From positions 1,210 to 65,209 of the IMG/VR virus record IMGVR_UViG_3300015264_000002: a DNA stretch of 64,000 nucleotides; one strand, written 5' to 3'. Made by a program: the position numbers and the translations under genes. Each line of letters starts with the position of its first letter. Positions within the stretch are counted from its first letter, which is position 1. The DNA is from a virus. The notes under the pieces were generated by a model, which was not told the origin of the DNA, did no database searches, and saw only the letters and a list, made by a program, of their open reading frames with translations. Positions 1 to 64,000 of this stretch are shown piece after piece.

Positions 1-576
1 CTGCGCGGCGCAGTGCAGGGCATGCTCACCGTGCAGGCACTCGCGCCCGACGCCGACCAGGTCGCCGTGCCGGCCGACGACGTGCGGACCTGGGCCGCGG
101 CGCGCGCGGCCGAGCTGGTCGGCAAGCGCGTGTTGCCCGACGGGTCGGTGATCGACAACCCCGACGCCGAGTATGCGATCACCGACACCACGCGCGACAT
201 GCTGCGCGCCGCGATCGCCGGCGTGTTCCAGGATGGCACCGACAAGGCCACGTTCACCGCCGAGCTCGAGGCCAGCTACGCATTCAGCGAGGACCGCGCG
301 GACCTGATCGCGCGGACGGAGATCAGCAACGCGCTGGTGGGCGGCAATATGGCCGGCTGGCGCGCCAGCGGCGTGGTGACGGGCAAGGAATGGGTGCTGT
401 CCGACCTGCACGCGGTGGCGGACGAGTGCGACGACAACGCGGCAGCGGGCGTGATCGGCATTGACGAGGTGTTCCCCAGCGGCGACGACCAGCCGGGGGC
501 GCACCCAAAATGTGAGTGCGACCTGATCCCCCACGTGGGGGACGATACGGCCGCCACGGGCGGCGAGGAGGGGTAG
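1..576 (+). CDS. Head morphogenesis protein (SPP1 gp7/Mu gpF-like), 5'-truncated
   Basis: RADLIARTE...GKEW...C..N...HPKCECDL motif typical of gp7/F proteins; frame open from window start. Confidence 0.85.
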   Translation: MRGAVQGMLTVQALAPDADQVAVPADDVRTWAAARAAELVGKRVLPDGSVIDNPDAEYAITDTTRDMLRAAIAGVFQDGTDKATFTAELEASYAFSEDRADLIARTEISNALVGGNMAGWRASGVVTGKEWVLSDLHAVADECDDNAAAGVIGIDEVFPSGDDQPGAHPKCECDLIPHVGDDTAATGGEEG

Positions 577-581
577 CAACC

Positions 582-950
582 ATGGCGAAGCGCAGGGGCA
601 GCAGGTGGGGGCGGGTGCTGGTGCTCGACCTGGCGCTGGTGCTGGGCGGTGCGGCGATCGCGTCCGCGTGGCCGCTCGTGTCGGCCGGCCACGGGTCGGT
701 CAGCCAGCGGCCGTCGTGCACGGTGGCGATCCGCGGGCTGTCCTACAGCGCGCGCGACTGCAAGGCCGTCGACTGCAGCAAGGGCCACGGCACCTGGCAG
801 TGCGACCAGGTGTGCACGGCGACCGGCTGGGTGTCGGGGCTCTGCGTGTCGAGCGCGGGCGTGGTGAGTCTCAATCCGACCACAACCACGACGACCGCGG
901 CGCCGACGACCACGGTGACCACGACCTCGTCGACGACGACCACGACCTAG
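582..950 (+). CDS. Secreted/membrane-anchored Cys-rich protein with Thr-rich tail
   Basis: ATG 582; basic N-terminus plus hydrophobic helix; 6 Cys; C-terminal TTTTTTAAPTTTVTTTSSTTTTT. Confidence 0.7.
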   Translation: MAKRRGSRWGRVLVLDLALVLGGAAIASAWPLVSAGHGSVSQRPSCTVAIRGLSYSARDCKAVDCSKGHGTWQCDQVCTATGWVSGLCVSSAGVVSLNPTTTTTTAAPTTTVTTTSSTTTTT

Positions 951-1032
951 CCGCAGGCGGGTCTGCGGGCGCTCGCAGGGGGCGCGTGATAGGGGAGACA
1001 CCGGAGCAGCAGCCGCGGGGAGCGGGGAGGGT

Positions 1033-1476
1033 GTGACGATGGGGTGGATGCGGACAGCGCGACGGGCGGCAGTGCTGGCGCTCGGCGCACTCGGGCTCAG
1101 CGCCGGCATGGTGCGTGCCGGCGCCTTCCCGGTGATCACGCAGCCGCCGGCCAACGGCGCGGCCGGGGATTACGAGATCATCAACGGCAGCTGTGCCGTG
1201 CCGCCGTGCGAGGGCGGATCGTTCTCGCTCATGGCCAGCGACAGCCCGGTGCTGCTAACCGATTGCACCGGTACGTGCCGGGTCACGCTGGTATGTCGGC
1301 CGCCCCACTTCCAGCACGATATCCTCGTGGCCGACTCGGGCACGCTCACCGACGCCGTCGGGGCGCCGGTGCCGATCCTGACGGCCTGCCCTTACTTGTT
1401 CCGGCGGATCACCATCTGCACGGCGGGCACCTGCAAGGTGCGCGCGCGCGTGCTCGAGATCCGGGGGAACTGGTAG
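1033..1476 (+). CDS. Secreted Cys-rich protein
   Basis: Signal-peptide-like N-terminus ([20 protein letters not shown]); multiple Cys; GGGGAG upstream. Confidence 0.7.
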
Positions 1477-1478
1477 CC

Positions 1479-3308
1479 ATGCGGCCGCGCACGACGCTCG
1501 CTCTGGCGCTGGTCCTCGGGCTCGGGCTGTTCGCGCTACGGCTGGCGACGGATCTGGGCCAGTCGGACAGCGAGGCGCAGTACAATCGCAACGCGGGGGG
1601 CAGCGGGGGCAATGGTCCGACCGGGCCGACGGGGCCGACCGGCGCCACCGGCGCGACGGGACCTACTGGCGCGACCGGGGGCGCGGGCGCCACGGGCCCA
1701 ACCGGACCCACCGGCCCGACGGGGAGCACGGGGGCGACGGGACCGACAGGCCCCGGATTGCTAACGACCCCATTCGCGACCCCCTTCGGGCCGGCACAGG
1801 TGGCGACCTCCGCGATGGTGGGCGGCGAACTCTGCGTCTGCCAGTTGGGGGTAACGCCGCCGCACGCCGGGATCGACAGGGTTGGGCTGGCCATGTCTCA
1901 GGTGGGGGGCGGCACCGTCAGCGAGGTTGGCGTGTTCTCCCTCAGCGGCGCGACGCGCTATGTGCGGGCCTCGCTGCGGCCCGTCCCGATCGGCGACGGC
2001 GGCCCCGCGGTGCTTGCAGCGATGGCCCCGGTAGGCGTCGGGACGGACGGGAGCGGCAACCTCTACATCGCGGACGTTGCGCTGAACGGCATCCGTCGCG
2101 TGGATCACGCAACCCAGACCATCACGAGCATCGCGGGACAGCCACCCACCTCGGGCTTTGCCGGGGATGGCGGCGTGGCGACGAGCGCCTTGCTGAGGAC
2201 CCCGACGGACATTGACCACGATGGCAGCGATTTTTACCTGGTCGATCAGCAGAAGCTCGTCCGGAAGATCGATGGGGGCACGGGCATCATCACGACGGTG
2301 GCGGGCGACCTCGCGGCGAGCGACTGCACAGGCGTCGGCGGCCCGGCAACGAGTGCTGGTCTCGAACTGATCGAGGACGTGGCTCGCGATAATACGACGG
2401 GCGACCTCTACATCGGCGGCCAGGGGTGCCACGTCGTCTATCGAGTGGACGGCACGACCGGCACGTTGACCACGGTCGCGGGGACGGGGACGGGCGGCTG
2501 TACCGGCGATGGGGGACTCGCCACGGCGGCGCAACTGAGCACGCCCTGGGGGGTGATGTTCGCGGCCAACGGGGATATCTATGTGGTCGATCCGGGCTGC
2601 CACGGTGTCCGGCGGATCGACCACACGACCGGCATCATTGCGGCCTTTGCGGGCACGGGGACGGCGGGGAACAGCGGCGACGGCGGGCTGGCAACACTGG
2701 CGCAGCTGGACGTCCCGTATGCGATCGGTCGGAACAGCGTGGGGGATATCGGGATTATCGACGCAGCCGCCGCGGTCCTCCGTCTCGTCGACCACACGAC
2801 GGGCATCATCACCACCCTTGCAGGCACGGGCACGGCCGGATTCTCCGGTGATGGCGGAGCCGCCACGGCGGCGCAACTGACGAGCCCGCAGTATGTGACC
2901 TTCGACAGCGCGGACAACGTGTTCATCGCGGACTTCGGCAACCACCGCGTCCGGCGGATCGACCAGGGAACGGGCATCATCACCACGGTGGCCGGGAGCG
3001 GGCTCAGCGATCCCTTCGGGAGCGGGCTGACGGTCGCCAACCTCGACGCCTCGGCCCCCGTGCCCGGGGGCCCGATCTGGTGGTGCGAAGGCGGCGACGC
3101 GCCCGGCGGGACGCTGGCGAGTCCGCAAGGCGACCAAATCGGCCGCGCGTCGCCGCAGCTAGGGCCGCCGACGGCCTACTTCACGGCGAGCTGCCCTGGC
3201 GGCACGATGCCGGCGACGATCACGCCCCCGAGTCCACTCACGCTGAGCAATATCGACGCGCTGTCCCAGGTGCTTCCCCCTGCGATCAGCTTCATCCGCG
3301 TGCCCTGA
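1479..3308 (+). CDS. Signal peptide + collagen-like + NHL-repeat (teneurin-like beta-propeller) protein
   Basis: ATG 1479; about 15 G-X-T triplets at 1614-1754; repeated GDGGxATxAxL..P..+.D..G.+YIAD..N..+R++D..TG.ITT+AG units. Confidence 0.85.
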
Positions 3309-3354
3309 CGAGAGCCGCTGACCCACGCCGACGCGCCCCCACGACGAGCAGGAT

Positions 3355-3582
3355 ATGAGGGTAAGCCAAGGGCCGTGCGAGACTACGCTGACCGAGAGGT
3401 TTGCTAATCCCGACTGCCGATGTGCGACGTACCCCGGAAATCTCGGACCCTGCGCGGCGTACGAGCGCGGGGGCAGCGGGCGTTGTGTCTACTGCGACCA
3501 CGATGCTGACTGTCACGAGCAGCTTGGGCGGATGACCCCCACTACACAGACTCCCCGCACGGGGTTCCGGCCACCGGGGTGA
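3355..3582 (+). CDS. Small Cys-rich hypothetical protein
   Basis: CxC, CxxC and HxxxCH motifs; fills gap in the operon. Confidence 0.5.
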   Translation: MRVSQGPCETTLTERFANPDCRCATYPGNLGPCAAYERGGSGRCVYCDHDADCHEQLGRMTPTTQTPRTGFRPPG

Positions 3583-3586
3583 TCCC

Positions 3587-4024
3587 GTGCCGGACGGGAC
3601 CCTACCGGCCAGCCTGACCAAGCACTGCCCGGGCTGCGCACAGCGTGGTCGCGTCGCTGACGTCCCCCTGTCCGCCTTCGGCGCCGACAAGCGCAGCCGC
3701 GACGGCCTGCAGGTCCGGTGCCGCCGCTGCCGGAACGAGTCCCATGCCACCCGTCAGCGCGGCGCGCGCGAGGACCAGGTGCTGGCCCGCCTCCCGCCGG
3801 AGGAACGCCTGCGCGTCGCGCGGCTGCGCGAGCAGCGCGACGAGCTGCTGCTGGCGCTCCTCGGGCTCGAGCACCGGGTGAGCCAGCTGGAGGCCGCGCG
3901 CGGCCCCAGCCCCTTCGCCGGCGGCGTGTCTGACGTTCCCCTGGACCCGCACCTGCGCCGGGTCGAGCGCGCGCGGCGCGCCGAGGCCGACACCGGGGGC
4001 GAGCCGGCGCTGTTGAAGGGCTGA
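3587..4024 (+). CDS. Zn-finger protein (KxCxxC...F.AD.R.RDGLQ..CxxC) with coiled coil
   Basis: Motif resembles the N-terminal zinc module of phage HNH/endonuclease VII proteins; no nuclease core seen. Confidence 0.6.
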   Translation: MPDGTLPASLTKHCPGCAQRGRVADVPLSAFGADKRSRDGLQVRCRRCRNESHATRQRGAREDQVLARLPPEERLRVARLREQRDELLLALLGLEHRVSQLEAARGPSPFAGGVSDVPLDPHLRRVERARRAEADTGGEPALLKG

Positions 4025-4029
4025 CCGGG

Positions 4030-4278
4030 GTGCCGATCCCCCCGGGCGTCTATCCCTGCCAGCTGGCCGCCGCCCAGCTGGGGGCAGCGCCGGCAGCGCC
4101 GGCCACCCCGCCACCGGCCCGCGGGCACTTGATCACCAGCCGCCCGCTGCGCCCCGGCGACGCGTCCGCCCACCTGGTGGCCGTCCTGCGGCGCTTCTCG
4201 CCCGCCGATCAGCAGGCGATCGTCCACGACGTGCTGGCCGCGCTGCGCCCGGGCTGGGTGCAGGACCGCCGCGGCTAG
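4030..4278 (+). CDS. Hypothetical protein
   Basis: Tightly packed ORF in + operon. Confidence 0.4.
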   Translation: MPIPPGVYPCQLAAAQLGAAPAAPATPPPARGHLITSRPLRPGDASAHLVAVLRRFSPADQQAIVHDVLAALRPGWVQDRRG

Positions 4279-4345
4279 CCGCGCCCGCGGCCCGGTGCGT
4301 CGTCCGTGCCGGTTTGCGGCACTGCCACGCATCACAGCAAGGCAC

Positions 4346-6508
4346 GTGGCCAGAGTGTCCACCGCTGTCAGCGCCGATACCGTCCTGGCTGACGCCGCGG
4401 CGGCCGCACGCGCGGCCCTGGCCGCCGCGGCACCGCCCCTGCGCCTCTTCATCCCGCTCACCAAGGTCGACCTGGTCAAGCGGGAGGTGTGGGGGATCGC
4501 GGCCGAGGAGCGGACGGACAAGTCGAAGCGCGAGAAGATGGACTATGCGTCGAGCAAGCCCTTCTTCCAGGCGTGGTCGGACGGTCTCGCCGCCGTCACG
4601 GGCGGCATGTCGCTCGGCAACGTGCGGGCCATGCACCAGCCGATCGCCGCCGGCCGCCTGATCAGCCTGCTCTTCGACGACGCCAACAAGCAGGTCCACG
4701 TCGGGGCGCATATCGTCGACGACGCCGAGTGGAACAAGTGCGCGCAGTGGGTCTACACCGGCTTTTCCGTCGGCGGCTCGTACGCCGCGCGCTGGGCCGA
4801 CCCCGACGAGCTCGGGGTGGTCTGCTACACCGCCAACCCCTGCGAAATCTCGCTCGTCGACAACCCACAGATGTGGGGCGCCAACTTCACCGTGGTCAAA
4901 GCGGACGGTGCCACCGAGCTGCGCAAGTTTGCGAGCGCGCCGGCCGAGCGGCTGGCCGAGCTGATCAAGGGGTACGCCGACGGCATCCCCACCAGCCAGC
5001 TGGCACAGTCGATCGCGCACCATATCGACACGGCCAAGTACAACGCGACGCACGCGGCGTCGCATGCCGAGGCGGCGGTCACGACCGTGACGGAGCTCGA
5101 GGACCTGGCGCGCGCCGCGATCCCCGCGGTCAGCGCGCACCTGGCGGCGCTCGACGCCGCCCGCACGGCCGGGGCAACCGCCGTGGGGAAGGGGGCGGGC
5201 AGCATGCGCACCGCAGCGACCGCGACCGACCTGTACAAGGGCGGCGACGGCAGCGGCGACTACGGCACGGCCGACGAGGCGGGCTATGCCGACCCGGGGT
5301 ACCAGGACGACAAAAAGCCGCGGTACCCGCTGAAGGAGGGGGGTAAGCTCTCCCCGAAGCGGATCCGGGCGGCGTTCAGCTACATCAACAAGCCGACCAA
5401 CGCCGCCAAGTACTCGACCAAGCAGGCGGCCGCGATCAAGGGCAAGATCGTGCGGGCCTGGAAGGCCGCGATCGACGCGGACGGGCCGCCGAGCGCGCAG
5501 AAGCTGGCGGCGGTGTACCCGCACAACGCCGCGGTACTCGCCAAGGTCGCGCACACGGGCGGCCTGATCAAGACCCTGTGGGACGTCGGCCGGCTGGCCG
5601 AGATCCTGCAATCGCTCGACTGGATGTGCGAGTCCCTGGAGGCCGAGGCGGACAGGGAGAAGGACGACAGCCCCGTGCCCGGCGCGCTCGCCGCGATCAT
5701 CCAGGCCCTCGGCAACGTGCTGGTGGTGATGACGGCCGAGGAGGTGAGCGAGCTCGACGCCTTCGACGACGACGAGGTGGCCGAGGGTGTCGCCACGGCC
5801 GCCGGGCTGTTCGGCACGCTGCGCAAGGTCGACGCGTACAAGGGCATGCGGAAGCGCGTGCAGAAGGTCCACGACATGAGCATCGAGATGGGCGCGGCGT
5901 GCGCGTCCATGGACAAGGTCGCAACTGCCGCGGCGGGTGCCGCCGCGCCTACACGGTTGGAGGTGGAGGACATGGACGAGGCGGGCCTGGCGAAGGCAAT
6001 GGGCGCGCTGCTGGGTGGCCCCGACGGGCTGCTGACCAAGGCCGTCAATGACGGTCTGACGGCAGTGGTCAAGCCGCAGCTGGATGCGCTGACCAAGGCG
6101 CAGACGGATCAGGCGGCGGTCGTGACGGCGCTGGCAGCGACGGTGACGGCGCAGGGGACGCTGCTCGAGAAGGTCGCGGGCAGGCCGGCCGATCCGGGCG
6201 CGGCACCGCACACCGGCGCGGCGCCGGTGGTCACGGTCGACAAGCCGGCCGAGGTGGCGGCCAATGCGGGCGCCGCGGCGGCGGCCGCGCTGACGGTGGT
6301 ACCGACGCGCAAGTCGGCGCGCGAGCTGGCCAAGATGAGCGCGCAGGAGCGCGACGACTACGGCATGGACCTGCTCAAGGGCAAGTTCACCGGCTGCGAC
6401 GGGCCCGGCATGCCCGGCCGCGGCGCGATGAAGCACGAGGGGCCGCTACCGCTGATGGGCCGCCAGGGCCCGGGCGGGATCGCCACCCCGGGCGTGGGGG
6501 CCATCTAG
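4346..6508 (+). CDS. Prohead maturation protease/scaffold fusion
   Basis: LFIPLTKVD...VWGIA...GNVRAMHQ...YTGFSVGG protease-like domain; YADPGYQDDKKPRYP..RAAFSYINK module; Ala-rich helical C-terminus; directly upstream of capsid gene; start GTG 4346 or 4355. Confidence 0.75.
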   Translation: MARVSTAVSADTVLADAAAAARAALAAAAPPLRLFIPLTKVDLVKREVWGIAAEERTDKSKREKMDYASSKPFFQAWSDGLAAVTGGMSLGNVRAMHQPIAAGRLISLLFDDANKQVHVGAHIVDDAEWNKCAQWVYTGFSVGGSYAARWADPDELGVVCYTANPCEISLVDNPQMWGANFTVVKADGATELRKFASAPAERLAELIKGYADGIPTSQLAQSIAHHIDTAKYNATHAASHAEAAVTTVTELEDLARAAIPAVSAHLAALDAARTAGATAVGKGAGSMRTAATATDLYKGGDGSGDYGTADEAGYADPGYQDDKKPRYPLKEGGKLSPKRIRAAFSYINKPTNAAKYSTKQAAAIKGKIVRAWKAAIDADGPPSAQKLAAVYPHNAAVLAKVAHTGGLIKTLWDVGRLAEILQSLDWMCESLEAEADREKDDSPVPGALAAIIQALGNVLVVMTAEEVSELDAFDDDEVAEGVATAAGLFGTLRKVDAYKGMRKRVQKVHDMSIEMGAACASMDKVATAAAGAAAPTRLEVEDMDEAGLAKAMGALLGGPDGLLTKAVNDGLTAVVKPQLDALTKAQTDQAAVVTALAATVTAQGTLLEKVAGRPADPGAAPHTGAAPVVTVDKPAEVAANAGAAAAAALTVVPTRKSARELAKMSAQERDDYGMDLLKGKFTGCDGPGMPGRGAMKHEGPLPLMGRQGPGGIATPGVGAI

Positions 6509-6625
6509 GGGCACAGGAACCTAGGATCTAGGTCGCTAGGCGCTAGCGACCGCGGCAGCATCGACACACGCGACACGACAGCGCCGCTGCATTGGGCAGG
6601 GGCGGAGGAGGAGGAGGCGGGGACC

Positions 6626-8161
6626 ATGGCAATGCAACCGGCGCTGGATCCACAGATCCGCCAGCTACAGGCACTGCTGGCGACGCTGCCGCCCGACGTA
6701 CTGGCCAAGGCCACGTACGGGCTGAGCGGGAGCCCTGTCACGGGGCTGACGTACTACGACCTGGAGGAAGAGGCCAAGGTGTTCGTGCCCGAGATCACGC
6801 CGCTGGTCGGCCTGATCCCGCGCGTCAAGGGCAAGGGCGGCACGGCCACCAACTGGCAGGTGATCACGGCCCTCAATAGCGACCGTCTGCCCATGGGCGT
6901 CGCGGAGGGGGCACGCGGCGGGGTCATGGACATCCAGACCAGCCGGCAAACGGCGCCGTACGCCACCATCGGGATCGAGTCCAGCCTGACGTTCGAGCAG
7001 GACCTGGCCGCGATGGGATTCGAGGACATGAAGGCCCTCTCGACCCGCAACCTGCTGCAGGTCGCGCGGATCGGGGAGGAGGCCCTCGACGTCGGCGGCA
7101 ACCTCGACGTGGTGCTCGGCACCACGCCCACGGTCGCGGGCACGCCCAGCAACACCGGCGGCACGCTGACCAACGCCCACGGCGCCTACCACGTGCGCTG
7201 CGTCGCCCTGACGCTGCAGGCGTGGCGGCGCGCGACCATGGTGAAGGGCGTCCCCGTCCAGCACACCTACACGCTCGGCAACGGGGTGTCGCAGACGGTC
7301 AACGGCGGCGCCGCCAAGGTATCCGCCGATGCCACGGTCACGATCGCGGCCGGCACCACCGGCAGCGCCGACCTGATCGTCACCGCCGTGCCGGGTGCCG
7401 TCGCCTATGCATGGTTCGCCGGCGACAACGCGACCACGACCTGCCTCCTGTTCGCCATCACGACGGTCAACGAGGTGCTGCTGACCGATCCCCCCGGCGC
7501 GATCATCGCCGCGTCCGGCTTCGCCACCGCGGTCGGGACCAACTTCGACACCGACCGGTCGACCAATGACCTGGTCTACAACGGCCTGATCAGCATTATC
7601 AGCAAGGCCGGCAGCGGCAGCTACGTGAAGTCCCTCGACAACACGAAGCTGACGAGCGACGGCGCCGCGGGGTGCGTCGAGGTGAACACGCTGCTGCGCA
7701 CCATGTGGGACACCGTCAAGGTGACGCCGACCATCATGCTCATGAACGCCCAGGAACTGGTCGATCTGAGCGACCTGGTCGTCAAGAACGGCGGCGCCCC
7801 GATCATCCGCATGCAGATGGACGCCAACTCGAGCACGCCCGGCATGGCCACGATCACCGCCGGAACCGTGGTCGGGTTCTACCTCAACAAGACGGCCCAG
7901 GGCGGCGGGCAGATCCTCAAGGTGATCCTGCACCCCGACATTCCGCCCGGCATGATCCTCTTCTACAGCGAGCGGATCAGCTACCCGGTCCCCGGCGTGG
8001 TCAACATCATCCAGGTGAAGACGCAGGAGGAGTGGCGGCAGATCGAGTGGCCGCTGGTGACCCGTGAGCACCAGTACGGCGTCTACGCCCGGCAGGTGCT
8101 GCAGTGCTACTACCCGCCGGCGTTCGCCATGCTCTACAACATCGCCCCGCAGGCATCGTAA
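6626..8161 (+). CDS. Major capsid protein
   Basis: GLTYYDLE..AK...P..TPL...IPRV.G.GG.ATNW..IT motif; very strong RBS GGAGGAGGAGGAGG; position after protease. Confidence 0.85.
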   Translation: MAMQPALDPQIRQLQALLATLPPDVLAKATYGLSGSPVTGLTYYDLEEEAKVFVPEITPLVGLIPRVKGKGGTATNWQVITALNSDRLPMGVAEGARGGVMDIQTSRQTAPYATIGIESSLTFEQDLAAMGFEDMKALSTRNLLQVARIGEEALDVGGNLDVVLGTTPTVAGTPSNTGGTLTNAHGAYHVRCVALTLQAWRRATMVKGVPVQHTYTLGNGVSQTVNGGAAKVSADATVTIAAGTTGSADLIVTAVPGAVAYAWFAGDNATTTCLLFAITTVNEVLLTDPPGAIIAASGFATAVGTNFDTDRSTNDLVYNGLISIISKAGSGSYVKSLDNTKLTSDGAAGCVEVNTLLRTMWDTVKVTPTIMLMNAQELVDLSDLVVKNGGAPIIRMQMDANSSTPGMATITAGTVVGFYLNKTAQGGGQILKVILHPDIPPGMILFYSERISYPVPGVVNIIQVKTQEEWRQIEWPLVTREHQYGVYARQVLQCYYPPAFAMLYNIAPQAS

Positions 8162-8177
8162 CGGGGCAAGCAAGCTA

Positions 8178-8214
8178 GCCGGCCCGCGCCGCGCCCACGG
8201 CGGCGCGGGCCGGC
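8178..8214 (+). terminator. Perfect 15-bp GC hairpin after capsid gene
   Basis: GCCGGCCCGCGCCGC-7 nt-GCGGCGCGGGCCGGC; no U-tract, so it may be a stabiliser or attenuator. Confidence 0.55.
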
Positions 8215-8238
8215 GGTAGCAGGAAGGACACCCCCACC

Positions 8239-8649
8239 ATGGGCCGTTTCCGTCTCCCCCGCGGTATCACCCACCTGGTCGCCGGCGGCGTCGAGTACCT
8301 GCCGGACGACTACGGCGAGCTGGACCTGCCCGAACATCTGCACGCGATCGCCAAGCGGCTGCGGCTGCTGCCGGTCGGCGCCCGCGTGACCCCGGCCCCG
8401 GCACCCCCGGCGCCCGACGGCGACCAGGGCGGGGACGGTGGGGCACCGGCGGGTACGGACGGCGACGCGGCTGCGGGCGGGGTGGCCACCGAGGGCGCGG
8501 GCGGCGCACCTGACGACGCGACTGCGGGCGACGCGGCGACAGAGGGCGCCGGCGCGGCACCTGACGACGCGACTGCGAGCGACGTGGCCACCGAGGGCGC
8601 GGGCGGGGAGGCCCCCGCCGCAAAGGGTAAGGGGAGCAAGCGGAAGTAG
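8239..8649 (+). CDS. Small head-associated protein with acidic Ala/Gly repeats
   Basis: RBS AGGAAGGA; position between capsid and adaptor genes. Confidence 0.65.
   Translation: MGRFRLPRGITHLVAGGVEYLPDDYGELDLPEHLHAIAKRLRLLPVGARVTPAPAPPAPDGDQGGDGGAPAGTDGDAAAGGVATEGAGGAPDDATAGDAATEGAGAAPDDATASDVATEGAGGEAPAAKGKGSKRK
8464..8610 (+). repeat. About three tandem 51-bp repeats (DAxAGxxATEGAGxAPD)
   Basis: Units start at 8464, 8515 and 8566. Confidence 0.85.
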
Positions 8650-8651
8650 GC

Positions 8652-9293
8652 ATGCCCGGGGCAGGCGACACCTTCTGCACGCCCGAGGCGGTGCAGGCGT
8701 ACCTGGCGGCGGGCGGGCTGGTCACCAGCGACCTGGTCGAGCTCGGCAACCTCGTGCGCCGCTGCACCGGCATGGGGTGCGACGCCATGGGGCTGCCGCC
8801 CCGGCAGGACGGCAAGCCGCGCACGCCGTACCTGGACACGTACGTCGAGCGGTACAACGGCGGCGGGGGCTACAAGCTGCTGCTGCAGCAGTACCCGGTC
8901 GCCAGTGTCGAGCAGCTGATCGTCGACGGCAAGGTGATCCCGGGGGCACCCGACACCGCGCCGCTGTCCGCCGGCTTCGTCGTCGACGGTGCCCTCGGCG
9001 TCGTCGGCCTCCGCGGCGCCGCGAGCTTCGGGTTCGGCTACCCGTGGCGCTTCACCAAGGGCCTGCAGAACGTCGAGGTGCACTACACGGCCGGGCTGCC
9101 AGAGGGCGACCCGATCGTCGACGGGCTCGAGGCGGCGTGCGTCGAGCACGCGGCGCTCGCCTGGAAGCGCATCCCCCGCACCGGGCTCAAGTCCGAATCC
9201 TTCGACAAGGCCACCACGGCCTACATCACCGCCGCCATGCCCGACACCGCGGCGGCCTTCTACCGGTCCCGCCGCCGCCGGGTGTTCATATGA
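8652..9293 (+). CDS. Head-tail adaptor/connector
   Basis: YPVASVEQL.VDG..IP, F.KG.QNVEVHYTAG, ACVE..A..WKR...G..SESF motifs. Confidence 0.8.
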   Translation: MPGAGDTFCTPEAVQAYLAAGGLVTSDLVELGNLVRRCTGMGCDAMGLPPRQDGKPRTPYLDTYVERYNGGGGYKLLLQQYPVASVEQLIVDGKVIPGAPDTAPLSAGFVVDGALGVVGLRGAASFGFGYPWRFTKGLQNVEVHYTAGLPEGDPIVDGLEAACVEHAALAWKRIPRTGLKSESFDKATTAYITAAMPDTAAAFYRSRRRRVFI

Positions 9294-9847
9294 GCGACCA
9301 GGTGACGGGCGTTGTCGTCGGCACCCAGGCCGTCGTCGAGCGATTCGACGCGACCGCCCCGCGCGTCTACGGCCGCGTGGTGCGCACCATGCGGCAGTTC
9401 ATGATCCGCCTGCAGGGGTACGTGAAGGGCGCCAAGCTGTCGGGCCAGGTGCTGCACGTGCGCACCGGGCACCTGCGCGCGTCGATCGCCCAGCGCGTCG
9501 ACCTGCAGGGCGACACGATCATCGGCGCCGTCGGGATCTTCGAGGGCCCGACGCTGCCCTACGGGCGCGCGCACGAGTACGGCTTCGACGGCGTCGTGTG
9601 GGTGCGGGAGCACCTGCGGAAGATCGCCGCCAAGCGGCGCAGCGGGACGTTCCTGCGATACGGGGATTTCGAGCTCGCGCAGCTGGAGTCGGAGGGCGGC
9701 CGGTCGCTGGTGCGCGGGCACACCATGCACATGCACGTCAGCGAGCGGTCCTTCCTGCGCAGCGCCTTCGGGGAGATGAAGGACGCGATCCTGGCGCTCT
9801 TGCGGGACGACATTGCCGGCGCGGTCGAGAGGTATCAGGGTGCATGA
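9290..9847 (+). CDS. Neck/tail completion protein (HK97 gp10-like)
   Basis: LSGQVLHVRTGHLRASI...YGRAHEYG...RSFLRSA motif; ATGA overlap. Confidence 0.8.
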   Translation: MSDQVTGVVVGTQAVVERFDATAPRVYGRVVRTMRQFMIRLQGYVKGAKLSGQVLHVRTGHLRASIAQRVDLQGDTIIGAVGIFEGPTLPYGRAHEYGFDGVVWVREHLRKIAAKRRSGTFLRYGDFELAQLESEGGRSLVRGHTMHMHVSERSFLRSAFGEMKDAILALLRDDIAGAVERYQGA

Positions 9848-10302
9848 GCCGCGCGGCGGTGTATGGGGCCTGGCAGACGCTGCTGGCGCAGGCGGCCGAC
9901 TTCAAGGTGGTCGAGCCGCGCGTCCGGCCGTGGACCAAGGTGGACGCGGTCGCGGAGATGCCGTACCTGGGCGCCACGATCGGGCTCGAGCGTCCGCAGT
10001 ACCTCGGGCGCAACAACCTGCCGGTGGCCTGGTCGCTGCAGCCGGTGGCGACCATCTACGTGGCGGTGCTCGACCCGCGGGCGGGCACAGCGCGCGACGC
10101 GCTGTGCGCCGTGCTCGACAAGCTCGAGCTGGTGCTGCGCCAGGGCGTCGGCGCCGGCAAGCAGCAGGACCTGGGGCTGGCCACGGTGCAGTGGGTCAAG
10201 ATCGACGGGGACATTATTACCGACGAGGGCAGTCTCAAGGACGGCCAGCTGGCTGCGGCCAGCGTGCCGTTTGAAATCAAGGTCTCGGGGAACGCGATCT
10301 AG
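9844..10302 (+). CDS. Tail terminator-like protein
   Basis: Size, position before tail tube gene, ATGA coupling. Confidence 0.7.
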   Translation: MSRAAVYGAWQTLLAQAADFKVVEPRVRPWTKVDAVAEMPYLGATIGLERPQYLGRNNLPVAWSLQPVATIYVAVLDPRAGTARDALCAVLDKLELVLRQGVGAGKQQDLGLATVQWVKIDGDIITDEGSLKDGQLAAASVPFEIKVSGNAI

Positions 10303-10380
10303 CAACTAAGCTCGGGCATTGCCGGGGCGTCATGGGGGCGCCCGGTTTAGCACACACAGCGGTGGGGAGGAGGCGGGAGG

Positions 10381-11145
10381 ATGCAACACTTTTTCGGGTC
10401 GGGCGCCATGATCGTGACGCCCACGCAGGTGGCCAACGCGACGCCGATCCGGCTCGCGGTCATGCAGGAGATCAGCACGGACTTCTCCTTCAACGTGAAG
10501 GAGCTGCACGGCCAGAAGTCGTTTGCGGTGGCGATCGGCCGCGGCTTCGGCAAGATCACGGGCACGGCCAAGTCGGCCAACCTGTCGGCGCGCGCGCTGG
10601 CGGGCATGATGTTCAACCCGACCACGGCGCCCAGCACCACGCAGGTGCGGCTGGCCGAGGACGAGACGGCGACGCCCGTCGGCGCCAGCTACACGGTGAT
10701 CCACACCACCGGCATGAAGGACCTGGGCGTGGTCAACAATGTCACCGGCATCCAGATGGACAAGGTGACCGTCACGCCGACCGCCGACACGCAGTACGAG
10801 GTCAACGAGGGGACCGGCACCTACACCTTCAATGCCGGGTTCGTCGACCAGGTGCAGGTGTCCTACACCTACACGTCGGTCATCGCGAGCGCGTCCACCT
10901 TCTCCATCGACAACCAGGTCATGGGGAGCGCGCCGTTCTTCAAGGCGGTGCTGGGCGGCCTGTACAACCAGGACCAGTCGGACGGCACGACGGCGCCGAA
11001 GCACTGGGCGCTGATCCTCAACCGGTGCCTGGGCAGCAAGTGGAATTTCCAGACCAAGCAGGAGGACTTCGTGGTGCCGCAGTTCGACTTCTCCTGCTTC
11101 GCGGACGTGTCGGGGATCATCGGCACGATCAGCTTCGAGGAGTAG
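10381..11145 (+). CDS. Major tail tube protein
   Basis: FGSG...P....QE+S.DFSF..KEL.GQ..FAVA+GRG.GK+TG.AK motif; strong RBS. Confidence 0.85.
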   Translation: MQHFFGSGAMIVTPTQVANATPIRLAVMQEISTDFSFNVKELHGQKSFAVAIGRGFGKITGTAKSANLSARALAGMMFNPTTAPSTTQVRLAEDETATPVGASYTVIHTTGMKDLGVVNNVTGIQMDKVTVTPTADTQYEVNEGTGTYTFNAGFVDQVQVSYTYTSVIASASTFSIDNQVMGSAPFFKAVLGGLYNQDQSDGTTAPKHWALILNRCLGSKWNFQTKQEDFVVPQFDFSCFADVSGIIGTISFEE

Positions 11146-11245
11146 TAGCGCGGCCGCGCAGGCTTAGCGCCGAGCGACACACAGGGACGCTGCACGAGCC
11201 GCAGCCCGGGGCGGAGGGAACGCCGGGCGGGGAGGAGCACACACC

Positions 11246-11599
11246 ATGCCCGCAACCGCAGCTGTCAAGATCACCGCCACCGTCACGGGGCTCCGCGACG
11301 GCGGCCAGCTCACCATCGGGCCGCTCACGCCGGCCGCCACGCCGGTGCTGTCGCGCACCGATCCGCTCGACCTGGCGAGCGGCAGCAACGCGATCACCCC
11401 GCCAGTGGGGGCCAAGGTCTGCATCTTCGTGCCGCCATCGGCCAACACGCAGACCATCACGCTCAAGGGCGTCACCGGCGACACCGGCGTGCCGCTCTCC
11501 AAGACGCAGCCGCAGTGCATCGCCCTCGACGGCAGCGGGGCGGCGTTCGATCTGACGACCGGCGGCACGATCGCGGGCTGCTGCATCCAGTTCCTCTAG
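11246..11599 (+). CDS. Small beta-rich virion/tail-associated protein
   Basis: RBS GGGGAGGAG; located in tail operon. Confidence 0.6.
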   Translation: MPATAAVKITATVTGLRDGGQLTIGPLTPAATPVLSRTDPLDLASGSNAITPPVGAKVCIFVPPSANTQTITLKGVTGDTGVPLSKTQPQCIALDGSGAAFDLTTGGTIAGCCIQFL

Positions 11600-11683
11600 G
11601 CCGTTCAACCCCGGCACGCCGCGGCGGCCCCAGCACCCGCCGCGGCGTGACCGCGTACCCGATCCACAGCAGAGGAGACCCCC

Positions 11684-12268
11684 ATGGACGCGATCCCATC
11701 CCCCGCGCCCACCGCGGCCCCGACCGCGACGCCGCCGGCTGTCAGCACGGCCGACGACGTCGCGGCCGCGGCGGCCGCCCAAGCGCCCGACGCCTGCCCG
11801 GCGTGCGAGGGCTGCCGGCGCAAGCTGGTCCGCCCCCGCTACGAGGGCCAGCGGATCCGCATGCGTGACGGCCTGACGTACACCTGCCCGCCGCTCACCA
11901 TGCGGGAGGTCCGGCAGAACCGCGAGCTGCTGCACAAGCTGACGGTGACCGAGCAGATGGTCAGCAAGACGCTGGCCGACCGCGGCGTGCAGGCGAGCGA
12001 CATTAGCGCGGCCGCCATGGACGACGAGTACGCGCAGGGCGTGTGCCAACTCGCCTGGGTGGCCTTCCGCCACAACTACCCCGACCTGACGTACGCGATC
12101 GTCGATCCGGCTACCGGCGCCGTCGAGGAGGTCCTGCGCGGCGTCGACGCGCTGCTGGGACTGGTCGACGCGCGCACGATCCGCCAGCTGGCCCACGCGA
12201 TATGGGCGCAGAGCGGGTACGGTGAGAACGGGGCGCCGCGGGGGGAAGCGGGGCGGGTCGGCGGGTGA
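11684..12268 (+). CDS. Tail assembly chaperone (gpG-like)
   Basis: Between tail tube and tape measure genes; overlaps a second ORF at a G6 run. Confidence 0.7.
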   Translation: MDAIPSPAPTAAPTATPPAVSTADDVAAAAAAQAPDACPACEGCRRKLVRPRYEGQRIRMRDGLTYTCPPLTMREVRQNRELLHKLTVTEQMVSKTLADRGVQASDISAAAMDDEYAQGVCQLAWVAFRHNYPDLTYAIVDPATGAVEEVLRGVDALLGLVDARTIRQLAHAIWAQSGYGENGAPRGEAGRVGG

Positions 12269-12587
12269 GGCGCTGACGTGGGACGACGTCTACGCAATCC
12301 TGTGCATCAACACCGGCTGGCCGCCGTCGGTTGTCGACGGGCTACGCTGGCCGGCGGTGCGCGCGCTCTTGAAGCAGTGGCGGCTGGCGCCGCCGCCGCA
12401 TGTCAGCCTGGCCGCGCTCACCAACTACAAGCCGCCCCCCGACCCGCAGCAGGCCGCCGTCCCGACGCTCCGCCGGTCCGACATTCTCGCCATGTTCGGT
12501 GGCACCAGCAGCGGCAAGGAGTTCCAGGTGACCACCCGCTGGGCCGACGACCCGGTGATCAAGGCGGCGTTTGCGCCGCCCGACTAA
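12240..12587 (+). CDS. Tail assembly chaperone frameshift extension (gpT-like)
   Basis: W.D.YA.L...TGW....VD.L.WP...AL..QW...PP motif; reached from the upstream frame by -2/+1 shift at GGGGGGAAG (12240-12248). Confidence 0.65.
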   Translation, partial: GGKRGGSAGEALTWDDVYAILCINTGWPPSVVDGLRWPAVRALLKQWRLAPPPHVSLAALTNYKPPPDPQQAAVPTLRRSDILAMFGGTSSGKEFQVTTRWADDPVIKAAFAPPD

Positions 12588-12626
12588 CTAACCAGCGCGC
12601 GGATAACTAGCCCCTAGGCACTACTT

Positions 12627-15600
12627 ATGGCCACCGGTGACGTTGCCGAGCTGAAAGTCCTGATCAGCGCCGAGCTCGGCCAGCTGCGGGCGATCATGCA
12701 GCAGGGCCGGTCGGAGGTGTCGGGCGCCAGCCAGGAGATGGCCCACGCGCTGCGCGGGCTGCAGTCCGAGTCGGCCGCCAGCATGCGCGGGCTGCAGGAC
12801 GAAGTGCGCGGGGGCGTCGCCGGCGTCACCGGCATCATGCGCACCCTGTACGGGTCGATCGGCGGCCTGTTCGCCGGCCTGGGGATCCGGGAGGCGCTGT
12901 CCGAGATCACCAGCGGCACGCAGGCGTTTGCCTTCGACGTCGAGGAGCTGGCGCGCCGGCTCGGCGTCACGACGGAGGAGGCCAGCGCCTGGATCGCGGC
13001 CGAGCGGCTGGCGGGCGTCGAGTCGGGCGCCATGGACCGCGTGCTGCAGGGCCTGCTGCGCACGATCGACACGAACAGCGCGGCGCTGACGCGCAACCAG
13101 GTGGCGTTCAAGGACGCCGCCGGCGCCGTCCTGCCCCTCGACCAGGTGCTGCTCAACGCCGTGACCCGCTACAACCAGCTGTCGGCCGGCGCGCAGCAGG
13201 GGCTCTTTGCCGTCGAGGTGTTCCACCGCGGCCTGGCGGGCATGACCGAGGTGCAGCGGCTGGCCGAGAACCTGGCGGCCGGCAAGCAGGCGGTCGAGGA
13301 CCTGGGGCTGTCGTTGACGGGCGACGGCGTCGTGTCGGCCCGTGCGTTCGAGTCCGAGATCGCGCTCGGGCGGCTCGCGCTCCTGGGCGCGGCCGAGGCC
13401 GCGTCGGCCGGGCTCAAGCCGGCGATCGCGGACCTGGTGGCCGACGTCGTCCGGCTCGCCAAAGAGGGCAAGCTGCGCGAGTGGGGCGAGGAGGCCGGGG
13501 TTGCGCTCCGCAACCTGGTCAATGCGATCGGCCAGCTGACGGCCTGGCTGACGACGCACGAGCATGCCGTCGGCCTGGTCGTGCAGGCGTATATCGCCTA
13601 CCGCGCGGCGCTGGTCGGCGTCGCGGCCGCCACCGCCAGCGTCGCGGCGTACACGGTGGTGAGCGAGGGCCTGGCGATCGTCGCCCGGTTGGCGCAGGCC
13701 GCCACGGCGGGGCTGTACGGCACGGTCAGCAGCGTGGAGGCGCTGACGTGGGCGCTGGGTGGCCTCGGCGCGGCCGAGGCGGTGGTCACGGGCGGCCTGT
13801 CGATCCTGCTGGGGATCCTGACGGGCGGCGCGGCGCTCTGGCTGACGCACAAGGCCGGCGCCGACCTGTTCCGGTCGGCACTCTCCCAGCTGGCGACGCA
13901 GGCGCAGCAGACGAGCGATCGGCTGCGCGACATTTACGTGCGCGCGGCCGACGCGGCGGTCGAGGCCGCGCGGGTGCACGGCACGTCCAGCCAGGAGTAT
14001 GTCGACGCGCTCGAGCGGCAGACGGCGGCGCACGCCAAGCTGGACGCCGCGCTCCGCGCACAGGTCGACGTCGCCAAGACCGAGTACGAGCGCGACAGCG
14101 CGGCCTTCGCGCTCGAGACGGCCAAGAAGGCCAGGGACCAGGCGTGGCTCGACGCCGGGATCAACGCCTTTTACGCGCTGCTGGGGATCGGCGCCCGGGA
14201 ATACGCGGCCGACAGCGACGCGTACGTGGCCGCCCGCACGCGCATGGTGGCGGCGCAGAAGGCGCTGCAGGACGCCGAGGACGACGTCAAGCGGAAGAAG
14301 ACGGCGGCCGAGCTGGTGGGCACGACCGGCACGGGCAGCGCCGTGCCCGATCCGACCAAGGCGGCACAGAAGGCGTACGACGAGCTGAAGGCGCTCGAGG
14401 AAAAGGACCTCGCCAACTTCCAGCACAACGAGGAGAAGCGGCTCGAGATCGTCCAGCTGTACACGGCGCAGATCATGGCCATCCGCGGCCTCGATCCCAA
14501 GGCGGCCAACGAGCAGTACAAGCTGCTGGCGGCGACGACGGAGCAGGCGGAGACGCAGCGCACGGCGCTGATCACTGCCGGCAGCCAGGCGACGCTGCGC
14601 GCGCGCACGGCCGAGATCGACGCCGAGATGGACCTGGTGAAGGAGCAGGCCAAGCACGACGAGATCGACCGCACGGACGAGCTGACGCAGCTGCAGACGC
14701 TGCTGGCCGAGAAATACACGCTGCGCCAGGCGGAGCTCGAGCGCGAGCTGGTCCTGCAGGCGGGCGGCGCGGAGCGGCTGGCGGCGCTGCGGGCCGCCCT
14801 CGCCCAGGTGACGCCGGGATCGGCCGAGGAAGCGCAGGTGATCCTCGACCTCAACGTGCGGAACCCCGACGCCTTCCAGAAGGTCCTGCAACAGCTACGC
14901 GACCTGGGGCCGGAGGCGGCCAAGGCGGCCGCGGCGCTCGAGCGCGAGATCGACCCCGTGGGCCACCACATGGAGCAGCAGGCCCAGGAGATCCGCGGCG
15001 CCTTCGACGCCGTGTTCGGCAGCCTCGACAGCGGCTTTAAGGGGGTCGTCCAGGGCATCCTGCAGGGCACGCAGACGGTCAGCGAGGCCATGCGGAAGCT
15101 GGAAAGCGACGTTGCTAGCCAGGGCATCAGCATGGCCGCGTCGTTCCTGCTGAAGGTGCTCGAGATGCAGGCGCTGCGCGTCGCCGCCGAGGTGACAGGC
15201 AACGCGGCGATCCTGGCGAGCGACAAGCTGACGGCCACCGACCGGATCGCCCTCGCCGTCGGTGACCAGGTGCTCGAGCTGACCGGGCTCAAGGCCACGC
15301 AGGCGGCGAAGGACGCGCTGCGCTTCCCCGAGCTCGCCAAGGACGCCGCGCTGTACAACGCCAAGGCCGCGGCCGCGGTGGCCGGCGAGGCGCGCGAGGT
15401 GGCGGCGACGACCGCCGGCGAGCACACCAAAACGGCGGTCACCACGGCGGGCGAGACGCTGCGATCGCGGGTCGCGCAGCAGGGCGTGCTCGGTGCCCTC
15501 GCCAGCTACGTGCTGGAGGAGCTGGGGTTCGTCAAGAAAGAGACGACCAAGACGGTGGTCAAGGCCACCAGCGACCAGCTGCAGGTCGCGTCGACGCAGG

Positions 15601-18600
15601 TCGCCGCCACGGAGAAGGGCGCGATCGAGGCGGCGGAGACGGAAAAGAGCCTGCTCCGCTCCGCGATCGACGCGGCGGGCAAGGCGTACAGCGCCCTGGC
15701 CGGCGTCTACATCATTGGCCCGATCCTGGGCGCGGCTGCCGCCGCGGCCACGTTCGCGGCCGTCCTCGCCCTCGGTGCCGGGATCGCCGCCGAGGGCGGC
15801 GCGACGAGTGTCGGCACCGCCGGCACGATCGGCGCCGGCGCCGGGCCGCAGGCCACCACGCTGGCGACGCCCGTGGCCGACATGATCCGCGGGCTGGACG
15901 ACGGCAGCCCCGCGGCGCCGTCGCTGGCCGCCGCGGGCGCGATCATGGAGGTGGGGCCGCAGGCCGGCGTGCACACCTTGCCGATTGGCGCCATGGTCGT
16001 GCCGGCCGCCCTGACAGGGCCCGTGCGCGCCCTGGCCCGCGGCGCTGCCGGCAGCACGCAGCGGGGACTGGCGGCCGGGGCGGGCGTCGCGGCGCTGCTG
16101 CACCCGGGCGAGATCGTGGTGGCGCCGGGGCCGGCGGCGATCCTGCGCGCGATCGCCAGCGGGGCCACGGGTGGTGCGACCCGCGCGGGCATGGCCGGCG
16201 CGCTCCGCGGTGCGCCGTCCTACGCGGCCGCGGGCGGCCTGACGGAGGTAGGGGGCCCCGGCACCGTCCGCGACGCCGGTGGCCGCCTGGCCGCCCTGGG
16301 GACGCCTGGGAGCCGCGCGCGCGCCGTGGCAGCACCTGGTCCCCTGGGTACGTCGCCGCGCACGGCCCTGGCCCCTGACGTGCCGATCACCGGTGCCGAC
16401 GCCACGGACGAGGCAAGTGCCTTGGCCCTTGGAATAGTCCAGCGGCAACCACCGGCCGCAGCAGGGGAATCGCCGGTCAGTGGACGACGCCCCGCGGGCG
16501 CGGGTGAAAGTAGGCCGGGCACGCCGGGCGCACGAGAGCTCGCACTCGCGACAACGCCAGGCGCGACGGACACCGCCGGGCCAGCCGCACTCGCCGCGGC
16601 AGGCGGCCTGACCGAGGTGGAGGCTGCCGGTGCACCGGCAGGTACGACGGCACCAACGCCTCGGCCGGCGGCGACGCTGGTCATACCGGCCGCGCAGGAG
16701 GCTGTTCGTGCGCCTGATTCGGTAACAGGGGCGGGGTCTCCGGTCACCGCCCGTCGACAGGCTGCGCCGGCCCTGGTCGTGCCGGCCGCCGCGATCCCCG
16801 GTGCTGGTGGCGGGCAGCGGGGGCTAGCTGCCGGTGCACCTGATGAGGGACTGGCAGCGCCGACGTCGACGACCCTGGCGACCCCCGTGGGTCGCGGCGT
16901 GCCGGGATACGCCGCGGCGGCCGGCCTGACGGACGCCGGCGGCAGCGACGCACTACCTGGGGGACGTTTGCCGGAGCGCCCGGGACTTTCACCCAATCTT
17001 GCCCAGGCGCCGGTGACGGGGGGCCGGCCTGGCAGCCGACAAGGTGGCGACCACGCAGGGGAAATGGCGGCCAGACAGGACGCCGGTATTTCGCCCATCA
17101 TATCCCTAGATGCCGGGTCGACCGCTGCACAGGCGGGCGCCGCGATCGCGGCGACGGCCGGTATAGACGACGTGGGGGCGGCCGGGGTGCCCGAGGGGAC
17201 GGCCGCGCCGACGTCGTCGACGCTAGCAACGCCGGTCGCGGACACGCGTCAGCCGGCCGCGTCGGGCATTGTGGTGCCAGCCGCCCTGGCCCGCAGGGCT
17301 ATTGGCAGCAGGCGGGACGTCGTGAACCGCGCGCGTGAGGGTACGCCTGGGGGTGCCCCCGACAGCGGGGCGACGACCACGGCGCCGGGCGGCGCTGCGA
17401 TCGCGGCCGCTGCCGGTACGACCGACGTGGGGGAGGCCGGTGCGCCTCGCAGGGCGGTTACGACGACGCCGGCCACGACGCTGGCAGCCCCGGTCGCGGA
17501 CGCGGATCGTCAGCCTGCGCCTGGCCTAGTCGTGCCGGTAGCCCCGGCCCACGGCGCGACCGGCGGCGCCAGGCAGGGCGGCGCGGACACTGCCGGCGCC
17601 GCGATCGCGGCCGCTGCGGGCATGACCGAGGTCGAGGAGGCCGGTGCGCCCGCAGGCACGGCGGCACCGACGCGGACCACGTTGGCGGTGCCGGTGGCCG
17701 ACACGATCCGACAGTGGGCCGCGTCGGGCATGGTGGTGCCGGCCCTGGCCGCCCCCGGCGCCGTGCGCGCCGTCGGGCCGCGGCCGCTGATCACGACCCT
17801 GGCGCCGGGCCAGATGGTCGTCCCCGCGGCGCTGGCACCGCTGGTCCACGTCCTGGCAACCGGCGCGACGGGCGGCAGCCGGCCGGCGGCGATCGCCACG
17901 GTGCCCGGGGCGGCCACGGCCGCCCCGCCGGCACCGGGTGGCCCCGGCCTGGTCGCAGCGGCGTCGCCTGCACCTCGCCAGGCTGCTGCGGGGGGCCTCA
18001 CCGCAACCGGTGCCGGCGTGCCGGCCCTGGTGCACCCGGGCGAGGTGATCGTCGACACGACCCCGGCCGAGGTGCTGCGGCAGGCAGCGACCGGTGCGAC
18101 AGGCGGTGCGACCCGACGCGGCATGGTCGGGCTGGTGACAGGTGCGGGCGTTGGTACGGAGCCGCCCCCCGAGGCTGTGCTGGTGGGGGATGGGAGGAGT
18201 GGGGGCGGCTCCCTACGAGCGCCTGCGGGGCCGCAGGTCAGCGCGTTCAGCGGCGCGGCGGCGATCACGGGCGAGATGATGATGCTGTCGGCGGCCGGCG
18301 GCCTGACCAGCGCGCCGGGCAGCATGACGGCGTCGACGGCCGGCGCAGCGCGCGTGTCGGCGGCCGGCGGCCTGACCACCGCTGCGGCCGGCGCCCTGCC
18401 GGCGCAGCGCCGGGATGCCCCGGCATCTACCAGCGGCGAGGCGCCGACGGTCGATGGCACAATCGGGCCCGCTGCTCAGTATGAGAAGACCACCACGCCG
18501 GCGGTGTCGGCCGCCGGCGGCCTGACGGCAGCCGCCGGTCCCATGACCGGCGGCATGGTGAGCGCGGCCGAGGGGCTGACCACCGCAGCGATCGTGCGCG

Positions 18601-19481
18601 GCGGCGGCCCTGGCAGTGGCACCGCGCCGGTCACCGGCGGCCCGACGGGTGCCGACCTGGGCGCCGCAGGTGGGGGCACGACGCCCGGCGGCAGTGCGGC
18701 GCTCGGCGGCGGCGGTCACCCGGGGCGCGACGCCGCAACGGTCGAGCACAAGGGTGCGGTCAAGCACGAGGTGGAGCATAAGGCGTCGGGCCTGACGCCG
18801 CCCAATATGTCGGTGACCGGCTTCGCCGGCGGTGGGGGCGGCAGCAAGGTCCAGCCGGTGAGCGTCGTCTCCGCCCCGGCCGTGGTGGGCACCACGGTAC
18901 GCGGCGGCACGGTCACGGCCAATATCACCACGCCCGTGCAGACGACGCCGGCCGGCAACGAGCCGTTGCCGGTGACCGACCAGGGCGGCGTCAAGCAGGT
19001 GCTGGTGCAGAACATCCCCCTGCGCGTTGCCTTCACCGCCACCCAGGTCATGGCCAGCGTCGCCACGTCGATCGCGCCCTTCGGGATCGGCGTCGTGATC
19101 GGCGCCGGCTTCGGCATGATCAACGCCGCGCGCGGCGGCGCCGACGTGCCCGCGGACATGCTGGCCCAGCTGCACGGCGGCGAGCTCGTGCTGCCCGCCG
19201 ACCTGTCGACCGGCTTCCGCGACCTGGTCCGCCACCCCGACGCGCGGCCCGCGGTCGTGCGGATCGAGGAGTCGCCGGCGACGACCGTCGCCCGGGCCGC
19301 CGCGGCGGCGCGCGCGCGCGAGGACGGGAGCGCCGGCGGCGACAAGTATTACGTGCAGGTCGACTACCGCACACACAGCGTGCCCGAGGAGGAGGCGTTC
19401 CTCGAGCGTCACAGCCGCTTCATGGGCAAGCTGCTTGCGCGCGAGCTGCGCCTGACCCAGGGCGGAACGCGGCGGGCGTAG
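12627..19481 (+). CDS. Tape measure protein with about 1100-aa low-complexity expansion
   Basis: Helical Ala-rich 2284-aa ORF after chaperones; C-terminal ARGG.DVP.DM.AQLH.GE.VLP motif. Confidence 0.9.
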   Translation: MATGDVAELKVLISAELGQLRAIMQQGRSEVSGASQEMAHALRGLQSESAASMRGLQDEVRGGVAGVTGIMRTLYGSIGGLFAGLGIREALSEITSGTQAFAFDVEELARRLGVTTEEASAWIAAERLAGVESGAMDRVLQGLLRTIDTNSAALTRNQVAFKDAAGAVLPLDQVLLNAVTRYNQLSAGAQQGLFAVEVFHRGLAGMTEVQRLAENLAAGKQAVEDLGLSLTGDGVVSARAFESEIALGRLALLGAAEAASAGLKPAIADLVADVVRLAKEGKLREWGEEAGVALRNLVNAIGQLTAWLTTHEHAVGLVVQAYIAYRAALVGVAAATASVAAYTVVSEGLAIVARLAQAATAGLYGTVSSVEALTWALGGLGAAEAVVTGGLSILLGILTGGAALWLTHKAGADLFRSALSQLATQAQQTSDRLRDIYVRAADAAVEAARVHGTSSQEYVDALERQTAAHAKLDAALRAQVDVAKTEYERDSAAFALETAKKARDQAWLDAGINAFYALLGIGAREYAADSDAYVAARTRMVAAQKALQDAEDDVKRKKTAAELVGTTGTGSAVPDPTKAAQKAYDELKALEEKDLANFQHNEEKRLEIVQLYTAQIMAIRGLDPKAANEQYKLLAATTEQAETQRTALITAGSQATLRARTAEIDAEMDLVKEQAKHDEIDRTDELTQLQTLLAEKYTLRQAELERELVLQAGGAERLAALRAALAQVTPGSAEEAQVILDLNVRNPDAFQKVLQQLRDLGPEAAKAAAALEREIDPVGHHMEQQAQEIRGAFDAVFGSLDSGFKGVVQGILQGTQTVSEAMRKLESDVASQGISMAASFLLKVLEMQALRVAAEVTGNAAILASDKLTATDRIALAVGDQVLELTGLKATQAAKDALRFPELAKDAALYNAKAAAAVAGEAREVAATTAGEHTKTAVTTAGETLRSRVAQQGVLGALASYVLEELGFVKKETTKTVVKATSDQLQVASTQVAATEKGAIEAAETEKSLLRSAIDAAGKAYSALAGVYIIGPILGAAAAAATFAAVLALGAGIAAEGGATSVGTAGTIGAGAGPQATTLATPVADMIRGLDDGSPAAPSLAAAGAIMEVGPQAGVHTLPIGAMVVPAALTGPVRALARGAAGSTQRGLAAGAGVAALLHPGEIVVAPGPAAILRAIASGATGGATRAGMAGALRGAPSYAAAGGLTEVGGPGTVRDAGGRLAALGTPGSRARAVAAPGPLGTSPRTALAPDVPITGADATDEASALALGIVQRQPPAAAGESPVSGRRPAGAGESRPGTPGARELALATTPGATDTAGPAALAAAGGLTEVEAAGAPAGTTAPTPRPAATLVIPAAQEAVRAPDSVTGAGSPVTARRQAAPALVVPAAAIPGAGGGQRGLAAGAPDEGLAAPTSTTLATPVGRGVPGYAAAAGLTDAGGSDALPGGRLPERPGLSPNLAQAPVTGGRPGSRQGGDHAGEMAARQDAGISPIISLDAGSTAAQAGAAIAATAGIDDVGAAGVPEGTAAPTSSTLATPVADTRQPAASGIVVPAALARRAIGSRRDVVNRAREGTPGGAPDSGATTTAPGGAAIAAAAGTTDVGEAGAPRRAVTTTPATTLAAPVADADRQPAPGLVVPVAPAHGATGGARQGGADTAGAAIAAAAGMTEVEEAGAPAGTAAPTRTTLAVPVADTIRQWAASGMVVPALAAPGAVRAVGPRPLITTLAPGQMVVPAALAPLVHVLATGATGGSRPAAIATVPGAATAAPPAPGGPGLVAAASPAPRQAAAGGLTATGAGVPALVHPGEVIVDTTPAEVLRQAATGATGGATRRGMVGLVTGAGVGTEPPPEAVLVGDGRSGGGSLRAPAGPQVSAFSGAAAITGEMMMLSAAGGLTSAPGSMTASTAGAARVSAAGGLTTAAAGALPAQRRDAPASTSGEAPTVDGTIGPAAQYEKTTTPAVSAAGGLTAAAGPMTGGMVSAAEGLTTAAIVRGGGPGSGTAPVTGGPTGADLGAAGGGTTPGGSAALGGGGHPGRDAATVEHKGAVKHEVEHKASGLTPPNMSVTGFAGGGGGSKVQPVSVVSAPAVVGTTVRGGTVTANITTPVQTTPAGNEPLPVTDQGGVKQVLVQNIPLRVAFTATQVMASVATSIAPFGIGVVIGAGFGMINAARGGADVPADMLAQLHGGELVLPADLSTGFRDLVRHPDARPAVVRIEESPATTVARAAAAARAREDGSAGGDKYYVQVDYRTHSVPEEEAFLERHSRFMGKLLARELRLTQGGTRRA

Positions 19482-19483
19482 CC

Positions 19484-20158
19484 ATGGCGATCAGCACCAC
19501 CCCCGTGTTCCCGATCACGGACGCCACGAGCCCCTGGCTGTGGCGCGGGATCGACTGGCAAATCGTCATGACGCCCGAGCACATGACGGAGCGGCAGCGC
19601 ACAGTGACGTCGCGCGAGGCGCGGACGGCCCGGTGGCCACACCCGCTGTGGCACTACAAGCTCAAGTGGACGGTCCTCGAGGACGACCCCAGCCAGCCGC
19701 GGAACGCGGCGCTGGCGTACCCGGCGGACGAGCTGCAGACGCTGGTCGATTTCATCCTGCTGGTGCGCGGCGGCTTCCGCCCCTTCTTCTTGAACGTGCC
19801 ACACGACCAGGCCGTACTGGCGCAGGTGATCATGTCCGCCACGCCGGCGGGCAACACCGACTACGAGATGCTGCGGGCGTTCAAGCCGGGCGGCGTCCCG
19901 ACGCCCGTCGGCGGCGTCAACGAGGATGCGCCGTTTGCCGTCCGCGTCAACGGGGCGACGGTGATCGCGCAGCTGAACACGCCGCTCGACGGCTGGATCC
20001 GGCTCGACCTGCCCCCGCCCGAGGGGAGCGTGCTCGACGCCGACTTCGGCTACTACCACAAGGTCACGCTGGCCAAGGACGTCGCGGACTTCGAGGCGAT
20101 CCAATACAACCTGTGGCAGCTGGCGACGGCCCTCGAGTTCGTCACCGCCCCGCCCTGA
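19484..20158 (+). CDS. Distal tail protein (DUF2460/GTA-like)
   Basis: P..MT.RQ..VT.RE.R...W..PLW...L.W..L...DF....RG....F...P.D pattern; follows tape measure gene. Confidence 0.75.
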   Translation: MAISTTPVFPITDATSPWLWRGIDWQIVMTPEHMTERQRTVTSREARTARWPHPLWHYKLKWTVLEDDPSQPRNAALAYPADELQTLVDFILLVRGGFRPFFLNVPHDQAVLAQVIMSATPAGNTDYEMLRAFKPGGVPTPVGGVNEDAPFAVRVNGATVIAQLNTPLDGWIRLDLPPPEGSVLDADFGYYHKVTLAKDVADFEAIQYNLWQLATALEFVTAPP

Positions 20159-20162
20159 TCGC

Positions 20163-21260
20163 ATGCGGGCCGCGCGCAACGGGGTGCTCGACACCACGGC
20201 CGCGCTCGACGCCTTCCTGCAGGCGGCGACGACGACCGAGTGGGTCATGGTCGACCTGTACCGGGTCGAGCTGGTCAACCTCGGCGCCGGGCTGTTCCCG
20301 GTCACCGACAGCGCGCGCGGTCTGGTGCTGCTGTGGGCCGACTATCCGTACGCCGTCCCGTTCGAGGGGCTGACCTACCTGGGCGGCCTGCCGATCGCCG
20401 GGCAGCCCGCCAGCTTCGTCACCGACAGCCATGGCCGGATCGCCGGGGGTCCGCGGATCACGCGCGGCGATCGCAAGGAGGGGATCGGCGTCGACGTCGC
20501 CACGCTTGAGCTCACGATCCACCTGGACGGCACCGAGGAGCTGCCGCCTGCTGACGGGCTCGACGCCACCCCGCGGATCGGGCTGGCCGAGGCGATCGCC
20601 ATGGGGCTGTTTGAGGGCGCCTACGTCAGCGTGCGGCGGTTGCACATGCCCGACCACCCGGTATGGCCGCTGACGCCCGACTCGTTCGACCTCCACCTGG
20701 GCGCTGTCGATCTGTTCACTGGCCAGGTGATCGACAGCAAGGTGTCGCAGACGGTCGCCACGCTGGCGGTGCACAGCCACACGGAGCGGCACAGCCTCGG
20801 GCTGCCGCGCAACCTGGTGCAGCCACAGTGCCCCAACACGCTGTACGACCCCATGTGCGGCGCGTCGCGTACCGGCGTGCAGCCCGTGTTCCTGATCCCG
20901 TTCCAGGCCGTTGGCACGATCGCCGCCGTGACCGACCTCGCCAACATCGTCGTGGACATTACGGGGGCCTTCGGACCGCCGCCCGATACCTGGTTTACCC
21001 TGGGCACGGCGCAGCTCACCGCCGGCGTGCTCGCCGGCTACGCCAGCACGATCCGCGCCCACCTCGACACGTACCCGACTGCCACGCTGCAGCTGCTGGG
21101 GCGGCTGCCGCGGTCGCCTGCGGTGGGCGACGCGATCGTGCTGCAGGCGGGGTGCAAGAAGGACGTGCCCGACTGCTTCCAGAAGTTCGGCCGCTTCCAG
21201 TCGGCCGTGCAGGGGTTCCGCGGCTTCGTAGACGTCCCCGCTCCGGACTCCGCGATATGA
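20163..21260 (+). CDS. Baseplate hub/tail tip protein (DUF2163/BR0599-like, Cys motif)
   Basis: PRNL.QP.C...LYD..CG and C-terminal GCKK...DC..KF.....FRGF..VP. Confidence 0.8.
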   Translation: MRAARNGVLDTTAALDAFLQAATTTEWVMVDLYRVELVNLGAGLFPVTDSARGLVLLWADYPYAVPFEGLTYLGGLPIAGQPASFVTDSHGRIAGGPRITRGDRKEGIGVDVATLELTIHLDGTEELPPADGLDATPRIGLAEAIAMGLFEGAYVSVRRLHMPDHPVWPLTPDSFDLHLGAVDLFTGQVIDSKVSQTVATLAVHSHTERHSLGLPRNLVQPQCPNTLYDPMCGASRTGVQPVFLIPFQAVGTIAAVTDLANIVVDITGAFGPPPDTWFTLGTAQLTAGVLAGYASTIRAHLDTYPTATLQLLGRLPRSPAVGDAIVLQAGCKKDVPDCFQKFGRFQSAVQGFRGFVDVPAPDSAI

Positions 21261-21787
21261 CGACGCTGCTGCCTGTGCCCCTGGCGCTGCAGGTGCGGGC
21301 GTTGGCCGCGGGCGCCACGCCCGCGCAGCTCCGGGTGATCGCAGAGGCCGCGACGTGGCTCGGCACGCCGTTCGTCCCCGAAGCAGCGAAGCGCGGCGTC
21401 GGCGTCGATTGCCTCATGCTGCCGATCCGTGTGTACGCGGCGACGGGCAACGGACCCGAGCTTGACCCGAGGCCGTACGGGAAGGGCTGGTACAGAGGTG
21501 CGGCCCGCTATCGCCGCACGCTGCGCCGCCATGCCACGCTCTGGACCGCGGACGCGCCGCCACCGCCGGCGGCGCTCGTCCTGTTCAAGCTGACGACCGC
21601 GACCGCCACGGACGGCGCGCACGGCGGGATCGTCGTCGCCTGGCCGGTGATCATCCATGCCCACCCCGGCTTCGGCGTGATCGTCAGCCGCGCCGACGAC
21701 GACGACCTGCGCGGGGACTTCCGCGAGGCGTGGGTGCCGCACGGGCTCGCGCCGGCGGCGACTATAGTAGGCGGGGAGGCCCACTAA
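21257..21787 (+). CDS. NlpC/P60 tail-associated peptidase
   Basis: A..WLGTPF......GVGVDC and AHGGI..W..IIHA; ATGA overlap. Confidence 0.85.
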   Translation: MTTLLPVPLALQVRALAAGATPAQLRVIAEAATWLGTPFVPEAAKRGVGVDCLMLPIRVYAATGNGPELDPRPYGKGWYRGAARYRRTLRRHATLWTADAPPPPAALVLFKLTTATATDGAHGGIVVAWPVIIHAHPGFGVIVSRADDDDLRGDFREAWVPHGLAPAATIVGGEAH

Positions 21788-21788
21788 C

Positions 21789-24029
21789 GTGGGCATGAAG
21801 GGCGGGAAGCCGCCGTCGGCGGCGCAGCCCCAGGCGATCAAGTCGCTGCGCCTGCAGTCGTCCAGCTGGGGGCAGGCGATCCCGCTGGCGTACGGCGAGA
21901 ACCGCCTGGCCGGCAACATCATCTTTACCGGCTACTTCCTGGCGATCGCGCAGCCGTCGGGGTTGCCGTCGGGTGGCAAGATCGGTGGCCGCCAGGCGTT
22001 CGTCACCTACGTGTACACGGTCAGCTGGATCATGGTGCTGAGCGAGGGGCCGCTGGACGCCGGGACGTTCCCCGCCGACATTGGTGGCCCGCTGGTCCCG
22101 GCGTCGGGGGTCGAGCGGTTCAACATCGGGCTTGCCCGTCCCGGGAACCAGGTGATCTCCGTTGACGGCAGCGGGGCGCAGCACAAGCAGCCCGTCGCGG
22201 GCGTCGACCCGGGGGCGTGGAAGGCCAAGCGGGTGCGGCCGGTCGGCAAGGCCGTCCACGGCTTCGCCAACCCCGTGAAGCTCCACGACTGGACCGGCAC
22301 GCGCGTCTATATCCGCCCCGCGGGAACGGCCGTCACGCCGTACGCCATGGCCGACGCCTTCAAAAACCACGTCAACCACGGCGTCCCGCAGCCGCAGCAC
22401 ACCACGTACGTGTCCGACCACGGGGAGAATTACGAAGGGTACGCCACGATCACGGAGCAGAACGAGGACCTGGGCAGCAACGCGTCGATCCCCAACTGGA
22501 ACTGGCCCGAGCGGTCGCTGTGCCAGTACCGCGACGTGTACGGGGCCGCGGCCGACGGGATCGGCAGCGACGGCGCGGGCAACATTTACGATGCCGACCC
22601 GGCGTGTATCAGCCGCGACCTGCACGCCAACTTGAAACACGGCGGCGGCTGGGAGCGGCCGCAGCTGCGCGCGTACCTGCCGGGCTGGCCCTATACGTGG
22701 GGGGCGGGCCTGGCGGCCGACGTGGTGCCGCCCGAGTCATGGTCGGCCTGGTGCCGTGCCGCCGACATTCTGATCAGCCCCATTTACGACGCCCAGCGCA
22801 AGCACGCGGACATCCTGACCGACCTGTGCGCGATCACCACCTGCGCGCCGGTGTGGACGCCCACCGGCTTGAAGGTGATCCCATACGCGCAGGACGCGAT
22901 CACGTCGACGCGGACGGGCGTGACCTACACGCCCAGCACCGACCGCCTGTACACCGGCCCCGGGGCATGCGTCGCCGTCCGGTACCACTTGAAGCCCGGC
23001 GACTTCCTGCCCGGCAAGGACCGCGACCCGGTGCAGGTCGAGCGGAAATCGGCGGTGCCCGATCACGGCACGGTCGGCCGCTACAACGACCTGCGGATCG
23101 AGTACGTGGACCGCCTCAACGCCTACGCGACGACCATCGCGCAGGTCAAGGACGAGGCGAGCATCGGCCAGGTCGGGCTGCTCAGCAAGGACCCCGACAC
23201 GTACCACGAGATTTGCGACGGCGCGCTGGCGACCGGCGTGGCGACACGCAACCTGGCGCGCCTGGTCACCGACCGCAACGTCTACCACTTCAGCCTGGGC
23301 TGGCGCTTCCACATGGCCGAGTGCATGGACGTGCTCGGGATCCCCGGCAGCGTGCTCGGCCTGGCCATCGACGAAATCCTGGTGCGCGTCACCAACATTG
23401 CCGAGGACAAGTCGGGCAAACTCGACTTCGACGCCGAGGAGTATGCGGTGATCGGGGCGGGGCCGCCGCCGACCGTGGTACCGCCGGCGGTCACGGCGGT
23501 GGGCGACGAGGGGCCGCACGTGATCTGTGGGGCGACGTCGCCCGGGACCATCCAGGACCCCGACAGCATCAACAATACGACGAAGAACTACGACCTGCAC
23601 GGGCTCAACACGGATGACGACCTGTCAGCGGGCGGCATCGCTATTAACGCATTCAGTCCCGGCGTGCCGGGCGCCGTCCCGCTAGTCGCCCCCACGGGGG
23701 TGCTGATCACCCGCTGGCGTATCCGTTTCATGGTGTCCGAGTTCGTGGCCGCTGGCTACATCCCCGGTGAGAACGCCCAATACAGTCTCCACCGCTTCCG
23801 CTTCACGGTGAACGGCGAATCGCGGCCAGAGTTTGAGGTGTTTTTCAACGACCGGCTGGGCGGTGCGATCAAGACTGTGGACGCGATCCTCTTCGTGCCG
23901 GCAGGTGCGCGCGTGGGGATTGAGGTCCGGTATTTTTACGAGAACGGCACCGCGATCCCGGATTTTACGGAGAATGCAAACATGATGGGGACCATCGCCA
24001 CATGGCAGATCGTCTGTGAGGCGGCCTAA
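21789..24029 (+). CDS. Central tail tip/host-specificity protein (GTA gp15/J-like, N-terminal and phage-tail_3 parts)
   Basis: Q.S.WGQAIPLAYG.NRL.GN+I...F; N...IEY.DR.N.Y....Q..D..SI...GL; alternative C-terminal domain. Confidence 0.8.
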   Translation: MGMKGGKPPSAAQPQAIKSLRLQSSSWGQAIPLAYGENRLAGNIIFTGYFLAIAQPSGLPSGGKIGGRQAFVTYVYTVSWIMVLSEGPLDAGTFPADIGGPLVPASGVERFNIGLARPGNQVISVDGSGAQHKQPVAGVDPGAWKAKRVRPVGKAVHGFANPVKLHDWTGTRVYIRPAGTAVTPYAMADAFKNHVNHGVPQPQHTTYVSDHGENYEGYATITEQNEDLGSNASIPNWNWPERSLCQYRDVYGAAADGIGSDGAGNIYDADPACISRDLHANLKHGGGWERPQLRAYLPGWPYTWGAGLAADVVPPESWSAWCRAADILISPIYDAQRKHADILTDLCAITTCAPVWTPTGLKVIPYAQDAITSTRTGVTYTPSTDRLYTGPGACVAVRYHLKPGDFLPGKDRDPVQVERKSAVPDHGTVGRYNDLRIEYVDRLNAYATTIAQVKDEASIGQVGLLSKDPDTYHEICDGALATGVATRNLARLVTDRNVYHFSLGWRFHMAECMDVLGIPGSVLGLAIDEILVRVTNIAEDKSGKLDFDAEEYAVIGAGPPPTVVPPAVTAVGDEGPHVICGATSPGTIQDPDSINNTTKNYDLHGLNTDDDLSAGGIAINAFSPGVPGAVPLVAPTGVLITRWRIRFMVSEFVAAGYIPGENAQYSLHRFRFTVNGESRPEFEVFFNDRLGGAIKTVDAILFVPAGARVGIEVRYFYENGTAIPDFTENANMMGTIATWQIVCEAA

Positions 24030-24032
24030 CGG

Positions 24033-24998
24033 GTGCTGCTCTTCCGCCCAGGCTTCGACCGTGTCGCCCCGCCCGGATACTATGGCGGCGCCGGCTTTGC
24101 GGACGACTTCGCTGCCATGATCGCAGGGGTGTACGCGGGCCATTTCCCCTTCGACGTCCTGATCAACGGGTACAGCGGGTATTACTATCCGCAGTTCGGC
24201 TCAGCGTCCACGTTCAACCTCCGGGTGGGTGGGATCGACGTGCCCGACTCTAGCCTGATCCTTGGGACGTCTGCGGGTAGTGGCGGCCTGGTCAGGCTCG
24301 CCAATCCCGCCCCGCTCCCTGGCGTCACGCCGGCGAACGTTGACGGCGCCTCGCTTATTGCCATCGTCACAACGGACCCCGGCAGCGGCATTTGCAACGC
24401 CGTCCTGGATTACACGGCCGCCAGTGCGGCGGACCTGGGTAAACAGGTCATGGGCATCGGACACAAGATCCTCGCTGACACCGGCAGCGTTGGGGCCTTC
24501 TCGGGCTTCTTCAGCGCCATCAGCAACTCGCAGCTGGTGTCGTCGATCGTGCAGGGCACTACCGGGAGCCCTATCAACACCCGGTCCATCTACTTCGGGC
24601 TCTCCTACGAGGACGTGTTTGGCGACCGCTCCCCGGGGACGCTTGAGGACGTGCGCGTGCTGGCAGCACAGTATTGGCCCCTCGCCGGCACCTTCTCCGA
24701 CTTCCTGCTCGTGATCCATAGCGTGGGGGGGGCTGACGGGCATTACCGCTTCGGGTTCCGGAAAAACGGCGTGACCGTGCTCACGCTCGAGTGCACTGCG
24801 AACGGGGATCGCGTTATCAGCCCCGTCGGCGCGACCACCGTGGACGTCAACGAGGGCGACCGCGTGTGCTGGCTGTGCGAGGCCGTCGACGGCGGCGCCG
24901 TCCAGCTAGATGCCGAACTCATCTGGGCGTTCCGGGCAGGCGAACAGTCGGTCGGGCCGGCCTTTGGTGATGCCGGCGTAGGGGGAGGGGGACTATGA
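24033..24998 (+). CDS. Putative receptor-binding/tail-associated protein
   Basis: C-terminal P.AGT.SD..V.......FRKNG....V.V.EGD.V beta-sandwich pattern; more A/T-ending codons. Confidence 0.55.
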   Translation: MLLFRPGFDRVAPPGYYGGAGFADDFAAMIAGVYAGHFPFDVLINGYSGYYYPQFGSASTFNLRVGGIDVPDSSLILGTSAGSGGLVRLANPAPLPGVTPANVDGASLIAIVTTDPGSGICNAVLDYTAASAADLGKQVMGIGHKILADTGSVGAFSGFFSAISNSQLVSSIVQGTTGSPINTRSIYFGLSYEDVFGDRSPGTLEDVRVLAAQYWPLAGTFSDFLLVIHSVGGADGHYRFGFRKNGVTVLTLECTANGDRVISPVGATTVDVNEGDRVCWLCEAVDGGAVQLDAELIWAFRAGEQSVGPAFGDAGVGGGGL

Positions 24999-25558
24999 GA
25001 CGACTCTTGATGGTGGTGGTGTTGCTGGCGTGCACCGCGCTTGCGCGGGCGCAGTGCGACCCGTTCGTGAGCCCGGGCACGACGCTCGGCTGCGGGCTCT
25101 ATCTCGCCAACTGCAACGAGTGTGCGTGCACGCAGATGCAGGGGAACATCAATCTCCTCTGCACGAGCATGGCGAAGTGGAACGCGAAACACGTCCACCG
25201 GCTCACGTGGTTCTTCTCGGGGACGCCCACAGCTGGCGTACAGGCCACCCGCGAGATCGTCCCCGACGGGCTCACCAACTGCGCGATCACCGCGAGCGAG
25301 ATCACCGCGAACACGACCGCCTCCAGCTCCTCGACGTGGAATATCCAGCGTTGTACGGCCAACTTCCCGAATCAATGCACGTCCACGGCCAACGTGGCGG
25401 GCAGTAACAATACGCTCGGGTCCAGCACGCAGACAGCCTTTGGCACGGTTACCACGAGCACGATCACGGCGGACGACATTTTCAAGATCAACCTCGTCAC
25501 GGTCGGCACCTCGCTGGCCAACGTGACCGTTGCCCTGACCTTTGCGTGCGACAACTGA
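24995..25558 (+). CDS. Signal-peptide Cys-rich protein
   Basis: MRRLLMVVVLLACTALARA-Q classic Sec signal; 8+ Cys. Confidence 0.7.
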   Translation: MRRLLMVVVLLACTALARAQCDPFVSPGTTLGCGLYLANCNECACTQMQGNINLLCTSMAKWNAKHVHRLTWFFSGTPTAGVQATREIVPDGLTNCAITASEITANTTASSSSTWNIQRCTANFPNQCTSTANVAGSNNTLGSSTQTAFGTVTTSTITADDIFKINLVTVGTSLANVTVALTFACDN

Positions 25559-25562
25559 CCGC

Positions 25563-25838
25563 ATGCCACGCCCCGCGCCGTACGGCCCGCCCCTCGTCTA
25601 TCCCCTGGCCCAGGCCGTGGCCGACGGTCATGCGCAGCCGTTCCCTACCTGGCAGGCCGCCCACCAGGGCCCGGGCCACGCGATCACCGCGACGGCCATG
25701 GACGTGACACCGGCGGTGTACCGTGGCGCTATGCTGCACGACTGTACCTGTGGCGCCCGCTATGCCGTGCTGGGGCCGCTGGTGGGGCTGCTGCGGGAGC
25801 GTCGGGCGGCGGCTCCGGGGCGTCGGGGCCCGTCGTGA
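25563..25838 (+). CDS. Hypothetical protein
   Basis: ATG 25563; coupled by GTGA overlap to next gene. Confidence 0.45.
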   Translation: MPRPAPYGPPLVYPLAQAVADGHAQPFPTWQAAHQGPGHAITATAMDVTPAVYRGAMLHDCTCGARYAVLGPLVGLLRERRAAAPGRRGPS

Positions 25839-26566
25839 TCGTCGGCGGCGGCTGCCAGGTCACCGACACGCCCGCGGGCGCGTGCCGGCCCCCGGTGATC
25901 TTCGAGCCGGCCGCGGGCCTGGCGGACGCGCCCGAGCTGTGGGTGGCGACGTCGGGGCCGCCCCACAGCTGGGGCGGCGTCCACGTGTTCTTCGGCCGCA
26001 CCGACGAGGACGACTACCAGCACGTGGGCACGATCGCGCGCGGGATCGTGCACGGCGTGCTGCTAGACCCGCTGCCGGGTCTCCGGGCCAGTGCCCGGCG
26101 CGAGCACGTGGGGATCACCGTGCAGGTCGCCGTGCACGACCGCGGGCAGCTGCTGTCGTGCACGCCGGCGCAGGCCCGCGGCGGCCGGTACCTGCTCTAC
26201 GTCGGCCGCGGGAACCAGTACGAGGTGCTGGCGTACACCGGCGCCGAGCTCGTCGATCTGAGCGGTGACGCGCACGTCTATGCCCTCAACGGGTACCTCT
26301 GGCGCGACGTGTACGGCACCTGGACGACGCCGGCCGGTGCCGTCCGGCCGCATGCCGCCGGCGCCGACGTCGTGCTGCTCGGCCCCCGCGTGCTGCACCT
26401 CGAGTACCCCCGGTGGCTGGTCGACCGGGTCGGCTATTTCAAGTTCGCCAACTTGAACCCGTTTGCCGAGGGCATGGCACCGCTGGCCGACGTGCCCGCG
26501 ATCCCCGTGCGGATCACGGGCCGGTACCTGCGCGACCGGCGCAGGTTTACGGGGCAAGTGGATTAG
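25835..26566 (+). CDS. Stand-alone C-terminal domain of GTA gp15 (Rcc01698-like) tail hub
   Basis: PVIFEP..L...ELWVA.SG...WGG.HV...D.Y..+G.I...G.L...L...YE...Y..A.L...Y.L...L.R..YGT....H.AGA...YFKF...NPF...LADV pattern. Confidence 0.7.
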   Translation: MIVGGGCQVTDTPAGACRPPVIFEPAAGLADAPELWVATSGPPHSWGGVHVFFGRTDEDDYQHVGTIARGIVHGVLLDPLPGLRASARREHVGITVQVAVHDRGQLLSCTPAQARGGRYLLYVGRGNQYEVLAYTGAELVDLSGDAHVYALNGYLWRDVYGTWTTPAGAVRPHAAGADVVLLGPRVLHLEYPRWLVDRVGYFKFANLNPFAEGMAPLADVPAIPVRITGRYLRDRRRFTGQVD

Positions 26567-26633
26567 CGTACACCGGGGCGCGGAACAGGTAAGGGGACAC
26601 CGCCGGGGCGCCCGGCGGTAGCTGGGGGGCGGT

Positions 26634-26870
26634 GTGGTGGGAGGACGGCGGCACCTGGTAGTAACCACGCGGCTGCTGCTCCTGGCCCTGATCGTCAGTG
26701 GCCCCGCCCTGGTGTGCGAGAATCGGGATGGTGGCCCGATCCGCTGCTTCCGGCTGTCACCGCACGCTCGTTACGACCTGGATAGGCTGCCGGTCTGGCC
26801 CCGCGGGCCAGCCCCCGCAGCCGCGACCCCGGCGAGCGCGCCCGTCCCCGGCGCTGAGGCGGGCCGGTAG
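26634..26870 (+). CDS. Small membrane/secreted protein
   Basis: Hydrophobic LLLLALIVSG segment; start uncertain. Confidence 0.35.
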   Translation: MVGGRRHLVVTTRLLLLALIVSGPALVCENRDGGPIRCFRLSPHARYDLDRLPVWPRGPAPAAATPASAPVPGAEAGR

Positions 26871-27241
26871 TGGACGCCAGCACGATCGCCGGCCTGGTCG
26901 TCAGCGGCGTGCTGACGGCGCTCCTCGTCGCCGTCCTCCGCAGCGGCACCGTGCGGGGGGCTGAGCAACGGGCGCAGCATGCGGAAAACAGCGGCCGGCT
27001 GCAGGAGAATAGCCAGCAGCTGCAAGCGATCGTCGACGACATCCGGGCGATCAACGGCCGCGTGCGGGCGACCGAGACGTCGGGCGCGGCGGACGTGACC
27101 GATCTGCGGGCGCACATTGAACTCGACCGCGAGGTACGGCGCCTGACGGAAGCGGCCGCGGTGCAGCTGCGCCAGGACGTCAACGACCTGCGCGCCGACG
27201 TGAAGGCGTTGCTGACGCGCGTCCGGGGGCGGCAGCAATGA
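26870..27241 (+). CDS. Membrane-anchored coiled-coil lysis protein (holin-associated or i-spanin-like)
   Basis: N-terminal TM helix, coiled coil, INGRVR motif; coupled to endolysin gene. Confidence 0.55.
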   Translation: MDASTIAGLVVSGVLTALLVAVLRSGTVRGAEQRAQHAENSGRLQENSQQLQAIVDDIRAINGRVRATETSGAADVTDLRAHIELDREVRRLTEAAAVQLRQDVNDLRADVKALLTRVRGRQQ

Positions 27242-27783
27242 CCCCCGCGGAGCAAGTCGTGTGCGATCGCGTGCTCGCCTGGCGTCCACTGGTCGCCGCC
27301 GTCGTGCCCAAGCTGGACGTGTGGCTGCTGCTCGGCCTGATCGCGCAGGAGTCGCAGGGCGATCCGTGGTGCTGGCGGTACGAGCCCGGCTTCTGGTCGA
27401 TCCACAAGCGGGCGATCCTGGCCGAGATCACGCAGGCCGGGCACGCCGCGTGGCTGCCGCACGGGCGGCTGACGCCCGAGGACTTCGACGCCGCCTGCGA
27501 TCGCCGCGCCGCCCTGCTGGCGGCCAGCTACGGACTGTGTCAGCTGCTGCTGTCGACGGCGCTCGAGCTGGGCGCGGCCGTCACGTACCCGGTGCAGCTG
27601 TGTGATCCGACGCTCAACCTGCAGCTGGGCGCGCGCAAGCTGACGGCGTGCTTCCGGCCGATCGGCACCGACACCGAGCCGATCGTGGCGGCGCTGCTGC
27701 GCTACAACGGCGGCGCCGACGCGACCTATCCGACGCACGTGCTCGCCTGGCGCGACCTACTGATCACGGCGGGGCGCACGTGA
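27238..27783 (+). CDS. Endolysin, lytic transglycosylase (SLT)
   Basis: LI.QES catalytic motif, SYGLCQL, DP..NL.LGA..L, YNGG. Confidence 0.9.
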   Translation: MTPAEQVVCDRVLAWRPLVAAVVPKLDVWLLLGLIAQESQGDPWCWRYEPGFWSIHKRAILAEITQAGHAAWLPHGRLTPEDFDAACDRRAALLAASYGLCQLLLSTALELGAAVTYPVQLCDPTLNLQLGARKLTACFRPIGTDTEPIVAALLRYNGGADATYPTHVLAWRDLLITAGRT

Positions 27784-28022
27784 GCACCGAGGTGGGCGTG
27801 ACGGAGACGGAGGAGGCGCTGGCCGTCAGCAATGAGTCGACGGACCTGCTCGCGCTCTTCACCTTCGTCAGCCACGCCGCTGCCCAGGTGGTGGCGGGCC
27901 ACCGGCTGGCGGCCGACAGCGGGACGCCGTACGACACGGCGCCGGGCGACGACCTGCTGGCGGACCTGGACGCCTACCGGCGCGCGCGCGCAGCGGGTAT
28001 CGCGCACCACGGGGCGGCCTGA
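27780..28022 (+). CDS. Hypothetical protein
   Basis: GTGA overlap with endolysin stop. Confidence 0.5.
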   Translation: MSTEVGVTETEEALAVSNESTDLLALFTFVSHAAAQVVAGHRLAADSGTPYDTAPGDDLLADLDAYRRARAAGIAHHGAA

Positions 28023-28164
28023 TGCGTGCAGTGGCGGTCGCCCTGGCGGTGCGGCGCTGGTGGCTACGGCTAGTACAGGGACGACGGGATCAGGGCACGC
28101 GCAGCGGCCGTCGCTGCGCCCAGCCGCGCTGGCGAGGCTGCAGCGCGCGAAGGAGGGGAGCGAC

Positions 28165-28449
28165 ATGAGCAAGGCAGCAGTGGTGGCGGTGTTGGTAGGT
28201 GCGCTCGCGCTCGCCGGCTGCGGGGTCACGGGCCCCAAGGTCCGGTTCGCCCCGTCGGGTGACGGCATCGCCCAGGCGCAAGGGCCGGGGGTCGACGGCA
28301 ACCTGTCGGACCCCGACGGCGTGGTGGTGGCCAGCGGGTCGTTCTATCTCAACCCCGCGGCCGCGGTGTCCCTGGTGCTGACCTACCTGGGCGACCTGCT
28401 CGACCTGGGGGGCGGCCGGAGTAACCCCGCGCCGACACCGGGCAAGTAG
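28165..28449 (+). CDS. Lipoprotein (spanin candidate)
   Basis: RBS AGGAGG; MSK + hydrophobic + LAGC lipobox. Confidence 0.7.
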   Translation: MSKAAVVAVLVGALALAGCGVTGPKVRFAPSGDGIAQAQGPGVDGNLSDPDGVVVASGSFYLNPAAAVSLVLTYLGDLLDLGGGRSNPAPTPGK

Positions 28450-28455
28450 GGCCGG

Positions 28456-28743
28456 GTGGCCGATCAGGACGTACCGCCAGGGGCCGCCGTGCCCCTGGCG
28501 GTCGAGGATCCGCGGTGCGGGTGCGAGCTGCAGTTGCGGCGCGAGCGCGCGCTGTCCGTGGCGCTGTGGCTGGCTATCGTCTGCGTCGGCGCGGTCGCCG
28601 TCTCCGCCATCTGGTCGTACCCCAAGTGGGAGGGCGGGGTGGTGCAGGCCGTCACGATCCTAGGCGCCGTGATCAGCGGCATCATGACCGGCAAGTACGC
28701 GGTCATGTCGCCCACGGGGAACGGGAACGGCAAGCCGCACTAG
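28456..28743 (+). CDS. Holin candidate (2 TM)
   Basis: Two hydrophobic helices, 95 aa, in lysis cassette. Confidence 0.55.
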   Translation: MADQDVPPGAAVPLAVEDPRCGCELQLRRERALSVALWLAIVCVGAVAVSAIWSYPKWEGGVVQAVTILGAVISGIMTGKYAVMSPTGNGNGKPH

Positions 28744-28756
28744 GCGGCCCACCACC

Positions 28757-29005
28757 ATGATCGTCGACCCGCCCGGCGCCCCGCGCCTGCCACCACCGCG
28801 ACCGTACGGGGCGACGGCGGCGGTGATCCGCGCGCTGCGCAAGGAGCTCGGGCTGACGCAGGAGCGGTTTGCCGGCGAGGCGGGCGTGACGGTGTCCACG
28901 ATCAACCGCTGGGAGGGCGGCCTCGCGCGGCCGAGTCAAGCCTGCCGGCTGCTGATCGACCTGGCCGCGGGACGGCACCACCTCCGCGTCGTCTGGCCCG
29001 TATGA
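28757..29005 (+). CDS. XRE/Cro-C1 HTH protein
   Basis: IRALRKELGLTQERFAGEAGVTVSTINRWEGG..RP. Confidence 0.85.
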   Translation: MIVDPPGAPRLPPPRPYGATAAVIRALRKELGLTQERFAGEAGVTVSTINRWEGGLARPSQACRLLIDLAAGRHHLRVVWPV

Positions 29006-29325
29006 GCTTCCTCGGCAGCCTGGTGGACGCGGTGGAGATCGGGGCGGCGCAGGCCCACGGGGTCGCCGCGGCCGTCGCGGCGCTGAAGGCCAGCGACGGC
29101 AATCCCCTGCTGGCGACCCGCGCCTACTGCACGGCGATCGGCCTGGGTGACGCGCCCGCGGCCGAGCTTGAGGCGGGGCTGCGGTGGGGGGTCGAGCGGC
29201 TGGCCACCGCCACGGCGATCGCCGCCGACGTCGTGCAGGTCGTCGGCAACCTCGGCTACCAGCTCGGCCACGTCAGGGCCGTGCTGCAGGGCTGGCTGGC
29301 CGAGGCGGCTAGTCCCCAGGCATAG
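29002..29325 (+). CDS. Hypothetical protein
   Basis: ATGA-coupled last ORF of + arm. Confidence 0.55.
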   Translation: MSFLGSLVDAVEIGAAQAHGVAAAVAALKASDGNPLLATRAYCTAIGLGDAPAAELEAGLRWGVERLATATAIAADVVQVVGNLGYQLGHVRAVLQGWLAEAASPQA

Positions 29326-29330
29326 GACTG

Positions 29331-29361
29331 CTAATAAAATAAGCGCCGCCCGGCCACGGCG
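29331..29361 (-). terminator. Intrinsic terminator for leftward arm
   Basis: Minus strand CGCCG-loop-CGGCG followed by CTTATTTTATTAG, at the junction of convergent arms. Confidence 0.55.
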
Positions 29362-29369
29362 GGACGTAA

Positions 29370-29933
29370 CTACCGGCGACGCCTCGGCTTCTGTGCTGCG
29401 CCCCGCCGCGGGCGTTTCCGTGACCCCCTGCGCGCCGCCGCGCGCCGGTCGCGCATGTACGCACGCGACCACTCGCGGTGGCAGCGCATGCACCGCCGCC
29501 GCCCGTCGGCGTCCCGCCGGACGTTCTTGCCCCGCAGCAGGTGCCCGGCCTTGCACCGCAGCTTGCGGGCGTTGACCGCCCACGGGCTCTTGCCCTGTAG
29601 CGCCAGCGCCGCCCGACTGACGGGCACGTGGTGCCATGGGTTTACGCACGGCCGGTTGCGGCACGTCGGGCGCAGCAGCGGGCGATCGGCGGCGAGTACT
29701 CCCCGCAGCAGCCGGTACGCCAGCTGCGCGGCCGACACCTCACGGCCCTCGCCGCGCAGGTAAAAGAACCCGTAAGACCCGCGGCTGCGGGCGCGGCCGC
29801 CGAGCCACAGCCAGCAGGCGCGACGGATCCCTGGTGGCGACGTCGCGCCGCCGCGGCCGCCGGCGATCGCCACCTGGGACCAGAAGCGCGCGGCGTCGTC
29901 GGCACCGAGCAGCGGTGTCACGCGGGCGGACAT
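29370..29933 (-). CDS. Degenerate HNH-family protein with C-terminal Zn ribbon
   Basis: RFW..V....CWLW.G..YG.F..C.N..CVNP.H..V and C.AGH.L...N....G.R.C..C; catalytic His and Asn replaced. Confidence 0.75.
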   Translation of the reverse strand: MSARVTPLLGADDAARFWSQVAIAGGRGGATSPPGIRRACWLWLGGRARSRGSYGFFYLRGEGREVSAAQLAYRLLRGVLAADRPLLRPTCRNRPCVNPWHHVPVSRAALALQGKSPWAVNARKLRCKAGHLLRGKNVRRDADGRRRCMRCHREWSRAYMRDRRAAARRGSRKRPRRGAAQKPRRRR

Positions 29934-30061
29934 GGACCTGGCCGGGCCAGCAGGCGGCGGCACGCCGCGCACCGGACGGGGGGGGTGCCGATCGCGTACG
30001 GTGTCAGCGCGCCGCAATGGCAACGGACGAGCCGCCAGCCGTTGCCGAGCTCGAGGATCAC
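29918..30061 (-). CDS. Small Zn-ribbon protein
   Basis: CHCG...CAAC; GTGA overlap. Confidence 0.4.
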   Translation of the reverse strand: MILELGNGWRLVRCHCGALTPYAIGTPPVRCAACRRLLARPGPCPPA

Positions 30062-30297
30062 CGCGCCGGCGGCAGGCACCGGTCCCCCGGGATCGCGGGG
30101 TGCACGGTAGACGCGCGGGCCGTGGTCGCGGTGTCGCATGTGGCGTGGGCATGGCGGAGACGGGCACGCCAGTGTACCACCACCGCCCGCAGGTACCGTG
30201 TCGCCGCGCGTTGCCCCAGGGCGTGCGTCAGCGTCGCGCCGACGACTGCGCCCACCAGGACGCCGACCAGGAAGGGCCAGCTCTGCGGGCATGTCAT
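30058..30297 (-). CDS. Small membrane protein
   Basis: PFLVGVLVGAVVGA TM; ATGA overlap with parB stop. Confidence 0.5.
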   Translation of the reverse strand: MTCPQSWPFLVGVLVGAVVGATLTHALGQRAATRYLRAVVVHWRARLRHAHATCDTATTARASTVHPAIPGDRCLPPAR

Positions 30298-32267
30298 GCC
30301 GCCGCCCCGGCCTTGCGCAGGTCGGCCACGCTGTCCGGCCCGGTGTACGGCCGCTTGTGCTTCTTCGCCAGCCGCGCGTCGCGCTGCCCGGCCGTCGTCA
30401 CGCACCGCGCCGTCGTGCACACCGATCGGCCCAGGGCCTTGTAACGCGGGTCCCAGCTACAGCCGCCCGGGCAGGCGCGGGCCTCCGTGCACCCGCAACA
30501 CTCGCAGCCGTGCAGCTTGTGCACGACGGCGGCCGCCTTCGCCGCCGCACGCGCGCGGGCTGCCTTCCCCTTGCCCTTCTCCCGCGCCGCCCGGGCCTGC
30601 GTGGCGGCCTCCTTCCGCACCGCCGCGCGCACCTTGACCACGTCGACCCGGTACTGCTTGGCGACGGTCGCCAGGGTCAGCGCCCGCTCGACGCTGTCGC
30701 CGCGCCCCTCCCCCTCGCGCGACAGCACTGCCTCGACCAGCAGCTGCGCCAGCGCGGGGCCGTCCATGCCGGTGATCCGCTTGCCGAGGACGTCGCGCCA
30801 CTCCGGCTGGCGCTCGCCCTTCTTCAGCGCCGGCGCCCACCCATGGCTGCGCACCAGGTCCTTGTGCCGGTCGTGCCACATCTCCCGCACCATGCCGAGC
30901 GCCACCAGCCGCAGCGTCTTGACGTCCGCCAGGCTGTGCACCTTGGCGACGACCGTGCGCACGATCGCCGTGCGTGCCTGTGCCGCCAGCAGCGACTGCT
31001 GACGGGCCTGCCGCGCCTCGGCGGCCGCGTGGCCGCCGGCGCCCCGGGTTGCGCGCGCGTCGTGGACCTCGCACCGGCCCGGCCGCGTGCACACGGTGAT
31101 CGCGTCCCCGATCTTGTGCTCGCCCGCCCAGCCCGACACCACCACCCCGGGCCGTGTGTGCGCGCACCGCTTCGTCCCGGCGGGGCGCCACGCCTTGGTC
31201 GTCAGCGGGTGCGGATCGCGCTGCCGGTCCTCCCGGTCCAGCTCGTAATTGGTCGTCAGGGCGACGGCGTCGGGCCCGGCGTCGGCCAACGCCCGCGCCA
31301 CGTGGGCCTCCTGCTTGCCGCGGTAGCACGCGCGGTCGGTGCACACGTCCTTGGCGCGGACGTCGGGGAACAGGTCGGGCTGGTTGCCCGTGCGTTTGGG
31401 GCACGTCGTGCACGCGCCGGCCGCGGGCACCAGCCCTATCTCTTTGGGATCAAACGGCGCGCGGGCGAGCTCGAGGTGCATGGTCGCGTCCAGCCAATGC
31501 GTGAAGTCCCGCACGCTGCGCGACGTCGGGGCCGTCTTGCCCTCCTGCAGCCGACGGTCGAGCAAGTACTCCGCCAGCGCCGTCTCCTGGTCGGCTGCCT
31601 GCAGCCGAGCGAGCGGCAGGGCGTGCCCTAGGGTCAGCCGCCCTGCGACGTACGCCTTGCGCGCCGCCGGCGTCAGCTGCAGCAGCGACAGGCGCTGCCG
31701 CACGTAGGCGACCCGCTTGCCGATCCGCGCCGCCAGGCCGTCGACGTCGTACAGCTTGCGGTCGAGGAGCGCCTGCAGCCCGATCGCCTCGAGCAGCGGG
31801 TGCACGTCAGCCCGCTGCAGGTTCTCGGTCAACTGCGCCTCCGCCACCTGGTCGTCGGTCATGTCGCGCACGACGCACGGCACGGTCGCCAGGCCCGCGG
31901 CCTGTGCTGCTAGCCAGCGCCGCTCCCCGGCCACGATCTCGTACGTGCCCCCGCCGCGGAGCCGCACCAGCAGCGGCTGCAGCACCCCCTGCGTGCGCAC
32001 GCTCTCGGTCAGGCCCGCCAGGTCCTCGGCGCTGTAGAGCGCGCGACGCTCGGCATTGAGCGCCGACGGCACGAGCCCGGTCAGCCCCACGTTGCAGACC
32101 TCCACTGGTCCGAGCTCGGCCGGCGCCACCGCCGGCTCCGCCGTCTGTCGCTTCGCCATGTCATCCCCCTCGTGCGGCGCGATCGCGTCGCGCCGCTGCT
32201 GTGTCTGCCACCGTGAGAGCCCGGCCAGTTGTTGCGCCAGGCCATCCCAATCCACACCATCGCTCAT
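30294..32267 (-). CDS. parB: ParB/RepB/Spo0J-family protein, long form
   Basis: L..SV...GVLQPLLVR...YEIVAGERRW.AA..AGL..VP..V...EN+QR.D+HP..EA; C-terminal CxxCP..TGN..DLF and extra Cys modules; alternative start 32159. Confidence 0.85.
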   Translation of the reverse strand: MSDGVDWDGLAQQLAGLSRWQTQQRRDAIAPHEGDDMAKRQTAEPAVAPAELGPVEVCNVGLTGLVPSALNAERRALYSAEDLAGLTESVRTQGVLQPLLVRLRGGGTYEIVAGERRWLAAQAAGLATVPCVVRDMTDDQVAEAQLTENLQRADVHPLLEAIGLQALLDRKLYDVDGLAARIGKRVAYVRQRLSLLQLTPAARKAYVAGRLTLGHALPLARLQAADQETALAEYLLDRRLQEGKTAPTSRSVRDFTHWLDATMHLELARAPFDPKEIGLVPAAGACTTCPKRTGNQPDLFPDVRAKDVCTDRACYRGKQEAHVARALADAGPDAVALTTNYELDREDRQRDPHPLTTKAWRPAGTKRCAHTRPGVVVSGWAGEHKIGDAITVCTRPGRCEVHDARATRGAGGHAAAEARQARQQSLLAAQARTAIVRTVVAKVHSLADVKTLRLVALGMVREMWHDRHKDLVRSHGWAPALKKGERQPEWRDVLGKRITGMDGPALAQLLVEAVLSREGEGRGDSVERALTLATVAKQYRVDVVKVRAAVRKEAATQARAAREKGKGKAARARAAAKAAAVVHKLHGCECCGCTEARACPGGCSWDPRYKALGRSVCTTARCVTTAGQRDARLAKKHKRPYTGPDSVADLRKAGAAA

Positions 32268-32905
32268 CGCTGCGGGTCCAGCTCAGCCAGCGCCGCCGCG
32301 CGCGCCCGGTTGAGCCGCACCATGGCCTCGTGGGTCCCCGCCGCCGCGTCGGGGTGCAGGCCCTTGGCCTGCTCCCGATACGCCTGCTCGACGTCGGCCA
32401 GCGTGATCGCGCGCGGGAACACCGCGCGCCAGTCGACGTCGTCGGGCGCGGGCAGTGCCAGGTAGCCGGTAAATGCCTGCTCGACCGTACCGACGCCCCA
32501 CCGCTCGATCCCGCGGAGCGCGGCGATGTGCGCGGCGATCGCCGCGACGTTGTCTGCCACGCGCCGCCAGCGATCGCAGGGCAGGCAGTACGGCCGGCCG
32601 CGCAGCTGGAAGTAGACGGCGACACCGGGGTCGGCGGGCGCGCGCCCGTCGCTGTACGGCAGCCCGTCGCGGCGGGTGGGGACGTTGGTCGACACGACCA
32701 GGCGCGTGGCGGCAAAGCGCCGCAGCTCCTCCTGCAGCCGCGTGATCGCGTCGGCCAGCGACAGCTCCTGCGTCCGGCGATAGGCCGTCCCGCCGGCCGT
32801 GATCGGGACGTGCACCTGCTTGCCGAAGGCCGCCACCTGGCGGTCGCCACGGTGCCGCGGCACCGTACGCGGCCACGTCAGCGGATAGGCGGCCGGGTCC
32901 GTCAC
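32264..32905 (-). CDS. Phage J-domain (DnaJ-like) protein
   Basis: YPL.WP...V+STN+P.R.DG.P....P.DPGVAVYF...CD.W..V.DN..AI...RG+ERWG and C-terminal HPD...LN.A. Confidence 0.85.
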   Translation of the reverse strand: MTDPAAYPLTWPRTVPRHRGDRQVAAFGKQVHVPITAGGTAYRRTQELSLADAITRLQEELRRFAATRLVVSTNVPTRRDGLPYSDGRAPADPGVAVYFQLRGRPYCLPCDRWRRVADNVAAIAAHIAALRGIERWGVGTVEQAFTGYLALPAPDDVDWRAVFPRAITLADVEQAYREQAKGLHPDAAAGTHEAMVRLNRARAAALAELDPQR

Positions 32906-35109
32906 TCGACCACTACCTGGCCGTCCTCGACCAGCAGGCGCACGTCCGCGCCCTCCCACACCGCCGGCGTGTGCGACACCAGCACGACCTGGTGGAAGTG
33001 CCCGCGCTCGCGCGCGCGCCGCAGCATGGCCAGGTACAGCTGCGCGTGCGACGGCGACAGCGCGCTCCCGGTTTCGTCTCGCCAGAGCGTTTGGAATGCG
33101 TACCCGCTGCGGCGCGCGTTATCTAGCCCGAAGCCGAGCCGTAGGGCCTCCTCGATGATCGTCTGCTCGCCGCCGCACCCCTGGCGCATCTCGCGCCCGT
33201 CGTCCGTCAGGATCCGGGCCTCGAATACCTCCATGACGCCCCCGCGGTCCTTCTCCACCTGCGTCTGCAGGTCGAGCGCAAAGCGGCCGCCGTAGCAGGT
33301 CGCCAGCAGGTCGTTGGCCAGCTCGCTGACGCTCGGGCCGGCCTGGTCGAGCTCGACCGCCTGCACGCCGTCCCGGCCGCAATCGCGCTCGAGCACGCGC
33401 CAATCAGACGCGGTGGCGATCAACGTCGCCTCCTGCCCGCGCAGCAGCGTCGCGGCCGTGCAGGCGTCGCCCAGGGCGGCGAGACGACCACGCAGCGTAT
33501 CGCGGGTGGACACGTGGCCCGCGTGCACCGCGCGCCCGTCGTCCACCGCGCGCCGCCACACCCGTAGGCTCTCGTCCGCCTGGTTCAGCGCGACGCGCCA
33601 GGTGCCGACGTCGGGCTCGACGAGTGGGGCCTCGGCCGCCGCTGCCTCCGCCGCGGCCAGCTGTGGCAGCAGCGCCGCCCGCGTCGCCTCGGCCGTCGCC
33701 AGGCCCGGCGCCCGCGCAACGTCCGCGGCCAGCCGTGTCCGCTGCCCCTCCGCCTGCCCGATCGCGTCGTCGACGGCGACCAGGTCGCCCTGTGCCTGAT
33801 CCAGCGCCGTGCGCGCGGCCTGCGCGGCCACCCGGGCGTCCCGGCCCGCGGCAATGACCCGGGCCAGCTCGCCGTCGATCCGGTCGACGTCCTCCTGTCC
33901 CGTCGTGGTCGCCAGCGCGTCCTTGGTCAGCGGGCACCGCCGACACAGCGGGTTGGCGGGCTCCTCCAGCTGGTTGACCAGCTCGAGCCGCCGCACGGCC
34001 TCGGCCGCCACCCGCGCGCGCGTGCGCTCCAGGTCCGCCTTGACCCGCTCATGGTCCGCCCGCAGGGCATCCAGGCGCGCGTCCGCTGTGGCCCGTGCCG
34101 CCACCAAGGGGGCGACCCGCGCCTGCAGGTCGGTCGCGCGGCCCCGCAGGCCGGGCAACGCGTCGGCCAGCTGCGCGTCCTGGGCAATGGCCCCACGGAT
34201 CCGATCGGCGCCGGCGCGCACCGCGTCCACCTGGTCAAGCTCCGCCTGCAGCCGGCCGCGGTCGACCTGTGCGGCCCGCACCCGGGTGACCACCGCCCGG
34301 TTGCGCTCCTGTACCGCCGCCAGCTCGCGCTCCGCCTCCTGCAGGGCCGCCCGCGCCTGCGCCTGCAGCTGCTCGTGACTGGCGACCTGCGCCTGCGCGT
34401 CGGCCATGGCGCCCTCCGCCGTCGCCACGGCCTGCGTGGCCGCGTCCAGCCGCGCCTGCGTGTCGGTGACGTCCGCCGCCCGCCGCTCGGCCTCGACCAG
34501 CTGCCGTCGCACGTCCGCCAGCTCGCGCGCGAGCTGCTCCGCCTCCTTCCCCGACCTGACCGACCACGCCTGCCAGCGTTCGGCGCCCAGCATGGCCATG
34601 ACCATGTCCTTGCGCTCGCGCGGGGGCAGGCCGAAGAACGACAGCGGCGCAAAGCGGCTCTGCTGCGTCGCGTACACGCTGGCGTAGGCCAGGCGCGCAG
34701 GGGGCAGCAGGGCCGCGATCGCCGCGTGGTAGTCCTTGACCCCCGGCCCGGCCAGTGGCGTCAGCTGCTCCCCGTCGACCAGCGACAGGTACGCCTCCGT
34801 TTTGCCGCGGCCGCCGCCGTACTGCGGGTCAGCCTGCCACAGGGCGCGGTAGGTGCGGCCGGCCAGCGTGAACGTCTGCGACAGCTGGGCGTCGCGCACG
34901 CCGGGGGCCACCATGCCGGCAAAGCTGTCGTTTCTCATCGGGAATTCCCCGTACGCCCAGCCCGGGAAGCTACATTCCAAGAGCGTCGTTTTCCCCGCGC
35001 GGTTGTCGCCGCGCACGGCGATAATCCCGGGGCCGAGTGCCGACCAGTCGACGGTCGTCCTGGTGCGGTAGACGCCTAGCCCTTGGATGATGGTCTGACC
35101 GAGGATCAT
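32902..35109 (-). CDS. sbcC: SbcC/Rad50-like SMC ATPase
   Basis: Walker A GDNRAGKT, coiled coils with CRRC hook, CGGEQ signature, WRDE Walker B, LVSH. Confidence 0.9.
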   Translation of the reverse strand: MILGQTIIQGLGVYRTRTTVDWSALGPGIIAVRGDNRAGKTTLLECSFPGWAYGEFPMRNDSFAGMVAPGVRDAQLSQTFTLAGRTYRALWQADPQYGGGRGKTEAYLSLVDGEQLTPLAGPGVKDYHAAIAALLPPARLAYASVYATQQSRFAPLSFFGLPPRERKDMVMAMLGAERWQAWSVRSGKEAEQLARELADVRRQLVEAERRAADVTDTQARLDAATQAVATAEGAMADAQAQVASHEQLQAQARAALQEAERELAAVQERNRAVVTRVRAAQVDRGRLQAELDQVDAVRAGADRIRGAIAQDAQLADALPGLRGRATDLQARVAPLVAARATADARLDALRADHERVKADLERTRARVAAEAVRRLELVNQLEEPANPLCRRCPLTKDALATTTGQEDVDRIDGELARVIAAGRDARVAAQAARTALDQAQGDLVAVDDAIGQAEGQRTRLAADVARAPGLATAEATRAALLPQLAAAEAAAAEAPLVEPDVGTWRVALNQADESLRVWRRAVDDGRAVHAGHVSTRDTLRGRLAALGDACTAATLLRGQEATLIATASDWRVLERDCGRDGVQAVELDQAGPSVSELANDLLATCYGGRFALDLQTQVEKDRGGVMEVFEARILTDDGREMRQGCGGEQTIIEEALRLGFGLDNARRSGYAFQTLWRDETGSALSPSHAQLYLAMLRRARERGHFHQVVLVSHTPAVWEGADVRLLVEDGQVVVE

Positions 35110-35594
35110 AGGTGCCTCCAGGTGCGCCCGTGTCGCAGATCGCAGATCGTCGCCGGGGTCACGTGATGCTGCCGCGCCAGAACGCTCGTCCGCTCGGTCG
35201 AAGCGCGGATCGCCAGCGCCCGTGCGGTCGTTAGGCGGGCCGCGCCCCCGTCCTCGCCGCGTGCGGTGCGGCGGCGACCCTTCCGGGCCATGTCCTCGTT
35301 GTTGTCGGCCTTCGTCCCCGGGAACACGTGGTGTGGGTTGCAGCAGCCCGGGACGTCGCACGTGTGAAGTCCGCACATGCCCGCCGGCATCGGCAGACGG
35401 TGCCCCAGCTCCCAGGCAATCACGTGCGCGCGTGTGCACCAGCGCCGGCCATCCCGCGAGACGTAGAACAGCCCATAGCCGTCGCGGTCTGTCTGACCCA
35501 TCCAGGGCCAGCAGTCGTCGGGGGTACCGACGGCGACCTTGTCCCACAACCGGGCGAGGAAGTCCTGCGACATGAACCGGCCGCTAGCGGACAT
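35106..35594 (-). CDS. HNH endonuclease (intact) with C-terminal HTH
   Basis: CWPW.G..GYG...RAH..AW...LHTCD.P.CCNPHH...GT.ADNNED. Confidence 0.9.
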   Translation of the reverse strand: MSASGRFMSQDFLARLWDKVAVGTPDDCWPWMGQTDRDGYGLFYVSRDGRRWCTRAHVIAWELGHRLPMPAGMCGLHTCDVPGCCNPHHVFPGTKADNNEDMARKGRRRTARGEDGGAARLTTARALAIRASTERTSVLARQHHVTPATICDLRHGRTWRHL

Positions 35595-35603
35595 ACGGGT
35601 GTC

Positions 35604-35807
35604 TTACGCGCGTTGGCGCCGGCGGGCAAGCAGGTACTCCCGACACGCCGCCGTGATCAGGGCCCCCACTCGCACGCTGTCGTGCGCGGCCTGCTCGCGG
35701 AGACGCTGGCGGAGGGCTGGTCGCACGCGGACCAGCAGCCACGCCCACCCGCCGTACTGGCGTCGGGGCGGGTGACGGAAGGGGAACGCGTAGCGACGCA
35801 GCGTCAC
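35604..35807 (-). CDS. Small ribbon-helix-helix-like protein
   Basis: LLVRV.P.L.QRL.E.A....V...I..A..EYL. Confidence 0.45.
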   Translation of the reverse strand: MTLRRYAFPFRHPPRRQYGGWAWLLVRVRPALRQRLREQAAHDSVRVGALITAACREYLLARRRQRA

Positions 35808-36004
35808 CGGTGGCACTCGCGCGGATCGTGCCAGGTCGCCGGTGCTGCCCCGCACCGTACGCCGTGCACGAGCGCCGTCCCGTTGCCGAGGAACACCTGT
35901 AGATCCGCCGCGCCCGTCGTGTCCTCGCCCGCGACGCAGATGGCGGCAAAGCAGGCGCCGCTCGCATCGGCGTAGTGCACGATCCGACCGACGGTGAGCT
36001 TCAT
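35804..36004 (-). CDS. Conserved small phage protein (TVGRIVHY family)
   Basis: MKLTVGRIVHY...AAI...L.VF...W..P. Confidence 0.7.
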   Translation of the reverse strand: MKLTVGRIVHYADASGACFAAICVAGEDTTGAADLQVFLGNGTALVHGVRCGAAPATWHDPRECHR

Positions 36005-37284
36005 GATCCCCCCGCCTGGAGCGTCTCGAGCTTCCGCAGGCACCGCGCCTGTTGCCCGGCGTCGGGCGCGCGCGCACCTAGCAGCTGCCAAAACAGCCGC
36101 AGCTTCTCCGCCGGGTCGCCGGCCGTCGACCAGGCCACGCTGGCGTCGACCGTCGCCGGCGGCGGGGTGCGCAAGGTGTCGTCACCCGCGCCCATCGCGG
36201 GTGGGGTATCCCCGTCGCCGGCGACGGCAACCTGCACGCCGGTCAGCCGGCTGCGCGTGCGCGGGATCGGCGTGCGCTCGACCACCACGGCGGCCGCGCC
36301 ACAGCTGTCGATCGCCCAGCTTGTCAGCAGCGCCGTCGACGGCACACTGTCCGCCTCCTCCTCATGGTAGCGCGCGCGCACCCGCACCTCCGCCCCGGCG
36401 ATCCCCTGCCAGCGATCGCCGCCGGCGTCCAGCTGCTCGATCAACGACGGCCCCGGGTGCAGGTCGACGTCGACGGTCAGCAGCCGCCGCGCCGGCGTCG
36501 GGCGAAAGGTCACGACGGGCGGCTGTCCGGCGACGACGTCGGCCAGCAGGTAGCCCTTGACGTCGGGCTCGCCGTGATTCTGCGCTGTCGGGCTGCCAGC
36601 AAACCAGCCGCGGACGCCGACCTGCTGGAACTTGTGGATGTGCGAGCAGAGCGCGACGTCAACGCCGAGCTCGTCCAGGTCGTGCGGCGCTAGTTCGATC
36701 TCCCGCCCCAGCATGACCTCCCCGCCGCCCGTCACGCTGCCGCCGACGTTGCCATGGAACAGCAGGACCGTGGGCACGCCGCGCGCGCGCCAGTCCGCGG
36801 CGTCCAGCCGCCACGCCGTCAGCAGCGTGCGCAGGTGCGTCTCCATCTCGACCTTTTGGTCGGCCACCGCGCCGCCACTGCCCGCCCCGACCAACCACCG
36901 CTTGCTCGGATACGGCAGGCAGTAGACGCGCACGGGCCCGGCGGCCGTGTCGAGCTCGAGCACGTCGGGCTGGGTCACGGCGTGGATCGGATAGCGGCCC
37001 GCCAGCCGCCCGTATATCTCCAGGTCGCCCGGGTACTCGTGGTTGCCCTCGATCACGACCACGGGCGCGTGGGCGGCCATCATCTGCAGCGTGCGCGCGT
37101 TCGCGTTCCGCTCGGCCGGCTCCGCCTTGTGCGGCACCGTCGTGCCCGCCAGGTCGCCCCCGACTGTCCACAGGTGCACGCCCTGGCGCATGCCGTCGTC
37201 GGCAACGTAGCCAAGCACCAACAGCTGCGTCTCCCAGCGGGGGCCGACCGTCGTGTGCCAGTCGCCCGAGTGTCCAATCCTCAT
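36001..37284 (-). CDS. sbcD: SbcD/Mre11 metallophosphoesterase nuclease
   Basis: HSGDWH, GGDL, EGNHE, LFHG, SHIH motifs. Confidence 0.9.
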   Translation of the reverse strand: MRIGHSGDWHTTVGPRWETQLLVLGYVADDGMRQGVHLWTVGGDLAGTTVPHKAEPAERNANARTLQMMAAHAPVVVIEGNHEYPGDLEIYGRLAGRYPIHAVTQPDVLELDTAAGPVRVYCLPYPSKRWLVGAGSGGAVADQKVEMETHLRTLLTAWRLDAADWRARGVPTVLLFHGNVGGSVTGGGEVMLGREIELAPHDLDELGVDVALCSHIHKFQQVGVRGWFAGSPTAQNHGEPDVKGYLLADVVAGQPPVVTFRPTPARRLLTVDVDLHPGPSLIEQLDAGGDRWQGIAGAEVRVRARYHEEEADSVPSTALLTSWAIDSCGAAAVVVERTPIPRTRSRLTGVQVAVAGDGDTPPAMGAGDDTLRTPPPATVDASVAWSTAGDPAEKLRLFWQLLGARAPDAGQQARCLRKLETLQAGGS

Positions 37285-37499
37285 GCCGTCCCCCTGCGCC
37301 CGCGCCGCTGCTTGGCGATCGCGCGGGTGGCATACTCGTAGAATACCCGGAGGAAGGTGCCAGGCGGCTGGTCGCGGCCGCGTTCCATGGCCTGATAGAC
37401 CACCCGGCGACTGACACTGCACCACCGCGCGGCCGCGCTGACGCTGACGCCAGCCTCCAACTGCTCCAACAAGAGCGCCACTGTCGTCTCCGTCAGCAC
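37281..37499 (-). CDS. HTH DNA-binding protein
   Basis: LEAGVSVSAAARWCSVSRRVVY; paralog of 38906-39256. Confidence 0.7.
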   Translation of the reverse strand: MLTETTVALLLEQLEAGVSVSAAARWCSVSRRVVYQAMERGRDQPPGTFLRVFYEYATRAIAKQRRGRRGTA

Positions 37500-37506
37500 A
37501 ACGGCG

Positions 37507-37734
37507 TCATGGGCGCGCCCCCAGCCAGCTCCGCAGCCGCCGCAGCGCCCGGTGGTAGACCGTGTGCACGCGGGCCTGGCTGACCCCCATGACCGCGCCT
37601 ACCTCGTGCTGGGCAAGCCCGACGACGACGACCAGCAGCAGCACCTTCCGCTCCCGCTCGGGCAACCGCGCCACGGCCGCCGCGACGTCGACCACGCGCG
37701 GGTCCGTGGCGTCCGCGGTTGCCTGCCCTACCAT
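37507..37734 (-). CDS. Sigma-70 region 4 domain protein
   Basis: VA.LPERERKVL.L....GL.Q.EVG..MGVS..RV.....RAL.RLR. Confidence 0.8.
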   Translation of the reverse strand: MVGQATADATDPRVVDVAAAVARLPERERKVLLLVVVVGLAQHEVGAVMGVSQARVHTVYHRALRRLRSWLGARP

Positions 37735-37837
37735 CGCCGGTCGGCCGGGCGGCGCGTCAGCCGCGCACGCGCGCGTACCAGACGCCACCCGGCCATGAGG
37801 CACGCCAGGCCAGCGACGACCACCGTGTCCCGCAACG

Positions 37838-38095
37838 TCATGCCGTGGTGGTGCTGTCCGGCGTCGCGGCCGGGCCCTGTGCGGCGGCGCCGGCGCCCGG
37901 ATAGGTCGGCCCGTCGACCAGCTGGTGGGCGCGGGGGTCCCAGCGCACCGCGGTGTATGGGCGGTCGCCGTCCACGTGTGCCCAGCACCGCAGCGCACCG
38001 TCCTGCCGATACCCGGCGGGCTGCCGGCACTGCCGCCCGCGCCGGCCGTTGCCCGTCGCCTGCCGCTCGCACGTCGGTCGTCCTGTCGTCGTCAT
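37838..38095 (-). CDS. Small Cys/His protein
   Basis: C...QC...CWAH; RBS AAGGAGGG. Confidence 0.5.
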   Translation of the reverse strand: MTTTGRPTCERQATGNGRRGRQCRQPAGYRQDGALRCWAHVDGDRPYTAVRWDPRAHQLVDGPTYPGAGAAAQGPAATPDSTTTA

Positions 38096-38120
38096 GGGAT
38101 CACCCTCCTTTGGTGGGGAA

Positions 38121-38468
38121 TTACGCCTTTGGCTCCCTTCGCCGGAGCACGTCGATGTAGCGCCAGCATTCCTCGAGCTCGGCGGCGAACCGAGCCGCCT
38201 GTTCCCGGAACACATTGACCTTTTGCCCAAGGTCGATGCCGCTATTGACGGCCTCGGAGCGCGTCCCGTCGGGCTCGTCGAACCAGCCCCACAGGAGATC
38301 GCTGTGCATCCGAAGCACCTCGGTGGTCTCGTTCGGCAAAACGGGGGTCATGCTCTCCCGCCGCTTATAGCCAGCCCAAAGAGCCGTCACTTCGTCCATG
38401 CGCTTCTGGAGGTAGTTGCTGAGGGCTTCTTGGTCGGTTGGTTGTCGGTCAGACATGGTGTGTGTCAT
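38121..38468 (-). CDS. Lower-GC hypothetical protein (moron-like)
   Basis: Many A/T-ending codons; own TTGACG-17-TGTATG promoter candidate at 38466-38494. Confidence 0.65.
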   Translation of the reverse strand: MTHTMSDRQPTDQEALSNYLQKRMDEVTALWAGYKRRESMTPVLPNETTEVLRMHSDLLWGWFDEPDGTRSEAVNSGIDLGQKVNVFREQAARFAAELEECWRYIDVLRRREPKA

Positions 38469-38500
38469 ACACCTGGTACACGGCTCCCCGTCAAGTGGGC

Positions 38501-38818
38501 CTACCAGCGCCGCTCCCGGTCCTGGGTGCGCAGCATCCGTGACCGCTTGGCCTCGATCATGGCCATGACCACGGGCAGGTCCTCGGCCTCAAACGCCACC
38601 TGCATGCTGCGCTCGCCTTCCGTCTCCGTGAGGCGCAGCCACAGCAGCGGCGCCCCCGGGTCGCGCAGGTCCTCGATCAGGCACAACTCCATGTGATCGG
38701 TGCGCAGCGCGATCGGTCGCGCGTGCGGCGCCTCGGCCTCCGGCGCCGTGGGGAAGCGCGCGCGCTGATTGGCATGCGTCTCCGCACGGGTCGGGGGCAT
38801 CGGTCGGTCCTCAGCCAT
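38501..38818 (-). CDS. Hypothetical protein
   Basis: RBS GGAAGGAG; typical codon use. Confidence 0.6.
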   Translation of the reverse strand: MAEDRPMPPTRAETHANQRARFPTAPEAEAPHARPIALRTDHMELCLIEDLRDPGAPLLWLRLTETEGERSMQVAFEAEDLPVVMAMIEAKRSRMLRTQDRERRW

Positions 38819-38905
38819 CTCGTCTCCTTCCGTGGTGCGCCTCCTGTTTGGTTGAGGCGCGGTCGCTGTCCGCCCCGCGCTGTAGCACTCGGCGCGCGGC
38901 CCTGC

Positions 38906-39256
38906 CTAGCCCGGTCGCTCCCGCGTCTGCGCGCGCGCCCGCCCCGCGCGGGCGGCCAGGGCGACGCGATCGCCGCCGCGCCACGGTCCCAGGGTACGCG
39001 TCAGGGCCGCGGTCGCGGCGGCCCCCCACACGCGCAGGTAGCCGCCGGGGGGTTGCTGACGGCCGCGGGCCATGGCCAGGTACAGGGCCTGACGGCTGAC
39101 CCCGACGGCGCGCGCGGCCGCGCTGACCGTCCCCCCCGCCTCCAGCCGCCGCAGCACGGCGGCCAGGACGGTCGGCGTCAGCTTCTGCGCCTCCCGTGGC
39201 TGCGCATCACGCAGGCCCGCGGGGCGCCCGCGCCCGTTGCCGTTGCCCTGGGCCAC
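38906..39256 (-). CDS. HTH DNA-binding protein
   Basis: LEAGGTVSAAARAVGVSRQALY; paralog of 37281-37499. Confidence 0.65.
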   Translation of the reverse strand: MAQGNGNGRGRPAGLRDAQPREAQKLTPTVLAAVLRRLEAGGTVSAAARAVGVSRQALYLAMARGRQQPPGGYLRVWGAAATAALTRTLGPWRGGDRVALAARAGRARAQTRERPG

Positions 39257-39267
39257 CTGGCGGCCCC

Positions 39268-40557
39268 CTACGAGCGGAACGGGTCGTCAGGATCGGTGCT
39301 GCCGCCGGCCTCTGTGGTGGCTGGCGGTGGTGGGGCGGGGTGCCGATCGGTGTCGGCCCGCGGGCCGGCCAGGGCGCGCCGTGCGCCCGTCGCCCTGTCC
39401 GCGATCGCGCGGGCAAACTCCTGCTTCATCACGGGATCGTCGGTCGCGCCGGTGAACACAAGGGACGCGACAACGAACGGCTTTTGAATGTCGCCGCGGC
39501 CGTACAGGCCCTTGATGAAGCCGACACGGCGGGCGACGGCGTTCTGCGCCAGCGACTCGCACGTGCGGTGGATATGCACGCGCTGCTGGGTCAGCCGGGC
39601 CGTACTGCGGGCCCGCGCCTGTGGGGTGCCGTCGCGCAGGTCGAGCACTGCCGAGTCCTCGGCGCTGACGTCGCGGCCGTCGAGGGTCGGGAAGGTCCCG
39701 CGCTTGCGCACGTGGCAAAACAGCGGATCGTGCGCGTCGTCCAGCCGCTCCGTCTCCCACGACACGCCCGCGGCCGTGGTGATCTTCTCGAGCCCGATCT
39801 TCGACAGCCCGTACTGATCGGGCTTGCGGTCGTCGCGGTAGACGTCGGCCCCAATCGGGTCGCCCTGCGCATCCAGGCGCGCGTCGACGGCGACGGGGCG
39901 GAAGCTGACGGCGTAGCCGGGCGGGATGAAATCGACGTCGCGCACGGGGATACACAGGTTGTACTTGTCGCGGGCGCGGTCGAAGGCCGCCAGGGCTTTC
40001 AGCACGCTGGGCACGTCGGTGTACAGCTTGCGCTCGACCACCTCGGGCAGCTGCGGCGCCGCGGCCGCGGGCGGCAGGGGCGACATCGGTCGCTCGGCCG
40101 TTGTGGTCGGCGGCGCGGTCGTCGTCGCCGGGTCGGGCGTCGGGGCCTTGGTCGCCGCCTGCGGTCCCGGGGTGGCGGCCGCCGCGCCCAGCGGCAGCTG
40201 CGGGTCGGATCGCGTGGCTGCGGCGCCGTTGCCGAGGGCGGCGTCGAAGAGGGCGAGCAGCTGCGGGTGCGTCAGCCGGTCGTCGGCCTGCACGAAGGTC
40301 AGGCCGTGCAGCCGCTGGGCCGCCGCCTGCAGGGCCTGGCCCGCAGCCGCGATCGTGGCCTCGCTGGCGCCGGTGGCGAGCAGCGCGCCGTAGGCCGAGC
40401 GGCGGGCAGCCGTCGGGCTGGTGGCGTCGCACTCCTCGCCCCGCGCGTCGACGGCGACGACGCCGTGGCACAGCTGGTCGGGGGTGCGGATCAGCAGGCG
40501 CGCGGACGTCAGCGCCAGGCGCACCGCTTCGTTGGGGCCGTTGCGATCAGTCGTCAT
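39268..40557 (-). CDS. Two-domain protein: DUF6197-like N-domain + putative DNA single-strand annealing domain
   Basis: N: A.D.RG..C...SP.A.R.S.YGAL...THPQLL.LFD.AL; C: LSKIGLEKI..AAGVSW..RLDD..DP...DLRDG...R.HI....ES.A.N...KPFVV; upstream of sbcD/sbcC. Confidence 0.5.
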   Translation of the reverse strand: MTTDRNGPNEAVRLALTSARLLIRTPDQLCHGVVAVDARGEECDATSPTAARRSAYGALLATGASEATIAAAGQALQAAAQRLHGLTFVQADDRLTHPQLLALFDAALGNGAAATRSDPQLPLGAAAATPGPQAATKAPTPDPATTTAPPTTTAERPMSPLPPAAAAPQLPEVVERKLYTDVPSVLKALAAFDRARDKYNLCIPVRDVDFIPPGYAVSFRPVAVDARLDAQGDPIGADVYRDDRKPDQYGLSKIGLEKITTAAGVSWETERLDDAHDPLFCHVRKRGTFPTLDGRDVSAEDSAVLDLRDGTPQARARSTARLTQQRVHIHRTCESLAQNAVARRVGFIKGLYGRGDIQKPFVVASLVFTGATDDPVMKQEFARAIADRATGARRALAGPRADTDRHPAPPPPATTEAGGSTDPDDPFRS

Positions 40558-40813
40558 GGTGGGGTCGCTCCTCGTCTGCTTCTGCTAGGGGCCGGTGCGG
40601 GCGCACCTGCCGGTTGATAGCCATGTCGACCCGGGCGTCCACCAGGTCGATCAGCGCCTCGATCAGATCGCCGCGGGTGACGCCGACGGCGTCATTCATG
40701 CCCGGTCGCGGCCGCAGGCCGCGCTCGCGCTTGGCGTCCTGGTACTCCTCGGCCGCGTCAATCACGGCCGCGACCAGGCGGTATGTCTGCAAATCGCGCT
40801 CGAGATTAGCCAT
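40547..40813 (-). CDS. Hypothetical helical protein
   Basis: RBS GGAGG; overlaps start of next gene. Confidence 0.55.
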   Translation of the reverse strand: MANLERDLQTYRLVAAVIDAAEEYQDAKRERGLRPRPGMNDAVGVTRGDLIEALIDLVDARVDMAINRQVRPHRPLAEADEERPHHDD

Positions 40814-41052
40814 GCGTCGTGTCCTCCGGGCCCCGTGCGGGGCGCCCGCGTCGCGTAAATGTCGCCAGGTACGTGCCTGGCGCGCCCCACCACCCCACCG
40901 CCCACAGGTCCAGCACCGCGCCCGGATCAGTGGCGACCCGGCGGCTGGCCACCGCGGTCGCCGTCTCGCACCGTCGCCAGCCGCGGCCCCATGATCGCCA
41001 GCCACGGGGCTGCTGGCCGGGCCTGCACAGGTGATACCGCATGCGCACCCGT

Positions 41053-41081
41053 GTTACACACCCGCTGCCCGCTGCTGTCAA
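41053..41081 (-). promoter_or_regulatory. Leftward sigma70-like promoter
   Basis: TTGACA-17 bp-TGTAAC on minus strand. Confidence 0.5.
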
Positions 41082-41284
41082 GCAAAGTTCGGCCACCGGG
41101 TCACGCCTTATGGGTATAGCGGCAGCCGGTGGGGGGGAGTACACGGGCACGCTAAGGCGCGACCCGCCCATGACCACTCCCCTGTAACCCCCCGGGCGGT
41201 CGCCCGTGTCGGGCCGCATACGCGCGCGGACCCTGCCTTGCACGGCCAGCCGCCCGGGGGTAACCGCTGACCTTGTACGACTGC

Positions 41285-41320
41285 GACGGGCCTGGCAGGC
41301 GTCCACCTGCCAGGCCCGTC
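41285..41320. terminator. Perfect 15-bp hairpin
   Basis: GACGGGCCTGGCAGG-6 nt-CCTGCCAGGCCCGTC downstream of the 41386-42860 leftward ORFs. Confidence 0.5.
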
Positions 41321-41385
41321 CTTGTGACCGGCTCACTGCCCCTGCTACCCGCCGACCCCTACCCACAGCCCTGCACCCCTGCCGG

Positions 41386-41670
41386 TCAAGTCCATGCCCC
41401 GAGGCTGGCCACGAATCCCATCGCGTGCGTCAACGTCCGCCACGCCAGGCCGCGCTCGGGGTGCCCCTGCAGGGCGCCGGTGCGCACCATGGCCCCGCGC
41501 GGGTCGTACAGCGCCCATGGCCAGTTCGCGGTCGGGTGCCCACAGTGCTCCAGCCGCCAGCCGTCGACGTGCACCCAGCGCGCCCGCAGGCTGATCCACG
41601 GGCGCGGATCGACGCGGCGCCAGCCCAGGCGCGTTGCGGCCTTGTGCGTCATGCGCAGCCGCACGCTCAT
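41386..41670 (-). CDS. Conserved phage hypothetical protein (GWRLEHCGHPTA.WP)
   Basis: Trp-rich motif; ATGA coupling. Confidence 0.6.
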   Translation of the reverse strand: MSVRLRMTHKAATRLGWRRVDPRPWISLRARWVHVDGWRLEHCGHPTANWPWALYDPRGAMVRTGALQGHPERGLAWRTLTHAMGFVASLGAWT

Positions 41671-41960
41671 GCGATCGCCGGCAGCCGCCGCGGGCGGATC
41701 CGCTGCGGCTCGTCGCCGGGGGGCGGGATGCAGCCGCGGTGGATATATACCGTCTCCGCGTTGCGCCAGCTGGTGCCGCGATCGCGCACCCGCACCACCA
41801 GGCCGGCCCGGTTGCCGTGGCTGCAGCCGGTGACACGGCCACCGCAGCGCAGGCAAGGCAGGTCGGCCACGCAGTCGTCGGCCATGCGGTGCACCTCGTA
41901 CGCCTCGCGTGCCGTCGGGTCGGGCAGCAGCCAGGTGATCCGGGCCGCGGTCGTCGTCAT
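41667..41960 (-). CDS. Zn-ribbon hypothetical protein
   Basis: CLRCG...H.GC; coupled ORF. Confidence 0.55.
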   Translation of the reverse strand: MTTTAARITWLLPDPTAREAYEVHRMADDCVADLPCLRCGGRVTGCSHGNRAGLVVRVRDRGTSWRNAETVYIHRGCIPPPGDEPQRIRPRRLPAIA

Positions 41961-42193
41961 GGTGTGCTGCCTTTCCCGCGGGCGTTGACCGCGTCCACGA
42001 TCAGGTGGGCGATCTTGCGCGCGCGCTCCGTCTCTCGCGCCTCCCGCTCGGGCCCCCCGGTGTGGAAGCGGACGAACACGCCCGCGATCGCGTCGGTGTC
42101 CTGCGGGTCCTCGGGGCGGATGATCACCATGCGGTCGTACACGTTGCTGACGACCCAGGGGGGCGGTGGGAGTGGCGCCCTGCCGGCCTTCAT
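41957..42193 (-). CDS. Hypothetical protein
   Basis: PPPW...A..I..AVN pattern; coupled. Confidence 0.55.
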   Translation of the reverse strand: MKAGRAPLPPPPWVVSNVYDRMVIIRPEDPQDTDAIAGVFVRFHTGGPEREARETERARKIAHLIVDAVNARGKGSTP

Positions 42194-42378
42194 GTCCGCT
42201 CGCCCCCCTTGTCGGGCCCCGACTCGGGCCCGGTCGCGCCGCCGTCGGCCACGACGCGGAAGGCGATCCCCGGCCACGCCTGCGCGAACGTCGTGCGCAT
42301 GCGGTCGGCCTCCCCCTGCGTCGGGTAGCGATCGACCAGGTGCCACCCCAGCGGCGCGTTGGCCTCGAGCCGGTACAT
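42190..42378 (-). CDS. Hypothetical protein
   Basis: TGATG overlap; coupled. Confidence 0.5.
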   Translation of the reverse strand: MYRLEANAPLGWHLVDRYPTQGEADRMRTTFAQAWPGIAFRVVADGGATGPESGPDKGGERT

Positions 42379-42860
42379 CAGCAGGTTGCCGTGGCCGTAC
42401 ACAGCACCACGTGCACGGCGTTGATCAGCCTGGCCGCGGTCACCGTCAGCTGCTGCGCGTAGCCGCTCGCCACCACGGCGACGGTGGTGGCGATCGACAG
42501 GCCGATCAGGACGGTCAGCACGCCGTGGCCGCCCTCGTCGTCGCGCAGCTGGCGACTGCAGCCGGGGCAGGCGTCGCCGTCCCGCGACGTCCGCTCCGGT
42601 GGTGTCGGCTCGCCGCACACCAGGCACGGCGCGTGCTCGGCCTCGTCCCCCAGGCGCAGCACCTCGGCGTCCACGTCCCCGCGATCGACGCCGCACGCGG
42701 TGCACAGTGCCGCCACCTCCGCGTCGGCCTGCCGGTCGTGCGCCGGCCCGCTGTACTCCCCGCCGTCGACATACTCGTCCACCGCGGCCGCCTGTACGTG
42801 CTCCGCGTAGATCGCCATGGCGCGCACCGCCACGTCGTGCACCCTGTTGGTCGTCGTCAT
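42378..42860 (-). CDS. Hypothetical protein with CxxC pairs and C-terminal TM
   Basis: RBS GGGAGG before ATG 42860; first gene of leftward arm. Confidence 0.55.
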   Translation of the reverse strand: MTTTNRVHDVAVRAMAIYAEHVQAAAVDEYVDGGEYSGPAHDRQADAEVAALCTACGVDRGDVDAEVLRLGDEAEHAPCLVCGEPTPPERTSRDGDACPGCSRQLRDDEGGHGVLTVLIGLSIATTVAVVASGYAQQLTVTAARLINAVHVVLCTATATC

Positions 42861-42928
42861 TGCGTCACGCCTCCCGTCGCCCCCGGCGACAGCTGCGGGC
42901 ACCGCTGTGTAGTCCGTCATGGGACCCC

Positions 42929-43043
42929 GTTAGACACCCGTCCCCTGTGTGCTGTCAAGTGAAATAATCGCGCAGTGAAGTCACGGCCTTGGCCGTGGCT
43001 GACCCCCCACCCCTTGACGACACCTACGCGCCTCGCCTACAAG
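42929..43043. promoter_or_regulatory. Divergent promoter/operator region
   Basis: Minus TTGACA-18-TCTAAC (42929-42958); palindrome CACGGCC-TT-GGCCGTG (42982-42997); plus TTGACG-18-TACAAG (43014-43043). Confidence 0.55.
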
Positions 43044-43056
43044 CGGCCGCTTCGTC

Positions 43057-43341
43057 ATGGGCACGCCGCCGCGCACCGGGACCGCCTTCCAGCAGTGGCT
43101 GCGGGTCGCACGGGCGCTGCGGCGGCTGACGGTGGCGGAGGCGGCGGCGAGCCTGGGGGTATGCGCGGCCAGCTGGGCGTTGTGGGAGCGCGGGCAGGTG
43201 CCGCACCTCGAGCAGCTGGATCGGCTGGCGCGCTGGGATGGTAGCACGACGCTGCTCGCGCTGCTGCGCATGACCCGACGGCCGGCGCGCGTGCCGCGGC
43301 GACCCACACAGCGACCGCAGGAGGTCGGCGCCAGGCGGTAG
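43057..43341 (+). CDS. Cro-like XRE HTH protein
   Basis: LRVAR..R.LTV.EAA..LGV...SW..WERG..P. Confidence 0.8.
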   Translation: MGTPPRTGTAFQQWLRVARALRRLTVAEAAASLGVCAASWALWERGQVPHLEQLDRLARWDGSTTLLALLRMTRRPARVPRRPTQRPQEVGARR

Positions 43342-43421
43342 CAGGTGGGGCAGGGGGGTGTGGCAGTGGCGGAGCCGAGCAGGGGCAGGGATGGACAGGG
43401 CGACGCGCTCGGGCGCCGAGG

Positions 43422-43940
43422 GTGAGTCTCTCCGCGACGCGCTGGGCCTGGCACACGACGGTGGCGGCGACGGCCAAGCTGGTCCTGCTCTGCCTCGCTG
43501 AGCATGCGCGCAAGCCGGATGGCGTCGCGTGGCCGAGCGAGCGGCGGATCATGACCCTGACCGGCCTGAGCGAGCGGAGCGTGCGGCGCGCGTTGCGGGC
43601 GTGTGAGGTTGCCAGGGTCCTACACCGGATCAGCGGGGGCGCCCGGCGCGGTGACGTGCCCCGCTACCAGCTACACGTACCGGCGGGCGGTTATCCACAG
43701 GGCGCGCAGCGGGTGGCCGAAGGGGGCCAATTTGGCCAGGAAGGGGGCCACGTTGGCCGCAGGAAGGGGGCCACGCTGGCCCCCCGAACCAGAAGATCTT
43801 TGAACCGTAAGGAACCTGCAGCTACGCCAGAACAGCAGGAGCGGGCCGCGGCAGTGCTGCGGGCGATCGGGCAGAGCCTGACAGCGAAGGCCAGCAAGGG
43901 GGCCGCGTCCGTGGCATGCCCAGGCAAGGGGGGCGATTGA
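43422..43940 (+). CDS. Replication initiator (winged HTH, lambda O-like organisation)
   Basis: AKLVLL.LA.HA..DG.AWPS..RI...TGLSERSVRRAL..L/C; internal iterons. Confidence 0.8.
   Translation: MSLSATRWAWHTTVAATAKLVLLCLAEHARKPDGVAWPSERRIMTLTGLSERSVRRALRACEVARVLHRISGGARRGDVPRYQLHVPAGGYPQGAQRVAEGGQFGQEGGHVGRRKGATLAPRTRRSLNRKEPAATPEQQERAAAVLRAIGQSLTAKASKGAASVACPGKGGD
43691..43781 (+). promoter_or_regulatory. Replication origin: DnaA box + three 19-bp iterons
   Basis: TTATCCACA at 43691-43699; GAAGGGGGCCAnnnTGGCC at 43719, 43740 and 43763. Confidence 0.75.
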
Positions 43941-44125
43941 TGGCAGACCAGACGACCCATGGCGGGTGCTTCGCCTGCGGCGACCCGCACACGCCGGTGC
44001 TGTACAGCACCAGCAATCCGCGCAAGATCGCGCGCGCGCTCGCGGCTGCCGGCCGCCAGGGCGTCAAGCTAGGGGCGCCGAGCGTCGCCCTGTGCGCGCC
44101 GTGCTTCGGGCCCGAGGAGCGGTAG
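43940..44125 (+). CDS. Small Zn-finger protein
   Basis: CFACG...CAPC; TGATG coupling. Confidence 0.55.
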   Translation: MADQTTHGGCFACGDPHTPVLYSTSNPRKIARALAAAGRQGVKLGAPSVALCAPCFGPEER

Positions 44126-44335
44126 CCATCTCCACTTCGTACAACCGACGACGCGGCGGCGCCGCGCGCGCGTCGCAGACGCAGGACGGCCACCGCGGCC
44201 GTCCGCACCTCAAGGCGCACCGCCGCGCGCTGCTGCCGCTCGACCTGGTCAAGGACCGCCTGGACCTCGAGCGGTTCACGTGGCGGCGCGCGGGGTACCT
44301 GTGGGCGCAGCCGCCGCGTCGGCCCGGGTGATCAC

Positions 44336-44581
44336 GTGCACTGTCGGATCATCGGCAACGCGATCGTGTGCACCAGCGGGCGCCGGCGTACCGTGCCGTG
44401 CGCGATCGACGACTGCGGTGCGCCCAGCGGCTGGCAGTGCGATCGCGTGATCAGCGCCCCGGGCCAGCCCCGACGCACCTGCGATCGGCACCTGTGCGCC
44501 CGGCACACGAAGCCGCGGCTCGGCCGCCGCCACTACTGCCCACCGTGCGCGCGCGCCGCCGACGAGCTCGGGGAGGAGTAG
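44336..44581 (+). CDS. Cys-rich phage Zn-finger protein
   Basis: C...CG....QCD...TCD..LC..H....YCPPC. Confidence 0.7.
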   Translation: MHCRIIGNAIVCTSGRRRTVPCAIDDCGAPSGWQCDRVISAPGQPRRTCDRHLCARHTKPRLGRRHYCPPCARAADELGEE

Positions 44582-44779
44582 GTGAGCGGCGTGGAAATGG
44601 CGGTCAGCCGCGCGGCCTTGACCTTCTCGGCTGTGCTCTTCCTTGGCCTGTTCGTGATCATGTCGCGCGATACCAGCAAGTTCGTGTCCGATCACAGCCA
44701 CGCCCTCGTGGCGCTGGTGATGGGCGCAGCGCTGCTTGCTGTCGTGGTCGCCATGGGCGGGTGGCCCCATGGCGGCTAG
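44582..44779 (+). CDS. Small 2-TM membrane protein
   Basis: Two hydrophobic helices. Confidence 0.55.
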   Translation: MSGVEMAVSRAALTFSAVLFLGLFVIMSRDTSKFVSDHSHALVALVMGAALLAVVVAMGGWPHGG

Positions 44780-45656
44780 GCGTCCGCGCCGTGGCTGGCG
44801 TGGTGGCGTGCGCACCGGACGGCGCGCGCTCGCGGGCAGCGGCTGGGTGGGCGACGAGCACGCAGAGGCCGTGGCGTTCACCGAGTGGAAGGCCGCGCAG
44901 CTGCTGACCCTGCCGACGTCGCCGCTGCGGCTGCTGCACGCGATCCCCATGGGCGGTTTCCGCGGCCGTCGCAGCGCCGGCCGGGTGTGGGCCGAGGGTG
45001 CGGTCGCTGGCGTCAGCGACTACGCCTGGCCCGTCGCGCGGCGCGACTACCACGGCCTGTACCTCGAGCTGAAATCCCTGCGCCTGGACAAGGCCGGGCA
45101 CCTGGCCGCCGCGCTCGCCACGTCCCAGGCGCAGTGGCTGGCCGACGTGACGGCGGAGAGCTACTGCGCCAACGTGTGCTACGGCGCCGACGCCGCGCGC
45201 GCGTGTGTGCGCTGGTACCTCGGCATGGCGCGCGACGACGTGGAGCGGGAGTACCACGTGCGGCAGACCGTGACGCTCGACGCGGCCGGCCGGCCCGTGT
45301 GGTTCGACTGGCGACCGACGGCAACGGGAGACGCCGCGACGGCGGCGGAAGGAGGGGACCATGGCGACGAAGAAGGACCGGGCGACGGAAGCGGGGCCGA
45401 CGCGCCCCGCACGCGGCGCACCCGAGCGCATCTTCGCGCGCGAGACGCGCGAGCTGCCGGTCAAGCTGACGGCGGCCGAGCTGCAGGCACGCGGGGCGCT
45501 GATCGGGCAGAAGATGGGGATCCTGCTGCGGATCGAGCTGCAGGCGGCCGCGGCCAAGGACCATTACAAGGCCGAGGCGACGCGGACGCGCAAGGAGATC
45601 GAGCAGCTGGGCGAGGTGCTCGAGAAGGGCACGGAGGTGCGCGAGGTCGAGTGTGA
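44769..45656 (+). CDS. VRR-NUC domain nuclease
   Basis: EH.E......W......L.HAIP.GG.R....G.....EG..AGVSD......YHGLY+ELK...SQ..W...Y...VCYG. Confidence 0.8.
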   Translation: MAARRPRRGWRGGVRTGRRALAGSGWVGDEHAEAVAFTEWKAAQLLTLPTSPLRLLHAIPMGGFRGRRSAGRVWAEGAVAGVSDYAWPVARRDYHGLYLELKSLRLDKAGHLAAALATSQAQWLADVTAESYCANVCYGADAARACVRWYLGMARDDVEREYHVRQTVTLDAAGRPVWFDWRPTATGDAATAAEGGDHGDEEGPGDGSGADAPRTRRTRAHLRARDARAAGQADGGRAAGTRGADRAEDGDPAADRAAGGRGQGPLQGRGDADAQGDRAAGRGAREGHGGARGRV

Positions 45657-45861
45657 AGTGGTGCTCAACTGGCACGACGCCACGCGCGACACGCGCCGCA
45701 CCGACACGGGCGACGTCGTCGACAGCCGCGCGCTGTCCCCGAAGGAGCGGCAACAAGAGCTGTTCCGGCAAGGACCCGGCGGCCGCAAGGGCAAGCGCGG
45801 GCAGACGCCGCCAGCCGACGCCGCACCGGCGGCCGCGGGCGACGACCGCCCTGCCACGTGA
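45361..45861 (+). CDS. Conserved phage coiled-coil protein
   Basis: LPVKLT..EL...G.E.REVEC...RTDTG.VV.SR....ERQ..LF; RBS GGAGG. Confidence 0.75.
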   Translation: MATKKDRATEAGPTRPARGAPERIFARETRELPVKLTAAELQARGALIGQKMGILLRIELQAAAAKDHYKAEATRTRKEIEQLGEVLEKGTEVREVECEVVLNWHDATRDTRRTDTGDVVDSRALSPKERQQELFRQGPGGRKGKRGQTPPADAAPAAAGDDRPAT

Positions 45862-45977
45862 TCTTGGGAGCCGATCACGTGGCAGGGCGGGCTGGTAAGG
45901 GCAGTGGGGCCGACGGCGTCTCACCGGGCGCCGGCGGTCCCGAGGCGGGCAGTCCGCGTCAGGGGGCAGTAGAGCAC

Positions 45978-46754
45978 ATGCGCGGGCGTGCGGCTAGCCA
46001 CGGACGTCGGCGGCGGGCGCCGGCGCTACGCGACCGGGTCGTGGCCTTCCGTCGCGTGCGGGCGGCCGACGTCCTGGTCAACCCCGCCAACTACCGGCGG
46101 CACCCGGAGGAGCAGCGGGAGGCGCTGCGCGCGGTGCTGCGCGAGGTGGGGTTTGCGGGTGCCCTGCTGGTGCGCCGCGATCGCCGCGGGCGGCTGGTGC
46201 TGATCGACGGGCAGATGCGCCGCGACGACAACCCCGACGCGCTACTGCCTACGCTGGTCACGGACCTGACGGCGCGCGAGGCGGAGCTGCTGCTGGCAAC
46301 GTACGACCCGCTGGGCGCCATGGCCCGGCGGGACGAGGGGCAGCTGCGGGCGCTGCTGGCCCGGGTGCGGACGGACGAGGCGGCGCTGCGCGTGCTGCTG
46401 GATCGCCTGGCGTCGGGCTCGAGCGCAACGCCGGCGGCTGCGATCCCGGCCGGCCCGTCGCTGGCCGACCGCTTCCTGGTCCCGCCCTTCACCGTGCTGG
46501 ACGCGCGCCAGGGATACTGGCAGGAGCGCAAGCGGCAATGGCTGGCCCTGGGGATCCGGTCGGAGATCGGGCGCGGGGGCGAGGCGGCGTCAGCGTTCAA
46601 GACCGCCGGGGATCAGCCGACGCGGCAGCTGATGCGTGGCCGGGGCGGCAAGCGGGCGGCGTTCCACGGGCCAGGCCGCCGCGATACGATCAGCCAGGAG
46701 ATGGCCAAGCGCGGGGGCCGGCGTGGCGCCGATCAGCCGCTGGTGCCGTCGTGA
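45978..46754 (+). CDS. ParB-like N-domain + N-terminal segment of DNA methyltransferase
   Basis: NP.NYR.HP..Q..AL...L.EVG.....LIDG..R; L.DRF.VPPF.VLDARQGYWQ.RKRQW..LGI.SE.GR. Confidence 0.75.
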   Translation: MRGRAASHGRRRRAPALRDRVVAFRRVRAADVLVNPANYRRHPEEQREALRAVLREVGFAGALLVRRDRRGRLVLIDGQMRRDDNPDALLPTLVTDLTAREAELLLATYDPLGAMARRDEGQLRALLARVRTDEAALRVLLDRLASGSSATPAAAIPAGPSLADRFLVPPFTVLDARQGYWQERKRQWLALGIRSEIGRGGEAASAFKTAGDQPTRQLMRGRGGKRAAFHGPGRRDTISQEMAKRGGRRGADQPLVPS

Positions 46755-46981
46755 CGGTAGCGGGCGCGCAGCGCGGCGATCCCCGCGGTGACCGCCGCCA
46801 GGGGATCGCGGCCAACCTGGGCGTAGAAGCGCGGGTGCACCAGCGCCTCGTGCCCGCGCACGATCGCGTCGCGGTGCGGGCCGAGGCGCGGGAAGCGGGC
46901 GGCCAGGGCGAGCGCCCGCGGCCAGTCGCCGGCGGCCATGTAGGCGTGCAGCTGGTCGATCTTGCGGGGCGGGGTGGCCAT
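46733..46981 (-). CDS. Conserved small phage protein on antisense strand
   Basis: K...L..M..GDW..AL..AA.FPRLG....AI.RGH.A..HP.FY.Q+G.DP.....GI.AL..RY; RBS GGGAG. Confidence 0.7.
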   Translation of the reverse strand: MATPPRKIDQLHAYMAAGDWPRALALAARFPRLGPHRDAIVRGHEALVHPRFYAQVGRDPLAAVTAGIAALRARYRHDGTSG

Positions 46982-47867
46982 GGCTGACAAGCTCCCTACC
47001 AAGTCTCGTGGGCGGGCGTCGAGGGGCAAACAGCGACCGCCCCGCGCGATCAGCGGCGGCGGCTACGGCAAGCGCAGCAGCTTCCTGTTCCGCACCGACG
47101 ACGGCTACGCCGCTGGCGAGGACGCGCAGGTGGCCGGCACCGGTACCAGCATCTTCGACCCGGTCCTGTGCGAGCTCGTCTATCGCTGGTTCTGTCCGCC
47201 CGGGGGCCTGGTACTGGATCCCCTGGCGGGCGGTAGCGTGCGCGGGATCGTCGCGTCGCGCCTGGGCCGCCGGTACGTCGTGATCGAGCTGCGGGCCGAG
47301 CAGGTGCGGGCCAACGACGCACAGGCCAAGGCCATGTGCGGCGCGCCGCTGCCGCGCTGGCAGGTGGGCGACGCGCGCGACTTCCGTGCGGACGGCCCCG
47401 GGGACCTCAGCGCCGTCGCCGCCGACCTGGTGTTTACCTGCCCGCCGTACGCGGACCTGGAGGTGTACAGCGACGACCCGCGCGACCTGTCGACCATGCC
47501 GTACGACGCCTTCCGCGCCGCCTGGGCGGGGATCGTGGCGCAGTCGGTGGCGGCGCTGCGCGCCGATCGCTTCGCTGTCGTCGTCGTGGGCGACGTCCGC
47601 GCGCCGGGCGGCCAGTATCGGGCGTTCCCCTGGCACACCGTGGCGGCATTCGAGGCCGCGGGCGCGGCGCTCTACAACGAGGCGGTGCTGGTCACGGCCG
47701 TGGGGTCGCTGCCCGTGCGCACGGCGAAGCCGTTTGTCGGGAGCCGCAAGCTGGGCAAGACGCACCAGAACTGCCTAGTGTTCATCAAGGGCAGCCCGAC
47801 ACGCGCGACGGAGGCCTGCGGGGCGGTCGACGTGGCCGACGTGCTCGCCGGCGTGGCGTCGCCATGA
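46980..47867 (+). CDS. DNA amino-methyltransferase (N4-C/N6-A) catalytic part
   Basis: TSIFDPVLCEL.YRWF.P, DPLAGGSVRG (motif I), FTCPPY (motif IV), HQN.LVF.KG. Confidence 0.85.
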   Translation: MADKLPTKSRGRASRGKQRPPRAISGGGYGKRSSFLFRTDDGYAAGEDAQVAGTGTSIFDPVLCELVYRWFCPPGGLVLDPLAGGSVRGIVASRLGRRYVVIELRAEQVRANDAQAKAMCGAPLPRWQVGDARDFRADGPGDLSAVAADLVFTCPPYADLEVYSDDPRDLSTMPYDAFRAAWAGIVAQSVAALRADRFAVVVVGDVRAPGGQYRAFPWHTVAAFEAAGAALYNEAVLVTAVGSLPVRTAKPFVGSRKLGKTHQNCLVFIKGSPTRATEACGAVDVADVLAGVASP

Positions 47868-49286
47868 CGTCGACCGATCGCCAGCGCGACGCGCTGGGCG
47901 CGCAGGGCCGTGTGGGGTGTATAGAACCGGAAGGGGAGGGAACGACGCGATGCTGACGACACCAGTGCTGGGTCCGATCACAAGCCATGGGCGCCCGACG
48001 CTCTTGTGGTCCGCCGCCCCGGGGGCGGCCGGCTACCTGATCGAGCGCGCATACGGCTGGGGTCCGTTCAAGGCGATCGCCTACGTGGCGGCGCCGCTGA
48101 CGTCCTACATCGACAACCAGCAGGACGGCAGCAACGGGTTCGTCCGCGTCGGCCACAATCGGTACCGCCTCCGCGCGGTAGCGGCCGACGGCCAGGGCAA
48201 CTCGCCACCGTCAAGCTGGGTGGACGCGGCCTACGGGACGACGACGCCGCTAGCGGCGCGCCGGCTGCTGGCCGCCACCGCCAACCGGCTGGTGATCGTC
48301 GATCCGGAGGCGGGGACTATCCTGGGCGCGACGCCGCCCGATGCGGTGTTCGCGGGCGCGGCGGCGATCGTCGTGGTCGGCACGCGGGCGTACGTGCGGG
48401 CTAACGGGCGCCTCCTGGTCGTCAACGTCACCAACCCGGCTGCACCGGTGCTCACCGCGGTCCTGGTCGATGCGCGCCTGGCCGAGGTGGGGGACGGCCC
48501 GGGCGAGCGCGACGGCGGCCAGTCGCTGCTGGCCTGGTCGCCGTCCCGCCTCCTCGTGTCCTGCTTCCTCGCGGGCACGCTCCTGTCTATCGACGTGAGC
48601 GATCCGACGCGGCCGCGCGTCGCCGGCGAGATCGCGCCCGGCGGCGTGGTCAACTTCGTCTCGGGCCAGCCGCTATGTCTGGCGCGCCTCGATGCGACGC
48701 GCGTGCTGTGGCCGGGGAACGCCAATCCGCACGTACCCGTGGTGGACGTGACGGACCCCGACGCGCCCGCCCTGACGAACGCCTGGGGGTCGTGCGTCCT
48801 GCACATGGGCGAGGGCCCGTGCGCCCTCGTGGTCGACGGGCGACGCGCGATCGTCGCCGTCGACGTCGGCGGCCTCTGCCTCTTCGACCTTGCGGACCCC
48901 GCGCAGCCGGTGTGCGTGGGCGCGTTGCCCGTGCCGGCGATGACCATCACGCCGACGCTTGCGTATGACCCGAGCTACGGCCAGGTGGTGGCCGTCTGCC
49001 CGGGACCGGACGCCGGTGCGGCCGCGCCCGCGCAGCTCGTTCTCCTTGACGTGACGGTGTCGGCTAGCCCGCGGCTCGTCAGGACGGTGCCGCTGGTTGC
49101 GCGCGCCGCCGCGGTCGTCCTCCTCGACCGGCGGGCGGTCGTCCTCGAGGAGGGCGCCGTGGTTGCGTTCGACCTCGACCAGCCCGACCAGCCACCGCGC
49201 ACCGTGGCGGACGCACAGCTGGTCGGCGCCGGCGCGCTGGCCGTGGCGTCGCCGTGATACTGACCGATCGCCAGCGCGACGCCCTG
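47852..49286 (+). repeat. 45-bp imperfect direct repeats (47852-47896 and 49242-49286) flanking one gene
   Basis: 39/45 identical; perfect 21-nt core GACCGATCGCCAGCGCGACGC. Confidence 0.85.
47950..49257 (+). CDS. FnIII-like + LVIVD-type beta-propeller protein
   Basis: L.W.A..GA.GY.IER...SY.D....YR+RAV; repeated LL.VDVSDP..P units; RBS GGGGAGGG. Confidence 0.75.
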   Translation: MLTTPVLGPITSHGRPTLLWSAAPGAAGYLIERAYGWGPFKAIAYVAAPLTSYIDNQQDGSNGFVRVGHNRYRLRAVAADGQGNSPPSSWVDAAYGTTTPLAARRLLAATANRLVIVDPEAGTILGATPPDAVFAGAAAIVVVGTRAYVRANGRLLVVNVTNPAAPVLTAVLVDARLAEVGDGPGERDGGQSLLAWSPSRLLVSCFLAGTLLSIDVSDPTRPRVAGEIAPGGVVNFVSGQPLCLARLDATRVLWPGNANPHVPVVDVTDPDAPALTNAWGSCVLHMGEGPCALVVDGRRAIVAVDVGGLCLFDLADPAQPVCVGALPVPAMTITPTLAYDPSYGQVVAVCPGPDAGAAAPAQLVLLDVTVSASPRLVRTVPLVARAAAVVLLDRRAVVLEEGAVVAFDLDQPDQPPRTVADAQLVGAGALAVASP

Positions 49287-49490
49287 CACAGGCTGGCGCT
49301 AGCCGCGCACCTGGCCGTCAAGGTGTACGATCACCACGAGCCGGACCCGTACGAGGCCGCGGCCATGGCAGCAGCGGGCCCCGACGAGACGGACGGCATG
49401 TTGTCGACCTTGCTGGCGGATCCCATGGACGAGCTCGGCCTGGCGCTGGCGGAGCTGCGCGCCACCTTCGGGCCCCTCGTGGTGCCATGA
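49254..49490 (+). CDS. Hypothetical protein
   Basis: GTGA coupling. Confidence 0.55.
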   Translation: MILTDRQRDALHRLALAAHLAVKVYDHHEPDPYEAAAMAAAGPDETDGMLSTLLADPMDELGLALAELRATFGPLVVP

Positions 49491-49750
49491 ATCCCCTGGC
49501 GGCGCCCACCTGCGCGTGCGGTACGCCGGAGTGCACGGCAGACGCGGTCACGCTGTGCGGGCAGCAGCGGGTGACCGGCAGCTGGTGTGGCCGCCCGGTG
49601 TGCCGGCAGCACGCGCGGGTGCTCGGGCGGCTGCTCGAGGAGCACACGGCGACGGACTACGGGGCCGTGCCGGTCGGGCGCTACCGCTTTGTGCACGACG
49701 GCGTGGCGTGCACGCGGTGCGCCGACGCGCGCACGCAGCAGGCGGCGTGA
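49487..49750 (+). CDS. Cys-rich Zn-finger protein
   Basis: C.C...C...LC...C..P+C..H...C..C. Confidence 0.6.
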   Translation: MNPLAAPTCACGTPECTADAVTLCGQQRVTGSWCGRPVCRQHARVLGRLLEEHTATDYGAVPVGRYRFVHDGVACTRCADARTQQAA

Positions 49751-49974
49751 ACACGGCGGCCGCCGACAGCCGCGGGCGGCGCTGGTACGTGCGCGTGCCG
49801 CTGCGCAGCTGGGATCGGCAGCGCGAGCTGATCCGGGCGCTGTGGCTGGCCGCCTGGTCGCCGGTGCCCGACCCGCAGGCGCTCCGCCGGATCGCCAACG
49901 ACCTGGACAAGGCGTACAGCGTCGACGGGCTCGCGCCCGGTGAGGCGATCATCCTGGACGACGGCCGTCCGTGA
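49747..49974 (+). CDS. Hypothetical protein
   Basis: GTGA coupling. Confidence 0.5.
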   Translation: MNTAAADSRGRRWYVRVPLRSWDRQRELIRALWLAAWSPVPDPQALRRIANDLDKAYSVDGLAPGEAIILDDGRP

Positions 49975-50073
49975 CCGCCATGTCGGTGGCCGGCGGGAAG
50001 GTGTAAGTAGGCGCGCAGGTGGCAGGGGCGGCACGTGGGGTGTCGCGGGATGGACGGGGTGGTGGTGGCTGGG

Positions 50074-51093
50074 ATGGAGACGCTGTTTCGACGCCCCGAC
50101 CGGATCGACGCCAAGCTGAACGTCTGCACGGTCCTGTTTAACAGCGTGCGGTACCGGGCGCGGTGGAAGCTGACCGAGGACTTCATCCGGCAGGTCGAGC
50201 GCCACCACAACGCGCGCGTGTGTGTGGCCGAGGTCGCCTTCGGGGAACGGGAGTTCGTGATCGCCAGCGCCACCGACCCGTACCACCTGCGCCTGCGCAC
50301 CTGTCACGAGCTGTTTTTCAAAGAGAACGCCCTCAACCTGCTGTTTGCCCGGGTCATGGCGGCGGACCCCGAGGCGGAGTACTTCGCCTGGGTCGACGCC
50401 GACACGCATCTTGCGCGCTACGATTGGGTGGACGAGGCAATCCACCAGCTGCAGCACCACCCGGTGGTGCAGCTGTGGTCGGAAATGCAGGACCTGACGG
50501 ACGAGCACGAGGTGCTGGCGACCGGACCGAGCTTCGTGCAGACCTGGCAGGAGGGTCGCAAGGGCGAGCCCGGGTGTCACGGGGCGCCGGGCCGTCAACA
50601 CCTGGGGCCGACCGGCCTCGGCTGGGCCGCGATCCGCGCGTGGATCGAGGGCGTTGGTGGCCTGCTCGACGTGTGCGTGGTCGGCTCGTGCGACTGGTGG
50701 ATGGGCTACGCGCTGATCGGCCGGCTCGAGGCCGCGCTCGCCGCGACCGGGAACCACCCCGGGCGCAAGGGGCGCGGTACCTACCACCCGGACTATGTCA
50801 AGGCGATCTGCGAGTGGGAGCGCCGGACGCGGTTGACGCAGTGGAAGGAGCGGCCGCTACAAGGCAACATCGGCCTGGTCAAGGGCCTGGCGCTCCACTA
50901 CTTCCACGGGCCCAAGGCCGACCGGCGCTACCAGGACCGCGAGCAAATTTTCATCCGCCACCAGTTCAACCCGCTGACCGACCTCAAGCGTGACGTCCAG
51001 GGGCTGTGGCAGCTGACGGCCGACAAACCGGAGATGCGCCGCGACCTGCAGCGGTACTATCGGGGACGCAACGAGGACGCGCCGACGCGCTGA
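50074..51093 (+). CDS. GT-A fold glycosyltransferase-like protein
   Basis: V.F.N..RY..R.KL...F...E+AFG...LR.R....F.KEN.+N...AW+DAD...QLWS...G..WA..R.....GGL.D...GS.D..M. Confidence 0.7.
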   Translation: METLFRRPDRIDAKLNVCTVLFNSVRYRARWKLTEDFIRQVERHHNARVCVAEVAFGEREFVIASATDPYHLRLRTCHELFFKENALNLLFARVMAADPEAEYFAWVDADTHLARYDWVDEAIHQLQHHPVVQLWSEMQDLTDEHEVLATGPSFVQTWQEGRKGEPGCHGAPGRQHLGPTGLGWAAIRAWIEGVGGLLDVCVVGSCDWWMGYALIGRLEAALAATGNHPGRKGRGTYHPDYVKAICEWERRTRLTQWKERPLQGNIGLVKGLALHYFHGPKADRRYQDREQIFIRHQFNPLTDLKRDVQGLWQLTADKPEMRRDLQRYYRGRNEDAPTR

Positions 51094-51746
51094 TGGCGGG
51101 CGCACCACGTAGCAGTGCACCACCGCGACGGCGCCGGCGACGTCGTCGGCCGCCACGACAGGCGGCGCCGGCGCAGCGCAATCGGCCCGTGGGCGAGCAC
51201 GCGCGCAAGCTGCAACGCCGCGTGCAGGCGCTCGACCTGTACCTGCACGGCCTGTCGTTCACCGGCGTGCACGACGCCCTGGCGTTGCAGGGCGTGCGCG
51301 TCGATCGCTCGACCGTCGTCCGCGACATTACCGATGCCCTGGGCGAGCTGGCGGAGCTCGACGTGCGCTACCGTGAGCAGGTGCGACAGGAGCTGGTGGA
51401 GAAGGCGCGCCTGCTGTGGAAATGGCTCGAGCCGCGCGCGTCGGTGGGCGATCCGCGGGCGATCCTGGCGGGCGAGCGCGTGCTGGGGCGGCTGCAGAAG
51501 CTGACGGGGGCGTACCCGCCGGGCCTGCCCGACGTGCCGGGGCTCGCGGACGTGGCCGGCCCGGCGCGCGTGGTGTCGGGCGACGTCCTGGTGTACTTCG
51601 AGGCGGACCTGTCGCACTGGCCGACGGCGGCCGCGCAGCAGGTGATCGAGACGACGGCGGTGCCGGCGGCCCCGCGGCCGGCGGCGGGGGGAGGGGGCTA
51701 TGCGGAAGCGGGATCAGGTGCGGCGGGCGCGGCGCAGTCGGCGTAG
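51093..51746 (+). CDS. terS: Terminase small subunit
   Basis: RRVQAL.L...G.S...+...L.....TV..D+..AL...R.EL.....LW......GDPRAI...R+....KL.G; upstream of terL. Confidence 0.7.
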   Translation: MAGAPRSSAPPRRRRRRRRPPRQAAPAQRNRPVGEHARKLQRRVQALDLYLHGLSFTGVHDALALQGVRVDRSTVVRDITDALGELAELDVRYREQVRQELVEKARLLWKWLEPRASVGDPRAILAGERVLGRLQKLTGAYPPGLPDVPGLADVAGPARVVSGDVLVYFEADLSHWPTAAAQQVIETTAVPAAPRPAAGGGGYAEAGSGAAGAAQSA

Positions 51747-51771
51747 GCGGTCACCGGGCCCCTGGGGCGGC

Positions 51772-51915
51772 GTGCGGCTGGTGCTGCCCCGTACCCAGGA
51801 CGCCGACGGCCGGGAGCTGGGGCCGGTGATCGTGGGCGACGGCGCCTGCGTCTACCTGCGCCAGGTGGTGGGGGAGGAGCTGGCCGCGCTGCTGGACGGG
51901 CTGGCCACCGGGTAG
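51772..51915 (+). CDS. Small ORF in same frame as terL, ending at TAG
   Basis: GTG 51772 to TAG 51913-51915. Confidence 0.4.
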   Translation: MRLVLPRTQDADGRELGPVIVGDGACVYLRQVVGEELAALLDGLATG

Positions 51916-51918
51916 CAG

Positions 51919-53412
51919 CTGGCCACCGCCCCGGTCGACGCCGGCGCCGGGCAGCGCGTCGTCCGCTTCCGCTTCCTGCCCAAGCAACGCGAGTTCATTG
52001 AGGACGCGCACGCCGAGCTGCTGTACAGCGGGGCGTTCGGCGCCGGCAAGTCGTACAGCATCTGCGCCAAGGCGATCGCGCTCGCCACCGTCTACCCCGG
52101 CACCACGATTGGCCTGTGCCGCAAGCGCCTGACCCAGCTGCGCAGCACGACCATGCGCACGTTTTTCGAGGAGGTGTGTCAGCCCGAGCTGATCCGGTGG
52201 TACCGCAAGAGCGAGCGCGTCGTCGCCCTCAAGTCCGGCCCGGCGCTGCGCCCCGGCGGCTGCGCGTGCCAGTCGCGGCTCGGCTGTCGCGCCTGCACGG
52301 CCTACGTGTTCTTTTTCGGCCTGACCAACGACCGCGGCCACTCGTTCAATATCCGCAGCCTCAACCTGGGCGCGTGCGGCGTGGACGAGGCAATCGAGCT
52401 GACGGAGAACGAGTGGCTGGAGATCCAGGGGCGGCTGCGGGAGCGGCACTGCGCGCTGCACCAGGTGTTTGGCGCGACCAACCCGGGCAGCCGCGGGCAC
52501 TGGCTGTACCAGCGCATGTGGATCAACGCCGACCCGCAGGTGCAGCATGTCGTGCAGACCTCCACGCTCGACAATCCGCACCTGCCGCCCAGCTACGTCG
52601 CGCTGATCAGCCGGTACAAGGGCCGGTATTACGAGCGGTACGTGCAGGGCAAGTGGGTCGGCTTCGACGGCCTCGTGTACGACGTGTACGACCCGCTGGT
52701 GCACGAGCTCACGTGGGAGCAGTTCGCAGCCCGCAAGGGCTGGGGCAACGGCTACCAGACGACCCCGGGCGTCTATGCGATCCCGCCCAAGTGGACGCGC
52801 CTCGGCGGCTGCGACTTCGGCTTTACCAACCCCTTCGTGTTCCAGTGGTGGGCCGAGTCGCCCGACGCGGAGTACTTCATGTACCGCGAGATTTACCACA
52901 CGCGGCGGCTGGTCGAAGATCACGCGCGCGACATTGTCCGGCTGTCGCGGGGCGAGCCGGCGCGGCTGAACAGCTGGGCGGATCACGATGCCGAGGACGC
53001 CGCGACGTTGCGCCGCTACGGCGTCAACACCATGCCCGCCAACAAGGACGTGGCCAACGGGATACAGACGGTCTACAACCTGCTGCGGCCCGACGACGCG
53101 ACCGGCCGCCCGCGCGCGTACTTCCTGCGCGACGCCCTGGTGGAGGAGGACCCGGCGCTGGCGGGCGACCAGGAGCGCCGGCACCCGGTACGCACCACGG
53201 AGGAGTACCAGGTGTACAAGTACCTGCCGGGGACGGAGACGCGCAGCGCGAAGGAGGAGCCGGCCAAGGTCGACGACCACGGCTGCGACACCACCCGGTA
53301 CGTGCTACACAGCCACCTGGTCGGCGGCGCTAACGCGGGGCTGCTGCGGTACATGGAGGCGGAGGCCAAGAAGCGGCTGGCCGAGCGCGCGCGGGCGCAG
53401 CGTGGCTACTGA
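51919..53412 (+). CDS. terL: Terminase large subunit (PBSX/Terminase_3-like); non-canonical start
   Basis: FLPKQ.EF, Walker A GAFGAGKS, GVDEA Walker B, GATNP, G.W.GF.G.VY, GCDFGF.NP, DH.CD.TRY; no ATG/GTG/TTG in frame between 51916 and Walker A. Confidence 0.9.
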   Translation: MATAPVDAGAGQRVVRFRFLPKQREFIEDAHAELLYSGAFGAGKSYSICAKAIALATVYPGTTIGLCRKRLTQLRSTTMRTFFEEVCQPELIRWYRKSERVVALKSGPALRPGGCACQSRLGCRACTAYVFFFGLTNDRGHSFNIRSLNLGACGVDEAIELTENEWLEIQGRLRERHCALHQVFGATNPGSRGHWLYQRMWINADPQVQHVVQTSTLDNPHLPPSYVALISRYKGRYYERYVQGKWVGFDGLVYDVYDPLVHELTWEQFAARKGWGNGYQTTPGVYAIPPKWTRLGGCDFGFTNPFVFQWWAESPDAEYFMYREIYHTRRLVEDHARDIVRLSRGEPARLNSWADHDAEDAATLRRYGVNTMPANKDVANGIQTVYNLLRPDDATGRPRAYFLRDALVEEDPALAGDQERRHPVRTTEEYQVYKYLPGTETRSAKEEPAKVDDHGCDTTRYVLHSHLVGGANAGLLRYMEAEAKKRLAERARAQRGY

Positions 53413-53725
53413 GTTCACGTTCCAGTGCACGATCTGCGGCCACGTGTACACCGTGGTGGCCAGCCACCTCGCGGCCTGCCCGCGGTGTGATCCCGGGCAC
53501 CAGGGCCCCGCGCGGCTGGCGCCGTTTTGGGGCGAGCTGCAGGTGGGGCTGCTGCGGGCGCTGCTGCACCTGCACGTCCCGTGCACGTACGCCGGTGTCC
53601 GCGGATCACCGCCGGCGGTGCCGTTCTTTGCCTTCGGGCTGTGCACGCTGCCGCAGGACGCGTCGCTGTCCGGGGCCGTGTGGACCAACCAGCTGCTGTG
53701 GCGCGGCGCCTGGTGGGCCGGGTGA
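53402..53725 (+). CDS. Zn-ribbon protein
   Basis: CTICG...CPRC. Confidence 0.55.
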   Translation: MATEFTFQCTICGHVYTVVASHLAACPRCDPGHQGPARLAPFWGELQVGLLRALLHLHVPCTYAGVRGSPPAVPFFAFGLCTLPQDASLSGAVWTNQLLWRGAWWAG

Positions 53726-54051
53726 GCGCCGACGGCGACGCGCCGCTGGGCCTATGCAACGCGATGGTCACCCGCACGGTGGACGGCGCCCTCTTCGTGC
53801 GCACCTTGATCCCCGCCGCCGACGGGACGCCCGTCCGCTGTGAGCAGGCGTCGATCGGCAGCCGCAGCGTGCGCGTGTACCGGGCCGGCGACGTGATCAT
53901 GGCCGCCCTGACCGCGGGCGACACGGGTGCGTGGCGCACGACGACGTACTGCCGCGCGCACCTGGACCTGCTCGACCACGGCTATCCGGTGCACGCCTAC
54001 GCGTACCTGCCGCCCGACCGCGGTTTGACACCTACCCCCAGGCAGGGCTAG
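53722..54051 (+). CDS. Hypothetical protein
   Basis: GTGA coupling. Confidence 0.5.
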   Translation: MSADGDAPLGLCNAMVTRTVDGALFVRTLIPAADGTPVRCEQASIGSRSVRVYRAGDVIMAALTAGDTGAWRTTTYCRAHLDLLDHGYPVHAYAYLPPDRGLTPTPRQG

Positions 54052-54399
54052 TCACGCGCCCCATGCGGCTGGGTGGTGTGGGCGGCTTCGTCGGTGGCTT
54101 CCTCGACCGCCTGCTGTTCGGCCTCGGCCGGCGCGGTGCCAACCAGCGCCAGCGCACCTGGCGCAGCGGCGGGGCGGAGCACCGGTGGCGGGCGTGCGAC
54201 GAGCGGCGCAAGAGCCGCCAGCGCGCGCAGCGGCGCGCGCACCGGGCCACCACGCGCGCCCTCAAGGCGCGCTGCGCGGGGTCGCGATGAGGGGGTGGAG
54301 CGTGACCGACCTCAAGATCATCTGGGGATACCTCGCTGGGTGTCTCTGTACCTACGTGCTCTGCGCGATCTTCCCACCGCCGTGGGGCCGCCGGCGCCC

Positions 54400-54909
54400 G
54401 TGAGCGAACCCGTGATTATCGGCCTGCCGGTCGTCGGTGCGCTCCGTGCCGTGCTGCGCGCGCCCGAGATGCAGGACGACGCGCCCCTGTACGTGCTTGA
54501 CGAGAACGCCGAGGCGCGGCCGGTCCTCGGGGCGCAGCTGGGCGTCCCCAGCGGCTGCGTGTACCTGTACGTGGGGCCGCCCGCGCCCGTCCAGGTCGAC
54601 ACAGCCGCGTGGCTGCACCAGCATAACGCCAACGTCGAGTACGTGGCGCGGGACGACACGCACGAGGGCCCCGCCGTAACGGTCACCGTGCGGGCCGGGC
54701 CGGCCGCACGGCGGTGCAGCGTCAAGGCGTCTGACCTGGACGCCGCGGTGCGGGTGCTGGCGCGCGAGGTGCGGGAGCAGGAGCGGGGGCAACGCGTGCT
54801 GCTGGAGCTGCGCCAGCTGCTGCGCGCGGGCGACGTCCCGGCGGCGCTGAACTTCCTGACGCTGGCGCTCGGGGAGGCGGAGGCGCCGCCCGGAGAGGCG
54901 GCGACATGA
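54400..54909 (+). CDS. Hypothetical protein
   Basis: GTGA and ATGA coupling on both sides. Confidence 0.55.
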   Translation: MSEPVIIGLPVVGALRAVLRAPEMQDDAPLYVLDENAEARPVLGAQLGVPSGCVYLYVGPPAPVQVDTAAWLHQHNANVEYVARDDTHEGPAVTVTVRAGPAARRCSVKASDLDAAVRVLAREVREQERGQRVLLELRQLLRAGDVPAALNFLTLALGEAEAPPGEAAT

Positions 54910-55244
54910 GGCGGCGGGTGCATCCGCTGGCGACCGTGCCCTGCTACCGCTGCGGCGCGGCCATGCTGTGGGCGACGACCAAGGCGGGCAAGCTGATGCC
55001 GATCGACGCGGCGCCGTTTCGGCGCGACGACTTGGTGCCCACGGGGCGCTGGCGGCTCGAGCTCGTCGGCGGGGTGCTGTACGTGCACCACGACGTCGCC
55101 GCGATCGACGCGCCCGACGTGTACACCTCGCACTTCGCCACCTGCCCCGGCTACCTGACGCCCGGGCAGATCACGCTGCTCGAGCCCGCCCTGCAGGCGC
55201 GCATTGCGGCGCACGCGGCGGCACAGCAGCAGGCCCGCGCATGA
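54906..55244 (+). CDS. Conserved phage Zn-binding protein
   Basis: C.RCGA.M.WA.T..GK.MPID...Y.SHFATCP. Confidence 0.75.
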   Translation: MRRRVHPLATVPCYRCGAAMLWATTKAGKLMPIDAAPFRRDDLVPTGRWRLELVGGVLYVHHDVAAIDAPDVYTSHFATCPGYLTPGQITLLEPALQARIAAHAAAQQQARA

Positions 55245-57902
55245 TCGTCAGCCCCGTGCTCGCCGCCGCGCTCGCCGCGCTGGTGCTCGCCGTGGCCGCC
55301 GCCGGGCTGCTGCGCCGCATGCTCATACAAGAACAGCGGATCGGCCGCCTACTCGGCATGCTCAAGACGGCCACCCAGGCACTGCATGCCCTCGGCTACC
55401 ACGCGGACCCGTTCCCCACCTGCACCGTCGGCCTGTGCACGGCGACGCGCGAGGAGCTGATACGGCCGTCGTGACGTCGCTGGCCGCCGTGCGCACCGAG
55501 CTGGCGCACTTCCTCGCCGCCGACGGGACGACCGACGCGCTGCTGCAGCAGGTCGCCGCCGGGGCGGTAGCCGATCGCGGGGCAGCGGCCGTGCACCTGA
55601 CCGAGCGGGCCAAGGCGGCCGACGCGATCGCGGACGGCCTGCACGCCCAGGCTCCTGACGACACGACCGCGGCGGCCATGGGGCTGCTGGCGTCCGCGCT
55701 GGCGCTGGCCTACGGGACGCTGGCCGTGCTGCTGGTGGAGCGGGGGGCTGGGACATGAGCCGCGAGGCGCCAATGCCGACGTGGAACCAGACCCCGGGAG
55801 AGGCACCCGAGCAGCGGGCCAAGCGCCTGCTGTACGCGCGCGTCGATCCCGTGCACGCGCCGTGCGCGCAGCTGCTGGGCGAAACCCTGGCGACGCTCGA
55901 CGGGGTGCAGGGTGAGCTGGCCGATCACCAGCGCGCCTGGAGCGAGAGCGCGGCCCGCTTGCAGACCGCGCTGGCCGTCGCCGGCGCGCCGGCGACCAAG
56001 GTGGTGCGCGACAGCTACGGCAGCCGTGACACCGTGCCGTGCAGCGATGCCGAGCGCGTCGCAGCCCTCGCAGCTGAGCGCGACGCCGCACGTCAGGCCG
56101 CGCTCGCCGCTACGGCCGACGCGGACGGGGTGCGCAAGGAGCTCGAGCAGGAACGCGCGCGGTCGTGGGAGGGCTGGGAGCACCACTTCTATGACGAGGA
56201 AGCGGCAGCGCGGAGTCTACTGCCGCGCCCGCCCCACCGGCGGCGCTGATGGCCTCGCGCCCTGCCTTCTGGTTCGCTGCGTGGGTCGCCGTCGGCCTGG
56301 CGGTCAACGCGATCTGCTACGCGGGCGCGCGCCGCTTCCGGGCCGAGCGGTGGGAGGCCCTGGTGGGCAGGCTGGCCGACATACCCCCGCCCGTCGCGGC
56401 GATCGCCTTGGCGGTGATCGTGCCCGCCATGGTGCTCAGCTGGCCGCTGTATCTGAGCGCGGCCCTGCACGCTGGTCTCGCCTTCCTGCGCCGGCGACGC
56501 TGATGCAGCGCGACCAACTGCACGGCCAGGCGCCCCCGCCCGTCCCCGGCGATCCGCCGCCGATCGCGGGCCGCGCCCGCGCGATCACCGCCGCGGCCGC
56601 ACAGGGCCACGACATGGCGACCGCCTTTGGCGCCGACGGCTTGGCCGCCTGCGCGCAGTGTCGCCGCACCGTCGGCCTGGACGACGTCGAGCAGCCGGTG
56701 GGGCCGGCGCTGACGGGCCGCTGCCCGGGCCGCAACCACCCGCACCGTCTGCAGCGGCGCCGCGCACGGACAGGGGAGTACGGGCAGCCGCTGACGTGCG
56801 TCGAGCCCGGGTGCGGGTTCACGATCAGCAACGCGCAGGCGGCGCAGAACCTGGGGCTCGAGATCCTGCCGGAGCCCGATGCCTGACGAGCAGCCGCCCG
56901 ACACCGACGTCGTCGGCGCCGCGATCGCCGTCGTGCTGTCCGCGCGCATGTCCTTCCCGGGCATCGACGGCGTCATGGTCAACCTGACCGCCTGGCAGCG
57001 GCTCGTGGGGACGCTGGTCGCCTGCGGATACATCCTGGCGCCCGCACCGCCGGTCGAGCAGCCGCCGTCCGTCCCGTTCCCCCACCTGTCCACGTGCCCC
57101 GCCTGCCGGCACGAGCGCCACCGCACCGCCTGCCCGGTGCCAACCTCGCGCTGGCGTCGGTGGCTGAGCGGGCTGCCGACGTGCTCATGCACGTATTGGG
57201 ATGCGCGCTGGTCGATCGGGCCCGCTTGACGTGCCACCCCTGCGGGAGGAGAGAGGGGGCTAGGCGCGCGCAACGCGGAGGGTGTGGGGGACGTGGGGGC
57301 GGACGGCGGACGTGAGGCGACGACGTTGGCGGACACGCTGCCAGCTGACGGTCAGATCGTCCCCGTGCGGACACGTACCGGTGATGTGCGGCTGTACCAG
57401 GTGCTCAAGGGCAACCGCTTCCGGCTGACGCTCGTGCCGCTGACGGAGCGACAGGAGCTCGAGGCGCGGGCGGAGCAGGACCGGCGCCACGCGTACGCCA
57501 GGTTCCTCCTGGCGATCAGCGTCGCCGGCGCGTACGGCGTGGCCCGCGATCGCGAGGAATACCCCGACCTGGTCGCGTACGCCGACGCGACGGTGGAGGC
57601 CAACCCGGTGACGCTGCGGTTGGACGAGGCCATGCAGCACCTGCGGCCGCGGATCGCCCCGCCCGACGTTACAGCGGTCAGCGGGCCCGTGGCGCGTGCG
57701 GTCGGCTGGCTGCTGGGAGAGCGGCGTGCCTGAGCCCGACGGCGATCGCGCGGCGGCCGACGACTACGGGCCGAGCCCCGTGGCCGCCGCGCTGGTGCTG
57801 CTGCGCGAGCACGACGCGCTCGATACCTGGGTCGATCAGTGGCGCGAGGCGCACCGGATTGGCTGGGCGCTCGGCCGCCGGCTAGGGCAAGGCCATGAGT
57901 AG
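55241..57902 (+). CDS. Run of about 8 coupled small hypothetical ORFs (55241-55474, 55471-55758, 55755-56249, 56249-56503, 56503-56886, 56879-57229, 57284-57733, 57726-57902)
   Basis: Chained ATGA/GTGA/TGATG overlaps; several TM helices or Cys motifs. Confidence 0.55.
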
Positions 57903-59236
57903 GGCGGAGATCAAGCTGGGCGGGCGGCCGGCTGCTGATCGACGGCGCCGAGGTCGGCCGCGTGCTCAGCGTCACCCTCGGGCACGACATGGCCGACGCC
58001 GTTGTCAAGTACAAGGCCCCCAGCGGTGCGGTGCACATCACCAGGTGCGCGGGGTTGCGGCCCCTCGACCTGGAAGCGGCGCAGTCGGACGGTATCCTGC
58101 CCCCGTGTGACCAGCCCGCGTGCAAGGGGCACGTGCGACATAGCGACGGCACGGTCAATCCGCTGTGCATCCACGATCCCGCGCGGCGGCGGTTCGACCC
58201 CGCGGAGCTCGCCGCTGACGTCGGCCGCGTGCTCTCCCAGGTCGTACCCCGTCCGTTCCTGGTGCCCACGCGTCGTGACCCCGTTGCGCGCGCCGCAGTC
58301 GACGGCATGCTCGGCGCCGGCGTAGCTCAGGCGGTAGAGCGCGTCACTCGTAATGACGAGGCCGCCGGTTCGAGTCCGGCCGCCGGCTCGCCGGTCGGGG
58401 AGGCGCTGCAGCTGCCGCGGCCGTTCCTGCCCAAGCTGCGACCCTGGGGCGGCCCGCGTCCTATTGGCCTCGACCCATGGCGAGCGGCCTCGTCCACCCC
58501 CTGGTACGTCATGGGCACCGGAGCGACGACGCACGCGGCGTGGGAGGACTCGTGGGAGGACTACTGCCGCAGGGCCCGCGGCTTCGTGCTCGAGCAGCTG
58601 GTCCAGTTCGTCAGCTGGGCGGGCCTGCCGGAGGTGTCCCCCCACACGCACCTCGTAATCACCCTGCGTCGTGGCGAGTGGACCCACGGGGTACAGCCGC
58701 ACAGCTACCTCGCGCAGTACGACGTCGACGTGTGCACCGGATCGCGGCCCGACGGCCCCGACCGCGAGGTCTACAGCTACGGCGAAGCGGTCACCGCGTT
58801 GCACGGGGCGGCCTGGCAGGCCGTCGCCGCGGCAATCGACCGCGCGGGCCGGTCCATTGGGCCGGCCGTCGCCGTATGGTCCGAGCACCCCATCGCGTTT
58901 GCTGACGAGGTGTGCAGCGAGCAGGGAATCACCTGGTCGCCTCCGTACGGTCGCTTCCGCTGCGTCACGTGCGACCACCTGCTGGACGAGCTCGAGCTGG
59001 CGTGCCACCCGCAGGGTAAGCCGCCGGCGCTGGACGGGACGCCGGCAGCGGCGGTCTCTGCGGCGGTCGACGTCAAGCTGACGATGGAGCAGCGGACGCG
59101 CGCCGAGGACGACGTCGCCACCGTGCTGCGCTGGCGCGACGAGCACCTGGCGCTGCTGTACCAGGCCCTGCGTCGGGGCAGCTGGACGGACGACCACGCG
59201 CGCCTGGTGCTCAAAAAGGTGGGCTGGTTGCTGTGA
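57895..59236 (+). CDS. Hypothetical ORF (apparent frameshift near 57917) whose frame stays open across the tRNA
   Basis: ATG 57895 frame joins 57962 frame by removing one G; open to 59236; may in reality be two genes. Confidence 0.45.
58316..58388 (+). tRNA. trnT: tRNA-Thr(CGT), no encoded CCA
   Basis: GCCGGCG acceptor / GCTC-GAGC D arm / CGTCA-CTCGTAA-TGACG anticodon arm / GCCGG-TTCGAGT-CCGGC T arm / CGCCGGC-T. Confidence 0.95.
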
Positions 59237-62200
59237 GCATGACCGCCGCCGAGCGCACCGCGGCCAAGGCGACGATGCGTACGCACGGCATCGTCAAGAT
59301 GGTGACCCACGACCAGGCCTGCGCCATCGTGGCGCGGGCCTGCACCTGTGCTCGACCACCCATAGAGATCGGCGGCGTCAGCTTCGGCAGTCACGCGCCC
59401 ACGTGCGCCAAGCTGGCGTCAGCCGAGTGCACTTGCACGCCCGACGTGATCGTGGCCGACGACGCATGATCGCTGTGGGCGACACCGTCTCCGTCCTGGT
59501 CCGCCGGCGCTTCGCGCCGGGGCTCGAGCTGATCGTGTGCATGATCGCGGACGACGTGCGGCCCGGCTACTACGCCGTGGCGCACGCCGAGCCCGTCGAC
59601 CTGCGGCAGTGGGTCGAGGACGGGCCGCACGCACACGTCGCGGACGCCGTGGCGGCGCTCGACCGCTTCACCGCCTGGCTGTACACGGGCATCGGCGCCC
59701 CGGGGGGCACGTGGCAGTCGCCGCACGTGTGACCGCCAAGGCCGTCGCCGGTGCGACGCCGCGCCGCACGCGGACGGGCAAAGCGCGCGACGTCGTGCAG
59801 TGCAACGTGCAGCTGCCGGTCGGCGTCGACCGCGCGCTCCGCTGCTACCTGGAGCGCACGGGCGCGGCGCCGTCCGCGTGGGTCGCCAACTTGATCCGGC
59901 AGGCGCTGTGGTCGACGGGGGAGCCCGCGGTGCGCCAGCTGCTCGCGGGGCACGCCTAGCCGTGGCCGACCAGCCCACCACCCCGCCGCCGGCGGCGCTG
60001 CCGCGCATCCGTCAGGGCCAGCCGTGGCTGCTTGCCTGGTTCGCACACGCGACGTCGGCGCGTCTCGCGGGCGTGATCGCCGAGGGGACGGTGCTCTCGG
60101 GCCAGAAGCTGGTCGCCAGCATGTACGTGCGGGCCGCTGCCAACGGCCAGCGGCCGCTCGAACGCGAGGCCCCGCTGTGGGCACAGCTGGTGGGCGAGGT
60201 TGGCCCGTGGGAGACGGATCTGCCGACCGTCTACGTGACGCAACCGTGGGTGTTCGTCGTCTTCGCCCAGGTCCACAACATCATCGCTGCCCTCGCCTAC
60301 CCGTCTGACATGCTGGCGCCGCAGCTGGCGCTGGTGGCGGAGATCTTCGCGCTGCGCGGCAAGCACGAGATGGAAGCGGAGTTCGCAAAGCCGGGCGACC
60401 GCGGCGCGGGCCTGTGGGTGCCGGGCGCCGTCACGGGACACTAAAGGGGGCACGCGGATGCGCGTCTACGTGGGCGGCTTTACGGGCGACGGCCTCGGCG
60501 GCGTGAAGGAATGGGAGACGTTCCTGGCCGAGCACCGGCGCGCGCCTGAGCCGCCGGGCGCCGTGGTGCAGATCGTCGTGCACCCCGACGACATGCCGGC
60601 GCTGCTGCGCGCGGTCGTCGGGTCCCGCAATGCGATCACTGGAGAGCGGTTTGAGGTGTCCCCGCCGGCCAGTGTACCCAGCGACGTGGGCCACTACATC
60701 GACCGGGTCAGCGGCCGGCTCATCCCGGTGGTCAAGTCCGCCACGGTGCCGCGGACGCACGCACCCGCGGCCTGGTTTGATCTCGGCACGGGCCACAGTC
60801 ATGCAGGCCAGCAGGGAGGTGGTGCGCAGGCAGGTAGCTAGTCGGGACGGGGCGCTGCCCGGTCGGAGGACACACCGGGCGGCGCACCCGCAAGGGGGCT
60901 GCTACTACTAAAAGCAGCCGACGCTAGTAGCAGGTTGGGAGTTGGGTGGCGGAGGACGGGGCGGCGGTGGCGACAATCCTGCAAGAGGTCCGGTGCACAC
61001 GCTGTGGTCAGGTCCGCGCGCGCACCGAGCGGTACGCGCAGCGGATCGACGCCGACGGCGGCGCGTGGCGTGCCCTCACGCGGTGCGTCGCCCTGTTCTG
61101 CACCGTCTGGTCGCGCGCCCTGGCGTGGGGCACCTGATCCCGTGCCCTGGCGCCCCACCCACGACCGGCCGTGCGCGACCTGCGGCGCGCTGTTCACACC
61201 GACCGGCCCGCGCAGCACCCGCTGCCCGACGCACGCGCCACGTGCTGTGCGCGCGGACGTGGTGGCGGCCGAGCACGCGGACACGTGGGGGCGCGCCTGG
61301 GCCGGCGTGGCGGCCGGGATCCGACTCGCCCGTCAGCTGGCGCGCCCCGAGGAGTCGGCCATGATCGCGTACGCCGACGAGCTCTACGCCGCCCCGTGGC
61401 TGGCCGTGGCCATGCAGGCGTGGCCGGTCGACCGCCTGGTGGCGCGGCTCGAGAATCCCGCGCTGCCGTACACCGCCGTGGCGGCCTGCGCCGAGCTCGA
61501 GCGCCGCGGGCTGGGCACCTGCGGCGGCCACCGCTTCACCTTCCACGCCCGAGAGGAGACCGCCGCATGACGACGGCACGACGGACCCCACCGACAGCAC
61601 GCACGCGCGTCGGCGTCGCCTTGCCCGACGGCGCGACCGTCGAGGCGATCGGCAAGCTGCCGCCCGGCCCACTGCTGGTGCGCGTCCCCACGTCCTGGCG
61701 CCCCGACCATATTGAGCAGCTGCTGGCCCACCTGGGCGCCCGCCTCGACCGCCAGCTGATCGCCATCCCCGCCGAGTTCGGGATCGTCGAGCGCAGCGCC
61801 GTCGCGCCGGGCGGCGGCCCCGAGAGCGCCGAGGTACCCACAGGCCCGCGCTGCACGCAGGGCGATACGACGGCCGACGCGCAGCACCGCTGGCAGGTCG
61901 ACGCGGCCGCCGGCGGCTTCACGTGCCGCGGCTGCGGCTGGACGCTGACCGGCCCCGGGGCACCCGGGTTGCTCAACGATCGCGGCTGGACGGTCGAGCC
62001 GGGTGCGGCGCTGTCGCCGGCCATGGAGGTGTGGAACGCGCTCGAATGGCTGGCCGAGCACGAAGGTGCGCTCAGCTACCGCGCCGGCCATGGGTGGACG
62101 GCGCGCGTGGGGCGCAAGGACGCGACGGCCGGCGGCCTGGTCAAGGCGGTCGCCCTGTGCGGGCAGCTGATCGCGGGGGCGCCCAATGGGTGAGCACCGG

Positions 62201-62792
62201 CACGCGCTGCCCTACAAGGTGCGCCCGGGGCCGACGGCCCCACCGCACGGACGCGTGCAACCGGCCCGTGGCGCCGCGCGGGCGGCGCAGCGACGCGCGC
62301 AGTGGCCCGCACGTCGACGCCGCCGGCGGGACAATCGTCGCATGCTCCGCCAGCGGCGGGTGTCGGCCCTCTGACATGCGCTACCAGCTGGCCCGCGTCG
62401 CCCGCCGCTGCGCCTGGGCCGAGGTGGGCGCGGAGCTGTGGGTGCGCGACCTAACGGCCAACCGCCCCGTGTTGCGGTCGTGGCGGGCGGACGGACTGCC
62501 GACCGGGCGCACCGCGATCGGCGTGTGCAGGAATACGACGGGGACCGAAGCGCACACCGTGGCCGTGCCGGCCTTCGGGTGGGACGGATACCCGCTGTGG
62601 GTCACGCGCGGCGACGAGCTCGGCCTGGTCAGCCACCTGCTGGGCGAGGACGGCAAGCCGCTAATCTTCGACAGCCGGAACTTCGAGCTGCTGCCCGAGT
62701 GGGCCGACGCCGTGCCGCTGTCGGTGCTCGTGCCCCCGCTCCGTCGGCCGGCCGTCCCGTGGCCGCACTGGCGTGCCGGGGTCGCCGCCTGA
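59233..62792 (+). CDS. Run of coupled small hypothetical ORFs (59233-59469, 59466-59732, 59729-59959 RHH-like, 59962-60444, 60458-60841, 60946-61137, 61134-61570, 61567-62193, 62376-62792)
   Basis: Coupled overlaps; typical codon use; several CxxC motifs. Confidence 0.55.
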
Positions 62793-63190
62793 CGCGGCCC
62801 TGCAGCAACCCGCGCTGCCGCCGGGTGATCCGGCGCCGCCCGAGCCAGCTGCGGCGCGCGCGCAATCCGACCTGCGGCGCCCCCTGCCGCGACCTCGTCC
62901 GCGGGCTGGTCACCACCACGCCGCGGCGCGCCGGCGGCCGCACGCTGCGGGACGGCTACGCCTACGTGAAGGTGCCCCCGGGCGACCCGCTGGCGAACAG
63001 CGCGGGGTACGCGCCCGAGCACAAGGTGGTGGCCCGCAGCGTGCTCGGCCGGGCGCTGGCAGCCGACGAGCGGGTGGTGCGGACGGCCTACCGGCGGGAC
63101 GACAACGCGCCCGAGACGCTGGTGGTGACGTCGCCGCGGGGCAGCTGCCCGCTGCTCGAGCTGGCCCGGCGCGAGCGCGCGGCCAGCTAG
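62789..63190 (+). CDS. Degenerate HNH-like protein (CTG start)
   Basis: C..P.C...TC...C; GY.YVK.P.G.P.AN..GY.PEHK+V....LGR.L...E; HH motif lost; CTGA overlap. Confidence 0.6.
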   Translation: MTRPCSNPRCRRVIRRRPSQLRRARNPTCGAPCRDLVRGLVTTTPRRAGGRTLRDGYAYVKVPPGDPLANSAGYAPEHKVVARSVLGRALAADERVVRTAYRRDDNAPETLVVTSPRGSCPLLELARRERAAS

Positions 63191-63595
63191 GGGCGGGGGC
63201 CGGTTCCGGTCGGCCCCCGCCGTCGCTGATCGTCGCCCCCGGAGCCGCGCACCGTCCACGCACAACCCCCACCAGGGAAGTTGGTCGGGCACGCGGTGCT
63301 TGCACAGTGGGCCACCCTGACGGGACCACCCCGCCAGATGCTGCCCGCCCGGGGACGGCTACAGGTAAAGTCGGTCGGCCCTGTCCGTGTCAAGACGGGG
63401 GGTTGGGGCCGCGTACAGGGATAAGTGGAGCAGCCGGCGTGGCGGGCCGCCCTTGTCAAGGGTGGCGGACAGAACTACAGGGAAATCGTGCCGGCGCGGC
63501 GGGCTGCGGCCTTGCAGCACCCGCACGCATCGCGGCACTAGACCGCCCGTGGTGGGGTGGTGTGGGGTGGTGGCGGTGGGGCGGGGCGGCCTGGC

Positions 63596-64000
63596 GTGAA
63601 CGTCAACCTGCCGGCCGTCACCCACCAGCCTGCGGTCGACGTGCTGCTGCGGTCTATGGCGGCGGTGCAGGCGTGGGATCGCGCGCACCCGCCGACGGCC
63701 GCGCCGCCGTCCCTGGTCAAACGCGCGGCCCGCCGGCTGCTCGGCGTGCGGCCGCTGGATGAGTGGTACGGCCCGTCGGTCCCGATCGACGTCGTGGCGC
63801 CGCAGCCGCAGCCGGTGCGGCAGTGGGATTACCCGGTCGCGGTCAACCGGAACTGGACACCGCGGGTCGAGGCGCCGATCGACTTCTGGACGCTGCGCCA
63901 CATTGCCGACGCCTGCACGATCGCGCGCGGCGCGATCGAGACGCGCAAATCGCAGCTGGACCGCTTCACCTGGACCGTGCAGCCGCGCGACCAGGACGTC
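63596..64000 (+). CDS. Portal protein, 3'-truncated
   Basis: W.GP..PI...AP....RQWDYPV..N....PR.E..I.F.TLR.IAD....AR.AIETRK.QL.RF.W.VQPR; not in ORF track because it has no stop in the window. Confidence 0.8.
   Translation, partial: MNVNLPAVTHQPAVDVLLRSMAAVQAWDRAHPPTAAPPSLVKRAARRLLGVRPLDEWYGPSVPIDVVAPQPQPVRQWDYPVAVNRNWTPRVEAPIDFWTLRHIADACTIARGAIETRKSQLDRFTWTVQPRDQDV

Follow-up and report, generated by a model that had tools for sequence, protein, structure and literature searches.

The window, the whole stretch of 64,000 nucleotides analysed here, belongs to a complete 65-kb phage genome in which three consecutive genes, designated A, B and C, are wedged between two head-assembly genes. The upstream border of the insert is the MuF-like (head morphogenesis) C-terminal part of a portal/MuF gene (positions 1 to 576, plus strand), which matches a PHROG portal/head morphogenesis family (E 1.5e-18) and, below cut-off, Pfam Phage_Mu_F (E 5.6e-6). 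The downstream border is a prohead protease/scaffold fusion (4295 to 6508, plus strand; PHROG head maturation protease, E 1.7e-8). An earlier note on this DNA had located three consecutive genes at 582 to 3308 between head-morphogenesis and protease genes; these coordinates were right, with the start of B now refined to the ATG at 1039.

All genes of the insert are read from the plus strand. Gene A (582 to 950, 122 amino acids) encodes a predicted signal peptide (residues 1 to about 34), a Cys-rich domain (residues 46 to 88, nucleotides 717 to 845) and a Thr-rich tail of 25 residues (98 to 122, nucleotides 873 to 947). Gene B (1039 to 1476, 145 amino acids) encodes a predicted signal peptide of residues 1 to 29, ending AGA-FP (the hyphen marking the cleavage site), and a mature domain with eight Cys that is modelled as an all-beta jellyroll. 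Gene C (1479 to 3308, 609 amino acids) starts with a putative signal peptide or signal-anchor (residues 1 to 23, nucleotides 1479 to 1547), followed by 18 GXY triplets (residues 40 to 93, nucleotides 1596 to 1757), a CxC motif (119 to 121), six NHL blades (residues about 190 to 510, nucleotides about 2046 to 3008) and a C-terminal tail of 100 residues with two Cys. Three further open reading frames complete the insert: orfD (3355 to 3582, 75 amino acids), with seven Cys and a weak coding signal; orfE (3587 to 4024), a zinc-ribbon protein (CxxC...CxxC) with weak PHROG matches to Lar-like, endonuclease VII and HNH families (E 1e-5); and orfF (4030 to 4278).

A, B and C are real coding genes. A second, independent contig of 66,412 bp yields gene calls of the same long forms (122, 145 and 609 amino acids). 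A ribosome binding site, GAGGAGGGG, precedes gene A by 8 nucleotides, the site GGGAGGG of gene B favours ATG 1039 over the alternative GTG 1033, and the start codon of C lies 2 nucleotides past the stop of B. A reaches a third-position GC content (GC3) of 0.97, B one of 0.90 and C one of 0.85, versus 0.93 to 0.94 for the flanking head genes; with 0.92 for orfE and 0.94 for orfF, the insert resembles its flanks in base composition, orfD (0.71) being the sole outlier. Neither a sigma-70-like promoter nor an intrinsic terminator was found in positions 1 to 7000, by a consensus scan that is weak for a genome of 72% GC, nor did the gap between A and B show a structured RNA (z -0.10). With intergenic gaps of 2 to 88 nucleotides across A, B and C and neither kind of signal found, the three genes would be transcribed together with the head genes.

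Elsewhere in the genome, the lysis genes (26870 to 28743), 23 kb from the cassette, encode an SLT enzyme, a TM/coiled-coil protein and a lipobox lipoprotein. A ParB-type gene is present, and no integrase was found among the phage genes scanned. The tRNA-Thr(CGT) encoded by the phage was not accepted as connected with the Thr-rich tail of A, since Thr is encoded mainly by ACG phage-wide.

Putative export signals and cysteines

Signal peptides were assessed with a crude home-made rule set that asks for a charged n-region, a hydrophobic core and small residues at positions -3 and -1. At the native start codon, five of the 66 open reading frames in the window pass, and three of these five are the adjacent A, B and C. 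Their N-termini, for which signal-peptide-like character had been claimed before and holds up, carry a net charge of +2 to +4 and hydrophobic cores of 16 to 20 residues. The small residues are found in A as ASA-W or VSA-G and in B as the site given above, and candidate cleavage sites in the homologues read AFA-Q, ASA-Q, AAA-Q and ARA-D. The aligned site of C, RLA-TD with an Arg at -3, is the least canonical of the three, and an uncleaved anchor is therefore possible for this protein.

The test is passed by all members of the A, B and C families (15 of 15), all of which keep the n/h/c architecture with AxA-type sites despite divergence of the N-terminal sequence. Directly past the predicted cleavage sites, most B homologues have Thr-rich spacers, and many members of the B family have a Gln at +1. 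The number of Cys is even in A (six), B (eight) and C (eight) and conserved within each family, and their arrangement is not of the CxxC type. A Sec-type signal peptide on each of A, B and C is strongly indicated. Signal-peptide features are equally present in the homologues at the same locus, so that the observation which the earlier note had named as speaking against export, cytoplasmic homologues at this locus and no signal peptides, was not made.

Products of the three genes

The Cys residues of A are at positions 46, 60, 65, 74, 78 and 88. Its two homologues, on the metagenome fragments L085 and L086, have in common with it the spacing C-x4-C-x8-C-x13-C (conserved columns C60, C65, C74 and C88) and a poly-Thr tail. 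No Pfam family reaches its cut-off for A, and an assignment as Defensin-like (PF24552) was dismissed at 18.8 bits versus a cut-off of 27, neither A homologue matching that family. Nothing of use for A came from the ESM Atlas, and homology to another exported Cys-rich protein of the phage (24995 to 25558) was not found. Structure prediction, which had been proposed as a check, succeeded in part: the AlphaFold2 model of A (computed without alignment) is unusable at pLDDT 44.5, and B is modelled as a jellyroll with pLDDT 80 to 93 over residues 41 to 142.

An exhaustive HMMER search places B in a family of about eight small proteins with 37-54% identity, all with signal peptides by the crude test. 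Its Cys 76 and 80 are both replaced in two homologues, with a single replacement in a third, so that the two positions tend to be lost together, as two disulfide-bonded residues would be. In structure the B model is closest to XepA (6i56_D, Z 8.6) and YomS (6i5o_A, Z 8.5), followed by unrelated beta-sandwiches at Z 7.9 to 7.0; Foldseek against the PDB gave no match at E <= 1e-3, neither XepA nor YomS is matched in sequence, and the ESM Atlas neighbours are generic beta-sandwiches. Matches to phage cement proteins (BPP-1, 3j4u_H, Z 7.6; KHP40, 7dou_4, Foldseek E 0.02) lie in the noise range of beta-sandwiches. In a word-indexed search of 5.8 billion proteins A and B retrieved the phage's own copies only, and family profiles of both found nothing in IMG/VR and GTDB genomes. 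A single, marginal profile match over 37 columns in 401 sampled alphaproteobacterial genomes was discounted, and the four long proteins P0130 to P0133 were rejected as homologues of B, as they are repetitive Ig/PKD proteins with only a DSGxLTD-like strand in common (hhalign probability 3.7%).

The description of C as a teneurin-type NHL propeller was borne out, and its stalk is collagen-like. The unbroken run of GXY triplets begins 16 residues after the hydrophobic segment and matches the Pfam collagen profile (PF01391) at E 7e-4 and 19.8 bits, below the cut-off of 27.2, and collagen-like tail-fibre PHROGs at up to E 2e-10. The propeller consists of six repeats of the pattern hhhhD..n..hrrhD..tG.httlAG and is recognized by TEN_NHL (E 3e-18, 66.2 bits versus a cut-off of 27.1) and NHL (E 1e-7, 31.8 bits versus 20). 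Among PDB entries, C matches a bacterial teneurin-like protein (9ifo_A, E 4e-57) and, in the collagen part, BclA (E 6e-6). NHL homologues with 40-50% identity number in the thousands in bacteria; for none of the best 120 among these thousands is a collagen domain listed, and a signal peptide fused to both collagen and NHL was seen in this phage only.

Distribution among related phages

Homologues of A, B and C occur in the same order on L085 and L086. On L086 the trio adjoins a MuF gene 55% identical to the one here, and in both sequences with a visible upstream gene (this phage and L086) the trio stands directly 3' of MuF. The gene order is kept in three independent sequences, which is beyond chance. 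The collagen protein of L085 carries a different, non-NHL head.

The insert is absent from all 160 distant phage and prophage loci examined (major capsid proteins (MCP) 36-46% identical), and orfD, orfE and orfF have no homologues in L085, L086 or these 160 relatives. The related prophages are mostly from Alphaproteobacteria and nearly all in diderm bacteria. Homologues of the protease gene are found in 147 of 164 related loci; the gap between MuF and protease is 7-156 bp in eight of the 13 relatives with both genes detected, as against 3.7 kb here, and MuF adjoins the protease/scaffold gene in the Brevundimonas phage Polewnik and several uncultured relatives. The synteny comparison called for in the earlier note turned out in favour of an insert, with the order A, B, C recurring in relatives and the bordering genes adjacent in the closest cultured and in several uncultured kin. 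At the same junction the relative L007 has fibre-like genes. Wider gaps between portal and protease genes in other relatives were not accepted as similar cassettes, several of them being portal genes split by unrelated inserts. Megablast of positions 1 to 9000 against 50,697 phage records and single-protein scans of IMG/VR with MCP and with C retrieved nothing.

Comparison with known systems

Late structural operons are known to harbour genes for exported proteins, and these form a recognised category, the morons. Among lambdoid phages, morons for envelope proteins include lom and bor of lambda and gp15 of HK97, which confers superinfection exclusion, and virions assemble without them. As here, genes for exported or membrane proteins are situated between structural genes that adjoin in relatives. 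The earlier note had considered genes for exported proteins to be unusual in a head module; the trio does interrupt head genes that adjoin in relatives, but is less exceptional than stated because of this category. A classic moron is, however, one gene that a promoter and terminator of its own allow to be expressed from the prophage, and its base composition often deviates, whereas A, B and C are three of six co-oriented genes with host-like GC3 and are passed on together across MuF proteins that have diverged to 55% identity. Given that neither own transcription signals nor a composition shift were detected, the trio fits the classic description in part only.

C is built like BclA of Bacillus, Scl of streptococci and Lcl of Legionella, with an export or targeting segment at the N-terminus, a collagen-like stalk of the (GPT/GAT)n type and a globular head. 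It differs in its NHL head, which is neither C1q-like nor a V domain, in having 18 triplets only, in being encoded by a phage and in its pairing with two small Cys-rich partners. Teneurin-like proteins and the sensor domain of PknD have the six-bladed NHL propeller in common with C, to which C adds signal peptide and collagen. Several genes of unknown function with Sec signal peptides have been described in tailed phages of Porphyromonas gingivalis (Matrishin et al., 2023; PMC10367356), and the Gln at +1 that many B-family members expose past the predicted cleavage is a further likeness. There is no relation to those phages, to their hosts or to their protein families, and neither a collagen/propeller protein nor a fixed order of three genes is described there.

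Interpretation

A, B and C are likely to form an exported accessory module, and the full reading, a conserved accessory module that high-GC tailed phages of one small clade carry inside their late head operon, stands in our judgement at about an even chance. Host Sec and signal peptidase appear to be the route by which the proteins are exported, and their disulfides would form outside the cytoplasm. 'Exported' probably means the periplasm or envelope, in view of the composition of the lysis region given above and of the related prophages, which reside nearly all in diderms. C would trimerise via its collagen segment (about 15 nm) and present the propeller as a swappable, ligand-binding head, and could be released into the periplasm or, if its anchor stays uncleaved, remain at the inner membrane. 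Its small partners A and B would be disulfide-knotted, their Thr-rich spacers maybe glycosylated. The most likely site of action is the cell envelope during infection or lysogeny, where the module may bind an envelope glycan or receptor and thereby block entry of further phages or save progeny from loss on cell debris. Such a role in exclusion or receptor masking is a tentative suggestion, made by analogy, that we regard as doubtful.

Most likely, A, B and C are not part of a cytoplasmically assembled virion. Were the hydrophobic N-termini instead assembly or targeting segments of cytoplasmic head fibres, perhaps cut by the prohead protease, the location between MuF and protease would be accounted for, and 'signal peptides' of capsid proteins have elsewhere been ascribed to protease-cleaved segments (PMC10367356). 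The n/h/c architecture and AxA-type sites kept in every family member while the sequence drifts, the conserved, even-numbered, non-CxxC cysteines with one pair co-lost in B, and the Thr-rich spacers right past the predicted cleavage sites of most B homologues make this very improbable. The proposal that the genes constitute an undescribed phage export system finds three adjacent exported proteins and nothing further in its favour and is scarcely credible: Pfam and PHROG reveal no likeness to a translocase, secretin, ATPase, holin, channel or multi-pass membrane protein in 582 to 4278, only NHL and collagen, a sub-threshold defensin-like match of A and the zinc-ribbon or HNH/Lar matches of orfE, and each protein has its own host-type signal peptide. 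A new system is thus unsupported, as no translocon parts were found.

Three further explanations accept export. Receptor-binding fibres of phages usually consist of a collagen stalk that bears an exchangeable head, and the coupling to structural genes, the MuF-adjacent position and the swappable head of C, which count against the module reading, also fit a fibre or decoration matured in the periplasm, whose subunits would meet virions at lysis and bind capsid or neck to give a collagen-stalked adhesin. The position next to MuF in two phages, a gene organisation that implies co-expression with structural proteins, the tail-fibre PHROG matches of C, the weak likeness of the B jellyroll to cement proteins and the fibre-like genes of L007 point this way. 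The structural matches of B are, however, in the noise range, C has no recognisable virion-attachment domain and a mere 16 residues between hydrophobic segment and collagen, and we know of no tailed-phage virion with a Sec-exported component, so that we rate a virion fibre as unlikely. A similarly small chance is given to a disulfide-linked, possibly glycosylated extracytoplasmic fibre with B as jellyroll subunit, A as Cys-knot partner and C as tip adhesin, which would join virions at lysis or coat the infected cell. Secreted collagen-like proteins with globular heads are a typical form of bacterial adhesin, and the trio, expressed from a prophage or phage-plasmid, might alter the sticking of the host to surfaces or partners as a lysogenic-conversion or biofilm factor, consistent with the BclA match of C, the frequency of prophages among the relatives, the ParB-type gene and the abundance of NHL homologues among bacterial surface proteins. 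Against it stand the want of a promoter-like site upstream (in a scan weak for a high-GC host), of a recognised cell-surface anchor or outer-membrane secretion signal in C and of an integrase among the genes scanned, and a Sec signal by itself takes a protein no further than the periplasm of a diderm host; we consider this rather unlikely. Improbable, finally, is a helper of lysis or release that weakens envelope or membrane in the manner of PBSX XepA, which is made late, undergoes export and does not occur in particles (PMC6834076). XepA and YomS are beta-sandwiches and the top structural matches of B, but at borderline scores barely above generic beta-sandwiches; XepA is a pentameric dumbbell of a Gram-positive system encoded beside holin and lysin genes, whereas B is Cys-rich, without sequence similarity to XepA and encoded in a head module 23 kb from the lysis genes.

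Biological meaning

The structural operons of phages are usually read as parts for cytoplasmic assembly, from which A-B-C, as a probably exported module, departs. A fixed trio with export signals has been kept inside the head operon though MuF is only 55% identical across the phages, two of its three proteins belong to unnamed families with fewer than 10 known members each, and the exchange of the head of C between relatives resembles that of receptor-binding proteins; this combination would mark a host-interaction device. If there were indeed a fibre on virions, no component of a tailed-phage particle before it would have matured via host Sec/Dsb, and host range would be tuned through head swaps on C. 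Together with the Porphyromonas phage genes, A, B and C would be among the few reports of tailed phages that send several late proteins through the Sec machinery of their host.

Genes A, B and C

The interval 582-3308 is filled by three co-oriented genes, A (582-950), B (1039-1476) and C (1479-3308), which are taken as coding because of their third-position GC of 0.97, 0.90 and 0.85, respectively. Each is preceded by a Shine-Dalgarno-like site, with A starting 5 nt past the stop of the head-morphogenesis gene MuF (C-terminus at 1-576) and C 2 nt past the stop of B. All three N-termini are cut short in the IMG gene calls; in another assembly of this phage, 66,412 bp in size, the called genes read as 122, 145 and 609 aa. 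In A, five basic residues and a 20-residue hydrophobic stretch with predicted cleavage at ASA↓W or VSA↓G precede a six-Cys domain and a mostly-Thr tail of 25 residues, and in B three Arg, a 16-residue core and a predicted AGA↓FP site precede an eight-Cys domain. C, with eight Cys in total, opens with MRPR and a 16-residue core. Residues 40-93 form 18 unbroken GXY collagen triplets of GPT/GAT type; beyond them come a CxC motif, the six blades of an NHL beta-propeller between about residues 190 and 510, and finally a tail of 100 residues. C matches TEN_NHL (E 3e-18) and NHL (E 1e-7) in Pfam; among solved structures it comes closest (E 4e-57) to a bacterial teneurin-like protein, and its collagen part matches BclA. 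A crude n/h/c rule set for signal peptides was passed at the native start codon by 5 of the 66 ORFs in the window, three of them A, B and C. The earlier note's three adjacent genes with signal-peptide-like N-termini, Cys-rich or collagen-NHL in content, are thus confirmed in the head module.

A tRNA-Thr with anticodon CGT lies at 58316-58389 (+). A tie to the Thr tail of A was ruled out, since ACG is the commonest Thr codon phage-wide (48/74 in C, 119/190 in the tape measure gene) and the tRNA suits the whole genome.

Conservation of the module

A word-indexed protein search returned no homologues of A or B. Exhaustive HMMER searching recovered a small B family (137-154 aa, 37-46% identical), every full-length member of which starts with a textbook-type predicted signal peptide, most of these ending in AxA↓Q with a poly-Thr spacer thereafter. 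Its Cys columns are conserved, and positions 76 and 80 are jointly replaced in two members, as would be expected of a disulfide pair. A profile scan over metagenome contigs yielded two loci in which the A-B-C order recurs. In L086 (2,357 bp, GC 0.69) a MuF C-terminus 55% identical to that of this phage is followed, from its stop onwards, by an A-like gene; next come a B-like gene, a further gene and then, truncated where the contig ends, a gene for a predicted signal peptide plus (GPT)n collagen. In L085 (3,033 bp, GC 0.69) an A-like gene precedes a B-like one (about 50-54% identical); the collagen-protein gene after them encodes a predicted signal peptide (AFA↓QY), a short stretch of collagen and a non-NHL head of 300 residues that matched no family. 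Common to the A proteins are C-x4-C-x8-C-x13-C, a Trp and a poly-Thr tail including the string TTTTTTAAPTTT. Because order and family features recur in both loci and the rule set was passed by 15/15 members of the A, B and C families, A-B-C is, as judged by these comparisons, an inherited three-gene module, displayed whole by three sequences only, whose collagen protein has a swappable head; a chance cluster is excluded.

The module resembles morons, genes for exported proteins inside late operons such as lambda lom and bor and HK97 gp15, in encoding predicted exported proteins within a late operon. New are the fixed trio, two unnamed protein families and the combination of signal peptide, collagen and NHL, a collagen domain being listed for none of the best 120 NHL homologues. 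Signal-peptide genes of unassigned function have been reported from Porphyromonas phages (PMC10367356).

The insertion site

In Brevundimonas phage Polewnik the protease/scaffold gene lies directly 3' of the portal/MuF gene, and the MuF-protease gap is 7-156 bp in 8 of the 13 related loci where both genes were detected. Here the gap measures 3.7 kb and contains six ORFs; by this gene-order comparison the stretch (582-4278) is an insert between head genes, followed by the protease/scaffold (4295-6508) and major capsid protein (6626-8161) genes. Downstream of C, within 3355-4278 (+), lie the doubtful orfD (3355-3582; 75 aa, 7 Cys, no signal peptide, weak coding signal, GC3 0.71), orfE (3587-4024), which encodes a zinc-ribbon protein (CxxC...CxxC) whose PHROG matches, to Lar-like, endonuclease VII and HNH proteins, are weak, and the 82-aa orfF (4030-4278). 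These three may be left over from a mobile element that introduced or relocated the cassette. No homologues of the six were found in 160 related viral or prophage loci. Some kin carry unrelated inserts at the junction, which therefore tolerates cargo.

One such insert (L007, 2356-5466) encodes a fibre-like protein of 261 aa, which carries LDLxxxKITNLADP...DAANKQYVD as its N-terminal motif, and two paralogous proteins of 273-277 aa with mildly hydrophobic N-termini; another locus (L074, 2295-8705) has an intein-like insertion in MuF (a Hint-type block ending HNC) and, between MuF and protease gene, a multi-domain protein of 1,537 aa, so that the junction holds other cargo there. Upstream of the protease gene in L037, L062, L056 and L025, portal-gene fragments with a common peptide block (QVLMTVNIALRRQLWQLDYF...) recur with unrelated ORFs between them, which suggests that portal genes were broken by mobile inserts in several relatives.

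Genome, kin and host

The IMG/VR virus record, rated complete, has direct terminal repeats and a length of 65,643 bases, 64,000 of which make up the window; GC is 72%. DUF2460, Phage_BR0599, gp84_N, Phage-tail_3 and Rcc01698_C mark a tail module of GTA/phiJL001 type. By capsid protein, Brevundimonas phages are the closest cultured phages (40% identity), and 80 related prophages from GTDB genomes (36-46% identical) belong almost throughout to Alphaproteobacteria and in a few cases to Desulfobaccales and Acidobacteria, for which reason the host is most probably diderm. The lysis region (TM/coiled-coil protein, SLT enzyme, lipobox lipoprotein with LALAGC, two-TM holin-like protein) fits such a host. 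The lipoprotein-type signal (…LALAGC) follows an internal start near 28160 in the long frame 27832-28449 (+), between SLT endolysin and holin-like gene; this frame is an o-spanin candidate, with the TM/coiled-coil protein (26870-27241) as partner. A second propeller-type accessory gene, without signal peptide, lies at 47917-49257 (+; Pfam LVIVD repeat, E 4e-7), giving the phage two mutually unrelated beta-propeller cargo genes.

Inside the tail-tip module, 24995-25558 (+) encodes a fourth candidate exported Cys-rich protein, in a region of lower GC. Its predicted signal peptide ends in ARA↓Q, its body is rich in Asn, Ser and Thr, its C-terminus carries a hydrophobic segment, and Cys occurs 11 times. 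The protein is not related to A (BLASTP E 1.7) and has no Pfam family; its position beside host-specificity genes recalls the receptor-blocking genes llp of T5 and cor. Gln is the first residue after predicted signal-peptidase cleavage in 6/8 full-length B homologues, in the L085 C-like protein (1000-2052) and in this tail-module protein. Such a 'Q-rule' has been described for Bacteroidota (PMC5837995); with a GC of 69-72% and kin among the Alphaproteobacteria, the pattern is unexpected here.

Structure, probable export and proposed role

Modelled with a nine-sequence alignment, B is predicted as an all-beta jellyroll (pLDDT 80-93 over residues 41-142), for which Foldseek returned nothing in the PDB at E <= 1e-3. 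A wide structural search placed PBSX XepA (Z 8.6) and SPbeta YomS (Z 8.5) on top, scores which barely exceed those of many unrelated sandwiches such as the BPP-1 cement protein and the Ena pilus subunit (both Z 7.6), so that the likeness is a lead only. It is of interest because XepA is a late product, exported beyond the membrane and missing from particles (PMC6834076); a XepA-like release helper is nevertheless improbable in our estimate. For A, a weak defensin-like Pfam match stayed under the cut-off and was absent from its homologues.

Conserved predicted signal peptides, even numbers of conserved Cys without CxxC pairs and Thr spacers immediately after the predicted cleavage sites point to folding of A, B and C outside the cytoplasm, so that cytoplasmic head fibres, which the location among head genes might suggest, are very unlikely. 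The undescribed phage export system raised in the earlier note was not borne out and has hardly any probability left: Pfam and PHROG scans of the insert detected nothing resembling export machinery, and A, B and C would therefore be cargo of the host Sec route. As a scan of 1-7000 turned up neither promoter nor terminator and intergenic gaps are tiny, co-expression with the head genes is inferred. C may be kept anchored in the inner membrane, its predicted cleavage site in this phage being non-canonical; its 54-residue collagen run, with a length of about 15 nm, would take up a good part of a periplasm.

Among the rival readings, we consider a virion fibre that matures in the periplasm and joins particles at lysis unlikely, and a lysogenic-conversion adhesin slightly less so. 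Our preferred reading, with about even chances overall, is that A-B-C constitutes an accessory module whose exported products act at the host envelope, where receptor masking or exclusion would be its most likely role, held with less confidence than the reading as a whole.

What the first reader, a model, noticed from the sequence alone, without database searches (positions are those of the whole stretch)
15786..19200. Tape measure protein with about 1100-aa expansion of its C-terminal AxGG / LH.GE.V.P motif
The conserved TMP C-terminal motif starts at IAAEGG (15786) but appears complete only about 3.3 kb later (ARGGADVPADMLAQLHGGELVLP). Between them are more than 10 degenerate copies (AAAGGLTEV, AIAAAAGMTEV, LLHPGEIVV, LVHPGEVIV, SAAGGLT x4) separated by Pro/Thr/Ala linkers. 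Codon usage is atypical at about 16300-17300. Inference: either an unusually long tail, or a non-measuring disordered domain that is ejected into the host or proteolytically processed. I know of no described TMP with this amplified motif array.
Basis: partly seen in the sequence, partly recalled or inferred. Interest (0 to 1): 0.7.

Follow-up and report, generated by a model that had tools for sequence, protein, structure and literature searches.

The report
Expanded motif array in tape measure
The tail-length ruler protein of an uncultured soil phage carries a real, roughly 1,100-residue floppy stretch built from worn copies of a short motif that its relatives carry one to six times: an extreme case of a known way these proteins vary, not a new kind of protein.

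Summary
Observation confirmed. ORF 12627-19481 is one 2,284-aa tape measure gene of a complete 65.6-kb soil-metagenome phage. Between two hydrophobic segments (aa 1029-1053 and 2143-2163) lies a 1,089-aa Ala/Gly/Thr/Pro-rich stretch. It holds about 14 'AxGG' starts, three full 'AxGG...LHxGExVxP' motifs, three clear 60-aa tandem units and a duplicated 120-aa module. Motif counts exceed shuffles 60- to 500-fold.

The motif is the family's own C-terminal motif. Of 105 family proteins scored, 95 have one copy, at a median of 91 aa from the end; the nearest relatives have two to six. The array is therefore not unique in kind. Here, however, the tail after the first motif position (1,231 aa) is over twice the largest relative's (562 aa), and about 850 aa have no counterpart.

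A/T-ending codons rise from 4% to 26% in aa 1206-1660; this is unexplained and may reflect relaxed constraint. AlphaFold without an alignment predicts no helix in the array. No exact repeat exceeds 24 nt, and a second assembler gives the identical sequence, so misassembly is unlikely, but only one sample holds it.

Best reading: a disordered, tunable spacer between ruler and tip anchor, positioned like lambda gpHC. Whether it lengthens the tail or is cut off is undecided. Earlier scan reports noted smaller tape-measure expansions elsewhere.

The parts
12627..19481 (+). Whole tape measure gene, 2,284 aa (P0001), stop codon included
   Evidence: Open frame. Synteny with tail genes. 643 HMMER relatives, whose members hit PHROG tape-measure families. 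The exact protein is on record on 2 contigs.
12627..15710 (+). N-terminal ruler part, aa 1-1028: 58% helix-favouring residues, 9% Pro+Gly, GC3 about 0.96
   Evidence: Aligns to relatives over aa 1-1135. Composition; GC3. Helicity was not modelled here except for aa 1002-1050.
15711..15785 (+). First hydrophobic segment (aa 1029-1053), the family-wide 'GPILGAxAAAxxFAxV' stretch that precedes the motif
   Evidence: Hydropathy scan and alignment with relatives. Modelled as a helix.
15774..16223 (+). Block I (aa 1050-1199): a first unit with AEGG and MVVPAAL separated by an insert, then module A with a full LLHPGEIVVAP motif and GATGGATR
   Evidence: Unit HMM 22 bits at aa 1050-1106. Family motif HMM gives partial matches at aa 1050-1063, 1123-1140 and 1152-1175. 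Paralogous to block IV (E 3e-13).
16224..17132 (+). Block II (aa 1200-1502): most degenerate units (AAGGLTEV at aa 1201 and 1324, AAAGLTD at aa 1430); lowest GC3 (0.60-0.75)
   Evidence: No stops in frame, against 2-15 in the other five frames; mononucleotide shuffles stay open in 0.16% of trials.
17133..17774 (+). Block III (aa 1503-1716): three clear tandem 60-aa units, 'AGAAIAAAAGxTxV..GAP.GTAAPT.TTLA.PVAD..RQ.AASGxVVPAAL', starting 85 and 68 aa apart
   Evidence: DNA identity 72-81% in frame. Amino-acid identity 55-72%, dN/dS 0.24-0.68. Unit HMM 80-102 bits, but these are the seeds.
17775..18176 (+). Block IV (aa 1717-1850): module B, a paralogue of module A, with the full motif AAGGLTATGAGVPALVHPGEVIV
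   Evidence: Family motif HMM 14.5 bits, E 1.3e-6, at aa 1787-1824. Self-BLASTP.
18282..18596 (+). Block V (aa 1886-1990): four short SAAGGLT / SAAEGLT units, the youngest copies
   Evidence: DNA copies 84-96% identical over 23-50 nt. The longest exact repeat of the array, 24 nt, lies here.
18597..19052 (+). Block VI (aa 1991-2142): module shared with the nearest relatives. It has a Gly-rich TAPVTGGPTG block, a His/Lys block (HKGAVKHEVEHK) and a strand-rich stretch
   Evidence: Aligns to P0005 (40% over aa 1989-2272) and P0003. Strands modelled at aa 2077-2108 with low confidence.
19053..19226 (+). Second hydrophobic / Gly-zipper-like segment (aa 2143-2163) and the terminal, best-kept motif (aa 2162-2200)
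   Evidence: Family motif HMM 41.9 bits, E 3.8e-15. GC3 1.0.
19227..19478 (+). C-terminal helical domain (aa 2201-2284), the presumed tip-anchoring end
   Evidence: Conserved with P0003 and P0005. Helices with pLDDT 75-86. The anchoring role is inferred from lambda gpH residues 818-849 binding gpI (PMC12617516).
19484..21260 (+). Downstream tail-tip genes: DUF2460 distal tail protein (19484-20158) and BR0599 / phiJL001-gp84 hub (20163-21260)
   Evidence: Pfam and PHROG matches.

Best explanation
This is one genuine tape measure gene. Its family ends with a fixed module: a hydrophobic segment, then the motif 'AxGG, about 12 residues, LHxGEhVLP..A..VR', then about 60-100 further residues. In a sub-clade this module is doubled, with a spacer between the two hydrophobic segments that holds extra motif copies. 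In this phage the spacer grew to 1,089 aa by repeated in-frame duplication of motif-bearing units of several sizes (20, 60 and about 150 aa), followed by long divergence. Only the last copy and the C-terminal domain stay well conserved. The first copy has been split by an insert, and most inner copies are worn down to AAGGxTEV and GxVVPAAL halves. The product is a Pro/Gly/Ala/Thr-rich, probably disordered tether. It links the helical ruler (aa 1-1050) to the C-terminal end, which by analogy with lambda docks on the tail-tip hub. Inferred mechanism: three or six chains of this tether must be housed in the distal tail lumen. They would therefore add tail length, at least about 30-60 nm by volume and up to 165 nm at 0.15 nm per residue. 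They would also be the first part of the tape measure to leave the tail at infection. Copy number is an evolutionarily tunable quantity in the clade. Shown: gene identity, repeat origin, comparison with relatives, composition, codon anomaly. Inferred: disorder, location in the lumen, effect on length, ejection.
For: Identity and continuity. Relatives P0003 and P0005 align to both the N-terminal 1,135 aa and the last 280 aa within single proteins. Motif origin. An HMM built from 87 single-copy family members hits the terminal copy at 41.9 bits and aa 1787-1824 at 14.5 bits, with partial matches elsewhere in the array. Copy-number series among relatives. One copy in 95 of 105 proteins scored; 2 in P0003, L002, P0007 and P0006; 3 in P0017; 4 in P0005 and P0008; 6 in P0009 (counts depend on the score threshold used). 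Extent. The median distance from the first motif to the C-end is 91 aa and the maximum is 562 aa, against 1,231 aa here. Repeat reality is shown. Selection. Differences between copies are concentrated at third codon positions (0.36-0.50 against 0.07-0.35 at positions 1 and 2). dN/dS runs from 0.13 for the AAGGLTEV..GAP core to 0.78, though alignments chosen for similarity bias dN downward. Non-helical nature. The array has 27% Pro+Gly, 12% charged residues and almost no aromatics, and no helix is modelled between aa 1051 and 2139 (single sequence, pLDDT about 30). Assembly. The longest exact repeat is 24 nt, and a 55.8-kb Logan contig covers 12000-20500 with no difference. Lambda analogy. gpH has a hydrophobic segment at 691-712 followed by FATGG..IVHRGEFVF at 733-757. 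This lies in the fragment that PMC12617516 reports as cleaved off, with only residues 818-849 seen bound to gpI.
Against: No tail has been measured and no virion protein analysed, so the effect on tail length is untested. The AlphaFold model was made without an alignment and has very low confidence throughout, so 'disordered' rests mainly on composition. The low GC3, and dN/dS up to 0.78, fit sequence that is merely tolerated as well as they fit a selected spacer. Only one sample, probably the source, holds the sequence, and no long reads were available. The match of the family motif HMM to lambda gpH is not significant (-0.4 bits), so the lambda analogy rests on layout seen by eye.
Confidence: 0.55

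Rival explanations
1. Non-measuring, processed segment. As with lambda gpH, which is cut in its Gly-rich C-terminal region into gpH* and gpHC, the array is cleaved out or trimmed after tail assembly. It would then contribute neither to the final virion nor to length, and tail length would be set by about 1,200 aa (about 180 nm).
For: The array occupies the position of lambda gpHC's unresolved N-terminal part: after a hydrophobic segment and before the tip-binding end (PMC12617516). It is rich in Gly and Ala. It is non-helical by composition and in the model, so it is a poor ruler.
Against: Cleavage has been shown only for lambda and T5 (PMC12617516). In lambda it occurs after the tail is built, so the segment is present while length is set. 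About 100 kDa per chain must still fit in the lumen during assembly. No protease site can be predicted.
Confidence: 0.2
2. Neutral slippage debris. The array is tolerated filler with no function of its own. It is kept open only because a stop or frameshift would remove the essential C-terminal anchor, and it is slowly decaying.
For: GC3 falls to 0.60-0.75 and A/T-ending codons rise to 26%. Most copies score under 4 bits against the family motif. dN/dS reaches 0.5-0.8 for the larger modules. About 850 aa have no counterpart in any relative.
Against: The cores AAGGxTEV, TLA.PVAD and GxVVPAAL are kept across copies whose silent divergence is 0.65-0.8, with dN/dS 0.13-0.3. Relatives keep 2-6 well-conserved copies of 13-57 bits each. 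Filler of 100 kDa per chain inside a tail lumen cannot be without physical consequence.
Confidence: 0.2
3. Assembly artefact. The array is inflated or chimeric because short reads from related phages were joined through the repeats.
For: The data come from a short-read soil metagenome, and one sample only. A truncated form ending at aa 1670, inside a tandem unit, is on record from another source. The composition of nt 16250-17600 differs from the rest of the gene.
Against: No exact repeat longer than 24 nt exists in nt 15700-19300, and no 25-mer of this stretch recurs elsewhere in the window. Repeats are at most 81% identical over 89 nt or more. Logan's independent assembly of the run gives a 55.8-kb contig identical over 12000-20500. 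The full protein is on record from JGI/IMG, Logan and ENA. GC3 changes gradually, not at a sharp joint. The frame stays open through 483 low-GC3 codons.
Confidence: 0.04

Closest known systems
Unnamed metagenomic tape measure proteins of the same family: P0005 (1,806 aa), P0009 (1,698 aa), P0008 / locus L003 (1,582 aa), P0017, and P0003 / locus L002 type (1,280-1,365 aa)
   Same: Homologous N-terminal ruler (26-36% identity). Same first hydrophobic segment and motif. Same Gly-rich, His/Lys and strand-rich module, then a second hydrophobic segment, terminal motif and C-terminal domain (40-51% identity to P0005). Extra motif copies lie between the two hydrophobic segments.
   Different: They carry 2-6 well-kept copies (13-57 bits) in 190-400 aa. 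This phage has 1,089 aa with about 14 AxGG starts, most of them decayed and with an insert inside the unit. About 850 aa have no counterpart, and the first copy, the best kept in relatives, is split. The GC3 dip is absent in L002 and mild (0.77) in L003.
Phage lambda gpH and its fragments gpH* and gpHC (PMC12617516; sequence J02459)
   Same: Order of elements: ruler, hydrophobic / Gly-rich segment (691-712), ATGG..IVHRGEFVF (733-757), a second ATGG (778-785), then a C-terminal peptide bound to the tip hub protein. Read from the sequence.
   Different: No significant sequence match (family motif HMM -0.4 bits; no PDB sequence hit). In lambda this region is about 150 aa with one and a half motifs. 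Cleavage is known for lambda and unknown here.
Tandem repeats that tune tape measure length: TP901-1 11/18-residue aromatic repeats (PMC5099701); the survey of repeats and homorepeats in tape measure proteins (PMC13585406)
   Same: In-frame internal duplication is a usual way for these proteins to change length. About half of the tape measure proteins surveyed have tandem repeats, and poly-Ala, -Gly, -Ser and -Thr tracts are common.
   Different: Those repeats lie in the helical ruler and are marked by Trp or Phe at fixed spacing. This array has W 0.1%, F 0.3% and Y 0.3%, is not helical, and repeats the C-terminal motif itself.
Very long tape measure proteins: phiCbK gp95 (1,964 aa, 295 nm predicted) and CcrColossus gp118 (2,155 aa, 323 nm predicted) (PMC3556154)
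   Same: Comparable total length, so size alone is not unprecedented.
   Different: Those are taken to be helical throughout, and the paper reports their lengths in good agreement with measured tails. Here nearly half the protein is non-helical by composition, so 0.15 nm per residue may not apply.

Membership tests
Tail length tape measure protein (siphophage type) | Gene lies between the tail tube / chaperone genes and the distal tail and hub genes | tested here: met
   Head-tail adaptor at 8652-9293. Overlapping ORF pair 11684-12268 and 12222-12587 just upstream. DUF2460, BR0599 hub and Phage-tail_3 genes just downstream.
Tail length tape measure protein (siphophage type) | Sequence homology to annotated tape measure families | tested here: met
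   Met indirectly. P0001 itself hits only phrog_13338 (unknown function, E 1e-4) and no Pfam or NCBIfam model. Its HMMER relatives P0003, P0020, P0077 and P0038 hit phrog_2854, 8462, 27190 and others annotated as tape measure.
Tail length tape measure protein (siphophage type) | Long alpha-helical ruler | tested here: inconclusive
   aa 1-1028 has 58% helix-favouring residues and 9% Pro+Gly. Only aa 1002-1050 were modelled, as a helix. The array aa 1054-2142 is not helical in the model.
Tail length tape measure protein (siphophage type) | Protein length sets tail length | not testable with these tools
   Needs electron microscopy of virions or of deletion mutants.
Family C-terminal module (hydrophobic segment + AxGG..LHxGEhVLP motif + short tail) | Motif directly after the hydrophobic segment, near the C-end | tested here: met
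   Terminal copy scores 41.9 bits at aa 2162-2200, 84 aa from the end, directly after hydrophobic aa 2143-2163. The first copy, after aa 1053, is split and weak.
Lambda gpH-type processing (gpH* + gpHC) | Cleavage in the Gly-rich region after tail assembly | not testable with these tools
   Only the layout is similar (PMC12617516).
Aromatic-periodic tape measure repeats (TP901-1 type) | Trp or Phe at 11- or 18-residue spacing within the repeats | tested here: not met
   The array has W 0.1%, F 0.3% and Y 0.3%. Units are about 20, 60 and 150 aa long.
Tape measure with embedded cell-wall hydrolase (M23, lysozyme, CHAP, Rpf motifs) | Recognisable hydrolase domain | tested here: not met
   No Pfam, NCBIfam or PDB sequence match at permissive thresholds.
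Diversity-generating retroelement target | Reverse transcriptase and a template repeat in the genome | tested here: not met
   No RVT_1 match in the complete 65.6-kb record. The template repeat was not sought separately.

The most novel reading that the evidence does not exclude
The motif copies are not filler but working docking sites, for the tip hub, the chaperones or the tube. A tape measure with many of them either builds tails of several discrete lengths, or deploys a 100-kDa disordered tether per chain that bridges an unusually thick host envelope. In either case, nearly half of a tape measure would break the rule of 0.15 nm per residue.
Probability: 0.1. Interest if true: 0.7.

Novelty: new variant of a known kind. 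Interest (0 to 1): 0.35.

Why it matters
Tape measure length is the textbook example of a protein ruler, calibrated at about 0.15 nm per helical residue. A natural tape measure in which 1,089 of 2,284 residues are Pro/Gly/Ala/Thr-rich and non-helical asks whether non-helical sequence is measured, compacted or removed. The series of relatives with 1, 2, 3, 4, 6 and about 14 copies would make that testable. The repeated element is a motif found in hundreds of tape measure proteins and, by eye, in lambda gpH. It sits in the part of gpH that remains unresolved and whose function is unknown. Natural amplification and decay show which positions are kept (AAGG, GxVVP). The practical value is modest: the phage is known from one soil metagenome and has no cultured host.

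Tried and rejected
- tblastn of the protein against 50,697 GenBank phage records: no match.
- Pattern scan of IMG/VR with the N-terminal 1,053 aa: none confirmed. With the C-terminal alignment: 7 loci, of which only L002 and L003 were useful.
- Word-based homologue searches returned only the truncated self-copy and P0005, probably swamped by low-complexity words.
- Pfam, NCBIfam and PDB sequence searches of the whole protein and of pieces: nothing significant.
- ESM Atlas on aa 1136-1988: no usable hit (one search was a size slip).
- AlphaFold model of the last 269 aa with a 28-row alignment reached only pLDDT 56, and Foldseek against the PDB gave nothing below E 4.6.
- Tandem Repeats Finder saw only short low-score arrays, because the units are too diverged and unevenly spaced. 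Whole-protein self-BLAST returned only the identity hit until the query was cut into pieces.
- Depth is one figure per contig and cannot reveal a collapsed repeat. The six 'joints' there rest on sides of 21-22 nt from other GC-rich contigs and were treated as noise.
- Frame permutation as the cause of low GC3 was rejected: no codon position reaches 0.95 there, and only 2 of 25 DNA repeat pairs are out of frame.
- An overlapping gene was rejected: the other five frames hold 2-15 stops, and the antisense ORF 16220-17245 shares the same third positions.
- A diversity-generating retroelement was rejected.
- No complex prediction was run.

Full report
**Context.** The window is bases 1210-65209 of a 65,643-bp IMG/VR virus record with direct terminal repeats, rated complete. 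G+C is 72.7%. The only public run that holds the stretch is a 2017 soil metagenome, which is probably its source.

ORF 12627-19481 (+) is open for 2,284 codons. Upstream on the same strand lie:
- a head-tail adaptor gene (8652-9293, phrog_442);
- a 254-aa gene of phrog_8234 (10381-11145);
- two overlapping ORFs with gene-like GC3 (11684-12268 and 12222-12587), which look like the tail-chaperone pair.

Directly downstream lie DUF2460 (19484-20158), a BR0599 / phiJL001-gp84 hub (20163-21260) and a Phage-tail_3 protein (21789-24029). This is the tail-tip set known from RcGTA (PMC7296036).

The protein itself matches no Pfam or NCBIfam model, and only phrog_13338 weakly. A full HMMER search of 1.84 billion representatives with aa 1-1200 gave 643 relatives. 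Members of that set hit PHROG families annotated as tape measure, such as phrog_2854, 8462 and 27190. [quoted passage not shown]

Repeat evidence within aa 1054-2140:
- AAGG-type starts occur 9 times by a strict pattern (shuffle mean 0.14), and about 14 times by eye.
- TLA.PV occurs 5 times (0.01) and VVP[AV][AL] 6 times (0.06).
- Composition-corrected self-BLASTP pairs aa 1077-1196 with 1684-1840 at E 3e-13.
- DNA copies are 67-81% identical, and 23 of 25 pairs are in frame.
- Three clear tandem 60-aa units sit at aa 1503-1562, 1588-1647 and 1656-1716. An HMM built from them finds four further copies of at least 5 bits outside the seeds, against none in 100 shuffles.

The array has sub-structure:
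- Block I (aa 1050-1199): a split unit plus module A.
- Block II (aa 1200-1502): the most decayed units.
- Block III (aa 1503-1716): the three clear units.
- Block IV (aa 1717-1850): module B, a paralogue of module A.
- Block V (aa 1886-1990): four short SAAGGLT units, the youngest.
- Block VI (aa 1991-2142): a module shared with relatives.
- Then a second hydrophobic segment, the terminal motif and a helical C-terminal domain.

**What the repeated element is.** Most relatives are 650-1,050 aa long (median 840). They end with a hydrophobic stretch of the type 'YVGPILGAxAAAxxFAxV', the motif 'SAxGG, about 12 residues, LHxxEMVLP..A..VR', and a short tail.

An HMM was built from 87 such single-copy proteins; its consensus core is AAGGWDDVPSDPLAQLHKGEMVLPAKLAEGVR. 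Against the window's protein it scores:
- the terminal copy at 41.9 bits;
- aa 1787-1824 at 14.5 bits;
- partial matches at aa 1050-1063, 1123-1140, 1152-1175, 1549-1557, 1589-1603 and 1727-1738.

The 60-aa unit is this motif with about 30 residues inserted between the AAGG part and the GxVVPAAL part. The picture of one motif interrupted by one 3.3-kb insert is not: full copies also exist at aa 1152-1175 and 1787-1824.

**Comparison with relatives.** Among 105 family proteins of at least 500 aa with a motif of at least 10 bits, 95 have one copy. The median distance from the first copy to the C-end is 91 aa, the 90th percentile is 249 aa, and the maximum is 562 aa.

The nearest relatives have the module doubled, with a second hydrophobic segment and terminal motif, and extra copies in between:
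- 2 copies: P0003, L002, P0007, P0006;
- 3 copies: P0017;
- 4 copies: P0005, P0008 / L003;
- 6 copies: P0009.

Their copies are well conserved (13-57 bits each). The window's protein aligns to these relatives over aa 1-1135 and aa 1989-2272 only, so about 850 aa are specific to its lineage. From the end of the first hydrophobic segment to the C-end it measures 1,231 aa. It is also the longest of the 130 family proteins of at least 500 aa examined (2,284 aa against a maximum of 1,806).

No relative closer than 36% identity exists in a library representing 15 billion proteins. The history of the expansion therefore cannot be traced step by step.

**Is it an artefact?**
- The longest exact repeat within nt 15700-19300 is 24 nt, shorter than the k-mers of current assemblers. 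No 25-mer of this stretch recurs elsewhere in the window.
- Logan's independent assembly of the run yields a 55,811-bp contig that covers 12000-20500 with no difference or gap.
- The exact 2,284-aa protein is on record from JGI/IMG, Logan and ENA, on two contigs.
- A 1,670-aa form identical to aa 1-1670 is also on record.
- Both ends of the gene are joined in single proteins in relatives.
- The frame has no stop in the 483 low-GC3 codons, while the other five frames have 2-15 stops. Mononucleotide shuffles stay open in only 0.16% of trials.

Misassembly is therefore unlikely, but all the evidence comes from the short reads of one sample.

**The codon anomaly.** GC3 is 0.93-1.0 in the two ends of the gene and in neighbouring genes. 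It falls to 0.60-0.75 over aa 1210-1660 and recovers only partly until aa 2050. A/T-ending codons are 26% in aa 1206-1660 against 4% in the N-terminal part. For example, GCA+GCT are 28 of 115 Ala codons against 5 of 216. This is the only long dip inside a gene in the window.

Several causes were excluded. It is not a shifted frame, not an overlapping gene and not a retroelement target. The edges are gradual. Relative L003 shows only a mild dip (0.77) in its four-copy array, and L002 shows none.

My best guess is relaxed selection on both residue identity and codon choice in a disordered spacer. This would be in line with the established link between codon bias and site conservation. Import from a relative with lower GC3 is not excluded. 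I record this as unexplained.

**Selection on the copies.** Between paired copies, differences are concentrated at third positions (0.36-0.50 per site, against 0.07-0.35 at positions 1 and 2). dN/dS is 0.13 for the AAGGLTEV..GAP core, 0.24-0.33 for two of the three 60-aa unit pairs, and 0.4-0.8 for the large modules; dS is about 0.5-0.8. The copies are therefore old, and their cores have been kept at the protein level. One caveat applies: alignments picked for similarity bias dN downward.

**Physical nature.** The array is 24% Ala, 17% Gly, 10% Thr and 10% Pro, with 12% charged residues and under 1% aromatics. A single-sequence AlphaFold model of aa 1001-2200 shows a helix for aa 1002-1050 and no helix up to aa 2139. 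Its mean pLDDT is 30, so it is weak evidence. The last 269 aa, modelled with 28 aligned relatives, give strands at aa 2077-2108 and helices in aa 2191-2278 with pLDDT up to 86, and no PDB fold match.

By volume, one chain of the array is about 122 nm3. Three or six chains would fill at least 29 or 58 nm of a 4-nm lumen at perfect packing (the lumen width is general knowledge). At 0.15 nm per residue the whole protein predicts 343 nm, and 179 nm without the array.

**How it most likely works.** In lambda, gpH has a hydrophobic / Gly-rich segment (691-712), then FATGG..IVHRGEFVF (733-757), a second ATGG (778-785), and a C-terminal peptide (818-849) that binds the hub protein gpI. The protein is cut in the Gly-rich region after tail assembly, and the stretch that holds the motif is unresolved (PMC12617516). 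In TP901-1 the last 60 residues and the first hydrophobic region are essential (PMC5099701).

By position, the array here corresponds to the unresolved part of gpHC. I therefore read it as a disordered tether between the helical ruler and the tip-anchoring end. It would be housed in the distal lumen, would lengthen the tail by an amount that cannot be computed, and would be the first part expelled at infection. Its length has been free to drift and expand in this clade.

The main rivals are that it is cut out (lambda-like) or that it is tolerated debris. These differ in predictions that only microscopy, mass spectrometry and deletions can test.

**Novelty.** Internal repeats are common in tape measure proteins (PMC13585406, PMC5099701), and proteins over 2,000 aa are known (PMC3556154). 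Earlier reports of this scan describe smaller copy-number-variable repeats and a Pro/Val spacer in other tape measure genes. New here are the identity of the repeated element (the conserved C-terminal motif), the size of the non-helical part, the decay of the first copy and the codon anomaly. I rate it a new variant of a known kind, of moderate interest.

Noticed in passing
L009 (phage lambda J02459 10400-13300), gpH aa 691-785: Lambda gpH shows the same order of elements by eye: a Gly-zipper-like hydrophobic stretch, FATGG..IVHRGEFVF, then a second YATGGYVG. All lie in the gpHC fragment, which is unresolved in cryo-EM. The family motif HMM scores this region only -0.4 bits.
   Followed up: partly
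window 11684-12587: Two ORFs with gene-like GC3 (11684-12268 and 12222-12587) overlap by 47 nt just before the tape measure gene. The second is in the +1 frame of the first, and a GGGGGGAAG run sits at 12240-12248. This is probably the tail-chaperone frameshift pair, but the frame relation is not that of the classical -1 shift.
   Followed up: partly
window 10332-11555: The mechanically listed 407-aa ORF has GC3 0.53 and is probably not a gene. The real gene there is 10381-11145 (GC3 0.98, phrog_8234, E 8e-41), possibly the major tail protein.
   Followed up: partly
window 12627-17636 (P0002): A 1,670-aa protein identical to aa 1-1670 of the tape measure is on record from another source. It ends inside tandem unit aa 1656-1716.
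   Followed up: partly
window 18744-18782 (aa 2040-2052): The His/Lys block HKGAVKHEVEHK is conserved in the nearest relatives (EHKGTVEHK in P0003 and P0005). It lies between the Gly-rich block and the strand-rich module. It might bind metal or mark a processing site; its function is unknown.
   Followed up: no
window 21260-21789: About 530 bases lie between the hub gene and the Phage-tail_3 gene, where RcGTA carries its cell-wall peptidase gene (g14). This stretch was not examined.
   Followed up: no

What the first reader, a model, noticed from the sequence alone, without database searches (positions are those of the whole stretch)
45978..47867. ParB-methyltransferase split by an antisense gene whose start codon overlaps head-to-head
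The FxVPPFxVLDARQGYWQ...SE.GR segment and the TSIFDPVLCE...DPxAGGS...PPY segment usually lie in one methyltransferase chain (from memory). Here they are two ORFs in the same frame, separated by about 225 bp that encode a conserved small protein on the opposite strand. Its ATG and the methylase ATG share the palindrome CCATGG (46978-46983), so each gene's RBS lies in the other's coding sequence. This allows mutually exclusive expression or antisense control of methylation, or a two-chain enzyme.
Basis: partly seen in the sequence, partly recalled or inferred. Interest (0 to 1): 0.6.

Follow-up and report, generated by a model that had tools for sequence, protein, structure and literature searches.

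The report
Antisense small gene inside phage methylase operon
A phage DNA methylase made of two separate genes, as is usual in its closest relatives, has a real 82-residue gene of unknown function on the opposite strand between the two, and this small gene accompanies the methylase in many phages, so it is probably an accessory factor and did not break the gene.

Summary
Two same-frame ORFs lie on the + strand. The first (45978-46754) has a ParB-like domain plus the PPFxVLDARxGxW element. The second (46980-47867) is the SAM methyltransferase core. They are separated by 225 nt with four in-frame stops, and this gap encodes an 82-aa protein on the minus strand (46981-46733). The two ATGs share CCATGG.

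The small gene is genuine: it matches phrog_18237, has about 760 representative clusters, and shows coding GC3. It did not split the enzyme, though. Of the 120 closest catalytic-half homologs, 117 are stand-alone proteins, and three sampled relatives have a coupled two-gene ParB | methylase operon without any insert.

The small gene lay within 2.4 kb of this methylase in all 17 distinct loci with adequate flanks. Its position varies:
- antisense between the halves (four lineages, including this one);
- sense between the halves;
- convergent downstream;
- translationally coupled upstream.

I infer that it is an accessory factor of the methylase. Support from complex prediction is weak (ipSAE 0.52, controls 0.00). 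The start-codon overlap is unique to this phage. It may give mutually antagonistic expression, but this is untested.

This is a new variant of a known kind, of moderate interest.

The parts
45978..46754 (+). Gene 1 of the methylase (N-half). It has a divergent ParB-like N-terminal domain, then a conserved strand-helix element and an R/G-rich tail. Alternative starts are GTG 45858 and GTG 46041.
   Evidence: It matches phrog_498 positions 36-205. Its homologs are mostly stand-alone proteins of 200-290 aa. 9 of 35 aligned relatives hit Pfam ParB_N, best E 3e-10, but the window protein itself does not.
46473..46577 (+). N-terminal methylase element FLVPPFTVLDARQGYWQERKRQWLALGIRSEIGRG.
   Evidence: It matches phrog_12517 positions 11-64, which join directly to the C-half match at 65-315. 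In the AF2 model of the natural one-chain homolog P0045 it is modelled as a strand plus a helix at pLDDT about 84. A linker with pLDDT below 50 separates it from the core.
46733..46981 (-). Small gene of 82 aa plus stop, a member of phrog_18237. It is a basic five-helix protein.
   Evidence: Family and homolog matches. Coding GC3 pattern. AF2 gives mean pLDDT 87.8. No informative structural neighbour was found. It is the only minus-strand gene in the + block from 43.9 to 64 kb.
46733..46754 (.). Tail-to-tail overlap of 22 nt between the N-half and the small gene.
   Evidence: Read directly from the sequence.
46978..46983 (.). CCATGG palindrome holding both start codons: + ATG at 46980-46982 and - ATG at 46981-46979.
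   Evidence: Read directly from the sequence.
46992..46996 (-). GGGAG Shine-Dalgarno-like site of the small gene, 10 nt before its ATG. It lies inside codons 5-6 of the C-half.
   Evidence: Read from the sequence; its function is inferred.
46964..46977 (+). G-rich stretch (GCGGGGCGGGGTGG), the candidate ribosome-binding region of the C-half. It lies inside codons 2-6 of the small gene.
   Evidence: Read from the sequence; its function is inferred.
46980..47867 (+). Gene 2 of the methylase (C-half), a class-I SAM methyltransferase core. Alternative starts are TTG 46962 and GTG 46974.
   Evidence: Pfam PF01555 scores 28.8 bits against a cut-off of 26.7. phrog_12517 gives E 1.5e-89. More than 7,700 homologs were found. 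The one-chain homolog folds as a Rossmann methyltransferase.
47217..47237 (+). SAM-binding motif I, DPLAGGS.
   Evidence: These columns are invariant or nearly invariant in alignment A5.
47439..47450 (+). Catalytic motif IV, CPPY, with Cys where D, N or S is usual.
   Evidence: C154, P155, P156 and Y157 are invariant in 41 sequences.

Best explanation
SHOWN. The locus is a phage ParB-type DNA methyltransferase encoded as two genes.
- Gene 1 has a ParB-like domain plus the conserved PPFxVLDARxGxWxxRK strand-helix element.
- Gene 2 is the SAM-methyltransferase core, with DPxAGGS and (S/T)CPPY motifs.
- This two-gene layout is the usual one in the closest relatives.
- The break lies in a long linker that is variable and predicted to be disordered.
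- The 82-aa gene on the opposite strand is a genuine member of a large family of small phage proteins (phrog_18237). It sits in that existing gene junction.
- Across phages the small gene is almost always beside this methylase, in four different placements.

INFERRED.
1. The two methylase chains assemble into one enzyme.
2. The small protein is an accessory factor of the methylase, either a regulator or a subunit, and contacts the catalytic chain.
3. In this phage the antisense placement removes the translational coupling of the two methylase genes.
4. A leftward small-gene mRNA and a rightward methylase mRNA would be complementary across both ribosome-binding sites and both start codons. Expression of the small gene and of the catalytic subunit should therefore oppose each other, as in an excludon.
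For: Two-gene norm:
- 117 of the 120 closest C-half homologs lack the N element.
- L033, L034 and L035 each carry a ParB_N+element gene followed directly by the catalytic gene.
- Mae-JY30 has the same layout.
- The N-half's closest homologs are stand-alone proteins.

Both halves are kept intact:
- All motifs are present in four diverged lineages that carry the antisense insert: the window, L005, L018 and L028.

Linker:
- pLDDT is below 50 over residues 67-110 of P0045. The N element scores about 84 and the core above 90.

Linkage:
- A C-half homolog lies 0-2357 nt from the small gene in all 17 non-redundant loci with at least 3 kb on both sides.
- This includes a distant fused family member, L036.

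Coupling:
- TAATG junction in L009; AAGGAG plus a 4-nt gap in L020.
- In L023 an 11/12 sigma-70 promoter sits directly before the small gene, and the downstream methylase gene follows tightly.

Complex prediction, N-half + C-half + small protein as partner:
- Verdict: weak support. ipSAE 0.52 (runs 0.50, 0.60, 0.52); best control 0.00.
- Replacing the C-half with an unrelated protein gave 0.00.
- The runs agree in at least 41% of their contacts, and the partner's pLDDT is at least 79.
- In calibration, the mark was reached by 58 of 80 solved complexes and 2 of 110 mismatched pairs. At 0.60 or under it was reached by only 7 of those 80 solved complexes and by both mismatches that passed.

Literature:
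- ParB-fold fusions with N6_N4 methylases are frequent in phages (PMC12704722).
- A separate ParB protein activates phage T-dioxygenases (PMC13229309).
Against: - There is no expression data.
- The scans found no promoter or terminator in the window. They use E. coli-type consensus sequences on a 73% GC phage, so this says little.
- The complex score falls in the range that the tool calls more often wrong than right unless the prior is good.
- In most lineages the small gene is on the opposite strand from the methylase. That is not the usual layout for an obligate subunit.
- The methylase family has thousands of members without the small gene, so the small gene is not required for activity.
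- The start-codon overlap is not conserved in L005 or L018, so any regulation through it is specific to this lineage.
- The fold gives no functional clue.
Confidence: 0.5

Rival explanations
1. The small gene is an independent passenger gene (a moron, for example a host-takeover or anti-defence gene). It happens to live in the insertion-prone zone between the methylase module and the terminase genes. Its closeness to the methylase reflects shared ancestry and local shuffling, not function. The start-codon overlap is genome compaction.
For: - It is the lone antisense gene in a one-directional block.
- In L007, L013 and L036 it sits exactly between the methylase and terS/terL.
- It has its own near-consensus promoter in L023.
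- Most methylase homologs lack the small gene.
- Complex support is only weak.
Against: - The linkage survives at least four different local arrangements. These include loci where no terminase gene was called in the fetched flanks (L010, L011, L012).
- It is translationally coupled to the methylase gene in L009 and L020.
- The closest small-protein relatives (68-71% identity) lie in three different arrangements, yet always beside the methylase.
Confidence: 0.3
2. One reading: a one-chain ParB-methylase was recently split when the small gene inserted. The result is either a new two-chain enzyme or a disabled one.
For: - One-chain forms exist, and the two profile matches abut.
- The two ORFs are in the same frame.
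- The window's C-half lacks the M.K..ARTFGQDLMRGEH N-terminus that is typical of stand-alone catalytic genes.
Against: - Closest relatives are two genes without any insert.
- The window's N-half ends in the same RG-rich ...P(I/V)PS tail as the stand-alone N-half of L005; L033 has a similar RG-rich tail.
- No target duplication or flanking repeats above the chance level.
- A shared frame has a one-in-three chance expectation.
- The C-half tree is too poorly resolved to order the events.
Confidence: 0.12
3. The methylase is a decaying pseudogene interrupted by unrelated DNA.
For: There are four in-frame stops between the halves.
Against: - Both halves are full-length with every conserved motif and a coding GC3 pattern.
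- The same arrangement is kept intact in three other lineages at 50-60% protein identity.
Confidence: 0.03

Closest known systems
Phage ParB-fold / N6_N4 DNA methyltransferase fusions (PF02195 + PF01555), surveyed in PMC12704722; annotated examples include Enterococcus phage phiFL3A gp36 and Listeria phage B054 gp77
   Same: The same two modules appear in the same order. The C-half is 40-65% identical to these phage proteins. The gene lies close to the packaging genes.
   Different: Here, and in the closest relatives, the modules are two genes. The break falls inside the methylase part, after its N-terminal strand-helix element. Motif IV is CPPY. The window's own ParB-like domain falls below Pfam detection.
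Separate ParB-like activator of phage DNA-modifying enzymes (ParB-dependent T-dioxygenases, PMC13229309)
   Same: A ParB-fold protein encoded as a separate gene next to a DNA base-modifying enzyme acts as its partner.
   Different: That enzyme is an Fe/2OG dioxygenase, not a methylase. Here chain 1 also carries a piece of the methylase itself. No activity was tested here.
Genes in pieces made by an inserted mobile gene (Aeromonas phage Aeh1 nrdA split by mobE; PMC3045599)
   Same: A phage enzyme is encoded as two ORFs with a foreign small gene between them, and the pieces are expected to reassemble.
   Different: The inserted gene here has no nuclease domain or fold and lies antisense. The split exists in relatives without any insert, so the insert is not its cause.
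Excludon-type and antisense control (Listeria excludons, PMC3377988 and PMC4179725; EcoRI antisense RNAs, PMC3141266)
   Same: Divergent genes whose 5' regions overlap, so that one transcript is antisense to the other's ribosome-binding site. In EcoRI, antisense RNAs regulate a restriction-modification system.
   Different: No transcript has been mapped here. The overlap is only 2-20 nt of coding sequence plus unknown 5' leaders. The antisense partner encodes a conserved protein.

Membership tests
phrog_18237 (small phage protein, unknown function) | Full-length match to the family profile | tested here: met
   E 1.6e-12; residues 6-75 match profile positions 3-74 of 75. A profile built from 19 homologs finds 760 representative clusters.
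N6_N4_Mtase (Pfam PF01555) | Score above the curated gathering cut-off | tested here: met
   28.8 bits against a cut-off of 26.7, but only over residues 69-111, the motif I region.
N6_N4_Mtase (Pfam PF01555) | Catalytic tetrapeptide (D/N/S)PP(Y/F/W) | tested here: inconclusive
   PPY is present, but the first residue is an invariant Cys (T-C-P-P-Y, 47439-47450). Whether CPPY supports N6-A or N4-C methylation is unknown.
N6_N4_Mtase (Pfam PF01555) | Beta-class motif order (IV before I) | tested here: not met
   Residues 124-220 match residues 21-117 of 2zie_A. Residues 68-107 match residues 226-265 of 8urk_A. Motif I therefore precedes motif IV, a permuted order. The nearest folds in that order are TrmN, Trm14 and the type I M subunit.
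ParB N-terminal domain (Pfam PF02195) | Match to the Pfam model | tested here: inconclusive
   The window's N-half has no Pfam hit at E below 0.1. 9 of 35 aligned relatives match, best E 3e-10. phrog_498 covers the region. A DGxxR-type motif (IDGQMRR) is visible in the sequence.
Homing-endonuclease 'genes in pieces' insertion | The inserted ORF encodes a nuclease (HNH, GIY-YIG, LAGLIDADG and the like) | tested here: not met
   No Pfam or NCBIfam domain. The model is an all-helical 82-aa bundle with no nuclease-like neighbour.
Controller (C) proteins of restriction-modification systems | Xre-type helix-turn-helix DNA-binding fold | tested here: inconclusive
   No HTH family hit. The structure searches list only generic helical bundles, with Z at most 6.1.
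Excludon | Mapped overlapping divergent transcripts with reciprocal expression | not testable with these tools
   No RNA data could be reached. Only the gene geometry is shown.
Self-splicing intron or other known RNA element in the gap | Match to an Rfam model | tested here: not met
   No Rfam match at E up to 1 in 46300-47400.

The most novel reading that the evidence does not exclude
phrog_18237 proteins are dedicated regulators or subunits of a distinct phage DNA-modification system. The system consists of a ParB-like chain, a CPPY methyltransferase-fold chain and often a PLP-enzyme-like module. Its chemistry may differ from plain N6-A or N4-C methylation. In this phage the regulator gene is wired head-to-head with the catalytic gene, so the two are expressed in a mutually exclusive way.
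Probability: 0.2. Interest if true: 0.6.

Novelty: new variant of a known kind. Interest (0 to 1): 0.38.

Why it matters
Phage ParB-methylases are common, but their mechanism and regulation have hardly been studied.

- **Annotation.** In a large clade the enzyme is normally two chains, broken inside the methylase part. Many "ParB-like" and "DNA methylase" gene pairs should therefore be read as one enzyme.
- **A handle on an unknown family.** The steady association gives a family of unknown function (about 760 clusters) a concrete, testable hypothesis.
- **A natural test case.** The overlapping divergent start codons offer a compact case for antisense or excludon-type control in a phage.
- **Possible new chemistry.** The invariant CPPY motif and the accompanying PLP-like module suggest the modification chemistry is worth checking.

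Tried and rejected
- **Small protein against cultured-phage records:** tblastn found no match, so no annotated context was available.
- **Structure searches with the small-protein model:** Foldseek PDB gave nothing at E up to 0.001. VIA-align gave a best Z of 6.1 to a designed helical bundle, which is uninformative. The Atlas returned only unnamed viral clusters.
- **Larger family members:** Pfam and PHROGs scans of members that carry a C-terminal extension gave no functional domain.
- **Mobile or invertible cassette:** no flanking direct or inverted repeats beyond what a 73% GC sequence gives by chance, and none shared among eight loci.
- **Intron or other RNA element:** no Rfam match.
- **RNA structure over the start region:** z = -1.98 on the + strand and -0.21 on the - strand, not compelling.
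- **Promoter and terminator scan of the window:** zero sites.
- **Temperate lifestyle as context for a moron:** no tyrosine or serine integrase in the complete 65.6-kb genome.
- **Order of rearrangements from a C-half tree:** only 1 of 18 inner branches was well supported, so one or several origins of the antisense arrangement cannot be told apart.
- **PLP-like partner gene in the window:** absent.
- **First alignment for the one-chain model (A2):** it included ParB proteins with a different methylase part, so it was discarded in favour of A3.
Full report
**What is in the sequence**

The window is a complete 65.6-kb virus record with direct terminal repeats and 72.7% GC. On the + strand, one ORF ends at TGA 46752-46754 and another, in the same frame, runs to 47867. 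Read straight through, the + frame has four stops between them. On the - strand the interval is open, and ATG 46981 gives an 82-aa protein ending at 46733. CCATGG at 46978-46983 carries both the - ATG and the + ATG at 46980. The small gene also overlaps the 3' end of the upstream ORF by 22 nt.

**Is the antisense ORF a gene?**

Yes.
- It matches phrog_18237 over its whole length, E 1.6e-12.
- It has 18 homologs at 45-71% identity, with a protein-like conservation pattern: invariant W20, A23, A27, A28, L33, G34, I40, A46, P50, A70 and L71.
- A profile of these homologs finds 760 clusters among 1.84 billion representative proteins, 445 of them at E up to 1e-10.
- The ESM Atlas places it among unnamed, mostly viral clusters of 174-881 members.
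- Its codon-position GC is 0.81/0.57/0.96, the pattern of real genes in this genome. The + frame of the gap gives 0.57/0.83/0.97.
- AlphaFold2 gives a confident five-helix bundle, mean pLDDT 87.8. It has no informative neighbour in the PDB, and no Pfam or NCBIfam domain.
- From its composition the protein looks basic (many Arg, few acidic residues).

**What are the two + strand ORFs?**

- The C-half passes the Pfam N6_N4_Mtase cut-off (28.8 bits against 26.7). It matches phrog_12517 at E 1.5e-89 and phrog_498 at E 6.7e-68.
- The N-half matches the N-terminal part of the same two profiles. In phrog_12517 the N-half covers positions 11-64 and the C-half covers 65-315, so the two matches abut.
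- The motif order is permuted relative to solved beta-class enzymes.
- The AF2 model of a natural one-chain homolog is a Rossmann methyltransferase. Its nearest solved folds are TrmN, Trm14 and a type I M subunit.
- Motif I is DPLAGGS. Motif IV is T-C-P-P-Y, with the Cys invariant in 41 relatives.
- The N-half's first domain is ParB-like by homology. 9 of 35 aligned relatives hit Pfam ParB_N, although the window protein itself does not.

**Is the enzyme normally one chain?**

Not in this clade. More distant cultured-phage homologs are one chain, for example phiFL3A, B054, mycobacteriophages, Erythrobacter phage ZS04 and Pam4. The 120 closest homologs of the C-half (56-69% identity) are nearly all 260-330 aa, and 117 of them lack the PPFxVxD / WxxRKxxW element.

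Three of their contigs show an operon with this order:
- a ParB_N gene that carries the element and an R/G-rich tail;
- then the catalytic gene, joined by TAA+6 nt, ATGA or TAATG;
- then a PLP-enzyme-like gene.

Microcystis phage Mae-JY30 has the same two-gene layout. The N-half's best homologs are also stand-alone proteins of 200-290 aa.

The break lies in a roughly 100-residue linker that varies in length and sequence. In the AF2 model of the one-chain homolog P0045, this linker has pLDDT below 50. The N-terminal element (a strand at 37-40 and a helix at 44-55) scores about 84 and the core above 90.

I conclude that the two-chain state is ordinary and presumably functional, and that the small gene occupies an existing gene junction.

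**Where else does the small gene occur?**

I mapped the three window proteins onto 38 fetched loci. In all 17 non-redundant loci with at least 3 kb on both sides of the small gene, a C-half homolog lies 0-2357 nt away. The loci without one are cut off within 1.7 kb on one side.

The placement varies:
- **(A) Antisense between the N-half and the C-half:** the window, L005 (which also has the PLP-like gene in the gap), L018 and L028.
- **(B) Sense between the halves:** L012 and L023.
- **(C) Convergent, just downstream of a one-chain or split methylase, often before terS/terL:** L007, L013, L015, L016, L017, L019, L025 and L036.
- **(D) Upstream and co-directional:** L009 and L020 immediately upstream; L011 2.4 kb upstream.
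- **Other placements:** L010 (co-directional, after the catalytic and PLP-like genes); L021 and L032 (opposite strand, 1.1-1.7 kb away).

In L009 the small gene's stop overlaps the methylase start (TAATG). In L020 an AAGGAG site and a 4-nt gap link the two genes. In L023 an 11/12 sigma-70 promoter (TTGACA-17-TATATT) lies directly before the small gene.

The four closest small-protein relatives of the window (68-71% identity); the three whose contexts were fetched sit in three different arrangements. The gene therefore moves around the methylase but stays beside it. A C-half tree could not resolve how many rearrangements occurred. I found no repeats that would point to a transposon or an invertible cassette, no nuclease domain and no Rfam element.

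**Does the small protein touch the methylase?**

I ran one complex prediction with the N-half, the C-half and the small protein as the scored partner, each with its own alignment. The verdict was weak support.
- ipSAE was 0.52 (runs 0.50, 0.60, 0.52), against a best control of 0.00.
- Replacing the C-half with an unrelated protein gave 0.00.
- The runs agree in at least 41% of their contacts, and the partner's pLDDT is at least 79.
- In the tool's calibration the mark was reached by 58 of 80 solved complexes and 2 of 110 mismatched pairs. At 0.60 or under it was reached by only 7 of those 80 solved complexes and by both mismatches that passed.

I treat this as a lead. It is consistent with the genomic linkage but is not proof.

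**The head-to-head overlap**

The C-half's head (residues 22-50, AISGGGYGKRSSFLFR...) is conserved in homologs. No in-frame start lies between 46983 and that motif. Translation must therefore begin at 46962, 46974 or 46980, and all three overlap the small gene's start at 46981.

The small gene's GGGAG site (46996-46992, 10 nt before its ATG) lies in C-half codons 5-6. The G-rich candidate ribosome-binding site of the C-half lies in small-gene codons 2-6.

In the other lineages with the antisense insert, the two starts are 40 nt (L018) and 62 nt (L005) apart. The overlap is therefore specific to this phage. The small gene is the only minus-strand gene in the + block from 43.9 kb to the end of the window.

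Two consequences follow by inference only.
- The catalytic gene can no longer be translationally coupled to gene 1.
- Any leftward small-gene mRNA is complementary to the rightward methylase mRNA across both initiation regions. This is the geometry of an excludon (PMC3377988, PMC4179725), and it recalls the antisense RNAs that regulate EcoRI (PMC3141266).

No promoter or terminator was detected in the window, and no expression data could be obtained.

**Comparison with what is known**

ParB-fold fusions to N6_N4 methylases are known to be common in phages (PMC12704722). A separate ParB protein activating a phage DNA-modifying enzyme has recently been shown for T-dioxygenases (PMC13229309). Split phage enzymes with a gene in the gap are known from Aeh1 nrdA/mobE (PMC3045599), but there the inserted gene is a homing endonuclease and caused the split.

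This case differs in three ways:
- the break lies inside the methylase part and is ancestral to the clade;
- the resident of the gap is a non-nuclease small protein that follows the methylase in many phages;
- in this one genome the two start codons interlock.

**Verdict**

The finding is best described as a new variant of a known kind: a two-gene ParB-methylase with a linked accessory gene in an unusual antisense, start-overlapping position. Interest is moderate at 0.38. The split itself is ordinary. The linkage of phrog_18237 to this methylase, and the possible antagonistic wiring, are the parts worth testing.

Noticed in passing
L033:4331-5038, L034:4577-5281, L035:1589-2293, L010:834-1589, L005:3237-3917, L001:3247-3957; in-frame inserts at L002:2726-3463 and L003 about 2792-3496: A PLP-enzyme-like module of about 235-260 aa (Pfam PALP, E 1e-7 to 1e-14) accompanies this methylase. 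It is either the next gene or an in-frame insert between the SAM-binding and catalytic motifs (Erythrobacter phage ZS04, Pam4, L016). In Mae-JY30 it is annotated as 'DNA modification methylase'. The window phage has none. This hints at chemistry beyond simple methylation.
   Followed up: partly
window 47439-47450: Catalytic motif IV is T-C-P-P-Y. The Cys is invariant in 41 relatives, where amino-methyltransferases normally have D, N or S. No paper in the library mentions a CPPY methyltransferase motif.
   Followed up: partly
L023:3957-3985: A near-consensus sigma-70 promoter (TTGACA-17-TATATT, 11/12) lies directly before the small gene in a relative where the gene sits in sense orientation between the methylase halves. 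The distance to the ATG suggests a very short leader or none.
   Followed up: partly
P0264, P0279, P0313, P0335 (context L036:4001-4588): In some family members the small domain is fused, through a KPAKA-rich linker, to a conserved C-terminal domain (PDF..H..FRK...GDI.GLKA...SSS). This domain has no Pfam match and only a weak hit to phrog_24512 (unknown function). P0264 again lies convergent to a split methylase, just before terS/GpA terminase.
   Followed up: partly
window 46041 and 47130: The public gene calls for this record start the N-half at GTG 46041 (237 aa) and the C-half at GTG 47130 (245 aa). The second call omits the conserved AI(S/P)GGG...FR head and so hides the start-codon overlap.
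   Followed up: yes
split relatives: N-half tails in L005, L012, L023, L033, L035; C-half heads in L001, L005, L017, L018, L034, L035: Stand-alone N-halves end in a conserved ...PGGSP.PAADY...RGDGRGRP(I/M)P tail. Stand-alone catalytic genes begin M.K..ARTFGQDLMRGEH (the latter also occurs mid-linker in the one-chain ZS04 protein). These could be the contact pieces of the two-chain enzyme. The window has only degenerate versions (RQLMRGRGG and AKRGGRRGADQPLVPS, both in the N-half).
   Followed up: no
If correct, this stretch of the genome is prone to gene insertion. I did not check it.
   Followed up: no
L023:4217-4250: A run of nine G follows the small gene's stop, at the start of the catalytic gene. 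Two frames there carry linker-like motifs (MAKAIPGGGG and ...HGQDLMRGEH). This could be an assembly error or a slippery tract.
   Followed up: no
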